The notes beneath the pieces are model-generated. The model saw only the letters and a program-made list of their open reading frames with translations. It searched no databases and was not told where the DNA came from. From an uncultured Acidobacteriota bacterium (lineage in GTDB: Bacteria > Acidobacteriota > Blastocatellia > RBC074), in the NCBI GenBank assembly GCA_963794955.1, contig CAWCGF010000014.1:11201-75200 (forward strand): DNA of 64,000 bases, in the 5' to 3' direction. The position numbers and the translations under genes were made by a program. Shown here piece by piece: positions 1-64,000 of the stretch (its first letter is position 1; the number at the start of each line of letters is the position of its first letter).

Positions 1-1
1 C

Positions 2-694
2 CGCTTTTACATAGCCACTTTCAATGAAGATCACGCGATCTGACATCGCATTCACTTCATGCAAAATGTGGCTGGAGATAATCAGATGTAACCCGCTTCG
101 CGCCAACTCTCGGAACAATCTGATCGTGTCCGCCCGTGCCATCGGATCAAGGCCATTCAGCGGTTCGTCCATCACAATGACCGTAGGATTGTGGGCAATG
201 GATTGGGCCAGGCGCGCACGTTGTCGCATCCCTTTACTATAGCCCGCGACTTTGCGTTTGGCCGCTTCTGTGAGGCCAACACGCTCCAACGCTTGCCAGG
301 TCATTTGGTCGGCGACTTTCGCGCCGTAGCCTTGGACGCGGAGGTAGGAATAAATAAATTCATAGCCGGTGTGCCCCGCAGGAAATGAATCAAACTGGGC
401 GCAATACCCAACCTGGCGAAAATAAACTTCGGGATCGTTGGGCGAATAATCCAACACTTTGATGCGTCCGCGCGTGGGCTGAATCAAACCCGTCATCAAA
501 TTCATCAGCGTCGTTTTGCCTGATCCATTTGGCCCGACGAGGCTCGTGATGCCGGGAGCGATAGTAATATTCACGCGATTCACGCCGAGGATTTCGCCGT
601 AAAACTTAGAGACATCCTCAAAAATAATCATTTGCTCTGCCGCGACGGATTCTTGTGCGGCTGATTTGAGAGGGAGATTAATTGCTGCTTCCAT
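2..694 (-). CDS. ABC transporter ATP-binding protein (runs off the left window edge)
   Basis: Manual translation from ATG at 694 (TAATG overlap with upstream permease stop): MEAAINL...[11 protein letters not shown]...GPNGSGKTT Walker A. Confidence 0.9.
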
Positions 695-1572
695 TATTTG
701 ACTACCTCATAAGCCCGTACTTTGAGGGATAAAAGTCCGACACAAATTAACGCCATTGTTAATAATGCCAACCAGATTAACAAGGTAGGCGGAACCATCC
801 AATCTGGTAGTATAGTGTTTTCCATGCGAAACAGTTTATCCATTATCATGTTCAGCAGAAAACCAGGATTTATCAAAGTTCCGGCGTAGGTGTGAAACAG
901 GTCATTGATAATGCCTGTCATGGGGATCGGTATAATGAAAATCCCAAACAGCAAGCCACTCGCCGCCAGCCGCCACTTTACCCACGCAGATAAGGCAATA
1001 GCCATTAAAGCGAGAAGGATGATCCATGACCAACTGACAATGAGAATGGCGCGGGCAATATACAAATTATTCCAAAGCCAACCGCCGCCTTCCAAATAGG
1101 CTTGGAAGAAAAATAACAGCAGCAGCGGAACCCACGTAATCAGCGAAATCAGGATTATTACAACAGACATTTTGCCGATTACATATTCCGCGCGCGTGAG
1201 CGGACGGCAAAGATAGAGCGGCAAGGCATTATTCCCCAAATCACGCGAAATCAGCACAGGCCCAATAATCACCGTTAGAATGAAACCGAGATAAGCTTGA
1301 ATCTGAGTAAAGATGCGGAAGAAGAAGCCGTTCACATCGAATCCAATATCGGACACTCTCACGTTGAAGGCTTCTAACACCGAGATGTTATGCTTCAAGT
1401 AAAGCAAGATCGTCATTATCAACAGCGGCAGATAGCATACAGCAAATAATGCGATAAAGAGTTTGTATTGAAAAAGGCTCTGGTAGGCGTAACGCGGGAT
1501 GATGAGAAATCGTGACCAGAGTGGAGTCGAAGGACCTGAATACTGTTGGTAGGTATGTTGGTAAACTGCCAT
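694..1572 (-). CDS. ABC-2-type transporter permease
   Basis: Multiple TM segments, [18 protein letters not shown] motif; likely start MAVYQH at 1572. Confidence 0.85.
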
Positions 1573-1711
1573 GACAAGATGCTCCGTCAAGGAACGGGTT
1601 ATTGCTAATATGAAAGCCTTAAAACTGTAATAGCTACGACGACCTGCGAGTGATTGATCGTCGTAGCTATTACGCAATGGGGATTGTAAATGTTCTTCAA
1701 ATTCTCGGTAA

Positions 1712-2287
1712 TTAACCGGCACTTTGGTAGGCTTGTGCAAGCCAGCCGATTAACTCCGCATCCACTTCAGCCGGGCTAGTCAGTTTCACTTTGTAATTGC
1801 ACATACCGCCGGGCGGCTGGGCGGTCAATCGTTCAGTGCCCGCGCCCCCTTTCATATTTAACCCGACTTCCACACGGGTATTTGTGGCCGGCGTAATCAT
1901 CGCAAATTGCTTTTTGCGACGCAGGCTAACATAGCCTTTTTTCGGGGCGATCTCAAACTCGCCGATTGAATTAATGGCACTCATCAGCGCATCGTGAATC
2001 GGGCGCAGAGGCTCCTTGGCACCGACATAGATCGCAGCGACGACGTCTTCAATCGTCGCGTGGCTGGCTTGTGCCGCGCTTGCACCATCGCTCTTGAGCG
2101 CGTAATGCGTCAAAGTGTTGGCATCACCGTGACCCAGCCCCAAGTCGCGTTTGAGCATATCGCGGATTTCTCCATGTTTGCCCAAGCCACTTTGCCGTAC
2201 TAGCTCGCTAAGTTCAGCCAATGACTTGCCGGTTTTAGTTTGGATATTGTTGAGTTGTGTTTCCAACCCTTTGTCTACAACATTCAT
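1712..2287 (-). CDS. DUF4287/DUF5655-like protein
   Basis: [10 protein letters not shown]...[10 protein letters not shown]-domain and [15 protein letters not shown]-domain. Confidence 0.75.
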
Positions 2288-2763
2288 GCGCTGGCCTCCT
2301 TTTTGATCATCGCCGCAATTACCAGCGAGGTAATCGCCCCCATAATAATTGCTGCGAAAACGCTTTGCAGCACGTAGCTTTGTAAATTGAAAAACGCCTG
2401 CGCCTGATCCAGCGTTGTTTTTCCCTGTGCCACCCCATAGCGAATCGCATTTTCAAAATACCCAGGATTGATGATGCGATGAAAAATGAACTGTGTCAGC
2501 GGACTTAGCACGGCCACGACGAGACTGACGCCAAGGCCGCAGAAAAACGCTTGCTTGAAAGTAATGACGCCGCCCAGCGCCTGTCGCTTCTCCAGAATCG
2601 CCATCACCATAATGATCACGGACGGAATCGCTACCAGATTAGTCAGAATCGGATGCCAGGCAATGAATCTGCCGTGCAAGCCAACGGCGTATTCCAGGCA
2701 AACCCAAAGCAATCCCATGATTGAAAAGATTACGCCCCATTTGATCTCTGTTTTAGTGAACAT
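2284..2763 (-). CDS. DUF4199-like membrane protein
   Basis: Four TM helices, ITFKQAF and [10 protein letters not shown] motifs. Confidence 0.75.
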
Positions 2764-3259
2764 CTGCTACCTCCTTCAGTGATGTGGCCTCACAATTTGC
2801 CCGCTTGAACGGGAAATCAATCCCGCGTGCTTTGCCCTTCCTTTCGCCTTCGATGCGCGCTTGCAATGAGCCATCGGCAATTAGGCGATAGATGACGCGC
2901 TGCGGAAAATCGTGTTTCGGGTTTTCAAAGATCGCCTCTTTGTCGCGCAGGCTTTTCAGCTTGAACGACGCTGACGGTTGATCGGATGGTTGTGCGGTGA
3001 AATACAACCCATCAGCTTCCTGATGAATACGCATAAACTCGTACTCCGTCGTTTTCCCCTCCACAACGGCCCGGCCTACGCCCAACAATGTTCCCCCAAC
3101 AGCCTTACTCCAGGTTTCATCCCGTTGTCGCTTCCCCACAGTATTTTCCCAGCAGCCTGTTAGCCAGGCCAAATCGTTGATGGTAGGTTGGCGCTCTTCA
3201 GCACTGACGACAAGCAAGCACAAACAAACAAAGAATAGGATTCGTGTCACATTTCGCAT
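2753..3259 (-). CDS. Secreted DUF6265-like protein
   Basis: Signal peptide, LAWLTGCW and [14 protein letters not shown] motifs. Confidence 0.75.
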
Positions 3260-3281
3260 GAATTTTCCTCCTTGAAAAAAT

Positions 3282-3395
3282 CAATAGGCAAAAGGCAAAT
3301 ATCAAAAGCTAAAAGGACGGAATTGATATCCAGAAAAGAAAAGAGACCTGCCAGCCTTTTGCAATTTGCCTTTTGCAATTTGCCTTTTGATTTGC
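3282..3395. repeat. Inverted degenerate heptamer array (GGCAAAA-like / CCTTTTG-CAATTTG)
   Basis: ggcaaaa ggcaaat atcaaaa gctaaaa ... ccttttg caatttg ccttttg caatttg ccttttg. Confidence 0.8.
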
Positions 3396-3397
3396 AG

Positions 3398-3787
3398 CTA
3401 GGCTGCCTTTGGATCGTCTTGCATGATGCCGAAAATATTGCCTTCAGTGTCTTTCACATACGCCAGCCAGCCCACTCCGGGGATAGCCATTTTGGGCACA
3501 GCAATCGAACCGCCATGGGCCAGGGCCTGGCGTACTTCCTCATCAATTGCGGTGGAAATTACCGTGCAAACATACGCGTTGACAGCTTGGCCATCCGTCG
3601 GCGGTGCCCCCATACGTTTCACCAAACCGCCATCAATGCCGGGCTGATCGGCTTCTCCGGTTTTGATAAGCCAATAGGGCTGCGGGCCATCCCATTGGTT
3701 GAATTGCCAGCCGAAGACAGTTTGATAGAAAGTAATGGCGCGGCCTGGATCATCCGCGTGAATTTCAAAGTGACCTACACGAGCCAT
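3398..3787 (-). CDS. VOC/glyoxalase family protein
   Basis: HFEIHADD, FYQTVFGWQF, PGVGWLAYVKDTEGN. Confidence 0.9.
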   Translation of the reverse strand: MARVGHFEIHADDPGRAITFYQTVFGWQFNQWDGPQPYWLIKTGEADQPGIDGGLVKRMGAPPTDGQAVNAYVCTVISTAIDEEVRQALAHGGSIAVPKMAIPGVGWLAYVKDTEGNIFGIMQDDPKAA

Positions 3788-3953
3788 AGGAATGCCTCCT
3801 TCTAAATCGGGTACTGCTTGTTGTTATAAAAGAAGTTCGAGGATGAATCCCGAACCACCATGTTCGCCGCTATGGTTGCGCACTATACCCGACTTGCCCT
3901 TGTGTTTCAAGAGTGAAACGATTGTTTCAAGACTGAATGGGGGAAGAGTGGAG

Positions 3954-4022
3954 GTGGGGCCAACTTTCCCGTTTGCTCCTGACTTCGCAGCGAGTCACAT
4001 TACCAACGGGAAAGTTGGCCTG
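3954..4022. repeat. Degenerate REPIN-like inverted pair
   Basis: ggccaactttcccgtttg ... ccaacgggaaagttggcc; similar to the GTACAGCAAACT family. Confidence 0.6.
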
Positions 4023-4026
4023 AAAG

Positions 4027-4938
4027 TTATTCCATTGCTTTTAAAAAGATGTCTTCGAGAGAGTCGCGCTTAAAGTTCAAGCTGCGAATTTGCAGGTCGT
4101 AGTTGCGCGCGATTTGGTAGAGGTCACGCACTTCCATTTCTTCATTCAAGATCAGTTTCATCCGCTGTTTGCTGGTGATGGCGGATTCGCAACCTAATTC
4201 ATTGACGGCTTGTGCGAAGGCTACTTGCTCGCCGCGCGTTTCAATTTCGATGAATTTGCGATTAGCTTTGCGCTCTGCTTCCAGGTTGTGATGCGCAGCG
4301 ATGCGCCCTTGCTTCAAGATCAAAATCTCTTCACAACATTCCTCAACATCGTGCAGCAAGTGCGAAGAAAGTATAATTTGCGCTTGCCCACTATCCCGAA
4401 TTTCGCGGATGAGTTCGATCATTCGTGTGCGCGCGGGCGGGTCGAGGCCGTTCGTTGGTTCATCAAGAATGATGAGTTTTGGGCCATGCACAATGGCCTG
4501 TGCGAGCTTAGCCAGTTGTTTCATGCCAAGCGAATAAGAGCCAAGTTGCCGATACCGCGCTTCCCCCAGCCCCACATAAAACAACGCCTCGTGCGCCCGT
4601 TCCAACGCCGCCTCTGAAGGCAAGCCCGATAGTTCTGCCATCAAACGCACGAAATGCACGCACGTCATATTCGCGATAAACGAATCGCGCTCCGGCATAA
4701 ATCCAATTGCCGCGCGAATCTGTTTGGCCTCAGTCGTGATGTCGCGTCCCAGCACGCGCGCCGTGCCTGCGGACGGCGCATGGAACCCTAGCAGCGTATG
4801 AATGAGTGTCGTCTTCCCCGCGCCATTCGGGCCCAGCAAGCCAATCGCGCGTCCGGTCAACGCCACATGCAACTGATCGAGAATCGGTCGTCCGCCGAAT
4901 TGAATGCTGAGATTATCAAGTTCGATGATGGGAGTCAT
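4027..4938 (-). CDS. ABC transporter ATP-binding protein
   Basis: [16 protein letters not shown] signature, LDEPT Walker B, H-loop. Confidence 0.95.
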
Positions 4939-4950
4939 AAAGCGAAGAGA

Positions 4951-5008
4951 AATAGACTACAGACGAGGCGAACTATTGCTGAATAGTTCGCCTCGTCTGT
5001 AGTCTATT
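4951..5008. terminator. Perfect 27-bp hairpin (terminator or RNA-stabilising stem)
   Basis: aatagactacagacgaggcgaactatt-gctg-aatagttcgcctcgtctgtagtctatt. Confidence 0.6.
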
Positions 5009-5931
5009 TAAAGTTGTCTTAGTGTCTTTTCAAGTTTTTTTACAACAGTTTTCGGACTGCCACTTGCTGCGGCTTCGGGCGCTTTGGTTGAAGTCGCTCC
5101 CGCCCGTGCCAGCCAGACGTTACCATTGGTGCCATTGACTTCGATTGTCGGGCCGCCGGTACCGATCACTGCGCGGTATCGGCCATGCTTTTGTTCCTCG
5201 ACTTTGAGGTTTGGCAACTCGGCGTTCACACGTCCGTTTGAGCCATGCATTTCGATCTGGGCATTCACTTCTTCCGTGAATTTCAAATCAATGTTGCCAT
5301 TGACGCCATGAATACTTACGCCGTCTTTGTCGAGCTTCGCCAACGTCGCTTCGATTTTGCCGTTGATGCCACCGAATTCAACCGCGCCCGCAGCTTTCGC
5401 AATGGTGACTTTGCCGTTGATACCATTGGCTTCGACCCGGCCTTCGATTTCGCCGATGTTTACCCGCCCATTGCAACCCGCAACGGCGAGCTGTCCCAGC
5501 TTACGTGGTAGCTTGAGCGTCACGCGGGTGCGCAAATCGTCATCTCCGGTGATCTCGTCCCAAATGCTATGCCCCTCGCGGTCATTGCCCCGAATTTTGA
5601 GTTGATTGTTCTCAAAGCTAATGTGCGTCTTGCGCTTTTCAAACGTTTCTTTGTTGCGAGCCAGGCGCAGGATATGGATTTCGGCTTTATCGCTCTCGCT
5701 CGTCGTGATGTCTACCGACCCATTAATGTTGAAAACTTCCACTTCGGCGTTGGCGTCCAACCTGTAGGTTTGGGTGATTTCTTCGCGGGCTTTGAAATCC
5801 GCATCGTCATTGCCCTTGTTGTTTTCAACCTTGGCCTTATTAGCAGCGTGCGAACGCTTTGAAAAACACCCCGTCGCAACAAGCGTTGCAGCGCACGTCG
5901 CAACCAGAACAAATAAAGTAACTTTTCTCAT
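5008..5931 (-). CDS. DUF4097/adhesin-like beta-strand repeat lipoprotein
   Basis: VATGC lipobox-like site; repeated (G/N)xNGxV units; start MRKV at 5931. Confidence 0.75.
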   Translation of the reverse strand: MRKVTLFVLVATCAATLVATGCFSKRSHAANKAKVENNKGNDDADFKAREEITQTYRLDANAEVEVFNINGSVDITTSESDKAEIHILRLARNKETFEKRKTHISFENNQLKIRGNDREGHSIWDEITGDDDLRTRVTLKLPRKLGQLAVAGCNGRVNIGEIEGRVEANGINGKVTIAKAAGAVEFGGINGKIEATLAKLDKDGVSIHGVNGNIDLKFTEEVNAQIEMHGSNGRVNAELPNLKVEEQKHGRYRAVIGTGGPTIEVNGTNGNVWLARAGATSTKAPEAAASGSPKTVVKKLEKTLRQL

Positions 5932-6027
5932 TGTGCCTCCAGATTTGGGAGTTGAATTCCGAAACTCAAGTACGCCAATCGGTAGAAAGAAGTTCCCACC
6001 GATTGGCGACAAAAAGAGCAGCCCAAC

Positions 6028-8658
6028 TTACTTCTTCATTGCCTCATTCATAATGCCTTGCAGCGCGAACGAGCCTGATCCGCCCAGGATGTCTCCCAGA
6101 TTCAAAGCGCCCTTTTCCGTGTTTACTGACAGCGTGATACGGTCTCCGTATGAGTACGCATACGCCAGGGACGGAGCGTCATTCGCCATTGCTGTGATTG
6201 CTCCCATTTGCCCGCCGCGCATCTTCTCGTTGATATTGCCCATCGTCTTCGCAATCGGATTCACTATCGGCGCGAGGTTTTGATAGAGCAGCGCTGAGAA
6301 GTTCGCCTGCTTGTCTTCCGGCAAGGAAGCGACGAACCGTGGCGAACGAATAAGCGTGTAACCAGAATCGCGATAGCGCAGCGCCCGATCAATCAAGGCC
6401 TGGCTCGGCGCGATCACAACATAGCCATTTGAGAAGGCATAGTGTACTTCGACCGGGAAAGCCAGCGACTTGATGGTGTAGAACGTTTGGCCGCTTTGCT
6501 CCGTTTTGTCGAGCGTGAAGCCTTGCTTGCCCGCCTGTTGTGCGATGCGATTCAACTCGCCCACGATGCGCTCGAAGGTTTGCTGCATCCGCGCTTGATC
6601 ATAAACTTCAACTACTATCTTCCACGCAGGCGTTGGCAGCAGCGGGCCATCCAGCGCCATTGCGAATTCGCCTCCGAGCGGCGCGGCCAGGTCGTCGCGA
6701 ATGCTCAAGCCATGCTCGGCTTCAAATTTCGCCATCTCGTCACCAAATTTTGGTTCGACGGCTTTCAGCGCGTTGATCAAGTTGTCGGCCATCGCCTTTG
6801 GGTCTTTGATGGCGAACGCGCCCACGACATTGGCATCGGCGGAAATGTAATTCAACGACCCCATCGGCGCTGGTTGCGCTAACCAGGCGGCAATGCCTTT
6901 ATTGGCTTCGCTAAAGGTCAACTCGGCGCTGTTTTGCGCTTTGCCGTTGCTGTCTTTGATTTCCGCAATCAAATGCTTGAGGTTTGTAAAGCCGAGTTGT
7001 TCGGACGCGGCATTGGTTTTCTGATCGTGACGCGCAATGTTCGGCGTGATTTTTTCCAGGTCTGCCGCGACGATCACGCTGGTGCCTTCGCGGTAACGAT
7101 CCGCGATGCGGGCATAGAACGAAGTGCTCTTGAAGCTGCTTTCGGCTTTTGCTGACACGGCGAACCGTTGCAGGTTTGCCAACTTCGGAGAGGCCGTAAA
7201 TAGGTTGCCATTCAACCACAAGTACAAGTCCTTGCCCGCCACCGCTTGCGCCGTGGCTGGATCGTCAACAATTTGGATCGAAGCGTTGCCTAACTGCTCA
7301 ATTGCCGCGCGCAAGCCTTCGGCATTGCGCAGATCAGCGACGAACAATGGTTCTTCGGGGGAGCCTTGCGGATTCAAGGCAAAGCTCATCGTAATTTCCT
7401 CGCCGAGATGAGAGCCAAATTCGCGCATTTGGGCAAACGCTTTGTCGGCAAATCCGAAGGGGCGGTCTTCTTTGGCTTGTTGTTTGTTCATCCACGCATC
7501 CAGTTCGGGATTCTGTTCGATGCGTTGCTTGACCAAATTATATGAAGCGTTGAGCGTTTCGGTCAGATTCGGCAAGGCAACGTAAAACACTGTCCCAGCA
7601 GGCATCACGTCCAGCACATGCGTGGAATTGCGCACGCCAGGACGCGGCAGTGCCTCCAGGTCTTGCCGCAGTTTAGCGACCTCCGCCAGCATTTGGTCAT
7701 AGCGGTCGGCATTGCGGCTCCAACGCACTTCCTCCTGAATAGCGACACGTTCGAGGCTGGCGTTCGTGGTCGTTTGATCGCCGGGCAACAGCTTGGCATC
7801 TTTGCCATCGTGTTCGACATGAACTTCACCTTCCACGACGGAAACGCGCGATCCTTTAGTGCCATTGTTGACGGAGAAAATTGTGCCGACGACAGACACC
7901 AACGCATCGTCAGTTTTCACGTACAGATGCTTGTCGCGTTGTTTCGCTGCCTGCACGATCACGTTGCCCTGGTTCAGGTGAATGGTCGTGCCTTCGGGGC
8001 TATCGGTCAGCGCAAATTCAGAACGTTCCGCCATTTCAAGCAGCGAGCCGTCGGGCAATTTCACTTCTGCCGTAGCGCCTTTCGCGGTGCGAACGCGTTC
8101 GCCGCGCTTGATCTTTTCGCCGACAGGCAACAATTGATTTTGTGTGCCGCTGACGCGGTAGACCGGGCCATTCGAGGCCATGACAACCGCATCGAATACC
8201 TTGAAGGAATTAAGGATGTATTCCAGGATTTTCCAGGAACCCGCGCTTAAGCCCAGCACCAACATCGCCGCCATGGCATAGCGAAATATTGGTTGCTGGA
8301 AGCTGAACCAGGAAGCTTTCGTTTCTGTCATGGCGGCGACCTGTGGTTTAGCAGTGGCAGTGCGCGCTTCTTTCAAGCCTTTGCGACAGGCAAAACACTC
8401 GCGCGTGTGGTCTTCAAACAGAAGCACGCGCGCGGAGGTAAGCTGTTTGCTCAAATAAGCCGGAATCAGCGATTGGAAGTCATTGCAATCGCGCAGGTGT
8501 TCCGCCTGTGCAGTGTTGGTGACCGCGATCTCAGCTTCCTGATTGGCAACGCGCGCCCAGACACGATCTGCGGCAGCGTTGACAACCTTGCTATCGGGCG
8601 TTTCATTTTGAATGTCTTTCATAACTTGATCGAAAATTTGATTAGCGTTTCTTTTCAT
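6028..8658 (-). CDS. Zinc-finger anti-sigma / FecR-domain protein with large C-terminal extracytoplasmic domain
   Basis: HxxxCxxC (HTRECFAC), one TM, FecR motif VVGTIFSV...VSVVEGEV; directly downstream of ECF sigma. Confidence 0.85.
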
Positions 8659-8709
8659 AACAACCTCGCTTTAAGGATGAGTGCGATATGAGCTTCGAGC
8701 GATAGCGAC

Positions 8710-9264
8710 TTATAAAACAGCGCCGATGCGTTTCTTGACCTGCGCTCTGGCGCGATGCAACAGCACGCCGACCACCAGATGAGACGTGCCGAGCATTTGG
8801 GCGATTTCTTTGTTTTCGTAGCCTTCGAAATATTTCAGCACAAACATTTCGGCAGAATTCTGACTCAGCTTGGAAATTTCGCTTTGGACAAGCGCGCGGA
8901 GTTCGCGGTCGGAATGCTGCGCTTCGGGATTGCGATTCGTAGCGAACTGGTCAGGCGTAACATCGTCAAGGGAAACTATCTGATTGAGGGTGCGCGAGCG
9001 GACGATGTCGAGCGCGGCATTGATCGCCGCCCGTAGCAAATACGCCTGCGGATTGGCGGCGGACTCCAAGTCATTTTTGCGCCGCACCAAGCGCAAGAAG
9101 ACGGTTTGCAAAACATCTTCAGCGTCCGTGGCATTTCCAGTAACGCGATAGGCGGTGCGAAAAATCTGGTCGTAATATTGCTGAAACAATTGCTCCAACT
9201 GATTAGGCGGGGCGGGTACAGCTTTTAAATGCGATGCAGTTGATAACACGGTAGCCTCCTTCAT
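8710..9264 (-). CDS. ECF sigma-70 factor
   Basis: DAEDVLQTVF region 2, EIAQMLG region 4; GGAG RBS before MKEAT. Confidence 0.93.
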   Translation of the reverse strand: MKEATVLSTASHLKAVPAPPNQLEQLFQQYYDQIFRTAYRVTGNATDAEDVLQTVFLRLVRRKNDLESAANPQAYLLRAAINAALDIVRSRTLNQIVSLDDVTPDQFATNRNPEAQHSDRELRALVQSEISKLSQNSAEMFVLKYFEGYENKEIAQMLGTSHLVVGVLLHRARAQVKKRIGAVL

Positions 9265-9667
9265 ATTCGCGTCTCCACTCACAGAAACGGCACAGACAGA
9301 GAAGTATTAACAAGAAAATTTTGGGAGCGGCGAAATTTTAGCAGAGCCAGCGCGATGCCGTCGCCAGAGGTGCCTGCGAAAAAGGGGATTAAGGCTTGCA
9401 CCGGGAGTTTGTCGAAAGATATTTGCGAATCAGCAGCAAGAGTTGCCTTGGATGAGAACGACTTGCGATTCAAGCCCAACGCCGTGATAGCGGCTCGACC
9501 AATCGGAGCGAGGCTAATCAGCATCGTGTAATCATCGCTCCAGGCAAAATGTTTGTGCCAGTTGTATTGGCGCGGATGAAACAGCGGACCCGCTTCCTGA
9601 ATAAGTCACACTCCCGCTCCCCCCTGGCGAAAGCCGTCAAGTGGGGAGAAAATAGTTGACTGAAATT

Positions 9668-10885
9668 TTAGGTGGACTGGCTGTGGTCGGCGACCATCTG
9701 CTGCATCCGTTGCACGGCAGCTTCCAATGCTTCCAGCGAGTTGGCATACGACAAACGTAAATAGCCTTCCGCGCCAAACGCTGCGCCATCTGTCACGACG
9801 AGACCGTATTTGTAGAGCAGTTCTTGCTCCACGTCTTTCGAGGTCGCAAAGCCACAGTTTTGCATCAACCTCTTAACATTTGGGAACGCATAAAACGCGC
9901 CTTCGGGCTGGCTGCAAACAATGCCGGGGATTTGATTCAAGGCGGGAATAAACCACGCCGCGCGACGTTGATATTCCGCCAGCATCATTTGAACGGAATC
10001 TTGCGCGGAAGTCAGTGCTACAGCGGCGGCGTGCTGCGAAATCGAAGCCGTGTGTGTGGCCGATTGACTTTGCACTTTGAGCACTTCTGTCACCCATTCT
10101 TTTGGTCCTAACGTGTAGCCGACGCGCCAGCCTGTCATTGCGTATGTTTTCGAGAGCGAACCGACGATCAGCACGCGCGCGCGCAAGGCAGGCGGCAAGG
10201 CGGCAGCGGAAAAAGGTTGCTGGGGCGGATAGACGAATTGCAAATAACATTCATCCGAAATCACCCATAAGCCATGCGCAACGGCAACCTCAACAATCTT
10301 TTGAAACTCAGCGGGAGCAAGTACACGCCCAGTTGGATTCGAGGGCGAGTTAACAATCAATAACTTGGATTTCGGTGTAATGGCAGCTTTGACCTGATCA
10401 GCGGTTAAGTGAAAATCGGTCGGTTCCGTGTCTATCCAACAAATCTCGCCTTCGGCAAATTGCACAATGCCAGGGAAGGACACCCAACAGGGTTTTTCCA
10501 ACAGGACTTCATCGCCGGGATTGATCAGCCCCATCACAGCATTGAAAATGCCTTGCTTGCCGCCGACGACTACGCAACAGTTCTCTGCGGTGTAATCTGA
10601 GCCAAATTGCGTATTGATCGAAGCACAAATCGCTTGCCGCAACGGCATAATTCCGCTGGTTGAGGTGTACTTGGTGAAGTTGGCGTCCAAGGCCATTTTG
10701 GCAGCGTTTTTGATATGCTCCGGCGTGGGGAAATCCGGCTCGCCGACCCCCAGATCAATCACGTCAATCCCCTGTGCGCGCAGCTTATCAGCGGCCATTA
10801 CAACGGCGGCGGTGGGCGAGAGCTTTGTGCGTTGCGAGCGCTGCGAGACGGGAAATGCTGCTGGCGGTGAGGGCAAGGTACTCAT
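9668..10885 (-). CDS. Class I PLP-dependent (aspartate-type) aminotransferase
   Basis: [32 protein letters not shown]. Confidence 0.93.
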
Positions 10886-11388
10886 GGCTTTTCTTCTTGT
10901 AGCTTGGCTTTCATCTGCTCAACGACTATGGCAGGAACCAGTCCATCAATATTGCCCCCGTAACTAAACACTTCTTTGACCAGTCGTGAACTGAGATAGG
11001 AATACTCCTGCGCAGAAAGCAAAAAGACGGTTTCAATAGTGGGGGCGAGGCGGCGGTTCATCAACGCCAATTGTTGTTCGTAATCGTAGTCCGAAATCGC
11101 GCGAATCCCACGCACGACGGCGTGCGCTTGCTGTTGCTGGGCATAGTCGGCCAATAACCCGCCGAAAGTATCCACCAACACCTTGCCCGAAAAGTTGTCC
11201 GCCCGCTCAGCAATCACTTCGCGCAGAATGTCTACGCGCTCGGCTATAGAGAACATCGAAGTCTTGTTCGGGTTGACGAGGATAGCGATGACGACCTCAT
11301 CGAACATCCGGCTGGCACGCTCCACGATGTCGAGGTGTCCGCACGTCACGGGATCAAAAGAACCAGGATAAATTGCACGACGTGTCAT
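10882..11388 (-). CDS. coaD: Phosphopantetheine adenylyltransferase
   Basis: [30 protein letters not shown]. Confidence 0.97.
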
Positions 11389-11391
11389 ATT

Positions 11392-11477
11392 TTAGCTGTT
11401 AGCTGTTGGCTGTTAGCTGTTAGCGAGTAGTCCCCAAATGTATTGGCTAAAAGCTAACGGTTAAGAGCGAACGGCTA
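11392..11477. repeat. Inverted heptamer array (TTAGCTG)n
   Basis: ttagctg ttagctg ttggctg ttagctg ttagc ... gctaaaa gctaacg gttaaga gcgaacg gcta. Confidence 0.85.
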
Positions 11478-11479
11478 TT

Positions 11480-12043
11480 TCAGGCTATCCCCCTCTCCAT
11501 ACTAAAAAACGTCAGACAGGAATCGCCCTGCACAATTTGGCGGTAGGGGCGCAGGTAATCATAATTCGGCAGCAGCCCCATTTTCTTGCGATGCTCGACG
11601 ATAACCAAGCCTTCTTCAGCAATCAGCCTACTCTTCGCCAGCGTCCACATCACTTGCGTATAGACTTCCGAATCATAGGGCGGATCGAGGTAGAAATAAT
11701 CAAATTGCATCAGATGTTGGGCGAAATATTTCAAAGTCGCCACCGCTTCCCGGTTGATGACTTTGACGTTTTCGTTGATGCCGCAGTGGTCTAAATTTTC
11801 CGCCAACACTTGCGCCGGTTTGCGATTCGATTCAATAAAGGTGACGTGTCCGGCACCACGCGACAGCGCTTCGATTCCCACGGCTCCCGTGCCGGCACAG
11901 ATGTCCACAAAGCGCGCACCCTGGATACTAGAGGAAAGCACATTAAATAAAGTTTCCCGTAAGCGATCCGAGGTCGGACGTACTTCCATCCCCTCAACGG
12001 CCTTCAGTCGGCGGCCTTTATAAATTCCACTGATAACTCGCAT
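11480..12043 (-). CDS. rsmD: 16S rRNA m2G966 methyltransferase
   Basis: MRVISG, RPTSDRLRETLFN, DPPY; adjacent to coaD. Confidence 0.95.
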   Translation of the reverse strand: MRVISGIYKGRRLKAVEGMEVRPTSDRLRETLFNVLSSSIQGARFVDICAGTGAVGIEALSRGAGHVTFIESNRKPAQVLAENLDHCGINENVKVINREAVATLKYFAQHLMQFDYFYLDPPYDSEVYTQVMWTLAKSRLIAEEGLVIVEHRKKMGLLPNYDYLRPYRQIVQGDSCLTFFSMERGIA

Positions 12044-12088
12044 AAGTAAGCAATTAGTATTAAGCCAAAGAAGAAGCCTAGCGGCTGG

Positions 12089-13066
12089 CTATTCAGAATA
12101 ACCTTGGGGATGCGCCAGATGCCATTTCCAAGCAGATTCGATGATCTTGTCCAACTCGCTATGCTGTGGCATCCAGCCTAGCTCCAAGGTCGCTTTGTCT
12201 GAATTGGCAATCAAGACAGGGGGATCGCCAGGGCGACGTTCGGCCCGTTCAGTGGGAATAGGACACCCCGTCACCTGTCGCGCCATCTCGACTACTTCGG
12301 CTACTGAGTAGCCGTTGCTATAACCCAGGTTATAAATGCGGCTGCGCTCTGCGATGACTTTGAGCGCCAGAATATGCGCGTCGGCCAGATCAATGACGTG
12401 AACGTAATCACGTACACAAGTGCCATCCGGGGTCGGGTAATCTTCGCCGAAAATATTTACGTGCGAGGACTTGCCCAACGCGACGCGCAGAATATTAGGA
12501 ATCAGGTGTGTTTCGGTAGCGTGGTCTTCGCCAAAGGCGGCACTAGCTCCGGCAGCATTGAAATAGCGCATACTGGCATAACGAATACCATACGCGAGGT
12601 CATACCATTTCAAAGCCCGCTCGAACGCTAACTTGGATTCTCCGTAAGGATTGACCGGCAACTGCGGTGTGTCTTCGGTGATGGGCATTTTCTCTGGCAT
12701 CCCATACGTCGCGCAGGTGGAAGAAAACACGATTTTCTTCACCTCTGCCTCACGCATGGCATCCAGTAAGGTCAGGCCGCCGACGAAATTATTGCTGAAG
12801 TATTTTTGCGGCGCTTGGACGGATTCGCCGACCAACGCATACGCCGCCATATGAATGACAGCTTCAATGTGGTGTGTACGAAACGTAGCAACCAATTTTT
12901 CTTTGTCTTGGATGAAGCCTTGGACGAAAACCGCAGCGGGGGCGATGGCGGCGCGATGTCCTAATTCCAAACTATCATAGACCACTGCGTGATGACCGTG
13001 GGCAAGCAATTGTTCGGTCATCACACTTCCAATATAACCGGCTCCTCCGGTTACCAGAATATTCAT
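12089..13066 (-). CDS. galE: UDP-glucose 4-epimerase
   Basis: TGGAGYIGS, YGESK, RYFNAAGA, DGTCVRDYVHV. Confidence 0.95.
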   Translation of the reverse strand: MNILVTGGAGYIGSVMTEQLLAHGHHAVVYDSLELGHRAAIAPAAVFVQGFIQDKEKLVATFRTHHIEAVIHMAAYALVGESVQAPQKYFSNNFVGGLTLLDAMREAEVKKIVFSSTCATYGMPEKMPITEDTPQLPVNPYGESKLAFERALKWYDLAYGIRYASMRYFNAAGASAAFGEDHATETHLIPNILRVALGKSSHVNIFGEDYPTPDGTCVRDYVHVIDLADAHILALKVIAERSRIYNLGYSNGYSVAEVVEMARQVTGCPIPTERAERRPGDPPVLIANSDKATLELGWMPQHSELDKIIESAWKWHLAHPQGYSE

Positions 13067-13181
13067 TTCCCTCTCCCTTTTGGACTCGTTTTTTTAAGGC
13101 GCGTAGTATCGCAGAAAACTTTTAGGAGCGAAATAGCGAGGCAGTATTCTTGCGCCTGATTGAAGCAGCCAAGGCAAAAAT

Positions 13182-13218
13182 AAAAACGGCAGTTAGTATT
13201 AGACCAACTGCCGTTTTT
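13182..13218. terminator. Intrinsic terminator of the pilN-pseudopilin operon
   Basis: aaaaacggcagtt ... aactgccgttttt stem with A/T tracts on both sides. Confidence 0.75.
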
Positions 13219-13241
13219 GCCGCATTTTTTTTGCTGGCGGC

Positions 13242-14129
13242 TTATTGTGGAGGGATCGGGACCATGTTCCGCGGACAGGTCGGGTCCGTGCTGCCTGGTG
13301 GGCAGCGACCGCCTTGCAACTTAGGCGCAGTATCCGGCACCGGTTCGGTGGGGGTACCGGGCGCTGCGCCTGGCCCGCCAATACCGCCGCCCGGTACCCC
13401 CATCCCCATGCGCATCAAAGGGGTTTGGATGCCCGGCACCATGAGGGCCTTATCATAGGTAGCAATACCGAAATACTCGCGGATCAAGGGCTTCTTGAAG
13501 GTGCTCACCACTCCCACTATCGGCCTGCTATCCGAATCACCACCGAGCGTGAACCCGGAAGCTAAGCCTTTGCCCTCGTCTTCTTTTCCTTCCTCATCCT
13601 TCTCATTCAGATTCGTGACATTCACGCCGGAATTCTGTGCCGCCCATAGCAAAAACTGCATCTGCTGCTGCATTTGTTGCTGCTGCGCCGCCGCCGCAGG
13701 CCCCGCCGTCAGCGCTGCCGCTTGTTGTTCCAGCATGGCTTTTTGATACGCGCGCAAAAACTGACCGATCAGCGGATCGCCTAGGCGCACAGGCTTCCAA
13801 TCTTTGCCCGTCATCGGATCAACCAGCGATGATTTGCGGATGAGGTGAATGGTTCGACCTTGCATGTTGAATTCGCTCAGGAGGTCTTCTAGTTTGGTCG
13901 GAAGATTTTGGGGCGCTAACCCGCCGCCTTTGACTTCAACATACTTGAGAATCGCCGCGCTGACATTCTGCGCCCGGAAAAACATTTCTTCTTCGTTTTC
14001 CCGTTGATTGGTAAATTGCGTAGTAGGCTTGGATAACATCGAAGCCAGCACCACTAACCCGATGGTCATGCCAACCAATAATGACAACATTGCATAACCA
14101 GATTCGTGTGTGTGTTTCGTGTTACTCAT
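13242..14129 (-). CDS. Pseudopilin/minor pilin-like protein
   Basis: Prepilin-like G|YAMLSLLVG N-terminus lacking E5, RENEEE and LPTKLEDL motifs; Gln/Pro-rich segments. Confidence 0.75.
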   Translation of the reverse strand: MSNTKHTHESGYAMLSLLVGMTIGLVVLASMLSKPTTQFTNQRENEEEMFFRAQNVSAAILKYVEVKGGGLAPQNLPTKLEDLLSEFNMQGRTIHLIRKSSLVDPMTGKDWKPVRLGDPLIGQFLRAYQKAMLEQQAAALTAGPAAAAQQQQMQQQMQFLLWAAQNSGVNVTNLNEKDEEGKEDEGKGLASGFTLGGDSDSRPIVGVVSTFKKPLIREYFGIATYDKALMVPGIQTPLMRMGMGVPGGGIGGPGAAPGTPTEPVPDTAPKLQGGRCPPGSTDPTCPRNMVPIPPQ

Positions 14130-14141
14130 ATTTCACCTCAA

Positions 14142-14229
14142 AAATGTACAGCAAACTGGCGACTTTGCTGCTGTTTCCCCAACGGACACCTGTTAAGTCG
14201 TCAGCAAACTGGCAAGTTTGCTGTACATT
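14142..14229. repeat. REPIN (inverted REP pair)
   Basis: aatgtacagcaaactggcgactttgctg ... cagcaaactggcaagtttgctgtacatt. Confidence 0.85.
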
Positions 14230-14237
14230 CGCAGTCG

Positions 14238-15077
14238 CTACCCGCCATCGCCGGTAAAGGGAATCCGATGTTTCACATTGATCGTGATGTCGAGGATTTC
14301 CAATTCAGCCGGAGTAATATTCGTGACCTGCCATCGGCTGCCGATTTGCTGGCCTTTCCGCACGTTCTTCAATTCGCTTTCGGATTCATCACGAATCACA
14401 GCCAGGCTCAACCCGTTTTTCACGATCAATCCCGTATACCGATAAGAAGGCAAAGGTGGTGCCGTAACATTTAAGATCACGCGATTCGAGTACCAATTCG
14501 TCGGATCGGCAGTGCTCTTCACTTCGACTTGTAATTGCCCCGGATTGGCAATGGTCGCCGCCGGAATAGTCAGTTTGAGTTGAGAATCACTCACCACTGT
14601 TGTGGGATACGGTGTGCCATTGATAAGCACGCGCGCATCCGCCGGAAGCTTTGCGCCATATACCGTCATCGCAAAATCAGCCGTCCGTGCGGTCACTTGA
14701 CTCGGTTGCAATCCGGCCAAGGTAATGGGCGGTGGCGGTGCAGGTGTTGGCGTGGGGGTAGGTTTTGGTGTTGGGACTGGTGTTGGCGTGGGATAGATAA
14801 AAATATTTCGACCAATCACAGGCGGAGCCGCGTCCCACAAGCCCCGCAATTCGAGCGGTTGGCTCACCAAAATCACCTCTGCCTTCGAGTTAACTTCAGG
14901 AGCTTTTAGCCCACCAACAGGCTGAAAGATGCCCGGCTTGGCTGCCGGCTTGGCCGTCGAGGAACTGGAGGAAGTTGAACTGTCAGAGAAAAACAGACTC
15001 CAGGAAACCGTAATCAGCGCTATTAACCCCAGCACTCCCGCTGCAATTTGTTTTTTCTTTTCCGCTGTCAGAGCCAT
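14238..15077 (-). CDS. PilP-position protein with IPT/TIG-like domain
   Basis: N-terminal TM, GRNIF, PTPT linker, Ig-like segment, YRYTG...VRKGQQIGSRWQV C-terminus. Confidence 0.65.
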   Translation of the reverse strand: MALTAEKKKQIAAGVLGLIALITVSWSLFFSDSSTSSSSSTAKPAAKPGIFQPVGGLKAPEVNSKAEVILVSQPLELRGLWDAAPPVIGRNIFIYPTPTPVPTPKPTPTPTPAPPPPITLAGLQPSQVTARTADFAMTVYGAKLPADARVLINGTPYPTTVVSDSQLKLTIPAATIANPGQLQVEVKSTADPTNWYSNRVILNVTAPPLPSYRYTGLIVKNGLSLAVIRDESESELKNVRKGQQIGSRWQVTNITPAELEILDITINVKHRIPFTGDGG

Positions 15078-15107
15078 AGAAAATTCCAGGTAATAAAATT
15101 CTGCGTC

Positions 15108-15943
15108 CTACCGTTGTGCTGGTGCATTTGCAGGCATCAGCTTCGGTTCATTTTCGCGCGAGAAATGGGTTTCCATTTCGATCTTGAGCGCCACCACAAT
15201 GCGCGCTGGCTCAGCGGGGCCGCCCTCCAGGCCCAGCGCTCCGCCCGGTTGTGCCAGTTGCCCTGGCCCGGCAGCGGGATTCATTGGTGCGCCAAGACCG
15301 GGAGTAACTTTGAATTTGCTGCGCTGCTTTTCGTCAATACTTTGCAGTGTGATGGTGCTGATGATGACGAAATTGCGGCTACGTTCGAGGGCCGAGATGA
15401 AGCGGCGCAAATCGGCGTAATCGCCTTCGACCGTGGTATCAATTCCTAAGCCTTCATACACGATGGGCAGCTTATCGCGGCGCGTAATCGGCGCGGGAGT
15501 CGGCGTTGTACCGGGACTCGCGCCCGGCTCGGTTCGCCGGGGAGCGGTTGCGGCGGATCGGTACGGAATGAAATATCGCCCGCTTTCACCCGATGCGCTT
15601 TGGCGATTTTGTTAACTTCATCAATGATCGCCGTGATGCCGGTTTTGCGATTGTGCAGCCGCGCCTCAAAGCTCTCCAGACTTTCCAGGATTTGATCCCG
15701 ATTTTTTAACTGCGTAGCTAATTCGCTTTGCTTCGCTGTTTTATCAAGGAGATTATTCTGCAAAGCCTTTTCTTTCGTTCGCAATTCGCTCAGACGTGAC
15801 CGGAGCGGCTGCGTGCTGTTGAGATAATAAAATGCGACGACACTCACAAAAATCACGGTTGCGGCTAACGCAACCCATTCCAGCGGGCTAAGACGAAAGC
15901 GGCGCAATAAATCCTGACTATTGGGCAAATGGAGCTTGATCAT
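15108..15943 (-). CDS. pilO: PilO/GspM-like protein, frameshifted near 15527
   Basis: Two ORFs join into TM-coiled coil-VEGDYADLRRFISALE if one base is restored. Confidence 0.75.
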
Positions 15944-16566
15944 TGCTTGGCTCCTCCCTGTGCTGCGACTTGGGTGAGTGAGGAAACCGAGTGTGAACCA
16001 GTCGCTTGCGGCGGCTGGTATTGCACTTCGAGTTGGAATTCATACTCTTCTGTGCCTTCGATCTGCTTTTGGGATTTCGGGAAAACGGAGAAACGACCTG
16101 ACTCATTCAAGCTCTTAATCATTGCGGTGACCTCGGTCGCACCTTTGCCGACGACGTCGAACGACAACGAAACCGTGTTGCCACTGGCGTCTTTACTCTG
16201 GCCAATCTGATCTACAGCAATGCGTGTAACTCGAATGGTCGTGGGAATGAAGCGTTCTAAATCATTCAGCAGTTGCGACCACGAGAAGCCTTTGCGGGCA
16301 ATCAAGTCCTGCGCCACGATGAGCGCCTGATTTTGGCCGATGGTCAGCGTAGAACCAGTGAAATCAACTGTCTCGCCGAGTTTGGCTTGGGCTTCTAACT
16401 TCTTCACCTTAGGTTCTAGCACCAGGATTTCCTGCTCCAACCCCGCTTTTGCGCCAAGAGTGCTCAGTCCGACCCAGGAGGACACGCCCATCACCAGCGC
16501 GAGCAAGAGCCAAAACAGTCGCCGATTGCGAAACGGCTCACTGGCAAGATTGATCAAAAGTTTCAT
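15940..16566 (-). CDS. pilN: PilN-domain protein
   Basis: INLASEPF N-terminus, TM, SWSQLLNDLERFIP. Confidence 0.85.
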   Translation of the reverse strand: MKLLINLASEPFRNRRLFWLLLALVMGVSSWVGLSTLGAKAGLEQEILVLEPKVKKLEAQAKLGETVDFTGSTLTIGQNQALIVAQDLIARKGFSWSQLLNDLERFIPTTIRVTRIAVDQIGQSKDASGNTVSLSFDVVGKGATEVTAMIKSLNESGRFSVFPKSQKQIEGTEEYEFQLEVQYQPPQATGSHSVSSLTQVAAQGGAKQ

Positions 16567-16944
16567 AATGGCTTGTAGGAATCGCTCTTCGTTTCAGGTA
16601 TCAGGTTTAGTATTCAATCACGTGGGGGGGCAACCAATGGATGCGGAATATAACACAATTTACAGCCCCGCTAACAGCTTAATGATTGAGTGTGTGTTTG
16701 ACGTTTGTACTGGATAGAAAAAGGAGGTGATCGTTCTCTATTCTGGAGTACCGACCACCTCACACAAACCACACACATTGTGCACACGTTATACCATAAA
16801 AAAGGTTCCAGGAAAAAATTGTTTTTCCGCTGCCGGGACGCCCGCTGGGTTTTCAAAATTCATTGATTTAGATAACAATGAGGTCGCATATCATCGGAGA
16901 ATTCGTCTGGACATTACGCCAACCGACTTAGTGAAAGAGGAACT

Positions 16945-18255
16945 ATGACCGACTGGAATCGCCGCCAATGGATCGCCACCGCCGCAGGTATTACCGGCCT
17001 TGCGGGAATTGAAGAAATGGCTTTGGCCTTTGATGCCCACGCCTTTGGGCAAAAGCGCAGTGGCGCGCCCAAAGCCCAAGCGCCGCGCAGCAAAATGAAA
17101 ATCAGCCTGTTCAAAGCAACCCTCGTCGCCTCGCCTGATTATGCTTTGCTTAATTCGTGGAATGTCCACGACACGCACTTCAAACGAACGATTCTGGAAA
17201 TCGAGACGGACGACGGCCACAAAGGCATCGCCGAAATCGGTGGCGCGCAGTTCGCCGACCTCGCAGCCGCGCGGGCAGCTGTGCTGGGGCGCGACCCTTT
17301 CGAGATTGAATACTTCCGCCGCCACATCAAAAACATTCATGCTTTTGGTGCGGTCGAAACTGCCTGTCTCGACCTCATCGGCAAAGCCATCAATCGCCGC
17401 GTGGTAGATTTGCTTGGTGGTGCCTATCGAGAAGCACAACCGTTTTCGGCCTACATCTTTTTCGTCATGCCCACCCCGAACGGCCCGGATTACTCTACGC
17501 CGGAGTCTGTTGCCAGGCAGTTTGTCGAATTCAATCAGAAATATGGCTTTACGTCCTGCAAGTTCAAAGGAGGCGTGCTGCATCCTGACAAAGAGATCGA
17601 AGCGTTGCAATTGATGCGCGAGAAAATGCCCAAGGCGAAACTGCGCATTGACCCGAACGCCGCGTGGAGCGTCGAAACTTCTGTGCGCGTGGCCAAAGCC
17701 ATTGAGCCGCTGGATATGGAATATTATGAAGACCCTACGCCGACGCTGGATGGAATGGCTGCCGTGCGCAGGCAAACCAGGATTCCGCTAGCCACCAATA
17801 TGGTCGTGACCCAAATGCAGCACATCAAACCGGCCATCCAGAAAGGCTCAATTGATATTGTGCTGCTGGACAATCATTACATGGGCGGGCTGAACAACGT
17901 GCGTTATTGGGCAGCGATTTGCGAAGCAATGGGTTGGGGCTGTTCGGGGCACAGCAATAACCATCTGGGCATTTCAATGGCGATTATGACGCACATGAAC
18001 TGCGCGATTTCCCGCGTCGGATATCACGCCGATTCACATTATCCCTGGACGACGCAGGACATCATCAAAGGGCCAATGCTGCAATTCAAAGACGGCCAGA
18101 TGGCCTTGCCAGATGCGCCGGGACTGGGTGTCGAAATTGATCCTGACAAGTTTGCTGTGCTGCGAGAGAATGTGAAGAAATTCAAAACGCGCCACGATTT
18201 GCTGAAGAAATGGGACCCGAATTATCCGCTGGATAATCACGTGATTCGCTGGTAA
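16945..18255 (+). CDS. Glucarate dehydratase-like enolase superfamily protein with Tat-like signal
   Basis: KFKGG, DPNAAW, YYEDP, ATNM, HSNNHLGIS; NRRQWI twin-arginine N-terminus. Confidence 0.85.
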   Translation: MTDWNRRQWIATAAGITGLAGIEEMALAFDAHAFGQKRSGAPKAQAPRSKMKISLFKATLVASPDYALLNSWNVHDTHFKRTILEIETDDGHKGIAEIGGAQFADLAAARAAVLGRDPFEIEYFRRHIKNIHAFGAVETACLDLIGKAINRRVVDLLGGAYREAQPFSAYIFFVMPTPNGPDYSTPESVARQFVEFNQKYGFTSCKFKGGVLHPDKEIEALQLMREKMPKAKLRIDPNAAWSVETSVRVAKAIEPLDMEYYEDPTPTLDGMAAVRRQTRIPLATNMVVTQMQHIKPAIQKGSIDIVLLDNHYMGGLNNVRYWAAICEAMGWGCSGHSNNHLGISMAIMTHMNCAISRVGYHADSHYPWTTQDIIKGPMLQFKDGQMALPDAPGLGVEIDPDKFAVLRENVKKFKTRHDLLKKWDPNYPLDNHVIRW

Positions 18256-18264
18256 GTGAACCCT

Positions 18265-18798
18265 TCATTGAGATTTTTTCGGACTCTTAAAAACCTCGTT
18301 CAAGTTGCAGCGAAAGCCGGGCAACAGGTCTTCGCAAACCAATTCGCTCTCCGGCGGAAATGCCATAATGTTAGTTGATGAACGATAGACCGTAATGGTC
18401 TGATTTTCAGGTGAAACGATCCACACGACTTTGACGCCAGCCGTCAAATATTCCATCGCTTTCGCGTGAACTTTTTCGTAAAAATCACTCGGCGAGATAA
18501 CTTCAATCGCCAAATCAGGAACGATTAGCCATTTTGTTTCCGGCTCGCCTTCGGGTGGAATACGTTCCGCCGAGATGAAGGCTATATCAGGAATACGTTC
18601 CTGGTTTCCGATTTGGAATGACCCCTCAGGATAAAGAAAACCTATCGGATTCGTCTTTAGGTAGAGAACCAACTCTGCCATTAACCTTCCGCAAATACCA
18701 CTATGTCTTGCTCCCGGCATTTCTTTTACCTCTGGCTCGCCGTTCACGAACTCGTAGTTTCGTTCCGGGTCAAGCGCCACCTCAGTTGTGCTTTGCAT
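18265..18798 (-). CDS. Uma2 family endonuclease-like protein
   Basis: PDIAFIS, PDLAIEVISPSD, EDLLPGF. Confidence 0.9.
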   Translation of the reverse strand: MQSTTEVALDPERNYEFVNGEPEVKEMPGARHSGICGRLMAELVLYLKTNPIGFLYPEGSFQIGNQERIPDIAFISAERIPPEGEPETKWLIVPDLAIEVISPSDFYEKVHAKAMEYLTAGVKVVWIVSPENQTITVYRSSTNIMAFPPESELVCEDLLPGFRCNLNEVFKSPKKSQ

Positions 18799-18810
18799 AA
18801 TTACTACTCC

Positions 18811-20532
18811 TTACAAATTCCCTTTCTTCGCCTCATCCACCAACCAATCACAGGCCCGGAGCGTAATCGCCATCATCGTCAGCGTAGGATTTTGGTAGCC
18901 TTGCGAGGTAAAACACGCGCCATCCGTTACGAACACATTACTGACATCCCAAAGCTGATTCCATTTATTGAGGACGGAGGTTTTCTTGTCAGTTCCCATC
19001 CGCGCTGTGCCAGTTTCGTGGATGCAGAAGCCGGGCGGCGCGGCTTCTTTCGATTCATTCAGAATCTGGAAGCCTGCGGCCTTCACCATCTCACTGGTCG
19101 TTTCGAGCATGTCTTTCATCATCGCGCGTTCGTTCTCGCCGTGCTTGGCATCAATGTGCAAGACGGGGATACCCCATTTATCCACTTTGGTAGGGTGAAC
19201 CGTCGCGCGGTTTTCCGCGCGCGGCAGCATTTCGCCCCAGCAATTCAACGAGAAAAACAACTCCTCTGGCGCTTCGCGGACTTGCCGCTTGAACTCAGCG
19301 CCAAAGCCCTGCGTATTTTTCGCCCGCGCATAGGAATAGCCCATTTTCACCCCGCCTTGCATGCCATAACCGCGCATGAAATCGGCATGCTTATCAAACA
19401 CATTGCGGAATTTCGGCACGTAAATACCATTGGCGCGCCCATCGGAGTAATCATATTCCTGCCCGCGCAACTGCGGCACGATACCATTCACCCCAATCGG
19501 AAAGACATGATCCATAATGTATCGCCCCAGCGCATCCGACGTATTGCCCAAGCCGTTGGGATGCTGGCGCGTTTTTGTATTCAGCAGAATGCGGGTGGAT
19601 TCCAGCGTCGAAGCGCATAACACGACGACCTTAGAAAGGAATTCGTAATCTTTCTTGGTACGTTGGTCAATCACACGCACGCCTTTGGCTTTGCCGGTGT
19701 TCGTATCAATCAGGATTTCGCGCACGACCGAATGCGGGCGCAAGGTCATCCGTCCTGTTTTCTGTGCCGCAGGCAAGGTCGAACCAGGGCTACTATAGTA
19801 GGAAGCTGTCGTACAGCCGCGATCACAATGCCCGCACCAATGACAGGCGGCGCGGCCTTGATGTTTCTGCGTCAAAATCGCCGCGCGTCCGATGATAACT
19901 TTGCGATTCTTGAAATTGCTCTCGACCCCTTTTTTCAGCAAATGTTCACCGCAGGTCATTTTCATCGCCGGGATAAATTTACTGTCCGGCAATTGCGGCA
20001 ATTTTTCATACGAGCCACTGATGCCAACGAAATCTTCGACGCGGTCGTAATAGGGTTCGAGGTCTTTGTAGCCAATCGGCCAGGGTTCGCCAAAGCCATC
20101 GCGTTCCGCCGCTTTGAATTCATAATCTGAGAGCCGATAGGACTGTCGCCCCCAGGTCAGCGAACGCCCGCCCACTTGCCGCCCGCGAATCCACCAGAAG
20201 GGTTTGTCATCCGGCGTGGTGTACGGATTATCAAAATCGTCAACGAACAAGTGCGCGCTATATTCATTGGCAGCATAGCAGCGACTCTGAATCGGTTGGC
20301 GCGGTGCATAAACTGAATTCGGGCCGCCCGGTTTCAGACCGCGATATTTCAGGTCAAAGGGGAACGCGTGTTCGGTAAAATCCTTCATTGGGTCAATATC
20401 ACGCCCCGCTTCCAGGACGAGGACTTTCATCCCGCGTTCGGTCAAGGCTTTGGCCGCCCAGCCGCCAGTTGCGCCGGAACCAACCACGATCGCGTCATAA
20501 ACTTGTCTGGTGCGTGTGCTTGCTCGTTGCAT
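18811..20532 (-). CDS. GMC family oxidoreductase
   Basis: GSGATGG FAD motif, [24 protein letters not shown]. Confidence 0.93.
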
Positions 20533-20631
20533 TTGAGGTCTCCTACAAAAAATTGATTATAGCCGCTTATAGGCTGGCCTTGAAAGTACTAGAGCCAGGG
20601 CTCCAGTTCCTGTGGAAGGACAGCTATGAGG

Positions 20632-20862
20632 CTAGGTAAATAACACTTTGAAACTTTCGTGACGGGGCGACAGGGTCATGAGTTCCAACTTTCCTTGATC
20701 GTAGCTCAACCGGAAGCGGCTGTTCTCCTCCAGTTGGGACAGCAAATGCTCATATTCTTCCCACCGCACATTCGGCATAAAAAATCGACTACCGGGCGGC
20801 AAAGTAGCGATGACCTCCAGATGGTCTACAGTCAAAAGATGCTTGGCGGTCAGAACACTCAT
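20632..20862 (-). pseudogene. Truncated Uma2 family fragment
   Basis: WEEYEHLL...RLSYDQGKLELMTLSPRHE N-terminus stops after 76 aa, with no PD-(D/E)xK core. Confidence 0.7.
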
Positions 20863-21004
20863 AACAACTTCTTTCAAGGTTCGTTCGTAAAAGGCGCAAT
20901 GATTGGGTAAGGTATGCGTCACCTCCGACGTTGTCAATTTACCACTCACTTGAAGCGTAGCAAAATGCAATGCTATAAAGGCTCGCGTTTTATTTACCAA
21001 AGGG

Positions 21005-21094
21005 AAAAGTACAGCAAACTTTCTGGTTTGCTGCTGACTTCAGTGCGGATCATTGGTGGATACCACAGCAAACCAGAAAGTTTGCTGTACTTTT
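21005..21094. repeat. REPIN with perfect 29-bp arms
   Basis: aaaagtacagcaaactttctggtttgctg / cagcaaaccagaaagtttgctgtactttt. Confidence 0.9.
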
Positions 21095-21110
21095 TCAAAG
21101 GAGAGAGAGC

Positions 21111-21443
21111 ATGTCTGAGTTAGCAAACAAAACCTGTGTGCCATGTCGCGGTGGCATCCCGCCGCTCGGCAGCGCGGAAATTGCCACCTTGCAAGTTGAA
21201 CTCGCCGAGGGCTGGGAAGTGATCGCTGAGCATCACCTAAAAAAAGAATTCAAGTTCCCCGACTTTCGCACGGCCCTTGCCTTCACGAATCAAGTGGGCG
21301 AATTAGCCGAAGAACAAGGTCATCATCCTGACATTTATCTGGCCTGGGGCAGAGTCGAAATCACCATCTGGACGCATAAGATTGATGGCTTGCACGAAAG
21401 CGATTTCATCCTCGCCGCCAAAATTGACCGGCTGAGCGAATAG
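21111..21443 (+). CDS. Pterin-4a-carbinolamine dehydratase
   Basis: AEEQGHHPD, WTHKIDGLHESDFILAAK. Confidence 0.93.
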   Translation: MSELANKTCVPCRGGIPPLGSAEIATLQVELAEGWEVIAEHHLKKEFKFPDFRTALAFTNQVGELAEEQGHHPDIYLAWGRVEITIWTHKIDGLHESDFILAAKIDRLSE

Positions 21444-21477
21444 CATTTTGGATCACATCAACGATAAAGGAGCGAAT

Positions 21478-22365
21478 ATGGCAATTAAACACGTCGGTGT
21501 TTTAGGCGCTGGACTGATGGGGGCAGGCATTGCGCAAGTTGCGGCTGTCAGCGGCTACGAGGTCACGGTTCTCGAAGTGAACGAACAGATTCTGAACAAA
21601 GGTCTCAGCAGCATTGAGAAATCGCTGAGTAAGTTTGTCGAGAAAGGCTCGCTCACGACTGAGGCCAAAACCGCAACGATGGAGCGGTTGCATGGCACGA
21701 CCCAAATTGAAGATTTAGCCGCTGCGGACATCATCATCGAAGCCATCATCGAAAACCTTGATATTAAGCGCGAAACCTACGCGAAGCTAGATCAGCTTTG
21801 CCCGGCGCATACGATTTTCGCTTCCAATACATCTTCGCTTTCGATCACGGAAATGATGACGGCGACCAGTCACGAACGGCAACGCCGCTTTGTCGGGATG
21901 CACTTCTTCAATCCTGTCCCGCTGATGAAACTGGTCGAAGTCGTCCGAACCATCGTGACTGATGATGAAGCCTATGCCGAAGCCATCGCGCTCGGTCAGG
22001 CAATGGGCAAGACAGTCGTACAAACCAGCGACAAAACAGGCTTCATCGTCAATCGTCTGCTGGTGCCGTATATGCTTGATGCGATTCGTGTCTTTGAAGA
22101 AGGCTTGGCTTCAACAGTAGATATTGATAACGCGATGAAGCTGGGTTGCGGCTATCCGATGGGGCCGCTGACCTTGTCCGATTTCGTCGGACTGGACACA
22201 ACAATGTATATTGCCGACATCATGTTCAATGAGTTCAAGGAAAAACGTTTCGCCGCGCCGCCGTTGCTGAAACGGATGGTGCAAGCCGGATTACTTGGCC
22301 GTAAATCAGGCCGTGGCTTTTATGACTACAGCGACCCAAAGAATCCGCAGCCGGTAAAGCTCTAA
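21478..22365 (+). CDS. 3-hydroxybutyryl-CoA dehydrogenase
   Basis: GAGLMGAG, ASNTSS, GMHFFNP, GFIVNRLL, GRKSGRGFY. Confidence 0.95.
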   Translation: MAIKHVGVLGAGLMGAGIAQVAAVSGYEVTVLEVNEQILNKGLSSIEKSLSKFVEKGSLTTEAKTATMERLHGTTQIEDLAAADIIIEAIIENLDIKRETYAKLDQLCPAHTIFASNTSSLSITEMMTATSHERQRRFVGMHFFNPVPLMKLVEVVRTIVTDDEAYAEAIALGQAMGKTVVQTSDKTGFIVNRLLVPYMLDAIRVFEEGLASTVDIDNAMKLGCGYPMGPLTLSDFVGLDTTMYIADIMFNEFKEKRFAAPPLLKRMVQAGLLGRKSGRGFYDYSDPKNPQPVKL

Positions 22366-22427
22366 CCCAACATGATTCATTCTCCGCTTTCCTTGAACAA
22401 GGAACAGTGAAAAAAGGAGCAGGCTGT

Positions 22428-22781
22428 ATGGGCCAGAATATCATTGTCGAAAAATCATACGCTTTTGCGCTCAGAATCGTGCGTCTCTATCGCTATCTGT
22501 GCGATGAAAAGCACGAATATGTGCTGAGCAAGAAATTATTAGACGCTGGCACGAATATTGGAGCGCACGTCAAATCCGCGCAGGAAGCTGAAGGCAAAAC
22601 TGGCTTTGTGCAGGAGATGAGTCGCGCTTTGCAGTTTGCATCGCAAACAGAGTATTGGCTGCAACTTTTGTATGACGGCGAGTATCTTGATGAAAAAGAG
22701 TTTTCCTCAATTCATGCCGATTGTCTTGAATTGATAAGACTATTGACCTCCATCGTCAAATCGGCCAAAGGAATCAAATAA
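22428..22781 (+). CDS. Four-helix-bundle protein (Avd / 23S IVS-like fold family)
   Basis: KSYAFALRIV, GTNIGA...EA, TEYWLQLL, ELIRLLTSIVK. Confidence 0.9.
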   Translation: MGQNIIVEKSYAFALRIVRLYRYLCDEKHEYVLSKKLLDAGTNIGAHVKSAQEAEGKTGFVQEMSRALQFASQTEYWLQLLYDGEYLDEKEFSSIHADCLELIRLLTSIVKSAKGIK

Positions 22782-22791
22782 TTGTCTCGCA

Positions 22792-22888
22792 CATTGTTCA
22801 TTATCCCTTATCCACTGTCCATTGAATGCAAAAGGAAAAATTCTTTATCTGCATTCAATGGACAGTGGATAAGGGATAATGAACAATG
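22792..22888. repeat. Perfect 39-bp inverted repeat made of degenerate heptamers
   Basis: cattgtt cattatc ccttatc cactgtc cattgaa tgca (22792-22830) and its exact reverse complement (22850-22888). Confidence 0.95.
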
Positions 22889-22921
22889 CTTGCTTCAGAA
22901 AGTCTGCCCTAACAACTTGCT

Positions 22922-23899
22922 ATGAGCCTTGGCGTAATTTTATTTAATCTCGGCGGGCCGGAAACGTTAGCTGACGTACGACCGTTTCTCTACAACCTCT
23001 TTTCCGATCCCGAAATCATTCGCCTGCCGATTCGCGCGTTGCAGAAGCCGTTGGCGTGGTTTATTTCAACGACGCGCACCAAAAAGTCTTCAGACTATTA
23101 CGGGCAAATCGGAGGCGGTTCGCCGCTGCGCCGCATCACGGATGAACAGGCCAAAGCGTTGCAGACCGAATTGCAAGCGCGTGGCATTCCAGCCAAAGTC
23201 TATGTCGGCATGCGCTACTGGCATCCTTTCACGAGCGAAGCGCTTGACCAAATCGAACGCGATGGCATTACTGAATTAGTCGTGCTGCCGTTGTATCCGC
23301 AATTTTCCGTTTCGAGTTCCGGTTCCAGCCTCAAGGATTTCATCGCGCAAGTACAGCAGCGGGGCGGGCTGCGTCATATTCGCCGCCGCTACATCACACA
23401 CTGGTATCGCAACGACGCCTACATCAACACGTTTGCCGAGCAGATCAAAGAAGCCGTCGCAAATTTTCCCGACCCCAATCCGAGCAAAATTCATCTGTTG
23501 TTCAGCGCGCACAGCATCCCGGAAAGCTACGTCGAGCGCGGCGATCCGTATTTGCGGCAGACCGAAGAAACGGTGCAACTTATTGCCGCCAAACTCAACA
23601 ATATCTTCCCTGCGCATCTGAGCTTTCAAAGCAAAGTCGGCCCCGTGAAATGGTTGCGCCCCTCGACAGAAGAAAAGATTCGGTCTTTGCATGCCGCCGG
23701 AGTCGAACAGCTATTGATGATTCCTATCAGTTTTGTCTCGGAGCATATTGAGACGCTGTACGAATTGGATATTCAATACAAAGTCGTCGCGGATGAAATT
23801 GGCCTCAAAGCCTATCGCCGCCTGCCAGCGTTCAATACGGATAAGAGATTTATTAGCGCTTTGGCGGATTTGGTAGCGGAGAAAGTAGGGACGCGATGA
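22922..23899 (+). CDS. hemH: Ferrochelatase
   Basis: NLGGP, GGGSPL, LPLYPQFS, FSAHSIP, FVSEHIETLYELD. Confidence 0.96.
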   Translation: MSLGVILFNLGGPETLADVRPFLYNLFSDPEIIRLPIRALQKPLAWFISTTRTKKSSDYYGQIGGGSPLRRITDEQAKALQTELQARGIPAKVYVGMRYWHPFTSEALDQIERDGITELVVLPLYPQFSVSSSGSSLKDFIAQVQQRGGLRHIRRRYITHWYRNDAYINTFAEQIKEAVANFPDPNPSKIHLLFSAHSIPESYVERGDPYLRQTEETVQLIAAKLNNIFPAHLSFQSKVGPVKWLRPSTEEKIRSLHAAGVEQLLMIPISFVSEHIETLYELDIQYKVVADEIGLKAYRRLPAFNTDKRFISALADLVAEKVGTR

Positions 23900-24531
23900 G
23901 GAAAAAGATTTTGATTTCGCTGGTAATTTTGGTCGTGCTGGGCGGCGCGATTATGACTGGAACTATTTTATATGGGTTTCGGGTGATGAGCCTGTCCGCC
24001 GCATCAATGGCCAATACAATCCTCGCTGGCGAAAAAGTTGCCGTCACGAAATTTTATGGAGAAATCAAACGCGGCGACCTTATTGTGTTCAAATGGCCGA
24101 AGAACCCCGAAATCCTGTATCTGAAACGTATAATCGGCTTGCCTGGCGAAACCATTGAAGTTCGTGGCAAACAAGTTTTCATCAATGGTCAGGAACTATC
24201 TGAAAAAAGAGTCAAAGTTGATCTGACCGCAGACGATCCCAATGCTAACAAGCCATTACAGGAACTCGCCGAAGAAGGAGCGGGAGAGTATCGTGTGTTT
24301 TACGATAAAGTTAACTGGGAGGGGGGAGACACTGACGATCACGGCATGAGATTTGCCGCGAAGTCTCCATTTCAAATCCCACCAGGGCAGTATTTTATGC
24401 TGGGAGATTCGCGCGACAACAGCATGGACAGTCGTTTTTGGGGGACAGTATCCCGCGATGCCATCGTCAGCAAAGCCTACATGATCTTCAGTTCCCCTCA
24501 TCCTGAAAGAACCTTTATACAACTGAAATAA
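23896..24531 (+). CDS. lepB: Signal peptidase I
   Basis: SM.NT catalytic Ser, YLKRIIGLPG, GDSRDNSMDSR. Confidence 0.93.
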   Translation: MRKKILISLVILVVLGGAIMTGTILYGFRVMSLSAASMANTILAGEKVAVTKFYGEIKRGDLIVFKWPKNPEILYLKRIIGLPGETIEVRGKQVFINGQELSEKRVKVDLTADDPNANKPLQELAEEGAGEYRVFYDKVNWEGGDTDDHGMRFAAKSPFQIPPGQYFMLGDSRDNSMDSRFWGTVSRDAIVSKAYMIFSSPHPERTFIQLK

Positions 24532-24534
24532 CGA

Positions 24535-25914
24535 ATGACCTTCGATTCCATCATCATCGGCGCAGGCATTTCCGGCCTGAGCGTCGCTCACTACTTAAAT
24601 AAAGCCGGGCGAAAGGTGTTGCTGCTGGAAGCCAGTGATCGTGTTGGCGGCGTGATTCAATCGCTTGATGCCGATGGCTTTTTGCTTGAACGCGGCCCCA
24701 ACAGTTTGCGCGGCACGCACGAGTTGCTTGAACTGGTGGATGATTTGAATCTACATACCGAACTGGTCACGGCTGATCCCAAAGCTCCGGCATACGTTTA
24801 TTTTCGCCAAGCTCTCCATCCTGTACCGATGTCACCGCCAGCATTGCTCAAGACACAGTTGCTTTCCACCAAAGCAAAACTGCGCTTGCTCTCTGAGCCA
24901 TTCATTGGCGCGCGGCGAGCAATGAGCGAAGAAAGCTTAGATTCCTTTGTGCGCCGCCGCTTAGGCGATGAAATCCAGGAGCGTCTTGTCGCGCCATTTG
25001 TGTCCGGCGTTTACGCAGGCGATCCCAAACAACTCAGTGTCCAAGCCAGCTTTGCAAAACTGGCAGAATTTGAAGCGCAGTCCGGCAGCATTTTGAAAGG
25101 CGCTATCAAGGCCGCGCGCACAGCCCGAAAAAATTCGGATAAGCCACAACGATCACTGCGCCCGTATCGCCTGTGCTCCTTTCGCCACGGACTGGAAACC
25201 TTGCCGCAAGTGATGGCCAAATCGTTAGGCAAGAGCGTGCGAACGGGAGCAACCATTCTCAAGCTAGCGCAAATTTCAGCTTCCAAATTTCAGATTTCCT
25301 TCGAGCAGCAGCGCGAAACTGAAACCATCGAAGCGCGTTCGCTCCTCGTTGCCACACCCGCTTCGGTTGCCGCGCAATTACTCGGTGATTTGGCACCGGA
25401 ACTGGCTTCCCTGCTCACCGAAATCCCGTACACCAAACTCTGCGCGGTTCCGCTCGCGTATCGCACGGAGCAGCTTGCGCGGCCCTTGGATGGCTTTGGC
25501 TTTCTCGCGCCGCGCGATCAGGGGTTGCGCATTTTGGGTAGCATTTGGAATTCGTCGTTGTTCACAAATCGCGCGCCGGAAGGCTGGGTTATGCTGAACA
25601 ATTTCATCGGCGGCGAAACAGATCAAGCGGCGTTTGACTTGAGCGATGACGAATTGCTCGCTATCGTGCATCGTGATCTACAAACCGTGCTGGGCATCAC
25701 AGGCGAGCCGAGACGATTGCCCATCACACGCTGGCAACGCGCAATCCCGCAATACAATCTCGGTCATGCGGCCCGTGTTGCGGCTATTGAAGCAGCGTTG
25801 TCGCAACAGCCCGGCTTGTGGCTGGTGGGCAATTATTTGCGCGGCGTAGCCATCGGAGATTGCCTCAAACGGGGAAAAGAACTGGCGAGCGAGGTAATAA
25901 AATGGTCAGCTTAA
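24535..25914 (+). CDS. hemY: HemY-type proto/coproporphyrinogen oxidase
   Basis: GAGISGL, ERGPNS, GVYAGD, GFGFL, AIPQY. Confidence 0.92.
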   Translation: MTFDSIIIGAGISGLSVAHYLNKAGRKVLLLEASDRVGGVIQSLDADGFLLERGPNSLRGTHELLELVDDLNLHTELVTADPKAPAYVYFRQALHPVPMSPPALLKTQLLSTKAKLRLLSEPFIGARRAMSEESLDSFVRRRLGDEIQERLVAPFVSGVYAGDPKQLSVQASFAKLAEFEAQSGSILKGAIKAARTARKNSDKPQRSLRPYRLCSFRHGLETLPQVMAKSLGKSVRTGATILKLAQISASKFQISFEQQRETETIEARSLLVATPASVAAQLLGDLAPELASLLTEIPYTKLCAVPLAYRTEQLARPLDGFGFLAPRDQGLRILGSIWNSSLFTNRAPEGWVMLNNFIGGETDQAAFDLSDDELLAIVHRDLQTVLGITGEPRRLPITRWQRAIPQYNLGHAARVAAIEAALSQQPGLWLVGNYLRGVAIGDCLKRGKELASEVIKWSA

Positions 25915-26465
25915 CTCCTAAATTTCTTTTGCTTGCGCTGGCATTCAGCAACGCATTGCTGCCCAGCGATTCTTCGATGAACCCTAATCTTGAGGTAGCG
26001 GCAGCATACCGGATTGTTGTCAAAAAATCCGCGCGCAAACTGTATCTCTACAACCACCAAGCAAGGCTGCTGAAGACTTACAAGATCGCGCTCGGCTTTG
26101 CCCCCGTCGGTGCCAAGCAAAAGCAGGGCGACGGCGCGACGCCCGAAGGCGAGTATTACCTTACGCACAAAAACCCGCAGAGCAATTATTATCTGTCGCT
26201 TGGCGTAAGCTATCCCAATAGCAAAGACGCGGCGTCCGGCTTACAACGCAAATTGATTTCGCAGGCGCAACACGACGCGATTGTGACTGCTATCAAAGCC
26301 CAGGCCAAACCGTTGCAAACCACCAAACTCGGCGGCGACATCTTCATTCACGGTGGCGGCGTAAACTCCGATTGGACGCTGGGCTGTATCGCGCTCGAAA
26401 ACAAAGACATCAAAGAATTGTTTGCGTTGCTGCCCGTGAAAACGCCCATCAAAATCGAACCTTAA
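25902..26465 (+). CDS. L,D-transpeptidase family protein
   Basis: GDGATPEGEY, IFIHGG...WTLGCIAL. Confidence 0.9.
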   Translation: MVSLTPKFLLLALAFSNALLPSDSSMNPNLEVAAAYRIVVKKSARKLYLYNHQARLLKTYKIALGFAPVGAKQKQGDGATPEGEYYLTHKNPQSNYYLSLGVSYPNSKDAASGLQRKLISQAQHDAIVTAIKAQAKPLQTTKLGGDIFIHGGGVNSDWTLGCIALENKDIKELFALLPVKTPIKIEP

Positions 26466-26467
26466 GG

Positions 26468-26519
26468 CAGGTGTCGGGTGTCAGGTTTCAGAAGACCTGA
26501 CACTCGACACCTGACACCT
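26468..26519. repeat. Inverted heptamer array (CAGGTGT / GACACCT)
   Basis: caggtgt cgggtgt caggttt cag ... ctgacac tcgacac ctgacac ct. Confidence 0.85.
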
Positions 26520-26523
26520 ACTT

Positions 26524-27825
26524 ATGAAAACACTTTATCTGGACTGCTTCGCTGGCATCAGCGGCGATATGACAATTGGAGCCTTGTTGGATTTGGGATT
26601 GGATTTTGACTATCTCAAAACTGAATTGGCCAAACTCGGTGTCTCAGGCTATGAACTCAGCCTCACACGGGTGGATCGTAGCGGCATCAATGCAGCCAAG
26701 TTCGATGTCGAGGTAGCGCAAACTGACAGTTTGCGTGTTGCTCATACACACGAACATCATCATCACGCACACGAGCATCATCACCATCATCATTCCCACG
26801 AGCCTTCGCCGCAAGCAGCATCGCAAACTGACAGTTCGCACAACCATGACCACGATCATCGTTCGCTGGCCACAATCAAACATCTGATCGAAGCCTCGGC
26901 GCTCAGCGTCCAGGTCAAACGAAATACTACGGCAATCTTCCAGCGCATCGGAGAAGCCGAAGCCAGGATTCACGGCATGGACATTGAATCCGTCCACTTC
27001 CACGAAGTCGGCGCGATTGATTCGATTGTAGACATCGTCGGCGCGTGTATCGGCTTGGAGGCGCTGGGGGTTGAGCAAATCATTTCCTCGCCTTTGCACG
27101 TCGGCTACGGCACATTCACTTGCGCGCACGGCACCTATCCGATTCCCGGCCCGGCAGCCGCCGAGATTTTGCGCGGCGTTCCCGTTTATGCCAAAGACAT
27201 TGAAGGCGAATTAGTCACGCCCACAGGCGCGGCGATTGTGGCGACGTTGGCAAAAGGGTTTTCCAATCTCCCGGCGATGCGTATCGAAAAAGTCGGCTAC
27301 GGCGCAGGCACCCGCACGTACGAAAAGTTTCCGAACGTGTTGCGCGCAGTGATTGGAGAGTTGGAAGTTGCAGACGCCACCCCAGATACCATCAGCGTCA
27401 TTGAAGCCAATCTGGACGATTTAAGCCCCCAAATCTTCGGGCATTTGATGGAACTAGCGTTGACCGCAGGCGCGCTTGACCTGTTCTACACGCCCGTGCA
27501 AATGAAGAAAAATCGCCCCGGCGTGTTATTGACCTTGCTCTGTGCGACCACAGACCGTGAACGGATGACGGAGTTGATCTTCCGCGAAACTACGACACTG
27601 GGCATTCGCTATCGGGAGGAAAGGCGGGTGATATTGCGGCGCGAATTTGTGACGGTCGAAACGGCTTTCGGCGCTATTAAGATCAAAGTCGCGCGAAACC
27701 AAGCGGGCGAAATCATGAATGCCGCACCCGAATTTGAAGATTGCCACACGGCGGCGATGCAGCAGCAAGTGGCGGTGCGCGACGTGCAATTAGCCGCCAT
27801 GAATTCGTACTCATTGCTTCCATAG
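26524..27825 (+). CDS. larC: Nickel pincer cofactor nickel insertase LarC
   Basis: YLDCFAGISGDM, His-rich linker, VHFHEVGAIDSIVD, TPTGAA, MKKNRPG, PEFED. Confidence 0.95.
   Translation: MKTLYLDCFAGISGDMTIGALLDLGLDFDYLKTELAKLGVSGYELSLTRVDRSGINAAKFDVEVAQTDSLRVAHTHEHHHHAHEHHHHHHSHEPSPQAASQTDSSHNHDHDHRSLATIKHLIEASALSVQVKRNTTAIFQRIGEAEARIHGMDIESVHFHEVGAIDSIVDIVGACIGLEALGVEQIISSPLHVGYGTFTCAHGTYPIPGPAAAEILRGVPVYAKDIEGELVTPTGAAIVATLAKGFSNLPAMRIEKVGYGAGTRTYEKFPNVLRAVIGELEVADATPDTISVIEANLDDLSPQIFGHLMELALTAGALDLFYTPVQMKKNRPGVLLTLLCATTDRERMTELIFRETTTLGIRYREERRVILRREFVTVETAFGAIKIKVARNQAGEIMNAAPEFEDCHTAAMQQQVAVRDVQLAAMNSYSLLP
26713..26844. repeat. REP pair inside larC
   Basis: gtagcgcaaactgacagtttgcg (26713-26735) and inverted cgcaaactgacagttcgcacaac (26822-26844). 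Confidence 0.75.
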
Positions 27826-27858
27826 AGTTAACTGAAAAGTTAACCCTACCTTTAAATC

Positions 27859-29277
27859 TTATGGCGCAGACGCTGGTTTCACTCGTATATCAGTAATTCT
27901 GTGAGGAGCTTGCGCTTCCACGCCGATTGAAAACATGACCCACTCTCCGTCTTGTTTCCGTTGCGCCAGCGCTTCGATTTCCATTTCGGTAGAATGCTTG
28001 ACGCTGTGCAATTTCAAACCGCCGCTCTGGTTGAAAAATCCCATATCCTGCTCTGCATTCTCTGGACTGCCCGCATGTTCCTGATGAAACTTGCGCATCG
28101 CTTCCAGCTTGCCGCTATTAAAAGCCAGGAGGAAAGCGCCTAACGTTTTGCCAGCAGCAGTCTGGGGCAACTCGATTTCGAGCTTAGCAGCAGGCGCGGT
28201 TTGCGGCGCAACGGGCGGCGTTTTCAAGGCCTCGAGTTCTCGTTGCACGGCTTCACTCAAAGTCTTTAATTGCGCCACCAAACGTGCATCGGTGGTGCGC
28301 GGTAACACAGCTTTGAGCGCCGCCAGATGCGCGGTGTTGAGGGCTTGAGCGGCAGGAACGGCAACATCCGGCTGCACACCGACCCCTTCCCAATTGGTCT
28401 TGGTGATGGGATTGATCGCACGGGCAAACGGGACGCCGATGACGAAGTCTTCACTCAACCGATGCGGGCGGACAGGATGCGCGCCGCCCCCGGTTACTTC
28501 TCCGATAATGGTGGCGCGTTTGAGATTTTTGAGGTTATATGAAAACTCCTCGGCACCGGAAAATGTGGAGTGACTCGTCAGCACGAAAACAGGTTTCTCG
28601 CCGCCAAACTTTTTCCCTGGAACAGTTTCTTTCGTCCAAAATTCTTCGGTGCGATTCGCAGGCCGGTCGTAGAGATCGTTGAGGTGCGTTTTCTGATCGA
28701 ACAAATAACTGGAAACAAATGCTACCATTGCTGGATCGCCACCGCCGTTTTGCCGCATATCAATAATCAGCGCATCGGTGTTGGCTAAAAAGCTCATTGC
28801 GGCAGCGGCAGTTTCGCCCGCCAATTCCGGGTCTTCAAACCCACGAAAATCTAAATAGCCAATGTTACCGCCGAGTCGTTCGACTTTTTCAAACCCGAAG
28901 TTTCGTTTGCTGGCAAGCAGGCGGTATTGTTCCCGGTCTCCAACACCGCGCGCCTGAATCGCACCGCCGCCGGTAAAGCGAATGCCTAGATGTTTGTCCT
29001 TGCTGACCGCGCGCAAATGATTGGTGAGGGTCGTGGCAAAGGCGCTCGCACTGGTGATTTGCTCATATTCTTGGCGCGCCATCCGGTCGCGCAAGGCACT
29101 TTCCATTTGTTTGGCAACTTCGGGAAACACGTAATTTTCATGCAGCTTCTTGATGACTCCCTCGATAATCTCCTGCCGCGTTTTAGCATTGATCGTTTTG
29201 TCGGCAGCCGGATTATTACCTTGGGCAAAGGCCGTGAGCGCCAATATAAGGCTCAGAAAAATGGATAAGATTCGCAT
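27859..29277 (-). CDS. S41 family peptidase
   Basis: Signal peptide, IIDMRQNGGG, TFSGAEEF, GEVTGGG, WEGVGVQPD. Confidence 0.92.
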   Translation of the reverse strand: MRILSIFLSLILALTAFAQGNNPAADKTINAKTRQEIIEGVIKKLHENYVFPEVAKQMESALRDRMARQEYEQITSASAFATTLTNHLRAVSKDKHLGIRFTGGGAIQARGVGDREQYRLLASKRNFGFEKVERLGGNIGYLDFRGFEDPELAGETAAAAMSFLANTDALIIDMRQNGGGDPAMVAFVSSYLFDQKTHLNDLYDRPANRTEEFWTKETVPGKKFGGEKPVFVLTSHSTFSGAEEFSYNLKNLKRATIIGEVTGGGAHPVRPHRLSEDFVIGVPFARAINPITKTNWEGVGVQPDVAVPAAQALNTAHLAALKAVLPRTTDARLVAQLKTLSEAVQRELEALKTPPVAPQTAPAAKLEIELPQTAAGKTLGAFLLAFNSGKLEAMRKFHQEHAGSPENAEQDMGFFNQSGGLKLHSVKHSTEMEIEALAQRKQDGEWVMFSIGVEAQAPHRITDIRVKPASAP

Positions 29278-29516
29278 TCAATTTCTCCTTGAGATTTACA
29301 CGATGAGACTCTCCTAACATTACTATTCTGACGGCAGAGAGTTCCATCTTTCTTTCTGGTAGGCCAATCGCATTGAATAGCAGGGCGCGCGCCGCACCCG
29401 CTATTTATCGCCTGATTGCTCATTCCATAATCTAACCTTTCATCCGATAGCACAGGCCAACCGCACGAGTAATCTGTATAGTTTCAGGCGAACCGATTTG
29501 GTTTTGAATGCAGTAC

Positions 29517-29575
29517 GGGGAGCATGAACGACTTGAGCTTTCCCTATGGAGAAGCTCAGGTTACTCACGCTCCCC
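29517..29575 (-). terminator. Hairpin downstream of the TonB-type receptor gene
   Basis: ggggagc..tgagctt..aagctca..gctcccc. Confidence 0.5.
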
Positions 29576-29592
29576 ATATTGCATCTTGCACT

Positions 29593-32235
29593 TCAGAAGC
29601 TAAACCGCATCCCCGTTTCCACTCGTCTTCCTGGCATCGCAGCAATCGCTTGCCCGAAGAAAGGCGACGTTTGTACCCCAATAAAATTCGTGCGATTCAC
29701 GTGATTGATGGCATTCGCTACCTGCACATACAACTCTGTCCGATAGCGTTTGTTCGCTAAACTCATCCCTGCACCCGGCATCGCGCCCGGCATATCGCCA
29801 CCATCGCCACCCGCTCGGACGATCCGCATCTGCACTTGTCCACCGCCCTGTTCATTCACTTTGCCGAAGCCGAAGGCCCAGCTTAAGCGCGTCCCCAGAT
29901 TTAATTGCCCTGCGCCACGGGCAGTGTTACGCCGCAAGCCGGTCGGACGGTCATTGATGATGGCATCGCCATTGTTATCAAAGCCGGTCGTGATGTTGTA
30001 CGGCATCGCTGACAGGTAATTGAAGGTCGTTCCCATGCGCAGCTTTTTGAAGAGCGGATAACTCGCCATGCCGAAAACCATGTGCCGAATATCATTCATC
30101 GCCGGGCCACGTTCACCCCGCAAATCATAGCTATTCACTGGCAAGCTAAAGGCGCTGTCGGCTTCGTTCGTCACTTTCGACAACCGATAATTCATCCCGG
30201 CGTGAATGCCTTTTGGCAAACTATTCCAATTTACATTGAACATCAGCGTATGCGCGAATGAATTGGCGATGGAAGCGACTTGGGTAATATTGCCCTGCGT
30301 CGGAAACGGACGACCGAGTCCCGGCAACGGCTGATTGAGGTTGATGCCACGCAACTGATGCAAGCCACGCGTAAACGAATAGGTCGTCATGAAACGAATG
30401 CTGTGCGGCAATTCGCGTTCGACTCCCAGGGACGATTGCACGATGTACGGCATTTGCAGGTTCGCTTGTTGCTGAATCACACTGGGGGGCAGCGTAGAAG
30501 CGGTGCCGCCCGAAAACGGATCAGGATAGCCAGGATTGCGCACGATCAAGTCAGTTTGGTTTTGACCATTAACACGCAAAATCTGTTCGAGCGTGGCATT
30601 GCCAAACCAATCATAAAAAATCCCGCCGCCGCCGCGAATCGTGGTCTTACCGTTTTTGAAGGGCGACCAGGCAAAACCGGCGCGCGGAGCAAAATTGCTT
30701 TTGTCGCTTAGATTCGTTTGCAGTTCGTGCCGCAGCCCAAAGCTCAAAGTAAAGCTTTTATGTAAGCGCCAATCGTCCTGCAAATACCAGCCGAGTTGAT
30801 ACTGATCGAAGGAGACGGCAGGCGCGCCGCTACGACGTGAATATTGCAACGGGCGATTCGCCTGAAAGTCGGCGAGGCTGGCAAACGTGAACGTGCCGTT
30901 GGTATTGCGCAATTCGCTGCTGCTGTAACTTCCGGCTTCCAACAGCACGCCGGTTCGCACTAAGTGCTTCTTGAAAAAGGAAAGATCAAGATTGTCCGTG
31001 AGTTCGATTTGGCGCGTGTTGCGATCACTCGTCACCTGCGCGCCGCCGCGCGTGAAAGCGTCCAGCACCATCAGCGTTGGCGCGTTCGACAATGAACGGA
31101 TGCCAACCTCGCGCCACGTTGTTTGCAAGCGCAGTTCATTGAACATCTTCTTGCCCACTGCGCCCGAATCCGAGAGCCGGAAGAGATGTTCCGTAGAATC
31201 GGTCGTGAACGCGCGATCTGCTAAATCAAAGTTGCCAACGCCGAGGTTTTCCTGCCGATTCGCATTGCGCTGATATTCGCCGCGCAGCGTATGTGTTTTG
31301 GTGAGCGCGTGTTCGATGCGCGTTTGCAGATTCAAACGACGCGAAGGACGACGAATCAAATCGGCAAAATTGCCCGCGGGCAAAGCCGCAAAAATCGTTT
31401 TTGTGTCGTATGAATTCATGCCATCTACGGAACCTGAGATGCCGGTGTGATTCTTCCAAAGCGGGCCGCTGAAATCCATACCGTAGCGACGATCCTGCTC
31501 GGCTCCGCGATATGGAGCAAACGCATTGCGGGCATTCAACGACTCATCACGAAAGCCAAAATTCATGCTCCCGTGCCATCCGCTAATGCCGGGCTTGGTG
31601 AAGATGTCTACGCTGATAAACCCCGCCTCGTGATTTTCTGCTGCCCATTGATTTGTCCGAAAGCGAATCTCGCGGATTTGCGATTTGGGCGGAAATTTGC
31701 CACCGCCAAAACCATTCACACGAAAGCGCGCCCCCGGTCCCGCCATATTGCGAATCACTTCTTCAAACTCATCGGGATCATCAGGCAACATCGCTAACTG
31801 CGCTTCGGTTAAGACGGAAGAAAAGCCATCTCCGCGTGGATCGGTGTTAGCCTCCTGCTTGTCCTGCTTGACTTGCACTTCATCTTTGACATTGGCAATG
31901 GGCAAGGTAACGAAAAGAGTATTCGCGCCCGGCTTAAGAACGACGGCTTCAAGCAGTTGCGCTTCAAAACCATCCGCGCTGACCTGGACCCGATAGCTAC
32001 CCATGGCAAGGCGGGTGAGGCGAGCTTCACCGCCACGATTCGTCTCGGCAGTTTTCGCTTTGCTGCCGGTCGCTGCTACTTGCACGAACGCATTGCGAAT
32101 CGCCGCGCCGCGCGGATCAAGCACGGTGACGGTGAGCGAGGCGTCTGTGGGAGGCGGGCTTTGCGCAGAAGCAAGGCAGAGCGTTAAGACACACCACCAG
32201 CACACCAGCACAAATTGTCGTTTGTAGGGTTTCAT
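29593..32235 (-). CDS. TonB-dependent-type outer-membrane receptor with carboxypeptidase regulatory-like N-domain (start uncertain, up to 32307)
   Basis: V.DPRGAAI N-domain, [23 protein letters not shown]-terminal RFSF. Confidence 0.85.
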
Positions 32236-32336
32236 AAAATTAAGATGGAGTTGAAGCCCGGCGGTGCCAGAGGGCTTAGACATCAAGTCAACTACGCCTT
32301 CCCTCACTGTCGGGCGTCCGCCTCGCTCCTCGCGCG

Positions 32337-33272
32337 TTACTTCTTCTCGAATTTATCGGCTTTGATCGTCGGATTGATTTTGAATTTTGTCAGTTGCCAC
32401 TCTTCCGTCATTTTTCCATCCACAGTGCGCGAGATGCGGTGCGGCAACGTGATGCCACCTTCGGCGCGATAATCTTCAAACCGCAATTGCGTTTCGACCA
32501 GCGGTTCTGCGGCGGCGGCAGCCTGCGCTCTGGCCTGCATCTCTTTGGCTTCTTTTTCCATCTCTTCAGGCGTTTTCTTCTTGTCGCCTTCGCCGTGTGA
32601 AAGCTGGCGCGTCATCATCCTCATCGCCGGAGCCTTGCGACCTTGATAGCTGAGCATTAACGGGAGATGCGTTTTTTGATCCAGGAAGAGTTGGGCGACC
32701 AGGCCAATCGCCGTGCCTTTCACGTCAATCACATCCGCCACCCCGTCGGGCGCTTCAGCTTCCCCCGCATAGCTGCAGTCAAGCTGCACAGCAGTGGGGG
32801 CCTGGGCTAAGAAGCCGAGCAGCAACCGCGTCCACTCCTGGCGAATAAAGTTTTGCTGGGCTTTTTGTTGATCGGGTGAAGCGCCCGGCCCACTCGCCGT
32901 CCGAAAAACGAGATTCCCACCGGCAGGCGCATTGTTTTGGACATCCGTCCACACGTTGTCGCCGTTCAGGACTTCAAGCCGGGTAATCTCAATGTTTGCA
33001 AGCGGACTCACCACCGAGGATTTGAAAAATTTATCCGGCAAGAGCATTGCGAGTTCCAGGTCGCCACCCGTTTCGTTCTCACCCAGCAGTTGTCGGTGCG
33101 TGCCAACAATTGCGAGCGTTTTCACCTTGTCACTGCCAAGCGCAGCGCGCGCCTGGCTCAATAATTCCTGCGCCCGCGCCGCCTTTTTGACCTCATCCTG
33201 ATTCAATAACACAGAGGGAAAGCTAAACGAAATCAAAGACGTCAATAACGAAATCAACACTATAAATCGCAT
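32337..33272 (-). CDS. Secreted hypothetical protein (possibly LolA-like fold)
   Basis: Signal peptide, [29 protein letters not shown]; upstream of the receptor. Confidence 0.6.
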
Positions 33273-33362
33273 CGTTCAAGTATCTCCTTTCGCCTTTCAT
33301 TTGTGGCGAGCAAGTGCGAAAGTTCCATTTTTTGCCAAAGAATTCTTGCGTGTCTTGCGAAT

Positions 33363-33448
33363 GTACAGCAAACTTTCCCGTTTAGTTTACTGATGACCCA
33401 ATAGTCGTCCGTTTGGCAGACAGCAGCAAACAGGAGAGTTTGCTGTAC
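33363..33448. repeat. REPIN
   Basis: gtacagcaaactttcccgttt ... cagcaaacaggagagtttgctgtac. Confidence 0.85.
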
Positions 33449-33468
33449 CTTTGCTGAGGAACAAATTT

Positions 33469-34432
33469 ATGAGAATCATTCGTTGGGGCTTAATCGGTTG
33501 TGGAGACATTGCCCGAAAACGTGTCGCGCCCGCCTTGCGCGACTTACCCAATGTGGAGTTTGTCGCCGTCAATCGCGCGCAGGCTGAACTTGCCGAGACG
33601 TTCGCCCAACAATTTGGCGCACGCAGGTGGTATGCACATTGGCAGGAGTTATTAGCCGATCCTGAAATCGAAGCCGTTTATATCGCGACGCCCGTGCATT
33701 TGCACGCCGAGCAAACTATTGCTGCCGCCGAAGCGGGCAAACACGTGCTATGCGAAAAGCCGATGGCGCTGAACGTCGAGGAATGTGATCGGCATGCTAG
33801 CGGCTTGCCAGGCGAACGGTGTCAAGCTGGGTATCGCCTACTATCGCCACTTCTACCCGGTCATCGCGCGGATCAAAGAACTGCTGGCGAAGGGGGAAAT
33901 CGGGCAGCCCGTGCTCGCCCAAATCAACGCGTTTGAGTGGAACGATATGCAACCGGACGATCCGCGCTACTGGTTCTTGACTCGAACAAAATCGGGGGGC
34001 GGGCCAATGATGGATTTCGGCTGCCATCGCATTGAAGTGTTGCTGAACCTGTTTGGCCCCATCAATCGGGTGCAGGCTTATACGGACGCCTTAGTGTTTG
34101 AGCGGGAAGTCGAAGATACGAGCGCGGCGTTTTTCAAATTCGAGGCCGGACTGCGCGCCACCTTGACCGTGACGCATGCCGCGTTTGAGAGCCAGGACAC
34201 GTTGGACATTTTCGGGTCGCAAGGTTCGCTACATGTGCCGGTTTTGAATCGCGGAGATTTACTGATCAAGACGGCCCAGGGCGAACGCCACGAAGCGCAC
34301 CCGCCCCATGATAATATCCAGTTGCCTTCCATTGAGGATTTCACGCAAGCCTTACTGGAAAATCGTGAGCCACGTGTGACAGGGGAAATCGGACGTGCTG
34401 TTGCGCATATCGAGGAACAGATTTATCTGTAG
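33469..34432 (+). CDS. Gfo/Idh/MocA oxidoreductase, frameshifted near 33792
   Basis: GLIGCGDIA, HVLCEKPMA in the first frame; GGGPMMDFGCH in the second. Confidence 0.85.
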
Positions 34433-34454
34433 AGATTATTTCTTGCAAGCTCTA

Positions 34455-35522
34455 TTAGGGTTTGACAGAGGGCGCTTGTGCGGCCTTTTTCACTTTCTCA
34501 AGCATCGTTTGCACTTGTGGGGCATCGGACGCAGCGGGAGCCGCTTGCAGATAGGCTTCCAGCGCGGCAATCGCCCTGGGATAATCCCGCCGCCGAACAT
34601 GCAAATTGAAGAGAAATTTATGCGCATACACCATCTGTGCGCCGCCTAGTGCGAGGGCTTTGTGGAAGGCCTTGTCCGCTCGCTCCAGGTCACTTTCTGT
34701 GGGTGGTGTTTTTTCTAATAAGGCCACGCCCAAATTCAAATGTGCCATCGGGAAACTTTCGTCCAAATTGATGGCCGCGTCCAGATGTTCAATCGCCTCC
34801 GGGTATCGTTTTTGATTGACCAGCAGCATGCCCAACCCGATATGTGCCAGCGGATATTTCGGGCTGACTTGCAAGGCGTGCTGAAACGTCGCTTCGGCCT
34901 CTGTCGCTTTTTGCTGCGCCATCTGCGATTCAGCGAGTTTATTGAGCGCAGGCAAGTAGTCGGGGAATACTTTCAGCGCGTCTTGAAAAAGCGCGACGGC
35001 TTCGTCTTGCTTTCCTTCCTTCAGCTTCTTCAGCCCTTGCTCATAACTCTTCCTGGCTGCTTTGGGCACCTCCTGCGAGAACTCTGCCGCCGACACCATC
35101 TTTTGCGATGAAGTTCGCTCGTTACTTTCTTTGAGGCGCAAATACACTTGCACCGAGAAGGTGCGCGAAACCGTGCCGGAAATCTCCAGGTTTTCTTGCG
35201 AGGTTTCATAGGTATGCCCATCGCTCGGCACTACCAGGCGATAGTTATTGTTGGGCAAGGAACGAAATTCAAAATTCCCAACTGAATCCGAGAAAGCCTC
35301 GCCAAAAATTCCCCCGCTTGCGACCTCCAACACAACGCGCAGCCGTAGTTCCGGCAAGCGTCCTGAAGGCAGAAAAATTTTGCCACGAATGACGTGGTTG
35401 CCACGTGTGGTGCTGCCACTCGTCCCCTGACCGGGCGGTGTGCTTTGCCCGAAAGCCGCGACACAGAGCAAACAGAGAATCATCCAAATTCTCATGAGAG
35501 ACGGAAACAGCGGTTGGTGCAT
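34455..35522 (-). CDS. Secreted TPR protein with N-terminal carboxypeptidase-regulatory-like domain
   Basis: Signal peptide, DSVGNFEF beta domain, VPKAARKSY, several TPR motifs. Confidence 0.8.
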   Translation of the reverse strand: MHQPLFPSLMRIWMILCLLCVAAFGQSTPPGQGTSGSTTRGNHVIRGKIFLPSGRLPELRLRVVLEVASGGIFGEAFSDSVGNFEFRSLPNNNYRLVVPSDGHTYETSQENLEISGTVSRTFSVQVYLRLKESNERTSSQKMVSAAEFSQEVPKAARKSYEQGLKKLKEGKQDEAVALFQDALKVFPDYLPALNKLAESQMAQQKATEAEATFQHALQVSPKYPLAHIGLGMLLVNQKRYPEAIEHLDAAINLDESFPMAHLNLGVALLEKTPPTESDLERADKAFHKALALGGAQMVYAHKFLFNLHVRRRDYPRAIAALEAYLQAAPAASDAPQVQTMLEKVKKAAQAPSVKP

Positions 35523-35627
35523 AATCACCTCCTGTAGAAAGCCTGATGGTAGAGAATCATGAAAGGGCAACTGACCGTGGAGAGAGTAACAGAGTTACAT
35601 TGAATAATGAACTCCTGGGACTGAAAG

Positions 35628-35700
35628 CGAGAAGGGGAGATAGGGAGTGAGGGAGCAACAGCCTCTTGCGTTCCCCACCTCCCCTTCTCCCCTTCTCCCA
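35628..35700. repeat. Inverted degenerate octamer array (GAGAAGGG / CTCCCCTT)
   Basis: gagaaggg gagatagg gagtgagg gag ... ttccccac ctcccctt ctcccctt ctccc. Confidence 0.75.
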
Positions 35701-35707
35701 AACAAGA

Positions 35708-36721
35708 CTACCGTCCCAAAAACAAATCGCGCCCTTGCACGAGTGCCGCAATTTTCCGATCCGCAATTGAACGTTTGTTCATCCAAAACCCACAGTCAGG
35801 ATGCACCCACTGAATCCGTTCGGCACCGATGATTTGCACGGCTTGTTCGATGCGTGCGGCGACGAGTTCCGGCGTCTCGACCGTGTTGACTTTGATGTCA
35901 ATGACGCCCAGCCCCAGCCCAATGCGCGGCTCAAGGTCTTCTTTGAAATACTGTAATTCGTCATAGCCACGAAACGCCATTTCCAACACAACGTGATCGC
36001 AATGCAGCGCATTCAGAAAGCCAATCAACTGCCGCCATTCGCCGCGCTGGATAGATTGCCCGCCGTAATTGCCAAAGCACAAATGAACGCCCTTTTCTTT
36101 TGCTTTTGTTGCCGCGTCAAGCACCACATTGATGGCCGCTGCCGCCCATTCGGCGTCGTCCGGGTGCCCAGTAATATTGGCCTCATCAATCTGAATGACT
36201 TCGGGGTCAAGCGCAGCAACCTGCAACGCCAACGCTTGCGCCAACCCCATCGCCAGGTCAGCACGCGAACCATAATGATGATCCATCAGCGTTTTGCAAA
36301 GCATGTGCGGCCCTGTTAGCGTGAACTTCATGGGATGCTGTGTGCAATCCCGCGCGCGCTGATAATCCTGCACCAGGCTCAGCGTGCCCTCGGTGATTAC
36401 GCCTTCGACCACGCCCGCAGGCACGGCGCGAAAGCCCATCCCTGCCAGCTTCCGAAACTCGGCAACATCGCCGCGCGTAATGGCAGTGCGAATGCCGCCC
36501 ATCGGACGAATAAAATATTCGATCATGCCGTTCGTGTCGGGATGATTGACATCCCAGCGATATAACTCGCCATCCACGACGACATCTACGCCAGCAAGTT
36601 CCTGGATTTTGAAAACAACTTTAGTAGCATCAAGCAAGGCTTGCTGGCTCGGCATGGCAATGAGCCATTCAGGGACGGGATAAGAACCGACAACAGTAGT
36701 GCGAATTGAAGGAATACTCAC
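35708..36721 (-). CDS. Cobalamin-independent methionine synthase II family protein
   Basis: TTVVGSYP, QIDEA, HLCFGN, PDCG zinc ligands. Confidence 0.9.
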   Translation of the reverse strand: MSIPSIRTTVVGSYPVPEWLIAMPSQQALLDATKVVFKIQELAGVDVVVDGELYRWDVNHPDTNGMIEYFIRPMGGIRTAITRGDVAEFRKLAGMGFRAVPAGVVEGVITEGTLSLVQDYQRARDCTQHPMKFTLTGPHMLCKTLMDHHYGSRADLAMGLAQALALQVAALDPEVIQIDEANITGHPDDAEWAAAAINVVLDAATKAKEKGVHLCFGNYGGQSIQRGEWRQLIGFLNALHCDHVVLEMAFRGYDELQYFKEDLEPRIGLGLGVIDIKVNTVETPELVAARIEQAVQIIGAERIQWVHPDCGFWMNKRSIADRKIAALVQGRDLFLGR

Positions 36722-36750
36722 GAATTTCTCCTAAGTGAATTGGAATAAAG

Positions 36751-36773
36751 GTACAGCAAACTTTAAAGTTTGC
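36751..36773. repeat. Single REP unit
   Basis: gtacagcaaactttaaagtttgc. Confidence 0.7.
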
Positions 36774-36824
36774 GGCTGATTCGGTTAGCGAATCTTCTCA
36801 TGGATTGCCAAGGGGTGCTGGACA

Positions 36825-37665
36825 TCAAGCCATCACCGCTAACATTCCCAACAGTGGTTGACCATATTCCGGCTGCCCGGTGATTTCAATTTGCGCCCTT
36901 GCCTGCGCGCGGGATAAGCCTTTCGTTAATAACCGCCAAGCCGTATCAGGGGACATTTGTACCTGACAAATTACCGCATCGGCCTCGCCTGTATAGAGTT
37001 GCCAGCGCGCGTTTTCGCGGCGGAGTATCCATCCGCCGCCGGCTTCCCCAGTGACGATCAAGCCGATGCTTGTGCCTTCGTCGGCATTGACCTCTCGATA
37101 GGTGTGCGGCAAGCCGCGCAGAAAGGTGTCCAGCACAGGAAAAAGCCACTTCCGACTAGTCAAAGCAGCTGTGTCTAGGGCATCACGGATTTGTTGTTGA
37201 TGATGCCATTTCTCCGTATATTCGCGCGCGATGTCAAACCAGTTGGCCGAAGTCTCTTCGCCTGCCCACGCGACGCCAAATAGTGCGGGTGCGAAGGGAT
37301 CAAGCGACGCGAACAACTTACACACCTGCGTGCCCGTGAGTTCGTGCAATTGAATCAGCATCTGCGGGCTGATGCGCTGTGCGGCCTTAACCCACACGGC
37401 ATTCAGATCATTCAGAAAATCCACAAGATCACGATAGCTTGCAAGCGGCGCATCTGGCGGCACCATCGGCGCATTGTCACGTTGAAACGAAAGCCGCCGC
37501 AGATCGCTGTCGAGCAAATGAGCAACAATGTCCCGCACTTTCCATGCACCTGCTGCGGTGGACTTGTACCAGTCATCGGGCGCAAGATTTTTGAGCAACG
37601 CGATGAGTTCAGGTGTGAAGTTCGGCGTAAACGTCGGTGACGAAAATTGGTTCGACAGGTTTCAT
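36825..37665 (-). CDS. Maleylpyruvate isomerase N-terminal / DinB-like protein, frameshifted near 37613
   Basis: WKVRDIVAHL, EKWHHQQQIR; MKPVEPIF start lies in another frame. Confidence 0.8.
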
Positions 37666-37794
37666 AGGCCAAGTCCTCTAGATTATTGCAGCGTAAAGTT
37701 GACGAAGAGGATAATCCTCAATACTGAGATGAGCCAGCGAGTCTGGGATTGCTGATGATTGTGCCAGACAAAAACTCCTTTCTGAAAGCATCTC

Positions 37795-39475
37795 TCACCA
37801 GCCAATCGCGCAGCCATCTTTGCGCACGTCCGAACCGCCTGCTAAGGCGCCGCTCACTGGGTCGAGCATGATCGCCTGATAGCCGCCGAAACTACCCGGC
37901 GCGGCAACAAGCTTGTGGCCTTTGCTTTCCAACGCTTTTCGCACGTCTGCGCCAATCGCAGATTCCAGCGCAAGGCCATTTTCAAAATGCCGGAAGCGTG
38001 GTTGCTCGCCCGCTTGTTGCACATCCATGCCGAAATCGATCATGTTCAGCAACACTTGCACGTGGCCTTGCGCCTGCATATCGCCGCCCATCACGCCGAA
38101 CGTAAGCCAGGGCTTATCGTCTTTGAAAACCATGCCAGGAATGAGCGTATGAAAGGGACGCTTGCCACCTTCGAGCTTGTTGGCATTGGTGGGATCAAAC
38201 GAAAAGCCTGCGCCACGATTGTGCAGCACGATGCCCGTATCGCCCGCGACCAGGCCGGAGCCAAAGGCACTAAAGATGCTTTGAATGAAGGATACGCAGT
38301 TACGGTCTTTGTCTACGACGGTCAGGTATACAGTGTCTTCACCACCGTTTGGGCCATTCGCTGTTGGCTCTTGGGCTTGGGAGTTGTTGATGCGTTTGCG
38401 TAATCGTGCAGCGTAATCCTTTGAGAGCAATTGGTCGAGCGGCGCTTGATAAAATGCCGGATCAGCGATGTGTTTGGCGCGATCCACAAAGGCGAGTTTC
38501 TTGGCTTCGACGAGCAGGTGGAGATATTCCGCCGTGTTGTGGCCGAGCGATTTCACATCATAGCCTTCGAGGATATTGAGCATTTGCAACGCCGCCAGGC
38601 CTTGATTGTTTGGTGGCAGTTCATAGACTTTGTAGCCGCGATACGTGGTGCTGATCGGTTCAACCCAGGTGGATTTGTGATCGGCGAAATCCTGCATCGT
38701 ATGCAGACCGCCTTGTGCTTGGGCAAACTTCACGATCTTGTTAGCGAGTTCGCCTTTGTACATCACATCGCGTCCGCCTTTGGCAATTAACTTGAGCGAG
38801 TTGGCGAGGCTTTTGTTCGTGAAAATTTCGCCTGCGGCCAGCGGTTTGCCGTTCGGCAAAAACGTCGCGGCGAAATCGCTGTTGCCTTTGTGCTGCACGC
38901 CTTCGCGCCAATCTGTGGCGATGATTTCGCGTGACGGGGAAGCCGCGTTCGGCGTATTCAATTGCCGGTTGCAGCACGTTTGCGAGCGTCATTGTGCCGT
39001 GACTTTTCAGCAGCGTCGCCCAGCCGTCTACTGCGCCTGGCACGGTGACGGTGTGAATGCCATATTCGGGTTTTGTCGTGATGCCGCGTTTTTTCAGTTC
39101 GTCAAGGCTCAAGGCTTTCGGCGCGCGTCCGCTGGCGTTCAGAGCTTTTAATTCCTTCTTCTTCGCGTCCCATATCATCGCAAACAAATCGCCGCCGGGA
39201 CTGACCATCATCGGTTCGACGACGCACAGCACAGCCGCCGCCGCAATCGCCGCGTCAATTGCGTTGCCGCCCTGTTGCAGCACACGCAGCCCCGCGGCAG
39301 AGGCTAACGGTTGACTGGTCGCCACCATCCCGTTCATTGCGCGCACGACAGAACGCGTGCCGCCGCGTCGGGCATTAAGGCGGTCGCCAACAGCATTTTG
39401 TGATTCAGTGGGTTGGGGCAAAGTGAGCATAAGCATAGAGGCAATCAGGCAATTGGATAGAATTTTGTTGACCAT
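37795..39475 (-). CDS. ggt: Gamma-glutamyltransferase, frameshifted near 38930
   Basis: GGNAIDAA, VPGAVDG, nucleophile ED|TVYL, RPFHTLIP, GVMGG. Confidence 0.9.
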
Positions 39476-39486
39476 AAGATTCCGTT

Positions 39487-39576
39487 AAATGTAGAGCAAA
39501 CTTTCTAGTTTGCTCTGGTCGTCACGAAGGAGCAATGGGGGAAACCTGAGCAAACTAGAAAGTTTGCTCTACATTT
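39487..39576. repeat. REPIN with perfect 29-bp arms
   Basis: aaatgtagagcaaactttctagtttgctc / gagcaaactagaaagtttgctctacattt. Confidence 0.9.
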
Positions 39577-39628
39577 TCAAGTGAGTAATTTCGTCAGGCC
39601 GGATGATAGCGGCTGACCAGCCGAACGT

Positions 39629-40804
39629 CTAGTCGGCGAGGAGACGAGGCACAACCGGCTCGAAGCGGCCTCCTTGCAATAAGCGATACCGTTCATTGCG
39701 CCAAATCACTTCCCTCCCGATTAAGCCACCAATCCACGAGGCTGCGCTGACCAAATCCTGAAGCGGAATCAACCAACTATTCCGTATTGCATTCGCATCA
39801 CGCATCAATTTGCACCCTAATTCATACGCCAGCCAGAACCGCACCGCAGCAACGACCAACAACAGCAACGCGCTCCACCAACTCCACCCTCCCAAAGCCA
39901 ACACTACCGCCCATGCCAGCCCATAAGTGAAGCCTTGTCCCAAGTATCCTGAGGGACGAGAAAACCGCGAACTGCGATTCCAGCGCACGCGATGCTTGAA
40001 GCTTTTCAGGAACCCCATCGCGGTTGCGTGATGATTGATGATGTGGGTCGAGAGTACAACTTGCTGCCCCGCTTCGGCTGTCCATTGCCCCAGCACAAAA
40101 TCATCCGCCAGATAATCTGCCATCCGGGTGAAGCCCCCGATGGCGCGCAAGGTTCCGGCGCGAATGGCCATTGAAGGGCCAAGCGTGAAATGCATACCTT
40201 CCAATCGTTCCGCCACGACGACGCCTGCCATAAATTCGGTGCTCATGCCCAACGCCTCCAGCTTTGACCAGAGATCAGCCCCTGGCACGCCCCGATATAA
40301 ATTCGTTACGGCTCCGACTTCCGGCGCAGCAAAGCAGCACGCTATATCCTGCAAATAGTCGGGCGCAACCGAAGCATCGCTGTCAGTGATCACCAGAATT
40401 GAATGGTGCGCCGCCTCCGCCATTTTTTCCATGCTGTACACTTTCGCATTGGCATAGGGCGGCTCGCCCGTCAGCAGGACGGTAGCGGGGATGTTGGAGT
40501 AGCGCTGCATCAACCGACGAGCAACAGCGACGGCTGGATCATGCTCGTGCCGTACGGCAAACAAAATCTCAAAGGTAGGATAGTCCTGACGAAAGAAGCT
40601 ATCCAGATGGCTTTCCAAATCAGGGTCAGCGCCACAAAGTGGTTTGAGCAGACTGATCGGCGGAAATGCAGGCGGACATTTCGGCGCAGCTTTTTGGCGT
40701 AGCTTGCGCACGGAGGCAATCGCCAGGAGGTAATAGGCCAATCCGCCGAGTGTGCCAATCGCAAAAATACCGAGTATCAGGTGATAAAGAATCGTCCAAC
40801 CCAT
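39629..40804 (-). CDS. hpnI: HpnI-like hopanoid glycosyltransferase (ceramide glucosyltransferase-like)
   Basis: [26 protein letters not shown] motif, WRNERY. Confidence 0.8.
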
Positions 40805-40922
40805 TGTTAGAGCTTGCTCCTTTGGCGCGACAACATATCATTTTCATCAGCCAAAATGCCACTTGCGACTGGAGGCAGTATTCAATTGATGGAAGAAGTG
40901 ATAAGAAGTGATTACACCTTCC

Positions 40923-41006
40923 CATTTGTCCTTTGTCCTTTGTCCATGTGATGGCAGTGGCTTGAGCAATGGCAAAGGACAAAGGACAAATGAGAAATGA
41001 CATTTG
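40923..41006. repeat. Inverted heptamer array (CTTTGTC / GACAAAG)
   Basis: catttgt cctttgt cctttgt cc ... ggcaaag gacaaag gacaaat gagaaat gac. Confidence 0.85.
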
Positions 41007-41019
41007 CCGCTGAGTTTAT

Positions 41020-41790
41020 ATGCAAACCGAAGATTACGAATACCTCTATGAACTGGAAGCGCATTTCTGGTGGTTCGCAGGCATGCGCGAGATCACCGCA
41101 GCATTGCTTGATCCCCTGCTGGCGACAAAACATGACCGCATAATTTTAGACGCGGGTTGTGGCACGGGCGGCAATTTGGAGTGGCTACAGAAGTATGTCG
41201 GCAACGGGCGCATCATCGGCTTAGATTATGTAGACACGGCGTTGCACTTTTGTCGGCAAGCGGGCCAAGACTATTTGGTGCAAGCGTCAGCAACCCATCT
41301 GCCGTTTGCCGATGAAGTGTTTGACCTGGTCACGAGTTTTGATGTGCTCGTACAACTTCCTGGTGACGGCGCAGATGAACAAGCCATCCGCGAAATGTAT
41401 CGTGTGCTCAAACCGGGCGGCCACGCCTTTGCGCGCGCGGCGACCTACGCGTGGATGAAGAGTGATCACGACGCAGCACTGGGGTCGCAGCGGCGTTATA
41501 CGCTCGGCGAGTTGCGCGGGAAATTGGAACGAGCGGGATTCAAAATCAAACGAGCGACTTATGCCAACAGCGTGTTGTTGCCCGTAGCAGTGGTGCGGCG
41601 ACTGTTGCTGAAACGGCTAGGATTAGCCGCCAGCGGATCAGATGTGAAGCCGTTGCCGCCGCAGTTGCAATGGTTGAATGATGCGTTGGAATTCGTGTTG
41701 CGCGTTGAGGCGAGTTGGCTGCGAAGCGCGTCGCATCGCTTGCCGTGTGGTCTCTCGGCGATTTGTGTGGTGGAAAAACCGCGCTGTTGA
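41020..41790 (+). CDS. Class I SAM-dependent methyltransferase
   Basis: HFWWF, ILDAGCGTG, RVLKPGG. Confidence 0.9.
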   Translation: MQTEDYEYLYELEAHFWWFAGMREITAALLDPLLATKHDRIILDAGCGTGGNLEWLQKYVGNGRIIGLDYVDTALHFCRQAGQDYLVQASATHLPFADEVFDLVTSFDVLVQLPGDGADEQAIREMYRVLKPGGHAFARAATYAWMKSDHDAALGSQRRYTLGELRGKLERAGFKIKRATYANSVLLPVAVVRRLLLKRLGLAASGSDVKPLPPQLQWLNDALEFVLRVEASWLRSASHRLPCGLSAICVVEKPRC

Positions 41791-41799
41791 TAGAGCGCT

Positions 41800-42900
41800 T
41801 TAAAATTCCTGCTTGAGCGTGGCAATCACAAAAGAAACTTCTTCATCGGTAAGCTGCGGATTCAGGGGGAGAGAGAAAATCCTTCCTATGACTCCCTCAG
41901 CGACGGGCAAAGCCTGCTGTTCATGGCGACGAAAGAGCGGTTGCTGATGCAATAAGTACGGATAATGAATCAACGTTTCGATCCCACCAGCACGCAACTT
42001 TTCGCATTTGGTTTCGCGCGCAGAATGCTGTACGACAAAGAGATGGCAGGCGTGTGCCGCAGTAATGACTGGCAACACGAAGTCGGCCTCCTGCAATTCG
42101 TTCAAATACCTGGCAGCGATGGCTCGCCGTCGCGCGGTCCAGCGCTCCAAATGCCGCAGCTTGACGCGTAGAATCGCCGCCTGCATTTCATCCAGCCGTG
42201 AATTGCGTCCGGCAATCTCGCTTTGCAATGCCGCGAGGTGACCGCCCTGCCGCAAGGTCTTCACGCGCGCAATCAACGCCTCATCATTGGAAACAATAGC
42301 GCCGCCATCGCCGCACGCGCCTAAATTCTTGGTTGGATAGAAACTGAATGCTGCGGCGTGGCCGAAGCTGCCTGCGCGTAGGCCATCGAGTGTTGCGCCG
42401 TGCGCCTGGGCAGCGTCTTCGATAACAAGCAGACCGTAGCGGTTGGCAAGGTTGTTGATTTCGCCCATTGCCGCCACACATCCGTACAGATGCACGGGCA
42501 CAATCGCGCGCGTGCGTGGTGTGATGGCCTTTTCGAGAGCAGTTGGATCAAGCGTGTAGGTGCGCGGATCAATGTCAGCGAAGACAGGAACGCCGCCCGC
42601 ATTGCGAATCGCCAACGCCGTGTAGGCAGCGGTTAATGGCGTGGTGATGACTTCGTCTGCCCGTCCTGCGCGCACGGCACCAGCGGCGACCAGCGCCAGC
42701 GTTAACGCGTCGGTGCCATTTGCCACGCCTGCCGCCGCGCGGACACCGCAATAATGCGCCCACTCCGTTTCAAACGCAGCGACCTCGCGGCCCAGAATGT
42801 AGACGCCGCCATCCAGTACCTGCGTCACTGCCGCTTTGATTTCCGCGTCAATTTCTTGCTGTTGCCGCAAGAGGTCGAGAAAGGAAATCTGCATTGCCAT
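41800..42900 (-). CDS. DegT/DnrJ/EryC1/StrS sugar aminotransferase
   Basis: VANGTDAL, EDAAQAHG, SFYPTKNLGA, NSRLDE. Confidence 0.95.
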   Translation of the reverse strand: MAMQISFLDLLRQQQEIDAEIKAAVTQVLDGGVYILGREVAAFETEWAHYCGVRAAAGVANGTDALTLALVAAGAVRAGRADEVITTPLTAAYTALAIRNAGGVPVFADIDPRTYTLDPTALEKAITPRTRAIVPVHLYGCVAAMGEINNLANRYGLLVIEDAAQAHGATLDGLRAGSFGHAAAFSFYPTKNLGACGDGGAIVSNDEALIARVKTLRQGGHLAALQSEIAGRNSRLDEMQAAILRVKLRHLERWTARRRAIAARYLNELQEADFVLPVITAAHACHLFVVQHSARETKCEKLRAGGIETLIHYPYLLHQQPLFRRHEQQALPVAEGVIGRIFSLPLNPQLTDEEVSFVIATLKQEF

Positions 42901-43897
42901 ACCAGTAATGCTCCCGATGCTGCCGATAGAATTCAATGGTGCGCGCCAGGCCAACGTTCAGCGGTGTGCGCGGTTGCCAGCCCAGTGCGGTTTCGAATTT
43001 CCGATAGCTGGAATAGACGTTGCCGATGTCAATGATCTGGCGTTCGGGCGGAAATGGAACGGGCTGCACCGAACCGCAACCGGTTTGGGCGATCAACTCG
43101 GCGGCCAACTCCGCCAGACTAATTGGTTCATCGCCGCCGAGGTTATAAATCTCGCCTTCTGCGGCTTCGCTCGCGCCCGCGAGCAACAGCGCATCAATGA
43201 CATCTTCGACGTAGTTCAAATCACGGCGTTGGCGGCCTTCGCCAAAGAGTTCAATCACTTCCCCGTCCAGCGCCTTACGAATAAACCACGCGATAAAGCT
43301 TTGCCGATTATGTGCGAGAAGCTGGCGCGGCCCATAAACATTGGTTAGGCGCAGGATGACCGAACGTAATCCATAAATCCGGTGATAGAGCAGGTGATAA
43401 TTTTCCGCTGCCAGTTCGTGAATGCCGTTGATGTCGGGCGGCGCAACGCGATGCTGTTCGTCTACTGGCAAATAGACTGGTTTGCCGTACACCTGCCGCG
43501 TGCTGGTGAAGACGATTTTGACGTGCGGATTGAAGTGGCGGCAGGCTTCGAGCAGCGTCAGTTGCGCGGCACAGTTCAGTTCCAAATCGTGGCGCGGATG
43601 CAGCATCGAATCAATGTGGCTGGTGCTGCCTGCCAAATTGAAGATGTAATCCACACCACTGACCAAGTGATAAATCGTCGCTTCGTTGCCGATGCTGGAA
43701 ATGTGAACTTTGACGCGGTCGGCAATGCCGTCGAGGTTGAATGAATTGCCGCCTTGATCGGGCAGCATGGCATCCACCACTGCGACTTCAACATCGCCGA
43801 GTTCGACCAGACGGCGCGCCAGATTGCTGCCGATAAAGCCTAACCCGCCGGTAATCAGAACCGAACGGCCTCTGTATTCATTGAATCGGTGGGACAT
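42848..43897 (-). CDS. NAD-dependent epimerase/dehydratase
   Basis: TGGLGFIGS, STRQVYG, RLTNVYGPR. Confidence 0.92.
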   Translation of the reverse strand: MSHRFNEYRGRSVLITGGLGFIGSNLARRLVELGDVEVAVVDAMLPDQGGNSFNLDGIADRVKVHISSIGNEATIYHLVSGVDYIFNLAGSTSHIDSMLHPRHDLELNCAAQLTLLEACRHFNPHVKIVFTSTRQVYGKPVYLPVDEQHRVAPPDINGIHELAAENYHLLYHRIYGLRSVILRLTNVYGPRQLLAHNRQSFIAWFIRKALDGEVIELFGEGRQRRDLNYVEDVIDALLLAGASEAAEGEIYNLGGDEPISLAELAAELIAQTGCGSVQPVPFPPERQIIDIGNVYSSYRKFETALGWQPRTPLNVGLARTIEFYRQHREHYWYGNADFLSRPLAATARN

Positions 43898-43973
43898 AGT
43901 TTTATATTGATACCAGTTCAGGCAAATTTATTTGCTTGGCCAGGCAGCGAATGAATTCGCTACTACGTGTTGC

Positions 43974-44753
43974 TTATGCTTCTCGTTCTGTCGCAAGCGG
44001 TTTGCGACTGGCAACAGTACCCAAGGCCACGCGCGGCCACACCACCAACTTCAGCCAAAGCGAGAAGAAATCGTAGGCGGTGCGCGCCACGCGCCGCAGC
44101 GTGAAAAATTGCGACCGTCCGTGCAGGCGCGGGTAATGATGAACAGGTGTTTCGGTGAAGCGGTAACCAGCGGCGTGCAACTTATAAATCATTTCAGTGC
44201 AGATGCTGCCTCGATTCGAAACCAGGTCAATGCTTTGGAGCGCACTGCGCCGCAGCAGCCGGAAATCGCAATCCACATCGCGGATCGGCAGACCGTACAA
44301 CGTCCGCGCAAGCCGCTTGTAGATACCACCGAGGACGATGCGCAGTTGCGTGTCCGCCCGTTTCAACTTAAAGCCATTGACGACATCCACTTCATCACTG
44401 AGCAAGGGGAGTAACGTCGCCAACTCGTTCACGTCGTACTGCCCATCGCCATCGGTGTAAAAGACCAGGTCTTTCGTTGCATGCAAAAAACCTGTGCGTA
44501 AGGCACCTCCGTACCCGCGATTGCGCGGATGATGAATCACCCGCAGGTTTGGTTCGGTACGCGCCAAGTCGTCCAACACCGCAGCCGTGCCATCGCGGCT
44601 GCCATCATTGACCACTATCACTTCGTAATCTTCGGTATAGCGCGGGAGCAGAGCGAGAGCTTTTTCGACCAGTATCCCAATTGAGGCTTCGTCATTGTAA
44701 GCAGGAAAGAAGACAGAAATACTGGGCTTGAGTTCGGCAGATGATTTATTCAT
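43974..44753 (-). CDS. GT2 glycosyltransferase (polyprenol-phosphate type)
   Basis: FFPAYND, VNDGSRD, NRGYG, TDGDGQY. Confidence 0.92.
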   Translation of the reverse strand: MNKSSAELKPSISVFFPAYNDEASIGILVEKALALLPRYTEDYEVIVVNDGSRDGTAAVLDDLARTEPNLRVIHHPRNRGYGGALRTGFLHATKDLVFYTDGDGQYDVNELATLLPLLSDEVDVVNGFKLKRADTQLRIVLGGIYKRLARTLYGLPIRDVDCDFRLLRRSALQSIDLVSNRGSICTEMIYKLHAAGYRFTETPVHHYPRLHGRSQFFTLRRVARTAYDFFSLWLKLVVWPRVALGTVASRKPLATEREA

Positions 44754-46303
44754 TGGTTTCCTACTGTGATCTTGCTTTTCTCGCAAGAAATTGGTTGTGA
44801 GTTAGGAGAAATGTTTGCTGTCAGGCGTAAACTCATATCGCTGCGCCGCACGCAAACAAGGGTTTCTGATTGACCCAACACTTCGAGGTCACTCATTGTC
44901 GGCAATAAATGTCGTTCATAAGTGGCACGGTCTACGATGGCCGTATTGCCTGCCGGATGATCCAAAAGACAAAGAATCTGGGAGAGATCGGGCAATAACT
45001 GGCCGCGCCGGTCGGTATACCAAATAATCTGGTGCAGGTAATCCCAACGGGCGGGGCCGTCGGTGTACAAAAGAAGCGGCTGGGATGGCGGCGTCGCTTC
45101 GTCGGCCAGCGCCGCGAGAGGACGAATCTCAAGAGCACGCAATTTATGGCTTGACGAGAAACTAACGAACAGCACGCTGACACCAAACAACAAACAAGCA
45201 GCGGCAAATCCTGACACGAGGGAACGCTCCGGCAACCAGCGCCGCAACGCCACCGCGCTCAAAATCGCAAACGCGGGAAACGCGGGCAGAATGTAGCGCA
45301 AGACTTTGTGCTGAATCAGACTGAACGGGAGGATCACGACGATAATCCAAAGCAACAGCAACCATCTTGCTTCAGTGGGCAAAACACCTTGTTTGTCAGA
45401 TATTTTGTTGCGCCCTCCGCGTGTCATCAACACCAACCCGCCAACCAGACAAGGCAACCACGGCCAGTACAATTTCACGAGCAAAAATGGATATGCGCCC
45501 AGACCGAGCAGAAACCGCCAACCGCGTTGCGGGTCAATTGAACGCGCATTTTCAGCCGTGTAAGAAAAGTGGTGAAGCACAAATGGCGCGCCGTACCAAT
45601 GGTATTGTGTGAAGAACCACCCCAGCGGCAATCCCAATGCCACCCCCAAGCCGAGCCACAAATACGCGGAGCGCAAGGCCCCCCATTTCCTGCCCACCAG
45701 CAGATGCGCGCCGATAACGCCCAAGGCCAGTAATCCCAAAATGGAACGCGTCAACCCGGCCAAGCCAATTGCGCTGCCGCATAGAAGGAAAAAGGCCGGG
45801 TGCCGCTGTGCTTTGAGATATGCCCAAAGGGCCAGTGTAAACAGGAAGGTAAACGGGACATCGGTCATCGCGTGCGTCGCATACTTGAGGAAGTATTGCG
45901 TCGAGGCCAGCACGAACATCGCCAAGCTTGCTAACCAGTGATCGCCACTCAGCTCAAGAGCGACAAAATAAACCAGCGCAACAGTGGCCAATCCCAGCAA
46001 AGCAGGGGGAAATTTGGCAGCGAAGTCGCTCACGCCCAGCCCCCAGAATGAGAGCGCTTCCAGCCAGATAAAAAACGGTGGCTTATCGAAATCCAGCTTC
46101 CCGTTCAACCAGACATTCCACCAGTCGCCGGTCTGCAGCATCACCTTGCCTTCGTGCGCATAAACCGCATCGTCATAGCCCGCCAGATCGCCGCGATGCA
46201 AATTGGCAAACAACATCAGGCAGGTTAAGACAAAGACCAGCCAGAATCGTGAGGATGGCTGCGCCAGGACGGATAAAGCCGCCGTCAGCCTATGGGGCAA
46301 CAT
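44750..46303 (-). CDS. ArnT/PMT-type (GT-C) membrane glycosyltransferase
   Basis: DDAVYA, FDKPPFFIW, many TM helices, RYILPAFP. Confidence 0.88.
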   Translation of the reverse strand: MLPHRLTAALSVLAQPSSRFWLVFVLTCLMLFANLHRGDLAGYDDAVYAHEGKVMLQTGDWWNVWLNGKLDFDKPPFFIWLEALSFWGLGVSDFAAKFPPALLGLATVALVYFVALELSGDHWLASLAMFVLASTQYFLKYATHAMTDVPFTFLFTLALWAYLKAQRHPAFFLLCGSAIGLAGLTRSILGLLALGVIGAHLLVGRKWGALRSAYLWLGLGVALGLPLGWFFTQYHWYGAPFVLHHFSYTAENARSIDPQRGWRFLLGLGAYPFLLVKLYWPWLPCLVGGLVLMTRGGRNKISDKQGVLPTEARWLLLLWIIVVILPFSLIQHKVLRYILPAFPAFAILSAVALRRWLPERSLVSGFAAACLLFGVSVLFVSFSSSHKLRALEIRPLAALADEATPPSQPLLLYTDGPARWDYLHQIIWYTDRRGQLLPDLSQILCLLDHPAGNTAIVDRATYERHLLPTMSDLEVLGQSETLVCVRRSDMSLRLTANISPNSQPISCEKSKITVGNQ

Positions 46304-46687
46304 AGCCTGCTCCTTTCAAGAAAAAGCAGGCTCAGCAAAAAAAGCTAAACCAAATGGTTCGCTTCGTCGTCATGACAAACGACGACGGGCAGGCGAAGAA
46401 AGGCAGTTCAAGCATTTTTCGCTGAGCCGATTAGTCTAACAGGCCAGGGTGCTAAGCTTTACTACGGCAGATAGCATTCCTGGCCTTAAATTCATGCCAA
46501 GGGAAAACATGCTCACCCCAACTTTGAACAAGTGTTGCCACTCGTGTTGCCGGGATCAGCAGCAGATTAAAATTTTTACCAGTAATTTTCAGCCACGCAA
46601 CTCAGAGATGGAAATTTGTCTACTGCGCCTCAGACCTTCATTTGCTTCACTCCGGCACCTGTACAAGACCATCTTGTGCGGTTTGAT

Positions 46688-47434
46688 TTAATCAGCCTGC
46701 TTTGTTAATCCCCATCCGGGGAACACTGATCTGCGCCAAAGATAATGCGTCATTTCTTTCAGAATACGCCAGACGACGCCCGGTCGGGAAAGGGTGGATT
46801 GTCCCAACTCACGTGGATAATACGTCATCGGCAGTTCGGCAATGTCAAAGCCTAAGCGCCGACATTCCAACAACATTTCCGCATCAATAAAGGAGCCTTC
46901 CGAACTCAGTTGCATGCTGCCTACGGCGCGGCGCGGAAACAACTTACAGGCAAAGTTCACATCACGGACACGCACTCCGAGCGCCAGCCAAGTGAGCAAA
47001 TTATAGCCTTTCGATAAAAGCCAGCGCCGCCCACCTTCACCGCGATTGTTACGACAACCAATAACAATATTATGGGGTTGTGCCATCCCTATAAGTTTGG
47101 GAATCAGCTTAAAATCAAAGGGCAAGTCGGCATCCGTATACAACACGAGTTCTCCCTGCGCCCCTGCTAAGCCCGTGCGAATGGCTGCGCCCAGTCCCCG
47201 ATTGCGTGCATGTTGCAACAAGCGAACACGTGGTTCTATGGCACAAAACTGTTGGACAATTCTTACCGTGTAATCCTGACTCCCATCATCCACTAATATC
47301 AGTTCCAGAAAATCAGGGTCGTTACCGAGAATGCTAAAAATCGCCTTGATTAATAAGGGAACGTTTTCTTCCTCATTGAAGAGAGGGATGACAATTGATA
47401 ACGCCGGGTGAGGCGTTGCAACAGGGGGATTCAT
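46688..47434 (-). CDS. GT2 glycosyltransferase
   Basis: SIVIPLFNEE, VDDGS, NRGLG, TDADL, DVNFACKL. Confidence 0.92.
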   Translation of the reverse strand: MNPPVATPHPALSIVIPLFNEEENVPLLIKAIFSILGNDPDFLELILVDDGSQDYTVRIVQQFCAIEPRVRLLQHARNRGLGAAIRTGLAGAQGELVLYTDADLPFDFKLIPKLIGMAQPHNIVIGCRNNRGEGGRRWLLSKGYNLLTWLALGVRVRDVNFACKLFPRRAVGSMQLSSEGSFIDAEMLLECRRLGFDIAELPMTYYPRELGQSTLSRPGVVWRILKEMTHYLWRRSVFPGWGLTKQAD

Positions 47435-47875
47435 TGGTCGAGTCTCCGAAAATAATTAAGGCTGAGCAAAAAATCGTAAACCAAGCGCCTGACCAGAGCG
47501 TCTTTAGTACAGCAGGCGAGGTTGGTTAGGTAATTTGCCCAATCTCGAAACCAGCGATGGAGTCAAGCACTGCTAAGTCTTTTCGGGTCTCAAGCAGTGT
47601 TTGGCTCTTATTTTTTATCTTTCTACTATTGCTTCTCGTAGCAAACTGCGGCTTTCCCTGAGAACGTCTGCCAAAGGCAGGTTCAATTCATTACCAATTT
47701 TGTCCTAGATTCAGACGGTGATGAAGCAACATAAGCCATACGCAATTTATAACCGAAAGAGCGAGATGAGAAAAAGGTAATGCGACAGGAAGAGTTTCGC
47801 ACAGCCTATGCTATTTGTAAAATATGTAAAGTTCTGCTGTATAAATCTCAACCTTATTCGGTTACGATATGCCGA

Positions 47876-49135
47876 TTAGTCAGTGCTGGAATAGGCCACG
47901 CTTGGCGTCTTTCGCATATAAACACGCACGCCAACGAGCAACAACAAACCGAAGAGTAAATAAATTATCGAATTGGCGCTGATGCAGGCGCTCATGCCGT
48001 AAGACTGTGACGCCCACGCAATCGCCGTCGGAGCCAATGCGCCACCAAACCAACCGAGTGAATTCATCAACCCCACTGCTGTGGCACGGCGTTCTGGTTT
48101 GACGACATCATAGAGCGAAGCCCAGATGTTAGCGTCGTAGATTCCTTTGAAAAACCCGAAGCCAATCATCCCCAGAATCAGCACGGGAATCGCAAACGTC
48201 CAGCCCGTAAGAAAAATAAAAACCACGCCGCCAAATAACCCGATGGCTTGCGTCATCATCCTGCCACCGGCATATTTTTTCACCAGCCGATCCGCCATTA
48301 CGCCGCCGACAACCACGCCGACTATCGAAGCGAGTTGGACATACATTGTGCCGCTCAACCCCGCCATGGACAGGCTCATGTTGAATTTGCGCAACAGGAA
48401 GGTTGGCATCCAGGTCAGGAAAATCGAAGCGACGAAATTCGCACCGATGAAGACGAGGATCAAAATCCGCACCATCGGATGCGCAAAGATTTGCGCAATG
48501 TCCGCCCACAATCCTCGTTGTCGCCAATCCAGCGTCGCGTGTGCCGCATCGGCTTCATTAGCCTGTTTGCGTGGAGGTTCTTTCAACGCAATTAGCAAGA
48601 CGATACCCAACAGCACGCCCAACGAACCAAACAGCACAAAGCTCGAACGCCAGCCGTAATGCTGCCCCATAAAGCCCGATACCGCGCCGCCCGCAATTGT
48701 GCCGGCATACACGCTGGATTGATGAATCCCCATCGCGCGCGATTTGGTATCGGGGCCATGATACTCGCTAATCAAGGCCATCGAAGCCGGGAAGTAAAAC
48801 GCTTCGCCGAAACCTTCCAGTGCGCGCACCAGCACGAGATGTTCATACCGCGTCGCTAACGCTGTGCCGACAGTTACCAACGACCAGAATACCAGTCCGC
48901 CAATAATAAGCAGCTTGCGACTGAACCGATCTCCGATAATGCCCGCAATCGGCCCGGCGGCAGCATAGACATACATAAACGCTGCGCCAACGAAACTCAG
49001 TTGGACATCCGTCAAACCCATTTCCGTTTTGATCGGCGTGAAGACAGAGAAGATCGCTTGTCGGTCAGCGTAATTAAAAAAGCATACAAACCAGAGTAAT
49101 CCAACTACGATCCACTTGTAGTTTTTACTAATCAC
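47876..49135 (-). CDS. MFS transporter (ACS-like)
   Basis: NYADRQ, GDRFSRK motif A, about 12 TM; GTG start with AGGA RBS. Confidence 0.9.
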   Translation of the reverse strand: MISKNYKWIVVGLLWFVCFFNYADRQAIFSVFTPIKTEMGLTDVQLSFVGAAFMYVYAAAGPIAGIIGDRFSRKLLIIGGLVFWSLVTVGTALATRYEHLVLVRALEGFGEAFYFPASMALISEYHGPDTKSRAMGIHQSSVYAGTIAGGAVSGFMGQHYGWRSSFVLFGSLGVLLGIVLLIALKEPPRKQANEADAAHATLDWRQRGLWADIAQIFAHPMVRILILVFIGANFVASIFLTWMPTFLLRKFNMSLSMAGLSGTMYVQLASIVGVVVGGVMADRLVKKYAGGRMMTQAIGLFGGVVFIFLTGWTFAIPVLILGMIGFGFFKGIYDANIWASLYDVVKPERRATAVGLMNSLGWFGGALAPTAIAWASQSYGMSACISANSIIYLLFGLLLLVGVRVYMRKTPSVAYSSTD

Positions 49136-49344
49136 ATTATTTTCCTGTTGATTGATGAGATATTGCAGCAAGCATTGCTTAAAGCTCACGGCGAACCTGA
49201 TAAGGAGAGATACTTGTGATTGGCTTGGTTGTCAACTGAGCAAAGTAGAAAAACGAAGAGCGACTGGCAGCAAGCTGATTTCGCCGACGCGACTGGCAGC
49301 AAAGCTGGAATTTAATGCCACCCCTTACTTCGAGGTAATAGAAA

Positions 49345-49776
49345 ATGACAAGTTCCAAAACAATCCTGATCGAAGGGTATACACAGGAAGAAATAATGGC
49401 GCTCTCACCTGAACAATTGAAAGCCTTCGTATTTTCGGGACAACCACTGGTTTTCAAAGCAGGCTCGGCGCAAATCCTGGGAGAATTTGCAGTGCAACAA
49501 AATCATTTGGTGATTGAATTGGCTCAGATTGATGGAGGTGGCGAGGGAGTGCTACCCACAATTTCGGCCTTGGCAGAAAAATATGCCCGGCAAAATGATC
49601 TGCCAGCGGTGGAATGGATTATTCACGCGCTCAACTGTGCCAAGCCTAATTTAAAATTACGACGATTACTTGAGCGACGCGGGTTCCAAATCCAGGAAGT
49701 CCCTGGTCACGGGCAAGCTTATTATTTGCTGCATGAAATATTGCCGAAAGAAGGCACCAAGCGGGTCGGAGGATAA
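49345..49776 (+). CDS. Hypothetical protein
   Basis: 143-aa ORF with GAGG RBS, opposite strand to its neighbours. Confidence 0.7.
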   Translation: MTSSKTILIEGYTQEEIMALSPEQLKAFVFSGQPLVFKAGSAQILGEFAVQQNHLVIELAQIDGGGEGVLPTISALAEKYARQNDLPAVEWIIHALNCAKPNLKLRRLLERRGFQIQEVPGHGQAYYLLHEILPKEGTKRVGG

Positions 49777-49790
49777 CGACCTGGCTTGTG

Positions 49791-51101
49791 CTACTCATAC
49801 CGCAAACATTCAATCGGATCGAGCCGCGAAGCCTTGCGCGCGGGCCACACGCCAAAGATTAAGCCAATCGCTATGGAAACCGTCACGCCTGTCACGACTG
49901 CCCATAGCGGAATCGTCGCGGGAATTGAAGGGATAAAAAACATCAGGAGATAGCTCACGCCAATTGCCAGCAAAACGCCGAGAATGCCGCCGAGAAAGGT
50001 CAGCGTCATTGCCTCAAACAAAAACTGATTCACAATGTCGCGGCGTTTGGCACCAATGGCTTTGCGGACGCCAATTTCACGCGTGCGCTCGGTTACCGAA
50101 ACCAACATGATATTCATCACGCCAATGCCGCCGACCAGCAAGCCCACTGCCGAAATCGCAATGGCAATCAAGCCGATGCCTTTCGTGATGCCATCAAATT
50201 GTTCGATCATTTTATCCGCCGTGCTGATGTCGAAATTATTCGGCTGGTTGTAGCTGACGTTGCGCGTGCGGCGTAAGGTGGCTTCGACTTGATCCAACGC
50301 CTCTCCCATGCGCCCGGTTTTAGCACGCATCATCAACATCATCCAAGCTTGCGGTTGCACCTTGTGCCCGGTCTGAAACGGAATGAATATGGCGCTGTCT
50401 TCTTCGCTTTCGCCAAAGAAACTCGCCTTGCGTTTTTCAAGCACGCCAATGACTTCAAACGGCTTGCCCAACCATTCGACTTGCGAACCGACTACTTTGG
50501 CTTGATTCGGAAAGAGTGCGTGCGCGACGTTCACACCAATAACCATCACCTCGCGTTTGTGTTCGTCGTCAGTCGCGCTGATGAAGCGACCTTCGGCTAA
50601 CGAGACGTTGGCGACCTGCGCGTATTCGGGTGAAACGCCTTGAATATCGCCTTCTTTGTAGGCCAGCCCGCGAAACTTCATTGTGCGATCTACGCGCCAG
50701 AGATTGTAAGTTTTGGCCACGGCCTCCAGCGCATCAGCTTGCTGTTGCAGGGCATCGGCGTCTTCGATGCTAAGCGGTTTGCGTTGATATTCGCTGCGAT
50801 CTCGATTGCCCATGCGCGGCCCGGTCGATAGGTGAAACGCGTAGATATTGTTGGTGCCGTATTCTTCGACAATCGAAACAATGCTGTTGCGCATGCCCGT
50901 CAGAATCGAAGCAATCGCTACGACGGTCATCACGCCAATCACGATGCCTAGCACAGTCAGGAAGCTGCGGAATTTGTGGGCGCGAATGGTTTGGATCGCC
51001 ATTCGGATCGTTTCGATAGGCAGCAAGTTCGTCAGCCAGGCGAGGCGTGATTTGCGGTCAGCCTGCGGCAAGGGAACGGCGATATGATCAATATTTTGCA
51101 T
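49791..51101 (-). CDS. MacB/FtsX-type ABC permease
   Basis: [38 protein letters not shown]. Confidence 0.95.
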
Positions 51102-51157
51102 GAAGGATTCCTTAACAGAAGGCTCAGCCTTTACGACTCAGTTGGCTTCCCAAACAA

Positions 51158-51181
51158 CACGCTGAAGCGTGAACGCTGAAC
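51158..51181. repeat. Short palindrome of a second REP-like family
   Basis: cacgctgaagcgtgaacgctgaac between the two permeases. Confidence 0.45.
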
Positions 51182-51185
51182 ATCA

Positions 51186-52430
51186 TTAGCTCTTCGTCAA
51201 CGCAATGATTGGATCAAGTTTTGCCGCTTTCCACGCCGGATAAATGCCCGCGATCATGCCGATGCCGCCGGACACCAGTAACGCTAATAAAATGTAGCCA
51301 ATCGTGATCGTCATCGGCAGTGGCGTCGTCTGCGTAATCACCCACGAAAGCCCGGATGCCAGCAACAATCCCAACAATCCGCCAATCGCGGACAACAAAG
51401 ATGATTCAATCAGGAATTGCAATAGGATTTGTTTCGAGCGCGCTCCCAACGCCTTGCGCAAGCCGATTTCAAACGTCCGCTCGGTCACTGAAACCAGCAT
51501 AATGTTCATCACGACAATGCCGCCAACCACCAATGACAGCAGGGTGATCGGCGTCACGACCATCGCAATCGTGCCAGTGAATTGGTCTACTTGATTATTG
51601 ACTTCTTCGACGTTGACGAGGCCGAAATCGTCTTCCGCATCGCCGCTGAGTTTGTGCCGATTGCGCATCGCCAACCGCGCGTCTTCAATCGCTTGATGAA
51701 GCTGTTCGCGGTTCCCTGCTTTGCCATGAATTTGCAGGCTTTGCCGCCGCCCCCAAATATGCCCGAAGGTCGTCAGCGGAAGGTACAAATGATTGTCCAA
51801 CGAATCGCCAAACATTGAGCCACGTTTTGCTTCGACACCGACGATTTTCAGCGGAATGCCACCGACTTTCAGTTCTTGTCCAATGGGGTCTACGCCCTGA
51901 AAAAACTTCTCGCGCAAATCGTTGCCGATGACGACAACCAGGGATGAATGCTCAACTTCGTTTTGCGCTAAGAAACGGCCTTCGGCAATGTCCTTGTTTT
52001 CAATTTCGACCATGTTTGCGGTTACACCAGCCACGCGCGTCCCGAATAATTCCTGTCCTTTGTAATTCAGGTTTTGTTGCGTATTCGCTTGCGCGCCAAC
52101 CTCGGAACACGACCGACAAGTGCGCATCATATATTCATAATCGTCCCAATAGAGCCGCTTGTTCCGCCGATCCATCTTCTCCCATTGCTCCTGCGACACT
52201 CGCCCATTCATCGCAATCCGCGCCATCATAAAGTGGTTGACGCCGAGCATCTTCGACACCGTCGCCAGCACGTAAGTATTCAGCCCACTGATCGAAGCGC
52301 CGACCACCACCACCGAAGCCACGCCGATAATGATGCCGATGAGCGTTAAGAACGCACGCAACTTGTGCGCAAAAATGGATTGGATCGCCAGCTTAAAGGC
52401 ATCGAAGTAAAACGAAACGTATTGCCGCAT
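51186..52430 (-). CDS. MacB/FtsX-type ABC permease
   Basis: [28 protein letters not shown]; start MRQYV. Confidence 0.95.
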
Positions 52431-52599
52431 ATTTTCAGCCTGAAAAAGGGGGACGAGCTTCAAGTTGTGCAAACCAACCGAAGCTCGCCCACCATTGCTC
52501 GAAGGATTCTCGTCGCAAGTTACGCGGCTTTCTTTGAAAAAGTTCTCAGAAAAAAGCCACTCAAGGTGAAAGACGCTGGGCACGCGAAAGTATTAACAA

Positions 52600-54019
52600 C
52601 TAGATTATGGGCGTTGCTGGCAGATTATGCTGTGAGGACACTTGATCCGTTGGCCGATGCTGGCCAAAACCGGTGAGAATCGTTTCCAGAAAGGGGAGTA
52701 AGTAAGTAACGCGCTTGGCACGAATTACCCAGTCCCATAAGGGTTCAAATTTCTTCCATCCACCGGCATAAGCGACGTGTCGCAATTGCCCCAGGAGATG
52801 TTCTTTTGCTGCCGCCCCTTTGAGAATTGCACCCCAACGATAAAAATCACGGTAGGCTTGCCAGTATCCGTCTTCCAACTCCTCAACGGTCATTCTGGCC
52901 GGTTGATAGACGACGTGACGGGTATCAAACAAATCCCAGTTTGTGCTCAGCATCCGCCCCTCTCGCTGCATGCGCTGATACAACCCCGTACTTGGATACG
53001 GGGTAAGAATATGAAAGGTGGCGGTCTCAATTCCCTGTTCAATGGCCCATTCCACGGTGGCATCAAATACCGACTTATCATCGTGATCCATCCCAAAAAC
53101 AAAACTCCCGTTAATCATTACTCCCTGCTCGTGCAAGCGACGGATGGCGGTACCATAATCACGGTTGAGATTTTGATATTTGTCGTGATCACGTAAATTC
53201 ACGGGGTTCAGGGTTTCGAATCCGACGAACAAACTTCGCAAGCCACTCTCAACGGCTTTTTCCAGCAAGGTATAGTCCAGGACAGATTTTACGGTACCGG
53301 CTGCCTGCCAGAGCCGCCCCATTCCTTTCATCCCCTCGAATAAGGCGGAGGCAAAGCGCGGATTGCCAAACAAATGATCGTCGAGAAAATATATAGTGTC
53401 GTCCCGGCAACCGCTCAATCTCGGCCAAAGCATCATCCACCGCCTGCGTGTAAAAAGAGCGCCCCCCTGCAAAGAAAGCTTCTTTGTAGCAAAAATCGCA
53501 GGTATGCGGACAGCCCCGCGAAACAACGATGGAATTTGGGACTAAATACAGATGCCGTTTGATGAGATCGCGCCTGATTTTCGGCAAGCCAAGTAAGGTG
53601 CGAATTTTGGATTCGTACCTTTTCCCTGGCTGCCCAGCGCGAAAATCTGCCAGAAACTGGGGCCAGATGTCCTCGCCAGGGCCAAGAAAGATCGTATCGG
53701 CGTGACGAGCAGCTTCGGTTGGCAGCGAGGTTACATGCAATCCGCCGAGGGCGACATGTGCGCCTTTTCGACGGTAATGATCGGCGATTTGATATGCGCG
53801 ATAGGCGGAGGTGATATAAACCTGGATCACTACCAGGTCGGGTTCATCCGTTAAATCAAGGGTTTCAACGTGTTCGTCCTGTAGGCTAATTTCATCATCG
53901 TCAGGGCAATACCCGGCTAAGGTTGCTAATCCCAAAGGCGGAAAGAGTGAATATTTGATGGGACGCCAGAACGGGCTTTTCGCTTCCGTTAACGCTGGCA
54001 AGATCATTTTTATTTTCAT
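52600..54019 (-). CDS. B12-binding-domain radical SAM protein, frameshifted near 53393
   Basis: PPLGLATLAG and GGLHVT cobalamin-domain motifs, SRGCPHTCDFC, YFLDDH, FVFGMD, ILTPYP. Confidence 0.88.
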
Positions 54020-54041
54020 AAAAGCACTCCCAACTGTTGTT

Positions 54042-54206
54042 TCAGTGCGCCAGCAACGAGGTTGCCCGCGCCCGTGACCAATTCCATGAACGCCAATCCG
54101 TGTTAGCAAGCTGAACACGGCGTTGCTGCAAGTTCTCTTGTACGACTACTTGCGCCGCTGGACTGAGTGCGGGTTTCCCCACGATCAAGGCACTGAGGTT
54201 TGTCAT
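54042..54206 (-). CDS. Unannotated 54-aa Trp-rich small protein
   Basis: [54 protein letters not shown]; AAGGGG RBS; fills the yjbQ-rSAM gap. Confidence 0.6.
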   Translation of the reverse strand: MTNLSALIVGKPALSPAAQVVVQENLQQRRVQLANTDWRSWNWSRARATSLLAH

Positions 54207-54217
54207 AGCGATTCCCC

Positions 54218-54718
54218 TTAGTTGAAGCCCTCTCCGATGCTTGTGCCCAAAACAGTGAGGGAGATTGACCGTTCTCTGGCTGTATCAAGTTCTAGAAAAA
54301 AGATACTCTGCCAGCGCCCCAGATCGAGTTTCCCGTTAACCACATTCAGTGTTTCTGAAGTACGAAGAAATAACGCTTTGCAATGGGCGTGGCCGTTTGG
54401 GCGTTCTTCCGGTGTCATGTTTTCCGTCCGAATCTCGAAGTTATCGTGAGAATACGGCGCGTCTCGCGGTGCCAACGATTCTAAGGTTCGGCGCAAGTCT
54501 TGCAGCAAAAGCGGTTCGTTTTCATTGATGATGATGGCTGTCGTCGTATGCTTCGACTGCACGTTAACCAGGCCATGCCTGATGCCAGAAAGAGCAACCA
54601 GTTCTTTGATTTTGGTTGTCACATCAATGAACTGTAAGCACTCTCGCGTTTGCAATTTTAGCGTGTGGCGACACACTTCGACCGAACGCTGCTGGTGCAG
54701 CGGGAAAGTAATCAGCAT
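54218..54718 (-). CDS. yjbQ: YjbQ (UPF0047) family protein
   Basis: HTTTAIIINENE, NGHAH, LGRWQSIFFLELD. Confidence 0.92.
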   Translation of the reverse strand: MLITFPLHQQRSVEVCRHTLKLQTRECLQFIDVTTKIKELVALSGIRHGLVNVQSKHTTTAIIINENEPLLLQDLRRTLESLAPRDAPYSHDNFEIRTENMTPEERPNGHAHCKALFLRTSETLNVVNGKLDLGRWQSIFFLELDTARERSISLTVLGTSIGEGFN

Positions 54719-54742
54719 AAAAATCTCCCTGTATTCTGGTTG

Positions 54743-54815
54743 GTTGAGCAAGCTGTCAACTTGCGGTTGCAGACAAGCGCGAATTGGAAAACTACAAACG
54801 CAAGTTGACAGCTTG
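54743..54815. repeat. REPIN variant
   Basis: gttgagcaagctgtcaacttgcg ... cgcaagttgacagcttg. Confidence 0.7.
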
Positions 54816-54902
54816 ATGGACACGCACTGCAATTAGGCCAGAGGTGGTTGTCCTGCCAAGTCCCCCCACAACTTCAGCCTGCCGGAATTACAGTATGCGA
54901 CT

Positions 54903-55631
54903 TCATGCCGTTCGTGCCGCTTCGATACCACCAAAGCGACGGTTGCGGGCGTGAAATTGGTGGACGGCATCCAATAAATCCTGCCGTCCAAAGTCGGGCC
55001 ATAAGGTGGCCGTGAAAGACAATTCGGCGTAAGCGCATTCCCACAGCAAAAAATCGCTCAAGCGTTGTTCGCCGCTCGTACGAATCAATAAATCCACGTC
55101 GGGCGCAGTGATGTCGGGGTTGAGCAAAAGCCCAAACTCCTCCCGCGAAATTTCCCGCTGATGAATTTTTCGGGCCGCCTGCAAGAGAGTCTCACGCGCA
55201 GAATAATCAATCGCCAGGCGTAGATGTAGCTCGGTGCCGCTGCGGGTCAGCACCTCTGCGGTTTCAATCGCCATTCGCACAGCGCCAGGCAAACGATCCC
55301 GTCGTCCAATAACGCTTAAGCGAATCCCCTGCTTGACGCAGGCCTGCGCTTCTTTGAGCAAATGGAAACGGAAGAGTTTCATCAACTCGCTCACTTCGCT
55401 GGTCGGGCGTTTCCAGTTGTCGGCAGAGAAGGCATAGAGCGTCATCGTCGAGATGCCGTATTCGACCGCCGCCTCAACCGTTCGCCGCACCGCCGTTGCC
55501 CCCGCCCGATGCCCAATAGTGCGTGGCAGACCACGCTTGGCTGCCCAACGACCATTGCCGTCCATAATGATAGCGACATGAAAATCGGGTGAAGTGAGAT
55601 TGCCAGATTCAACTAAACTACTTTGTTTCAT
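54903..55631 (-). CDS. uppS: cis-prenyltransferase (UppS family)
   Basis: [42 protein letters not shown]. Confidence 0.93.
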
Positions 55632-55636
55632 AAAGT
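55620..55636. promoter_or_regulatory. Candidate operator ACTTT-N7-AAAGT
   Basis: actttgtttcataaagt over the putative uppS start; same spacing as the site at 56698. Confidence 0.5.
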
Positions 55637-55663
55637 CAAAAAGCAAAAATAATTTTCGGGGGC

Positions 55664-56056
55664 TTACCGCCCGCGCGTTGCCGCAATTAAAGCTTCCATA
55701 TGATTCAGATACCGTTCCAGTGCCTTACGGCCTGAGACTGTTACTTTAAATTCAGTTTTTGGAATGCGTCCATCAAAGGATTTAGTGCAAACGATATATT
55801 CCGCTTCTTCAAGTTTGCGCGCATGCACGCTCAAGTTACCATCGGTCGTATTGAGCAAAGCTTTTAAGTCATTGAAAGTCATGGATTCATTGACAGCCAG
55901 CGCGCTGATGATGGCGAGGCGCGTACGCTCGTGAATCAACCGGTCGAGTTCGGTAGTTTGAGCCACTTTCACCGAGGCAGAAGCGAGGGCTTCTGGTTTG
56001 CGCTGCCGCTGCGTTTCTTCGGATTTATCTTGTAGTAAAGCGTTGTTTTTAGCCAC
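55664..56056 (-). CDS. Winged-helix transcriptional regulator (ArsR/HTH_34-like)
   Basis: [24 protein letters not shown]. Confidence 0.9.
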
Positions 56057-56660
56057 CGTGTTTCCTCGCTATGATGATCCCGAAAATAATGTGGAAGATG
56101 CCAAACCCTATCGCCATTAAATAGTTTCCCCACGCCCAGGGACAAAATAGAGTAATTGCTCCCAACACCATAAAGCAGAGTCCCATGACAGGAACGATTC
56201 GAACTGAAAACGCTCCCCCGGTAACTACTCCCGTGCCGTAAAGCAGCAACCACATCCCAGGCAAAAAATCCGGTCGTTTGATTTCCCAGATCACGATTGT
56301 TAGCAACGCACCTGCCACCAAAGGAGGCGTGAGGCTTAATAGGAATTTCCGCGCGGGCGTAGAAAGGAGCGAGGATTCTGCCGCCCTGGCTTTTCGGTTC
56401 ATAGCAAAGATCGAAACCAATAACGAAACCAGGGCAATGCCCAGCCAGCTTAACAACCAGCGTTTCTGAAAAATCACTTGCGTTGTTACCTGCGCCCCGA
56501 ACATCGCAATCATCCCTACGACCACCAGTCCCCAGCCCGGGACAGCCGTAAAAGCCGAAGCCTTTTCCATCGTTTCGCGGATAAAGCGCAAATTATCCAT
56601 CGCGCGATCATGGAGCGCAGGCGGATCAGGCAATTTTCGAATGGGCGTTACATTGCTCAT
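56049..56660 (-). CDS. Conserved-looking multi-TM membrane protein
   Basis: [28 protein letters not shown]; overlaps the regulator start. Confidence 0.8.
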
Positions 56661-56667
56661 GCCTCTC

Positions 56668-56714
56668 ACTATATTCAAATTACTTTTCCCGTCAAGCACT
56701 TTATTCTATAAAGC
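56668..56714 (-). promoter_or_regulatory. Sigma70-like promoter TTGACG-N16-TATAGT with adjacent operator ACTTT-N7-AAAGC
   Basis: -35 at 56695-56690, -10 at 56673-56668, palindrome 56698-56714. Confidence 0.55.
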
Positions 56715-56790
56715 GCATTTCCCAAAGGAAGCAGAAGTAAATCAACGACTGCGCCGCTTAGGAAAAAGTTGAAGCGGGACGAGAAACATG

Positions 56791-56819
56791 TTGACGCTTC
56801 AGGATTTGGCGGCTAATAT
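56791..56819 (+). promoter_or_regulatory. Sigma70-like promoter TTGACG-N17-TAATAT
   Basis: Near-consensus hexamers with 17-nt spacer upstream of the structured region. Confidence 0.6.
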
Positions 56820-56888
56820 CTCGGCTGCGTCAGAAGCAATCCTCCAAATTTACAGAAATAATTCACTCTTGCTTCACGCAAACTGCTA

Positions 56889-57325
56889 TTCCTTTTGACC
56901 TCACTTTCGGCAAATTTTCAGGTCGTTTTTAGGAAGCCGCTTCGTATCTGAGCACTTACCCTTCGCGGGTTTCACTGGGATAAGCTATGAGTTGAAAGAA
57001 TCTCTCCAGCGGAGGGAATCATCGCTCAAGCTTATGATGAATGTTCCTCACCCCAAGTATTGCCCGTTGCCAGCGGTCGCGGTGATTTGAGCTAGGTCGT
57101 GGTTGCTCCCGCAATTACGGTTGTCGCCCTGTGGTGCCCCATCGCGTGCGACATTCCCTAGCTCATCACTGACAGCAACGGGTTTACAAAGGTCGGCGTT
57201 CGCCTGGGATCTATAGATACGCTGACCTTTGATCCCCCGAGGCATTCATGCCTCGGTGATCCAGTGGGCTGCGCCCGCGCGACTAGGGGCGCAGCCATTG
57301 GATAGGCGCAGGAACGGCGCTGAAA
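56889..57325 (+). ncRNA. Candidate large structured ncRNA or leader (family not recognised)
   Basis: At least seven consecutive helices with G-U wobbles on the + strand; no credible ORF. Confidence 0.5.
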
Positions 57326-57704
57326 CTCCTACCCTTTTAGACAAACCATTGAAACGTGAATTTAGACGATGAATTTGTGAAACCTATCTGAGACTATGGC
57401 GTGAAAGAGGTCGTGTTTCGAGTAAATCCTAGTTTTACTAACAGCTAGGTTACGAGCAACCAAGCTTCCCTAATAGTGGCGGCCTCTGAAGAGAAAAACA
57501 AGCTGGCTTCGGTCAACTTAGCTGTGGTATAGTTTGGCTCCGAGTTAACTGGAATCAGCCCTTCCATTAATCTCCAGATGCTCTTAAAATTATCCACCGT
57601 ACTGACAAAAGAAGTTATCGCGTCCCCCTTCAATCGCAGGTCCCACATTTGATAATGCTGAGTTCGACACTTCAGTAATGAACGGAAACGGAAAGTAAGA
57701 TCAC

Positions 57705-58919
57705 ATGGCAGAGTTCATTTGCAGGCTTGGAACCCCAGCCGGAGAAATCGTAACCCGCACGGTAGAAGGGTTATCCCTGGATGAATTGCGCCTGCGGTTA
57801 AATAATGAAGGCTATAGTATCTTTTCCGTTGAATCGGCAGGGGGGGTCACCTCGCTGCTGGGCAAATCAAATCGCCACGTCAAAATTAAAATGGATGACT
57901 TCTTGCTCTTCAACCAGCAATTAGCCGCGCTCATCCATGCGGGATTACCCGTGTTGCAATCCATTCAGATGCTGCGTCATCGCTCCCCCAGCCCCAAGCT
58001 GCGTGAAGTGTTGGGAGATGTCGAATCACGCATTAAGTCTGGGGTAGCCTTATCAGAATCCTTCGCTGCACAAGGCGAAACTTTTCCGAAAATTTATATT
58101 GCGTCAATCCTGGCGGGGGAGCGGTCTGGCAACCTGGATGAAATTTTACGTCGGTATGTGATCTATACAAAAGCAATGGCAGCGATTCGACGGAAATTGC
58201 GCAGCGCACTGACGTATCCAGTTATCCTGCTGAGCGCCTCCGTTATCTTAATTGCTGTCTTGACGACTTATGTGATTCCGCAATTTTCCTCCATTTATGA
58301 CAATGTTGGGACCAAACTTCCGTGGATCACCGAGATGGTTGTCGGTCTATCCTCTGCCGTTCGTAACAATCTGCTCTGGTTAGTTCCTACCATTGTCATC
58401 TCGATCTTCGGTCTTTGGTCGTGGCGCAAAACAGAAAACGGGCGACGCACGATGGATCGGATGATCTTGCGGATTCCGATTGTGGGCGAGTTAGTGCGAC
58501 AGATGACCACAGCGCAATTTACCCGCAGCCTGGCAACATTGCTGGCAGGCGGGATTACGCTGGTCGAAGCCTTTCAGATTGCCTTGGCTTCAATCACCAA
58601 TCGGGAATTGCTACGCATTTCCGAACCAGCTTTGCCGAAGGTTCGTGAGGGAAAACCCTTTACCGAAAGTTTGGCAGGCGCAGGCTGGGTGCCGGAATTA
58701 GCGATAGATATGATTGGTGTGGGGGAACGTTCCGGTTCGTTGCGCGAAATGCTGGAAGAGGTTTCCGGGTTTTATGACGCTGAGACCGAAGTCAAACTAG
58801 GGCAACTCACCACCTTCATCGAGCCAGCCATTCTTATTTCGATGGGGGCAGTTGTCGTGACGATTCTGCTGGCGATTTATCTGCCATTGCTGACAATGAT
58901 GGGCAATGCAGGCAAATGA
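57705..58919 (+). CDS. pilC: Type IV pilus / T2SS platform protein PilC/GspF
   Basis: FNQQLAALIHAGLP, AGERSGNL, ALTYP, GERSGSL, IEP. Confidence 0.93.
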   Translation: MAEFICRLGTPAGEIVTRTVEGLSLDELRLRLNNEGYSIFSVESAGGVTSLLGKSNRHVKIKMDDFLLFNQQLAALIHAGLPVLQSIQMLRHRSPSPKLREVLGDVESRIKSGVALSESFAAQGETFPKIYIASILAGERSGNLDEILRRYVIYTKAMAAIRRKLRSALTYPVILLSASVILIAVLTTYVIPQFSSIYDNVGTKLPWITEMVVGLSSAVRNNLLWLVPTIVISIFGLWSWRKTENGRRTMDRMILRIPIVGELVRQMTTAQFTRSLATLLAGGITLVEAFQIALASITNRELLRISEPALPKVREGKPFTESLAGAGWVPELAIDMIGVGERSGSLREMLEEVSGFYDAETEVKLGQLTTFIEPAILISMGAVVVTILLAIYLPLLTMMGNAGK

Positions 58920-58963
58920 TAAAGGGCGATGATTTAGCGCAGTAGTTAATTACCAATTCAATC

Positions 58964-60589
58964 ATGGCAGAAGCGAAAGAAAAAATTACTCAAATAGCCG
59001 AACAAGCCCACGCGGAGCAACTGGCCACGCGCTATCGCTTGAACTTCGTAGATTTAGAAAAATTTCCGATTGATTATGCGCTCGTACAATCACTGCCTGT
59101 TGACATGATGCTGCGGAACAAGTTCGTTCCGCTGCAAAAAGAAAACGGACACATGGTGATTGCCATGGCGGACCCGTCCGACATTCCGCTGCTGGATGAA
59201 TTACGAGCACAGCTCAAAATCCAACTCCGGCCTGCTGTGGCTACTCGCACCGCCATCGAAGCGGTACTGAGGAAAGCAGACGCTTCAGATCGCGTATTTG
59301 CCGAAGCAACCGAAGGCTTTCGCGCCTCGCTTATCAAAGAGACGGAAGGCGGCGGAGAAGAGATTGTTGATCTGGAGCGATTATCCAGCGATGCCGAGAT
59401 GTCGCCGATTATCCGACTGGTAGACACGGTGGTCTTCACGGCGCTCGAAAAACGGGCTTCGGATATTCACATCGAAACACGCGATACGGACGTGGCCGTA
59501 CGCTATCGTATTGACGGCGCGTTGTATGAAGCGGGCGAGCCGATTGACATCAAGCATCACCAAACGATCATTTCCCGCATCAAGGTCATGTCCGAATTGG
59601 ACATTGCCGAACGTCGCGTGCCGCAAGATGGTCGCTTTCGGATGCGGATCAAAGGTCGTCGTGTGGATTTCCGTGTTTCTATCATTCCATCAGTGTATGG
59701 CGAAGATGCCGTGATTCGTATCCTCGATAAGGAACAAATCAACGAAGACTTTAAAGATTTAAAATTGGATGTCGTCGGCTTTGACCCGACCTTGCTCGCA
59801 GGCTTTCGTCGGTTTATTCATGAACCCTACGGCATGGTGCTGGTTACGGGGCCAACCGGTTCGGGGAAGACAACGACGCTGTATGCGGCGCTGAATGAAA
59901 TTCGCAATGATGAAGACAAGATCATCACGATTGAAGACCCGGTCGAATATCAATTGCGTGGCGTCATGCAAATTCAGGTGAATGAGAAGAAAGGGCTGAC
60001 GTTTGCGCGCGGACTGCGTTCGATGTTGCGCCACGATCCTGACAAAATCATGGTCGGCGAAATTCGTGACAATGAAACCGCGCAAATTGCGATCAACTCC
60101 GCACTCACCGGACACCTTGTGTTTACGACCGTCCACGCTAACAACGTGATTGACGTCATTGGGCGCTTTATGAATATGGGCGTCGAAGTCTATAACTTTG
60201 TGTCAGCACTCAACTGTGTTTTGGCGCAACGCCTGGTGCGCATGCTATGCGCACGCTGCAAAGAGCTATATCGTCCAACTGAAGAAGAATTTAATGAATC
60301 CGGCCTGCTTTCCGCGCGTTACACAGAACAGGCATTCTATCGCAGTGTGGGTTGCGAGGTTTGCAATCACACTGGCTATCGAGGCCGTACGGCCATCCAC
60401 GAATTACTCGACCTCTCGGATAACATTCGAGAGTTGATTATTGCGCGTCGGCCCGGGTCTGAAGTCCGACGTGCCGCCCGCGAAGAAGGCTTGGGCAGCT
60501 TGCGCGAATCGGCGCTCCGCCTGGTGTTTGAAGGGCAAACTACTTTGCACGAAATCAACCGCGTCACATTTGTCGAACCAGTAAACTAG
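58964..60589 (+). CDS. pilB: Assembly ATPase PilB/GspE
   Basis: ASDIHIE, PQDGR, GPTGSGKTT, RHDPD.IMVGEIRD, tetracysteine motif. Confidence 0.95.
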   Translation: MAEAKEKITQIAEQAHAEQLATRYRLNFVDLEKFPIDYALVQSLPVDMMLRNKFVPLQKENGHMVIAMADPSDIPLLDELRAQLKIQLRPAVATRTAIEAVLRKADASDRVFAEATEGFRASLIKETEGGGEEIVDLERLSSDAEMSPIIRLVDTVVFTALEKRASDIHIETRDTDVAVRYRIDGALYEAGEPIDIKHHQTIISRIKVMSELDIAERRVPQDGRFRMRIKGRRVDFRVSIIPSVYGEDAVIRILDKEQINEDFKDLKLDVVGFDPTLLAGFRRFIHEPYGMVLVTGPTGSGKTTTLYAALNEIRNDEDKIITIEDPVEYQLRGVMQIQVNEKKGLTFARGLRSMLRHDPDKIMVGEIRDNETAQIAINSALTGHLVFTTVHANNVIDVIGRFMNMGVEVYNFVSALNCVLAQRLVRMLCARCKELYRPTEEEFNESGLLSARYTEQAFYRSVGCEVCNHTGYRGRTAIHELLDLSDNIRELIIARRPGSEVRRAAREEGLGSLRESALRLVFEGQTTLHEINRVTFVEPVN

Positions 60590-60659
60590 CTGTGGGGAGA
60601 AGGAGCCATCGTCGCAGATGACTCGCAGCCCCTGGCCCTACTAGCGAAGGTCAATTGTT

Positions 60660-63600
60660 ATGAGAAAACAAATCAATTTCCGAACTGTACTCACATTCCT
60701 CATCATTGTGTGTCTCAGTCTTCCCTTCCCAGTATTTGCCGATAAAGTAGATACGAAAAAAGCCAAAAAGAATTTTTCGGAAGGAATGAAGTATGAGGTG
60801 GAGGAAAAATGGGACTTGGCTGCCCAGGCTTTTCTTTTGGCGGCGGTAGCAGACCCTGGTAATGTTGAATACAAGCTCCACATGCGGCGCGCAATGGAAC
60901 AGGCCTCGCGCATGTTCGGCAAACGCGGCGACACATTTGCTGCGGAGAATGATTTTGCGAGCGCCTATACAGCATACAAACAGGCCTTTGCTTACGATCA
61001 AACGAACGAAGTGATGTTTGTAAAAATGAAGCGGATGATTGAGTTGCAAAAAGCGGCTGCCGGGCTTGGTGATTCGCCGAAAATCAATCCTAGTACGGGG
61101 AGCTATCTGCCCACCAGCGCGGATGTCGCAGCGCCACAACAGCAACGCTCCCGCTCGAAAGACTTGGCCACAGTAATCCATTATAAAGACCAACCGCTCA
61201 AAGGTGTCATTCAAAACATTGCTAAGCAACTTAACCTCAATGTCATTTTTGATGAGACCTTCCGTGATGAACCGAAATACAACCTGGAGCTGCAAAACAC
61301 GACGTTATCGCGCGCGTTGGATTTCATTTTTATCCAGAAGAAATTGACCTTCGAGCAATTGGATCGCCGGACAATATTGATCTACTTCGATAACCCCACC
61401 AATCGGCAGCGTTTTGAACGGCTGTTGGTCAAGACCTTCTACATCAACAACGCCAAACTTGAAGAAGCGCGCCAAGTGGTGCAGCAAATGTTACAGGGGG
61501 GCGGCGCAGGTCTGATGCGGCAAATTGCCGCGTCCGTACAATTGAATGCGCTGATTGTCCGTGCTCCGGCAGAAGACCTCAAAATGGTGCAGGACGTGCT
61601 GGAAAGCATTGATAAGAATCGCGCTGAAGTCGCAGTTGATGTGGAAATTTATGAGGTCACACATAACACCAGTCAACAAATAGGCAATCAGGTAGCGATT
61701 GATCCGCTTACCGCCAGTGTGCCTATTCGCACGGTTGATGCCCGCGGCAATGTCACGACCACTTACCGAGAAGGCCCCTCAGGCGGCCTGAATAATCTGG
61801 GCGGCATTGGGCAAAGCTTATTGTCGGCAGCCGCTGTGATTGGGGGGAACACACTTGGCATTGGTACCGGTTTCGGCGCTTTATTAGCTGCGCCGCCAAC
61901 AACCTTGAGTCTCTTGCAAAACAAGACCAATGCGAAATTAGTCAGCCGCGTCAATATCCACGCGATTGATGGACAGTCGAATAAAACTAATGTTGGGCGT
62001 CGCGTCCCTGTGAATCTTGGTTATTCCTATCCGCAAGGCGTTTATGCGGGAAATACCACTACGCCGGGTGGGATAGGAACGACTACAGGTGCTGGTGGTT
62101 TGGGCGGCGCGTTGGGTGGTCTGGGCGGAGGATTTGGCGGTGGCATCAGCAGCTTCCAATATCAGGATGTGGGCTTGAATATTGACATCACGCCCACTGT
62201 TACAAATGAAGGCTATATCGAAATGAAGATGACGCTGGAGTCTTCTTCTGTCGTACCGGGTTCGGGTGGTTCGACGCAAACACCGGAATTTACACAGCGC
62301 AAGCTGACGACGATTTCGCGGGTGCTGGACGGCAGGACCGCTGTTGTGGCAGGCGTACAACAGCAAACTAAAACCGACGGACGCAGCACGATTCCGGTGA
62401 TCGGCATGATTCCGATTTTAGGCCGCTTTGTTACCACGCCGAAAGAATCGGCGGATATGAGCGATATTGTGATCACGGTCACCCCGCATATTATTCGCGC
62501 TCCTCAGCTAGAGAAAAAAGACCATCAGGCCAAAGATAGCGGCACCGGCCTGGGGGGCAACTTTGTGAGCATTGAGCAAGTCGTGATGCGCGCCCAGGAC
62601 GAAGATGACCAGGATCGTCGCATCATCGCTGCGCAACAAGGTCAGCCACTACCCGCGCAACCGACAGAAACCGTGACAACGGTTTCCGCGCCCATAACAC
62701 AACCTGCTGCGCCCGTTGTTCCGGCTGTCGTCCAACAATTACAACCAACGCCAGTGACGGCGAAGGCGGAAGATACCCAGGTAAAACCGCAGCCCGCAGT
62801 AGATCAGCCTGCGAATAAACAAGAACCGAAGCAAACTAAAGAACCGGAGCCAGAGAATAACAACGTAATTAATGAAGCTAATACTGATGATGGGGGCGTT
62901 CCTCCGCCGACGTTTGAACCGCCGCCCGGCTATTCGCCCAGATTGATGCCGCCCTCTATCACGCCCGAACAACGAGCGGCGTATGAGGAAGCACGTGCTA
63001 AAGCGGCAGAAGAGGCGAGAAAGAATCCGCCGCCTGCGCCTGATCCGACTAAAGACCAAGGCGTACCAGCACCAACTTTCGAGCCACCTCCGGGTTATTC
63101 ACCCAAATTAACTCCTCCGGTAAAACCCAAAAAAGAGAAGGAAAAATCCGCATCTCCGCAATCCGCTCAGAATGAGTCCAAAGAACTGAGCCTGGCGGCC
63201 CCGCCCTCGACTGCGATTGAAGTTTCAGCGACTGAGATGTCGTCGAATGCGGGAACCTCCCCACCGCTTGGACTGAGCCTTAAGCTCAAAGAAAAGAAAT
63301 TGCAGATGGGAGAAACCTTCATCGTAGTAGTTTCCGTGGATGGCAAGTCCAAAATGACCGGCGCGAATATTGCGCTGAACTACAATACCAATTTGCTGCA
63401 ACTTAAATCAGTGCGTGATGGAGGAATGTTGGGAAGAAACCCGGATATGACCCAGCAAGAGAAAAACGGCAAGCTGATTGTCAGTGTGCAACAAGTAAGT
63501 GATCGCGTTACCCCTGTCATGGCGAATGGCAAGTTACTCATCCTCGAATTTAAAGCTATCGGCGTTGGGCAAACGATGATCGGGTTTAATGCGGATGAGA

Positions 63601-63698
63601 CACGATTCCTGGTGGCGGATAAAACCAGTCCGCAATTCAGTGTTGCGCCCGTACAATTTGAAATCAGCCGCGAGGCCATTTCTAAACTGACGAAATAA
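60660..63698 (+). CDS. Secretin (GspD/PilQ) with N-terminal TPR-like region, Pro-rich linker and C-terminal cohesin-like domain
   Basis: YQDVGLNIDITP, IPILGRF, DIVITVTPHIIR; C-terminal GKLLILEFKAIGVG. Confidence 0.9.
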   Translation: MRKQINFRTVLTFLIIVCLSLPFPVFADKVDTKKAKKNFSEGMKYEVEEKWDLAAQAFLLAAVADPGNVEYKLHMRRAMEQASRMFGKRGDTFAAENDFASAYTAYKQAFAYDQTNEVMFVKMKRMIELQKAAAGLGDSPKINPSTGSYLPTSADVAAPQQQRSRSKDLATVIHYKDQPLKGVIQNIAKQLNLNVIFDETFRDEPKYNLELQNTTLSRALDFIFIQKKLTFEQLDRRTILIYFDNPTNRQRFERLLVKTFYINNAKLEEARQVVQQMLQGGGAGLMRQIAASVQLNALIVRAPAEDLKMVQDVLESIDKNRAEVAVDVEIYEVTHNTSQQIGNQVAIDPLTASVPIRTVDARGNVTTTYREGPSGGLNNLGGIGQSLLSAAAVIGGNTLGIGTGFGALLAAPPTTLSLLQNKTNAKLVSRVNIHAIDGQSNKTNVGRRVPVNLGYSYPQGVYAGNTTTPGGIGTTTGAGGLGGALGGLGGGFGGGISSFQYQDVGLNIDITPTVTNEGYIEMKMTLESSSVVPGSGGSTQTPEFTQRKLTTISRVLDGRTAVVAGVQQQTKTDGRSTIPVIGMIPILGRFVTTPKESADMSDIVITVTPHIIRAPQLEKKDHQAKDSGTGLGGNFVSIEQVVMRAQDEDDQDRRIIAAQQGQPLPAQPTETVTTVSAPITQPAAPVVPAVVQQLQPTPVTAKAEDTQVKPQPAVDQPANKQEPKQTKEPEPENNNVINEANTDDGGVPPPTFEPPPGYSPRLMPPSITPEQRAAYEEARAKAAEEARKNPPPAPDPTKDQGVPAPTFEPPPGYSPKLTPPVKPKKEKEKSASPQSAQNESKELSLAAPPSTAIEVSATEMSSNAGTSPPLGLSLKLKEKKLQMGETFIVVVSVDGKSKMTGANIALNYNTNLLQLKSVRDGGMLGRNPDMTQQEKNGKLIVSVQQVSDRVTPVMANGKLLILEFKAIGVGQTMIGFNADETRFLVADKTSPQFSVAPVQFEISREAISKLTK

Positions 63699-63708
63699 TC
63701 ACGGGAAA

Positions 63709-64000
63709 ATGAAAGATTTAATTCCGCAATCCGCAATCCGCAATCCGCAATCCGCCGGTTTTTCCCTGCTGGAGTTGATCATCACGTTGGCGATTCTTTC
63801 TATTCTGGTAACTGCTGTAGTGCCCTTGACCAAGAATAATCTCAAACGGCAACGGGAATATGAACTGAAGCAAACCCTGCGGGAAATTCGTCAGGCGATT
63901 GATCGCTACAATGTAGATTGTCGGAATGGCCAGGTCGGGCCGTTGGATCGCAAAGTGAATGACGAATTTTATCCACCGACCTTTGAAACCCTGGTCGAAG
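63709..64000 (+). CDS. Pseudopilin (GspG-like), runs off the right window edge
   Basis: MKDLIPQSAIRNPQSAG|FSLLELIITLAIL prepilin site, REYELKQTLREIRQAIDRY, YPPT. Confidence 0.9.
   Translation, partial: MKDLIPQSAIRNPQSAGFSLLELIITLAILSILVTAVVPLTKNNLKRQREYELKQTLREIRQAIDRYNVDCRNGQVGPLDRKVNDEFYPPTFETLVE
63720..63755 (+). repeat. (AATCCGC)n heptamer tandem inside the prepilin leader
   Basis: attccgc aatccgc aatccgc aatccgc aatccgc. Confidence 0.9.

Follow-up and report, generated by a model that had tools for sequence, protein, structure and literature searches.

A conserved structured RNA of about 480 nt upstream of the pilC operon in one uncultured genus of Blastocatellia

Introduction

What fills the 1-kb gap upstream of the pilC-pilB-secretin operon of an uncultured acidobacterium, and is it connected with the operon that follows? 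The gap lies in the window analysed here, which is the whole 64,000-nt stretch of DNA from contig CAWCGF010000014.1. A preliminary description had proposed for 56791..57535 an unrecognised non-coding RNA or a long regulatory leader; on re-inspection all of the features that it listed were found at the positions it gave, and the proposal is supported by homologues, compensatory changes, the absence of an Rfam match and strict linkage to pilC.

Layout of the locus and promoter P1

The gap had been described as devoid of a credible ORF, and indeed no ORF longer than 67 aa is present in 56700-57704, the open frames being unconserved in 13 homologues. The upstream ORF is listed as 216 aa on the - strand from a GTG at 56699; the ATG at 56660 is a likelier start, with a ribosome-binding site (GAGAGG) ahead of it and, at 56695-56668, a promoter on the - strand (TTGACG-16-TATAGT). 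A Pfam search with the 216-aa protein returned no match.

An alignment of 12 sequences revealed conservation that begins approximately 35 nt upstream of a -35 box and breaks off sharply where the last hairpin has its base. It starts with a block at 56757..56790 (+ strand; CTTAGGnAAAAG ... AAAACATG), further upstream of which the sequences are unalignable; this A-rich block could be a UP-like element or a regulator site. Directly downstream lies P1 (56791..56819, + strand), a sigma-70-type promoter composed of TTGACG (56791-96), a 17-nt gap and TAATAT (56814-19), which had been noticed by eye and was also caught by a consensus scan (9/12 matches). The -35 hexamer is invariant and the -10 hexamer is TAATAT in 10 of the 12 aligned sequences; the probable transcription start is near 56826.

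Architecture of the RNA

The helices, all on the + strand, are described from the 5' side. Helix 1 (56826..56880) joins 56826-29 to 56877-80 and 56833-39 to 56869-75; four of the seven pairs of its inner stem carry changes on both sides, 94-98% of the cells are paired and the loop holds an invariant CCUC (56841-44). Helix 2 (56896..56925), GACCU/AGGUC, closes a loop in which UCGGCAA (56907-13) is invariant in 13/13 sequences, the stem itself being nearly unvarying and therefore uninformative on covariation. An alternative pairing of this loop with the P4 strand GUUGCC, judged by eye, showed one-sided changes and two breaks and was dropped. Helix 3 (56976..57055) pairs UGGG (56976-79) with CCCA (57052-55), and pair 286/377 of the RNAalifold alignment changes from GC to AU in two sequences; it encloses a hairpin (56980-57036) that varies in length and sequence and forms in 10 of 12 homologues by minimum free energy (the thirteenth, G008, was left out). 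A C-rich linker (UUCCUCACCCCAAG..., 57044..57062) with near-invariant columns comes next, and its 3' part is the CCCA strand of helix 3.

The multiloop domain (57063..57182; 92.9% of cells paired) is closed by P4 (57063-70/57175-82), which is never broken, and contains P5 (57081-96/57157-70), P5a (57097-57120), P5b (57122-27/57148-53) and P5c (57131-36/57140-45), the last with a CCC loop. It is followed by P6 (57187..57231), a 12-bp hairpin with the invariant loop GCCUGGGAU (57202-10), whose stem is 100% paired, with four pairs varying on one side and one on both. The adjoining AUCCC (57232..57236) is a candidate pseudoknot strand with GGGAU (57206-10) as its possible partner; this pairing is compatible with the alignment (98% of cells paired) but shows zero compensatory change, and the pseudoknot is left unclaimed. 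Hairpin P7 (57237..57256) has both-side changes in 2/7 pairs, and P8 (57259..57303), the long G+C-rich terminal hairpin, has them in 7/15 and carries the invariant loop GCGACUAGG (57279-87), with conservation stopping at its base. The multiloop with its closing stem and inner helices is thus present as previously claimed, as are the helices placed at 56897-56924, 56980-57036, 57187-98/57220-31, 57237-56 and 57259-57303. No T run follows P8, and the consensus scan found no terminator on the + strand in 56500-57800. More than 300 nt in length, with covarying multi-helix junctions and many invariant unpaired nucleotides, the RNA has the defining features of large ornate bacterial non-coding RNAs.

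Fold, strand and evidence of selection

The preliminary description had allowed that the folding energy might prove no better than that of dinucleotide shuffles. Folding of 56820-57340 on the + strand gave -203.7 kcal/mol, a value equalled by none of 100 shuffles; these averaged -166.3 (sd 7.1), which corresponds to a z of -5.29; the - strand of the same segment gave a z of -4.64. For the next 400 nt (57305-57704) the z was +0.75, which sets the end of the structured part at about 57304 and confines the excess structure to approximately 56826-57304. Together with the conservation and the RNAalifold prediction, this delimits a structured RNA of about 480 nt (56826..57304, + strand). RNAalifold predicted 102 pairs from the 12 sequences, 24 of them with compensatory change on both sides.

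The helices were additionally drawn by hand and counted on three plain MAFFT blocks, with the 3' partners slid by 1-3 columns as the control. Pairing occupied 91.1% of cells in the block of 5' helices (31-43% when slid), 92.9% in the multiloop plus P6 block (35-53%) and 95.9% in the P6-P8 block (32-45%), and pairs changed on both sides numbered 5 (2-3 when slid), 12 (1-7) and 10 (2-5), respectively. A few rows are misaligned in these blocks, so that pairing is undercounted. Shuffle controls exceeded the observed values of paired cells, covariation score and both-side changes in 0-7 of 500 trials, a significance that is overstated for related sequences; with 13 sequences from one genus, the covariation rests on few independent events.

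The paired columns contain 131 G·U and 20 A·C cells. This excess, together with P1, identifies the + strand as the RNA strand, and the G-U argument made earlier for that strand holds. In ten relatives the RNA is 67-80% identical to this window over its full length, while the fourfold-degenerate sites of pilC in the same ten genomes are 28-38% identical and hence saturated; by this comparison the RNA is as constrained as the protein gene.

Comparison with known families and tests of other identities

A search of the whole window with the 4227 covariance models of Rfam 15, which include RNase P, tmRNA, SRP, 6S, OLE, ROOL, GOLLD, HEARO and raiA as well as c-di-GMP-I/II, T-box and group I/II introns, gave 0 matches at the gathering thresholds, in agreement with the earlier view that hallmarks of RNase P, tmRNA, SRP and c-di-GMP-I are absent. 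When 56600-57750 was searched at E up to 10, only five chance-level matches appeared (19-21 bits against thresholds of 35-78), neither c-di-GMP-I/II nor any other riboswitch family being matched in the gap, and the 12 homologous loci gave 0 matches at E <=0.01. Housekeeping identities were rejected, the genome having its RNase P RNA (RF00010, 279.5 bits on C45), tmRNA (RF00023, 151.4 bits on C21) and 6S RNA (RF00013, 64.6 bits on C43) elsewhere, each scoring above its cut-off; likewise, ARAGORN reported no tRNA or tmRNA in 56000-58000. An Hfq-type base-pairing small RNA, of approximately 50-300 nt with a U-tail terminator, was also set aside, the RNA being about 480 nt long and having no U tract after P8. 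The RNA is a new family within a known kind, the large ornate bacterial RNAs of unknown function; literature on Blastocatellia non-coding RNA and on structured intergenic RNA of Acidobacteria held nothing on the element in its titles and abstracts.

A protein-coding reading was rejected, the two longest ORFs having no Pfam match and no frame being conserved in the 13 homologues. The possibility of a mobile-element remnant, raised in the preliminary description, found no support: the element is single-copy, conserved terminal repeats are absent, and a MITE or similar small mobile element was discarded on one copy in its own genome (BLAST) and one model match per genome in 12/12 positive genomes. 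The sole end-to-end inverted pair (56743-58/57285-57300) is 81% complementary and has one arm in unconserved sequence. Phage and plasmid records showed no similarity, and viral contigs no pattern match.

Distribution

By BLAST, a single copy is present in the genome of the window itself (46 contigs, 7.49 Mb). When the 1-kb gap was compared by BLAST with 40 relatives, 56757-57304 was found in 11 of the 13 other genomes of the same genus (68-79% identity), and nothing was found in the 27 genomes of other genera. Wider searches used the 3' domain, modelled by covariance over 176 positions with 54 pairs. In the family sample of 87 genomes including this one, which is also the order-level sample, this model was positive in 11/13 genomes of the same genus and 0/73 of other genera, the unpublished genome G015 being counted among the 73 negatives; in the class sample the figures were 6/6 and 0/144, and in the phylum sample, in which the genus was not represented, 0/150 genomes of other genera were positive. 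The filters were strict and only part of the first-look candidates were scored, so that weak relatives could be missed among these negatives. A model search with the filters off at 19 pilC loci of other genera gave a best score of 16.7 bits, inside pilC itself.

When 185,579 species genomes were scanned with a pattern of two motifs, 12 stretches were hit, of which 11 are identical over the 300 nt compared to loci already known, 10 of these 11 being titled 'MAG: Blastocatellia bacterium'. The pattern match L040, in a record titled Pirellulaceae, had no model match and was put down to chance. The record of L039 is titled Heliobacteriaceae, likewise a name from another phylum, and carries a true copy of the RNA (178 bits); the title therefore probably mislabels a Blastocatellia contig. 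A metagenome scan added one sequence, L041 (141.5 bits), bringing the total to 13 distinct sequences. In these searches the RNA is confined to one uncultured genus of soil Acidobacteria, in the class Blastocatellia (Acidobacteriota).

Linkage to the pilC operon and the promoters of the operon

The first gene of the pilC-pilB-secretin operon encodes a pilC/gspF-type platform protein (57705..58919, + strand; Pfam T2SSF, E 4e-51). The RNA is followed by this gene, in constant orientation, in 13/13 cases (this window, 11 relatives and L041, whose PilC is 80% identical), whereas at least five different arrangements are seen on its upstream side. This window and six relatives have the 216-aa protein, an HTH_34 regulator and UppS there; two genomes have a long - strand ORF, one has a + strand ORF of 355 aa, another a - strand ORF of 218 aa, and L041 has groES-groEL. 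The two genomes of the genus in which the RNA is absent (90% and 67% complete) also have no orthologous pilC and pilB, the best pilB match in them being a 45% paralogue; this joint absence reflects either co-loss or an unassembled locus. Further along the operon, the secretion ATPase (58964-60589) carries MshEN, a domain of a known c-di-GMP-binding type, at its N terminus, and the secretin (60660-63698, 1012 aa) has a cohesin domain at its end, an unusual feature in such a protein.

Of the 86 other genomes of the family, 80 (one of them G015) have a PilC orthologue with an identity of 68% or more, and the other genera examined have a gap of only about 480 nt ahead of pilC. The upstream neighbour of pilC varies in those genera as well, being a divergent protein with two FHA-like repeats in one genus (L062 and L066) and a 340-aa same-strand protein of no obvious family in others (L053 and L071); synteny thus breaks repeatedly at the upstream border of the pilC regulatory region.

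Between P8 and the pilC start codon the sequence falls into distinct parts. The spacer (57305..57377, + strand) is unalignable and measures 52-148 nt in the 13 sequences; C exceeds G in 11 of them but not in this window, and in one relative the spacer is G-rich. In L010 (about 1693-1760, + strand) and L012 (about 1290-1427, - strand) the spacers carry insertions, one a (TGGTTGG)n tandem repeat and the other a long inverted repeat with a T-rich run behind it, a possible terminator. Beyond the spacer, outside the RNA and in the context of the pilC operon, stands an ECF-sigma-type promoter motif, TGAAAC-N16-CGTG (57378..57403, + strand), which was found ahead of pilC at 29 of 30 loci of the family (those of the window and of L043-L071; 0.07 expected by shuffling), 240-407 nt from the gene; at the thirtieth locus only 233 nt are available. 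The motif matches the ECF-sigma promoter consensus of TGAAAC with CGTA/CGTC given for B. subtilis in PMC5758882. From its near-universal occurrence, the pilus/secretion operon appears to be under ECF sigma control throughout the family.

Closer to pilC, a AAAAACAAGCTGGCTT block (also written AAGCTGGCTT) with an extended -10 element occupies 57494..57533 (+ strand) and is shared by the genus and some other genera, one large genus having a different motif at the equivalent of 57494-57533. The extended -10 itself, TGTGGTATAGT (also written TGGTATAGT; 57523-33, + strand), marks a probable second promoter ahead of pilC and is conserved in the genus and some other genera; the earlier suggestion that pilC is driven separately from this place is supported, and the ECF-type promoter lies in the same upstream region. 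The pilC-proximal 330 nt thus carry motifs common to several genera. As these motifs are conserved in genera that have no RNA, the operon promoters are the older part and the RNA with P1 an extra unit; the RNA lies downstream of P1 and upstream of the two conserved pilC promoter motifs, so that most operon transcripts would bypass it. An expression platform was looked for: the + strand has no terminator-like site, and the RNA stops about 400 nt before the start codon. Nor was a consistent pairing found between the RNA and the pilC ribosome-binding region, the duplexfold sites varying by genome, having long interior loops and being uninformative.

Occurrence in RNA libraries

Among the public runs that contain part of the stretch, three, from three studies, are recorded as RNA libraries; ten DNA runs with small word shares do not enter the comparison. 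Compared with 56500-58000, the RNA-library contigs (151-272 nt, depth 2-4) cover 56892-57043, 57076-57252, 57175-57296 and 57197-57347 at 87-99% identity. The contig on 57197-57347 spans the end of P8 (108 nt on the 5' side, 43 nt on the 3' side), and another runs on beyond 57296 into 73 nt of unlike sequence, as the divergent spacer of a relative would give; these contigs hint at transcripts running past P8. Contigs from four runs are absent on 56619-56891 and 57348-57878, an absence that is uninformative. The contigs show that the sequence occurs in RNA libraries but cannot prove transcription, ends or strand, being shallow and possibly derived from DNA carry-over.

Interpretation of the RNA and its alternatives

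The reading towards which we lean, at a confidence a little short of even, is that the gap holds a new stand-alone RNA gene of about 480 nt with eight helices that is functionally tied to the pilus operon. The structure, strand, conservation, non-coding nature, distribution and linkage of this RNA are established by the results above, whereas its ends, its stability, its partner and any effect on the pilus operon are inferred. The RNA would be transcribed on the + strand from a sigma-70-type promoter of its own, with a start near 56826, and would be a separate unit that was added upstream of an older, self-sufficient pilC-pilB-secretin promoter region and has been locked to the operon since. 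It would be a stable RNA whose invariant exposed loops (CCUC, UCGGCAA, GCCUGGGAU and GCGACUAGG) may, with the C-rich linker, dock a putative partner, probably a protein that is part of or controls the pilus/secretion apparatus, as in the case of OLE RNA with its Oap proteins. Transcription probably extends tens of bases past the last hairpin, and P8 would set the mature 3' end. A stand-alone RNA is favoured by the sharp 3' boundary at the base of P8 with its unalignable spacer, the hairpin at the 5' end, the long G+C-rich hairpin at the 3' end and the strong-looking promoter, and by the operon's own promoters downstream, which are conserved in RNA-less genera and would leave most operon transcripts without the RNA; those genera have only the gap of about 480 nt, in which the model found no match even with the filters off, and the RNA-library contigs on 56892-57043 and 57076-57347 fall within or just beyond the RNA. 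The fixed place beside the operon, upstream of pilC in 13/13 cases with at least five upstream neighbours, suggests a partner in the pilus machine, as does the joint absence of the RNA and pilC/pilB from two genomes. Against these points, P8 has no intrinsic terminator and one contig bridges its end, both of which fit a leader equally, and pilC, pilB and secretin work in other genera without the RNA. That the RNA is more specifically a dedicated subunit or controller of the T4P/T2SS-like machine, forming an RNA-protein particle with the PilB/PilC/secretin apparatus or with its ECF-sigma control circuit, or else a ribozyme that acts on this system, is a doubtful extension to which we give a small chance; no pilus or secretion system is known to have an RNA component.

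A long cis-acting leader is a close rival, only somewhat less probable, for the same observations. P1 transcripts would then run through the RNA and spacer into the pilC operon, and the fold would sense a ligand or protein and set read-through, for instance through a Rho loading site that it uncovers or masks in the C-rich spacer, as a third and genus-specific input to the operon. The adjacency in constant orientation despite the changing upstream contexts, the missing intrinsic terminator and the contigs that pass the end of P8, here and by 73 nt in a relative, are all consistent with this, and the excess of C over G in 11 of 13 spacers is kept as a hint; but about 400 nt with two conserved promoters separate the RNA from the start codon, an expression platform is not apparent, C-richness is missing from the spacer here while that of one relative is G-rich, and no riboswitch family matches even at E 10. 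Known riboswitch leaders are also about half the size of this RNA. If the RNA were instead a ribozyme, an RNP scaffold or a self-assembling RNA unrelated to the pilus operon, with adjacency a matter of history, its own promoter, sharp 3' boundary and many invariant unpaired nucleotides would be accounted for, and the synteny breakpoint upstream of pilC, present in other genera too, means that new DNA can lodge there; we consider this unlikely, as the adjacency has outlived at least four rearrangements of the upstream flank and the RNA and operon are jointly missing from two genomes of the genus. Very little probability falls to the view that the element is no RNA at all and represents a mobile-element relic or a cluster of protein-binding DNA palindromes: the helices can equally be read as palindromes and the - strand also folds well, but there is one copy per genome with neither inverted nor direct conserved terminal repeats, phage, plasmid and viral collections gave no match, the ratio of G·U to A·C cells is unexpected of DNA palindromes, and compensatory changes preserve pairs 110 nt apart, so that this reading is already largely refuted. 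Small protein-coding genes, to which the short ORFs of up to 67 aa might point, are scarcely credible, given that Pfam gave no match, that from one to another of the 13 homologues the longest open frame changes its strand, frame and place, and that the indels do not come in threes.

Comparison with known systems and significance

Bacterial RNAs of such size and structural complexity are rare, and this one is tied to a pilus/secretion operon, a machine without a known RNA partner. Although young, being confined to a single genus, it is constrained like the neighbouring protein gene and thus offers a view of how a complex RNA originates and becomes fixed; the narrow range (13 sequences) and the lack of cultured hosts restrict the evidence and make follow-up harder. 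Wherever the function of a large bacterial RNA of this kind has been worked out, the RNA has proved to be a ribozyme, an RNP core or a self-assembling particle. Self-assembling particles among the large ornate bacterial RNAs are described in PMC12286853.

Closest in character is OLE RNA (RF01071), a large ornate RNA with Oap partner proteins (PMC3413148, PMC12286853). Both RNAs are large, ornate and many-helixed, with invariant unpaired nucleotides and a narrow taxonomic range, and each has a fixed place beside particular genes of membrane-associated function; they differ in length (about 600 versus 480 nt), phylum and neighbours, show no match in sequence or structure, and the partner is putative in the present case. 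ROOL and GOLLD, for which PMC12286853 reports homo-oligomeric assembly, share with this RNA the size class, complex junctions and a biological role that is unknown for both, whereas Rfam shows no match between them and this RNA has no phage, plasmid or viral match. ROOL and GOLLD themselves are often phage- or prophage-linked. The raiA-motif RNA lies consistently upstream of one gene and yet is regarded as a transcript of its own rather than a riboswitch. The present RNA likewise stands consistently upstream of one gene, although it has no Rfam match to raiA, is more than twice as long and comes from different phyla.

Among regulatory leaders, the c-di-GMP-I/II (GEMM) riboswitches resemble it in their position ahead of pil/T2SS-type genes, and the operon ATPase has an MshEN domain; in contrast, the RNA has no match to them at E 10, is several times larger, has no expression platform and is separated from the gene by promoters. 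The Mg2+-sensing mgtA leader is a long Rho-controlled leader, and the two loci have in common a structured 5' region, then a C-rich stretch and no intrinsic terminator; at the present locus, however, pilC has its own promoters downstream of the element, and the C-richness of the spacer is not universal.
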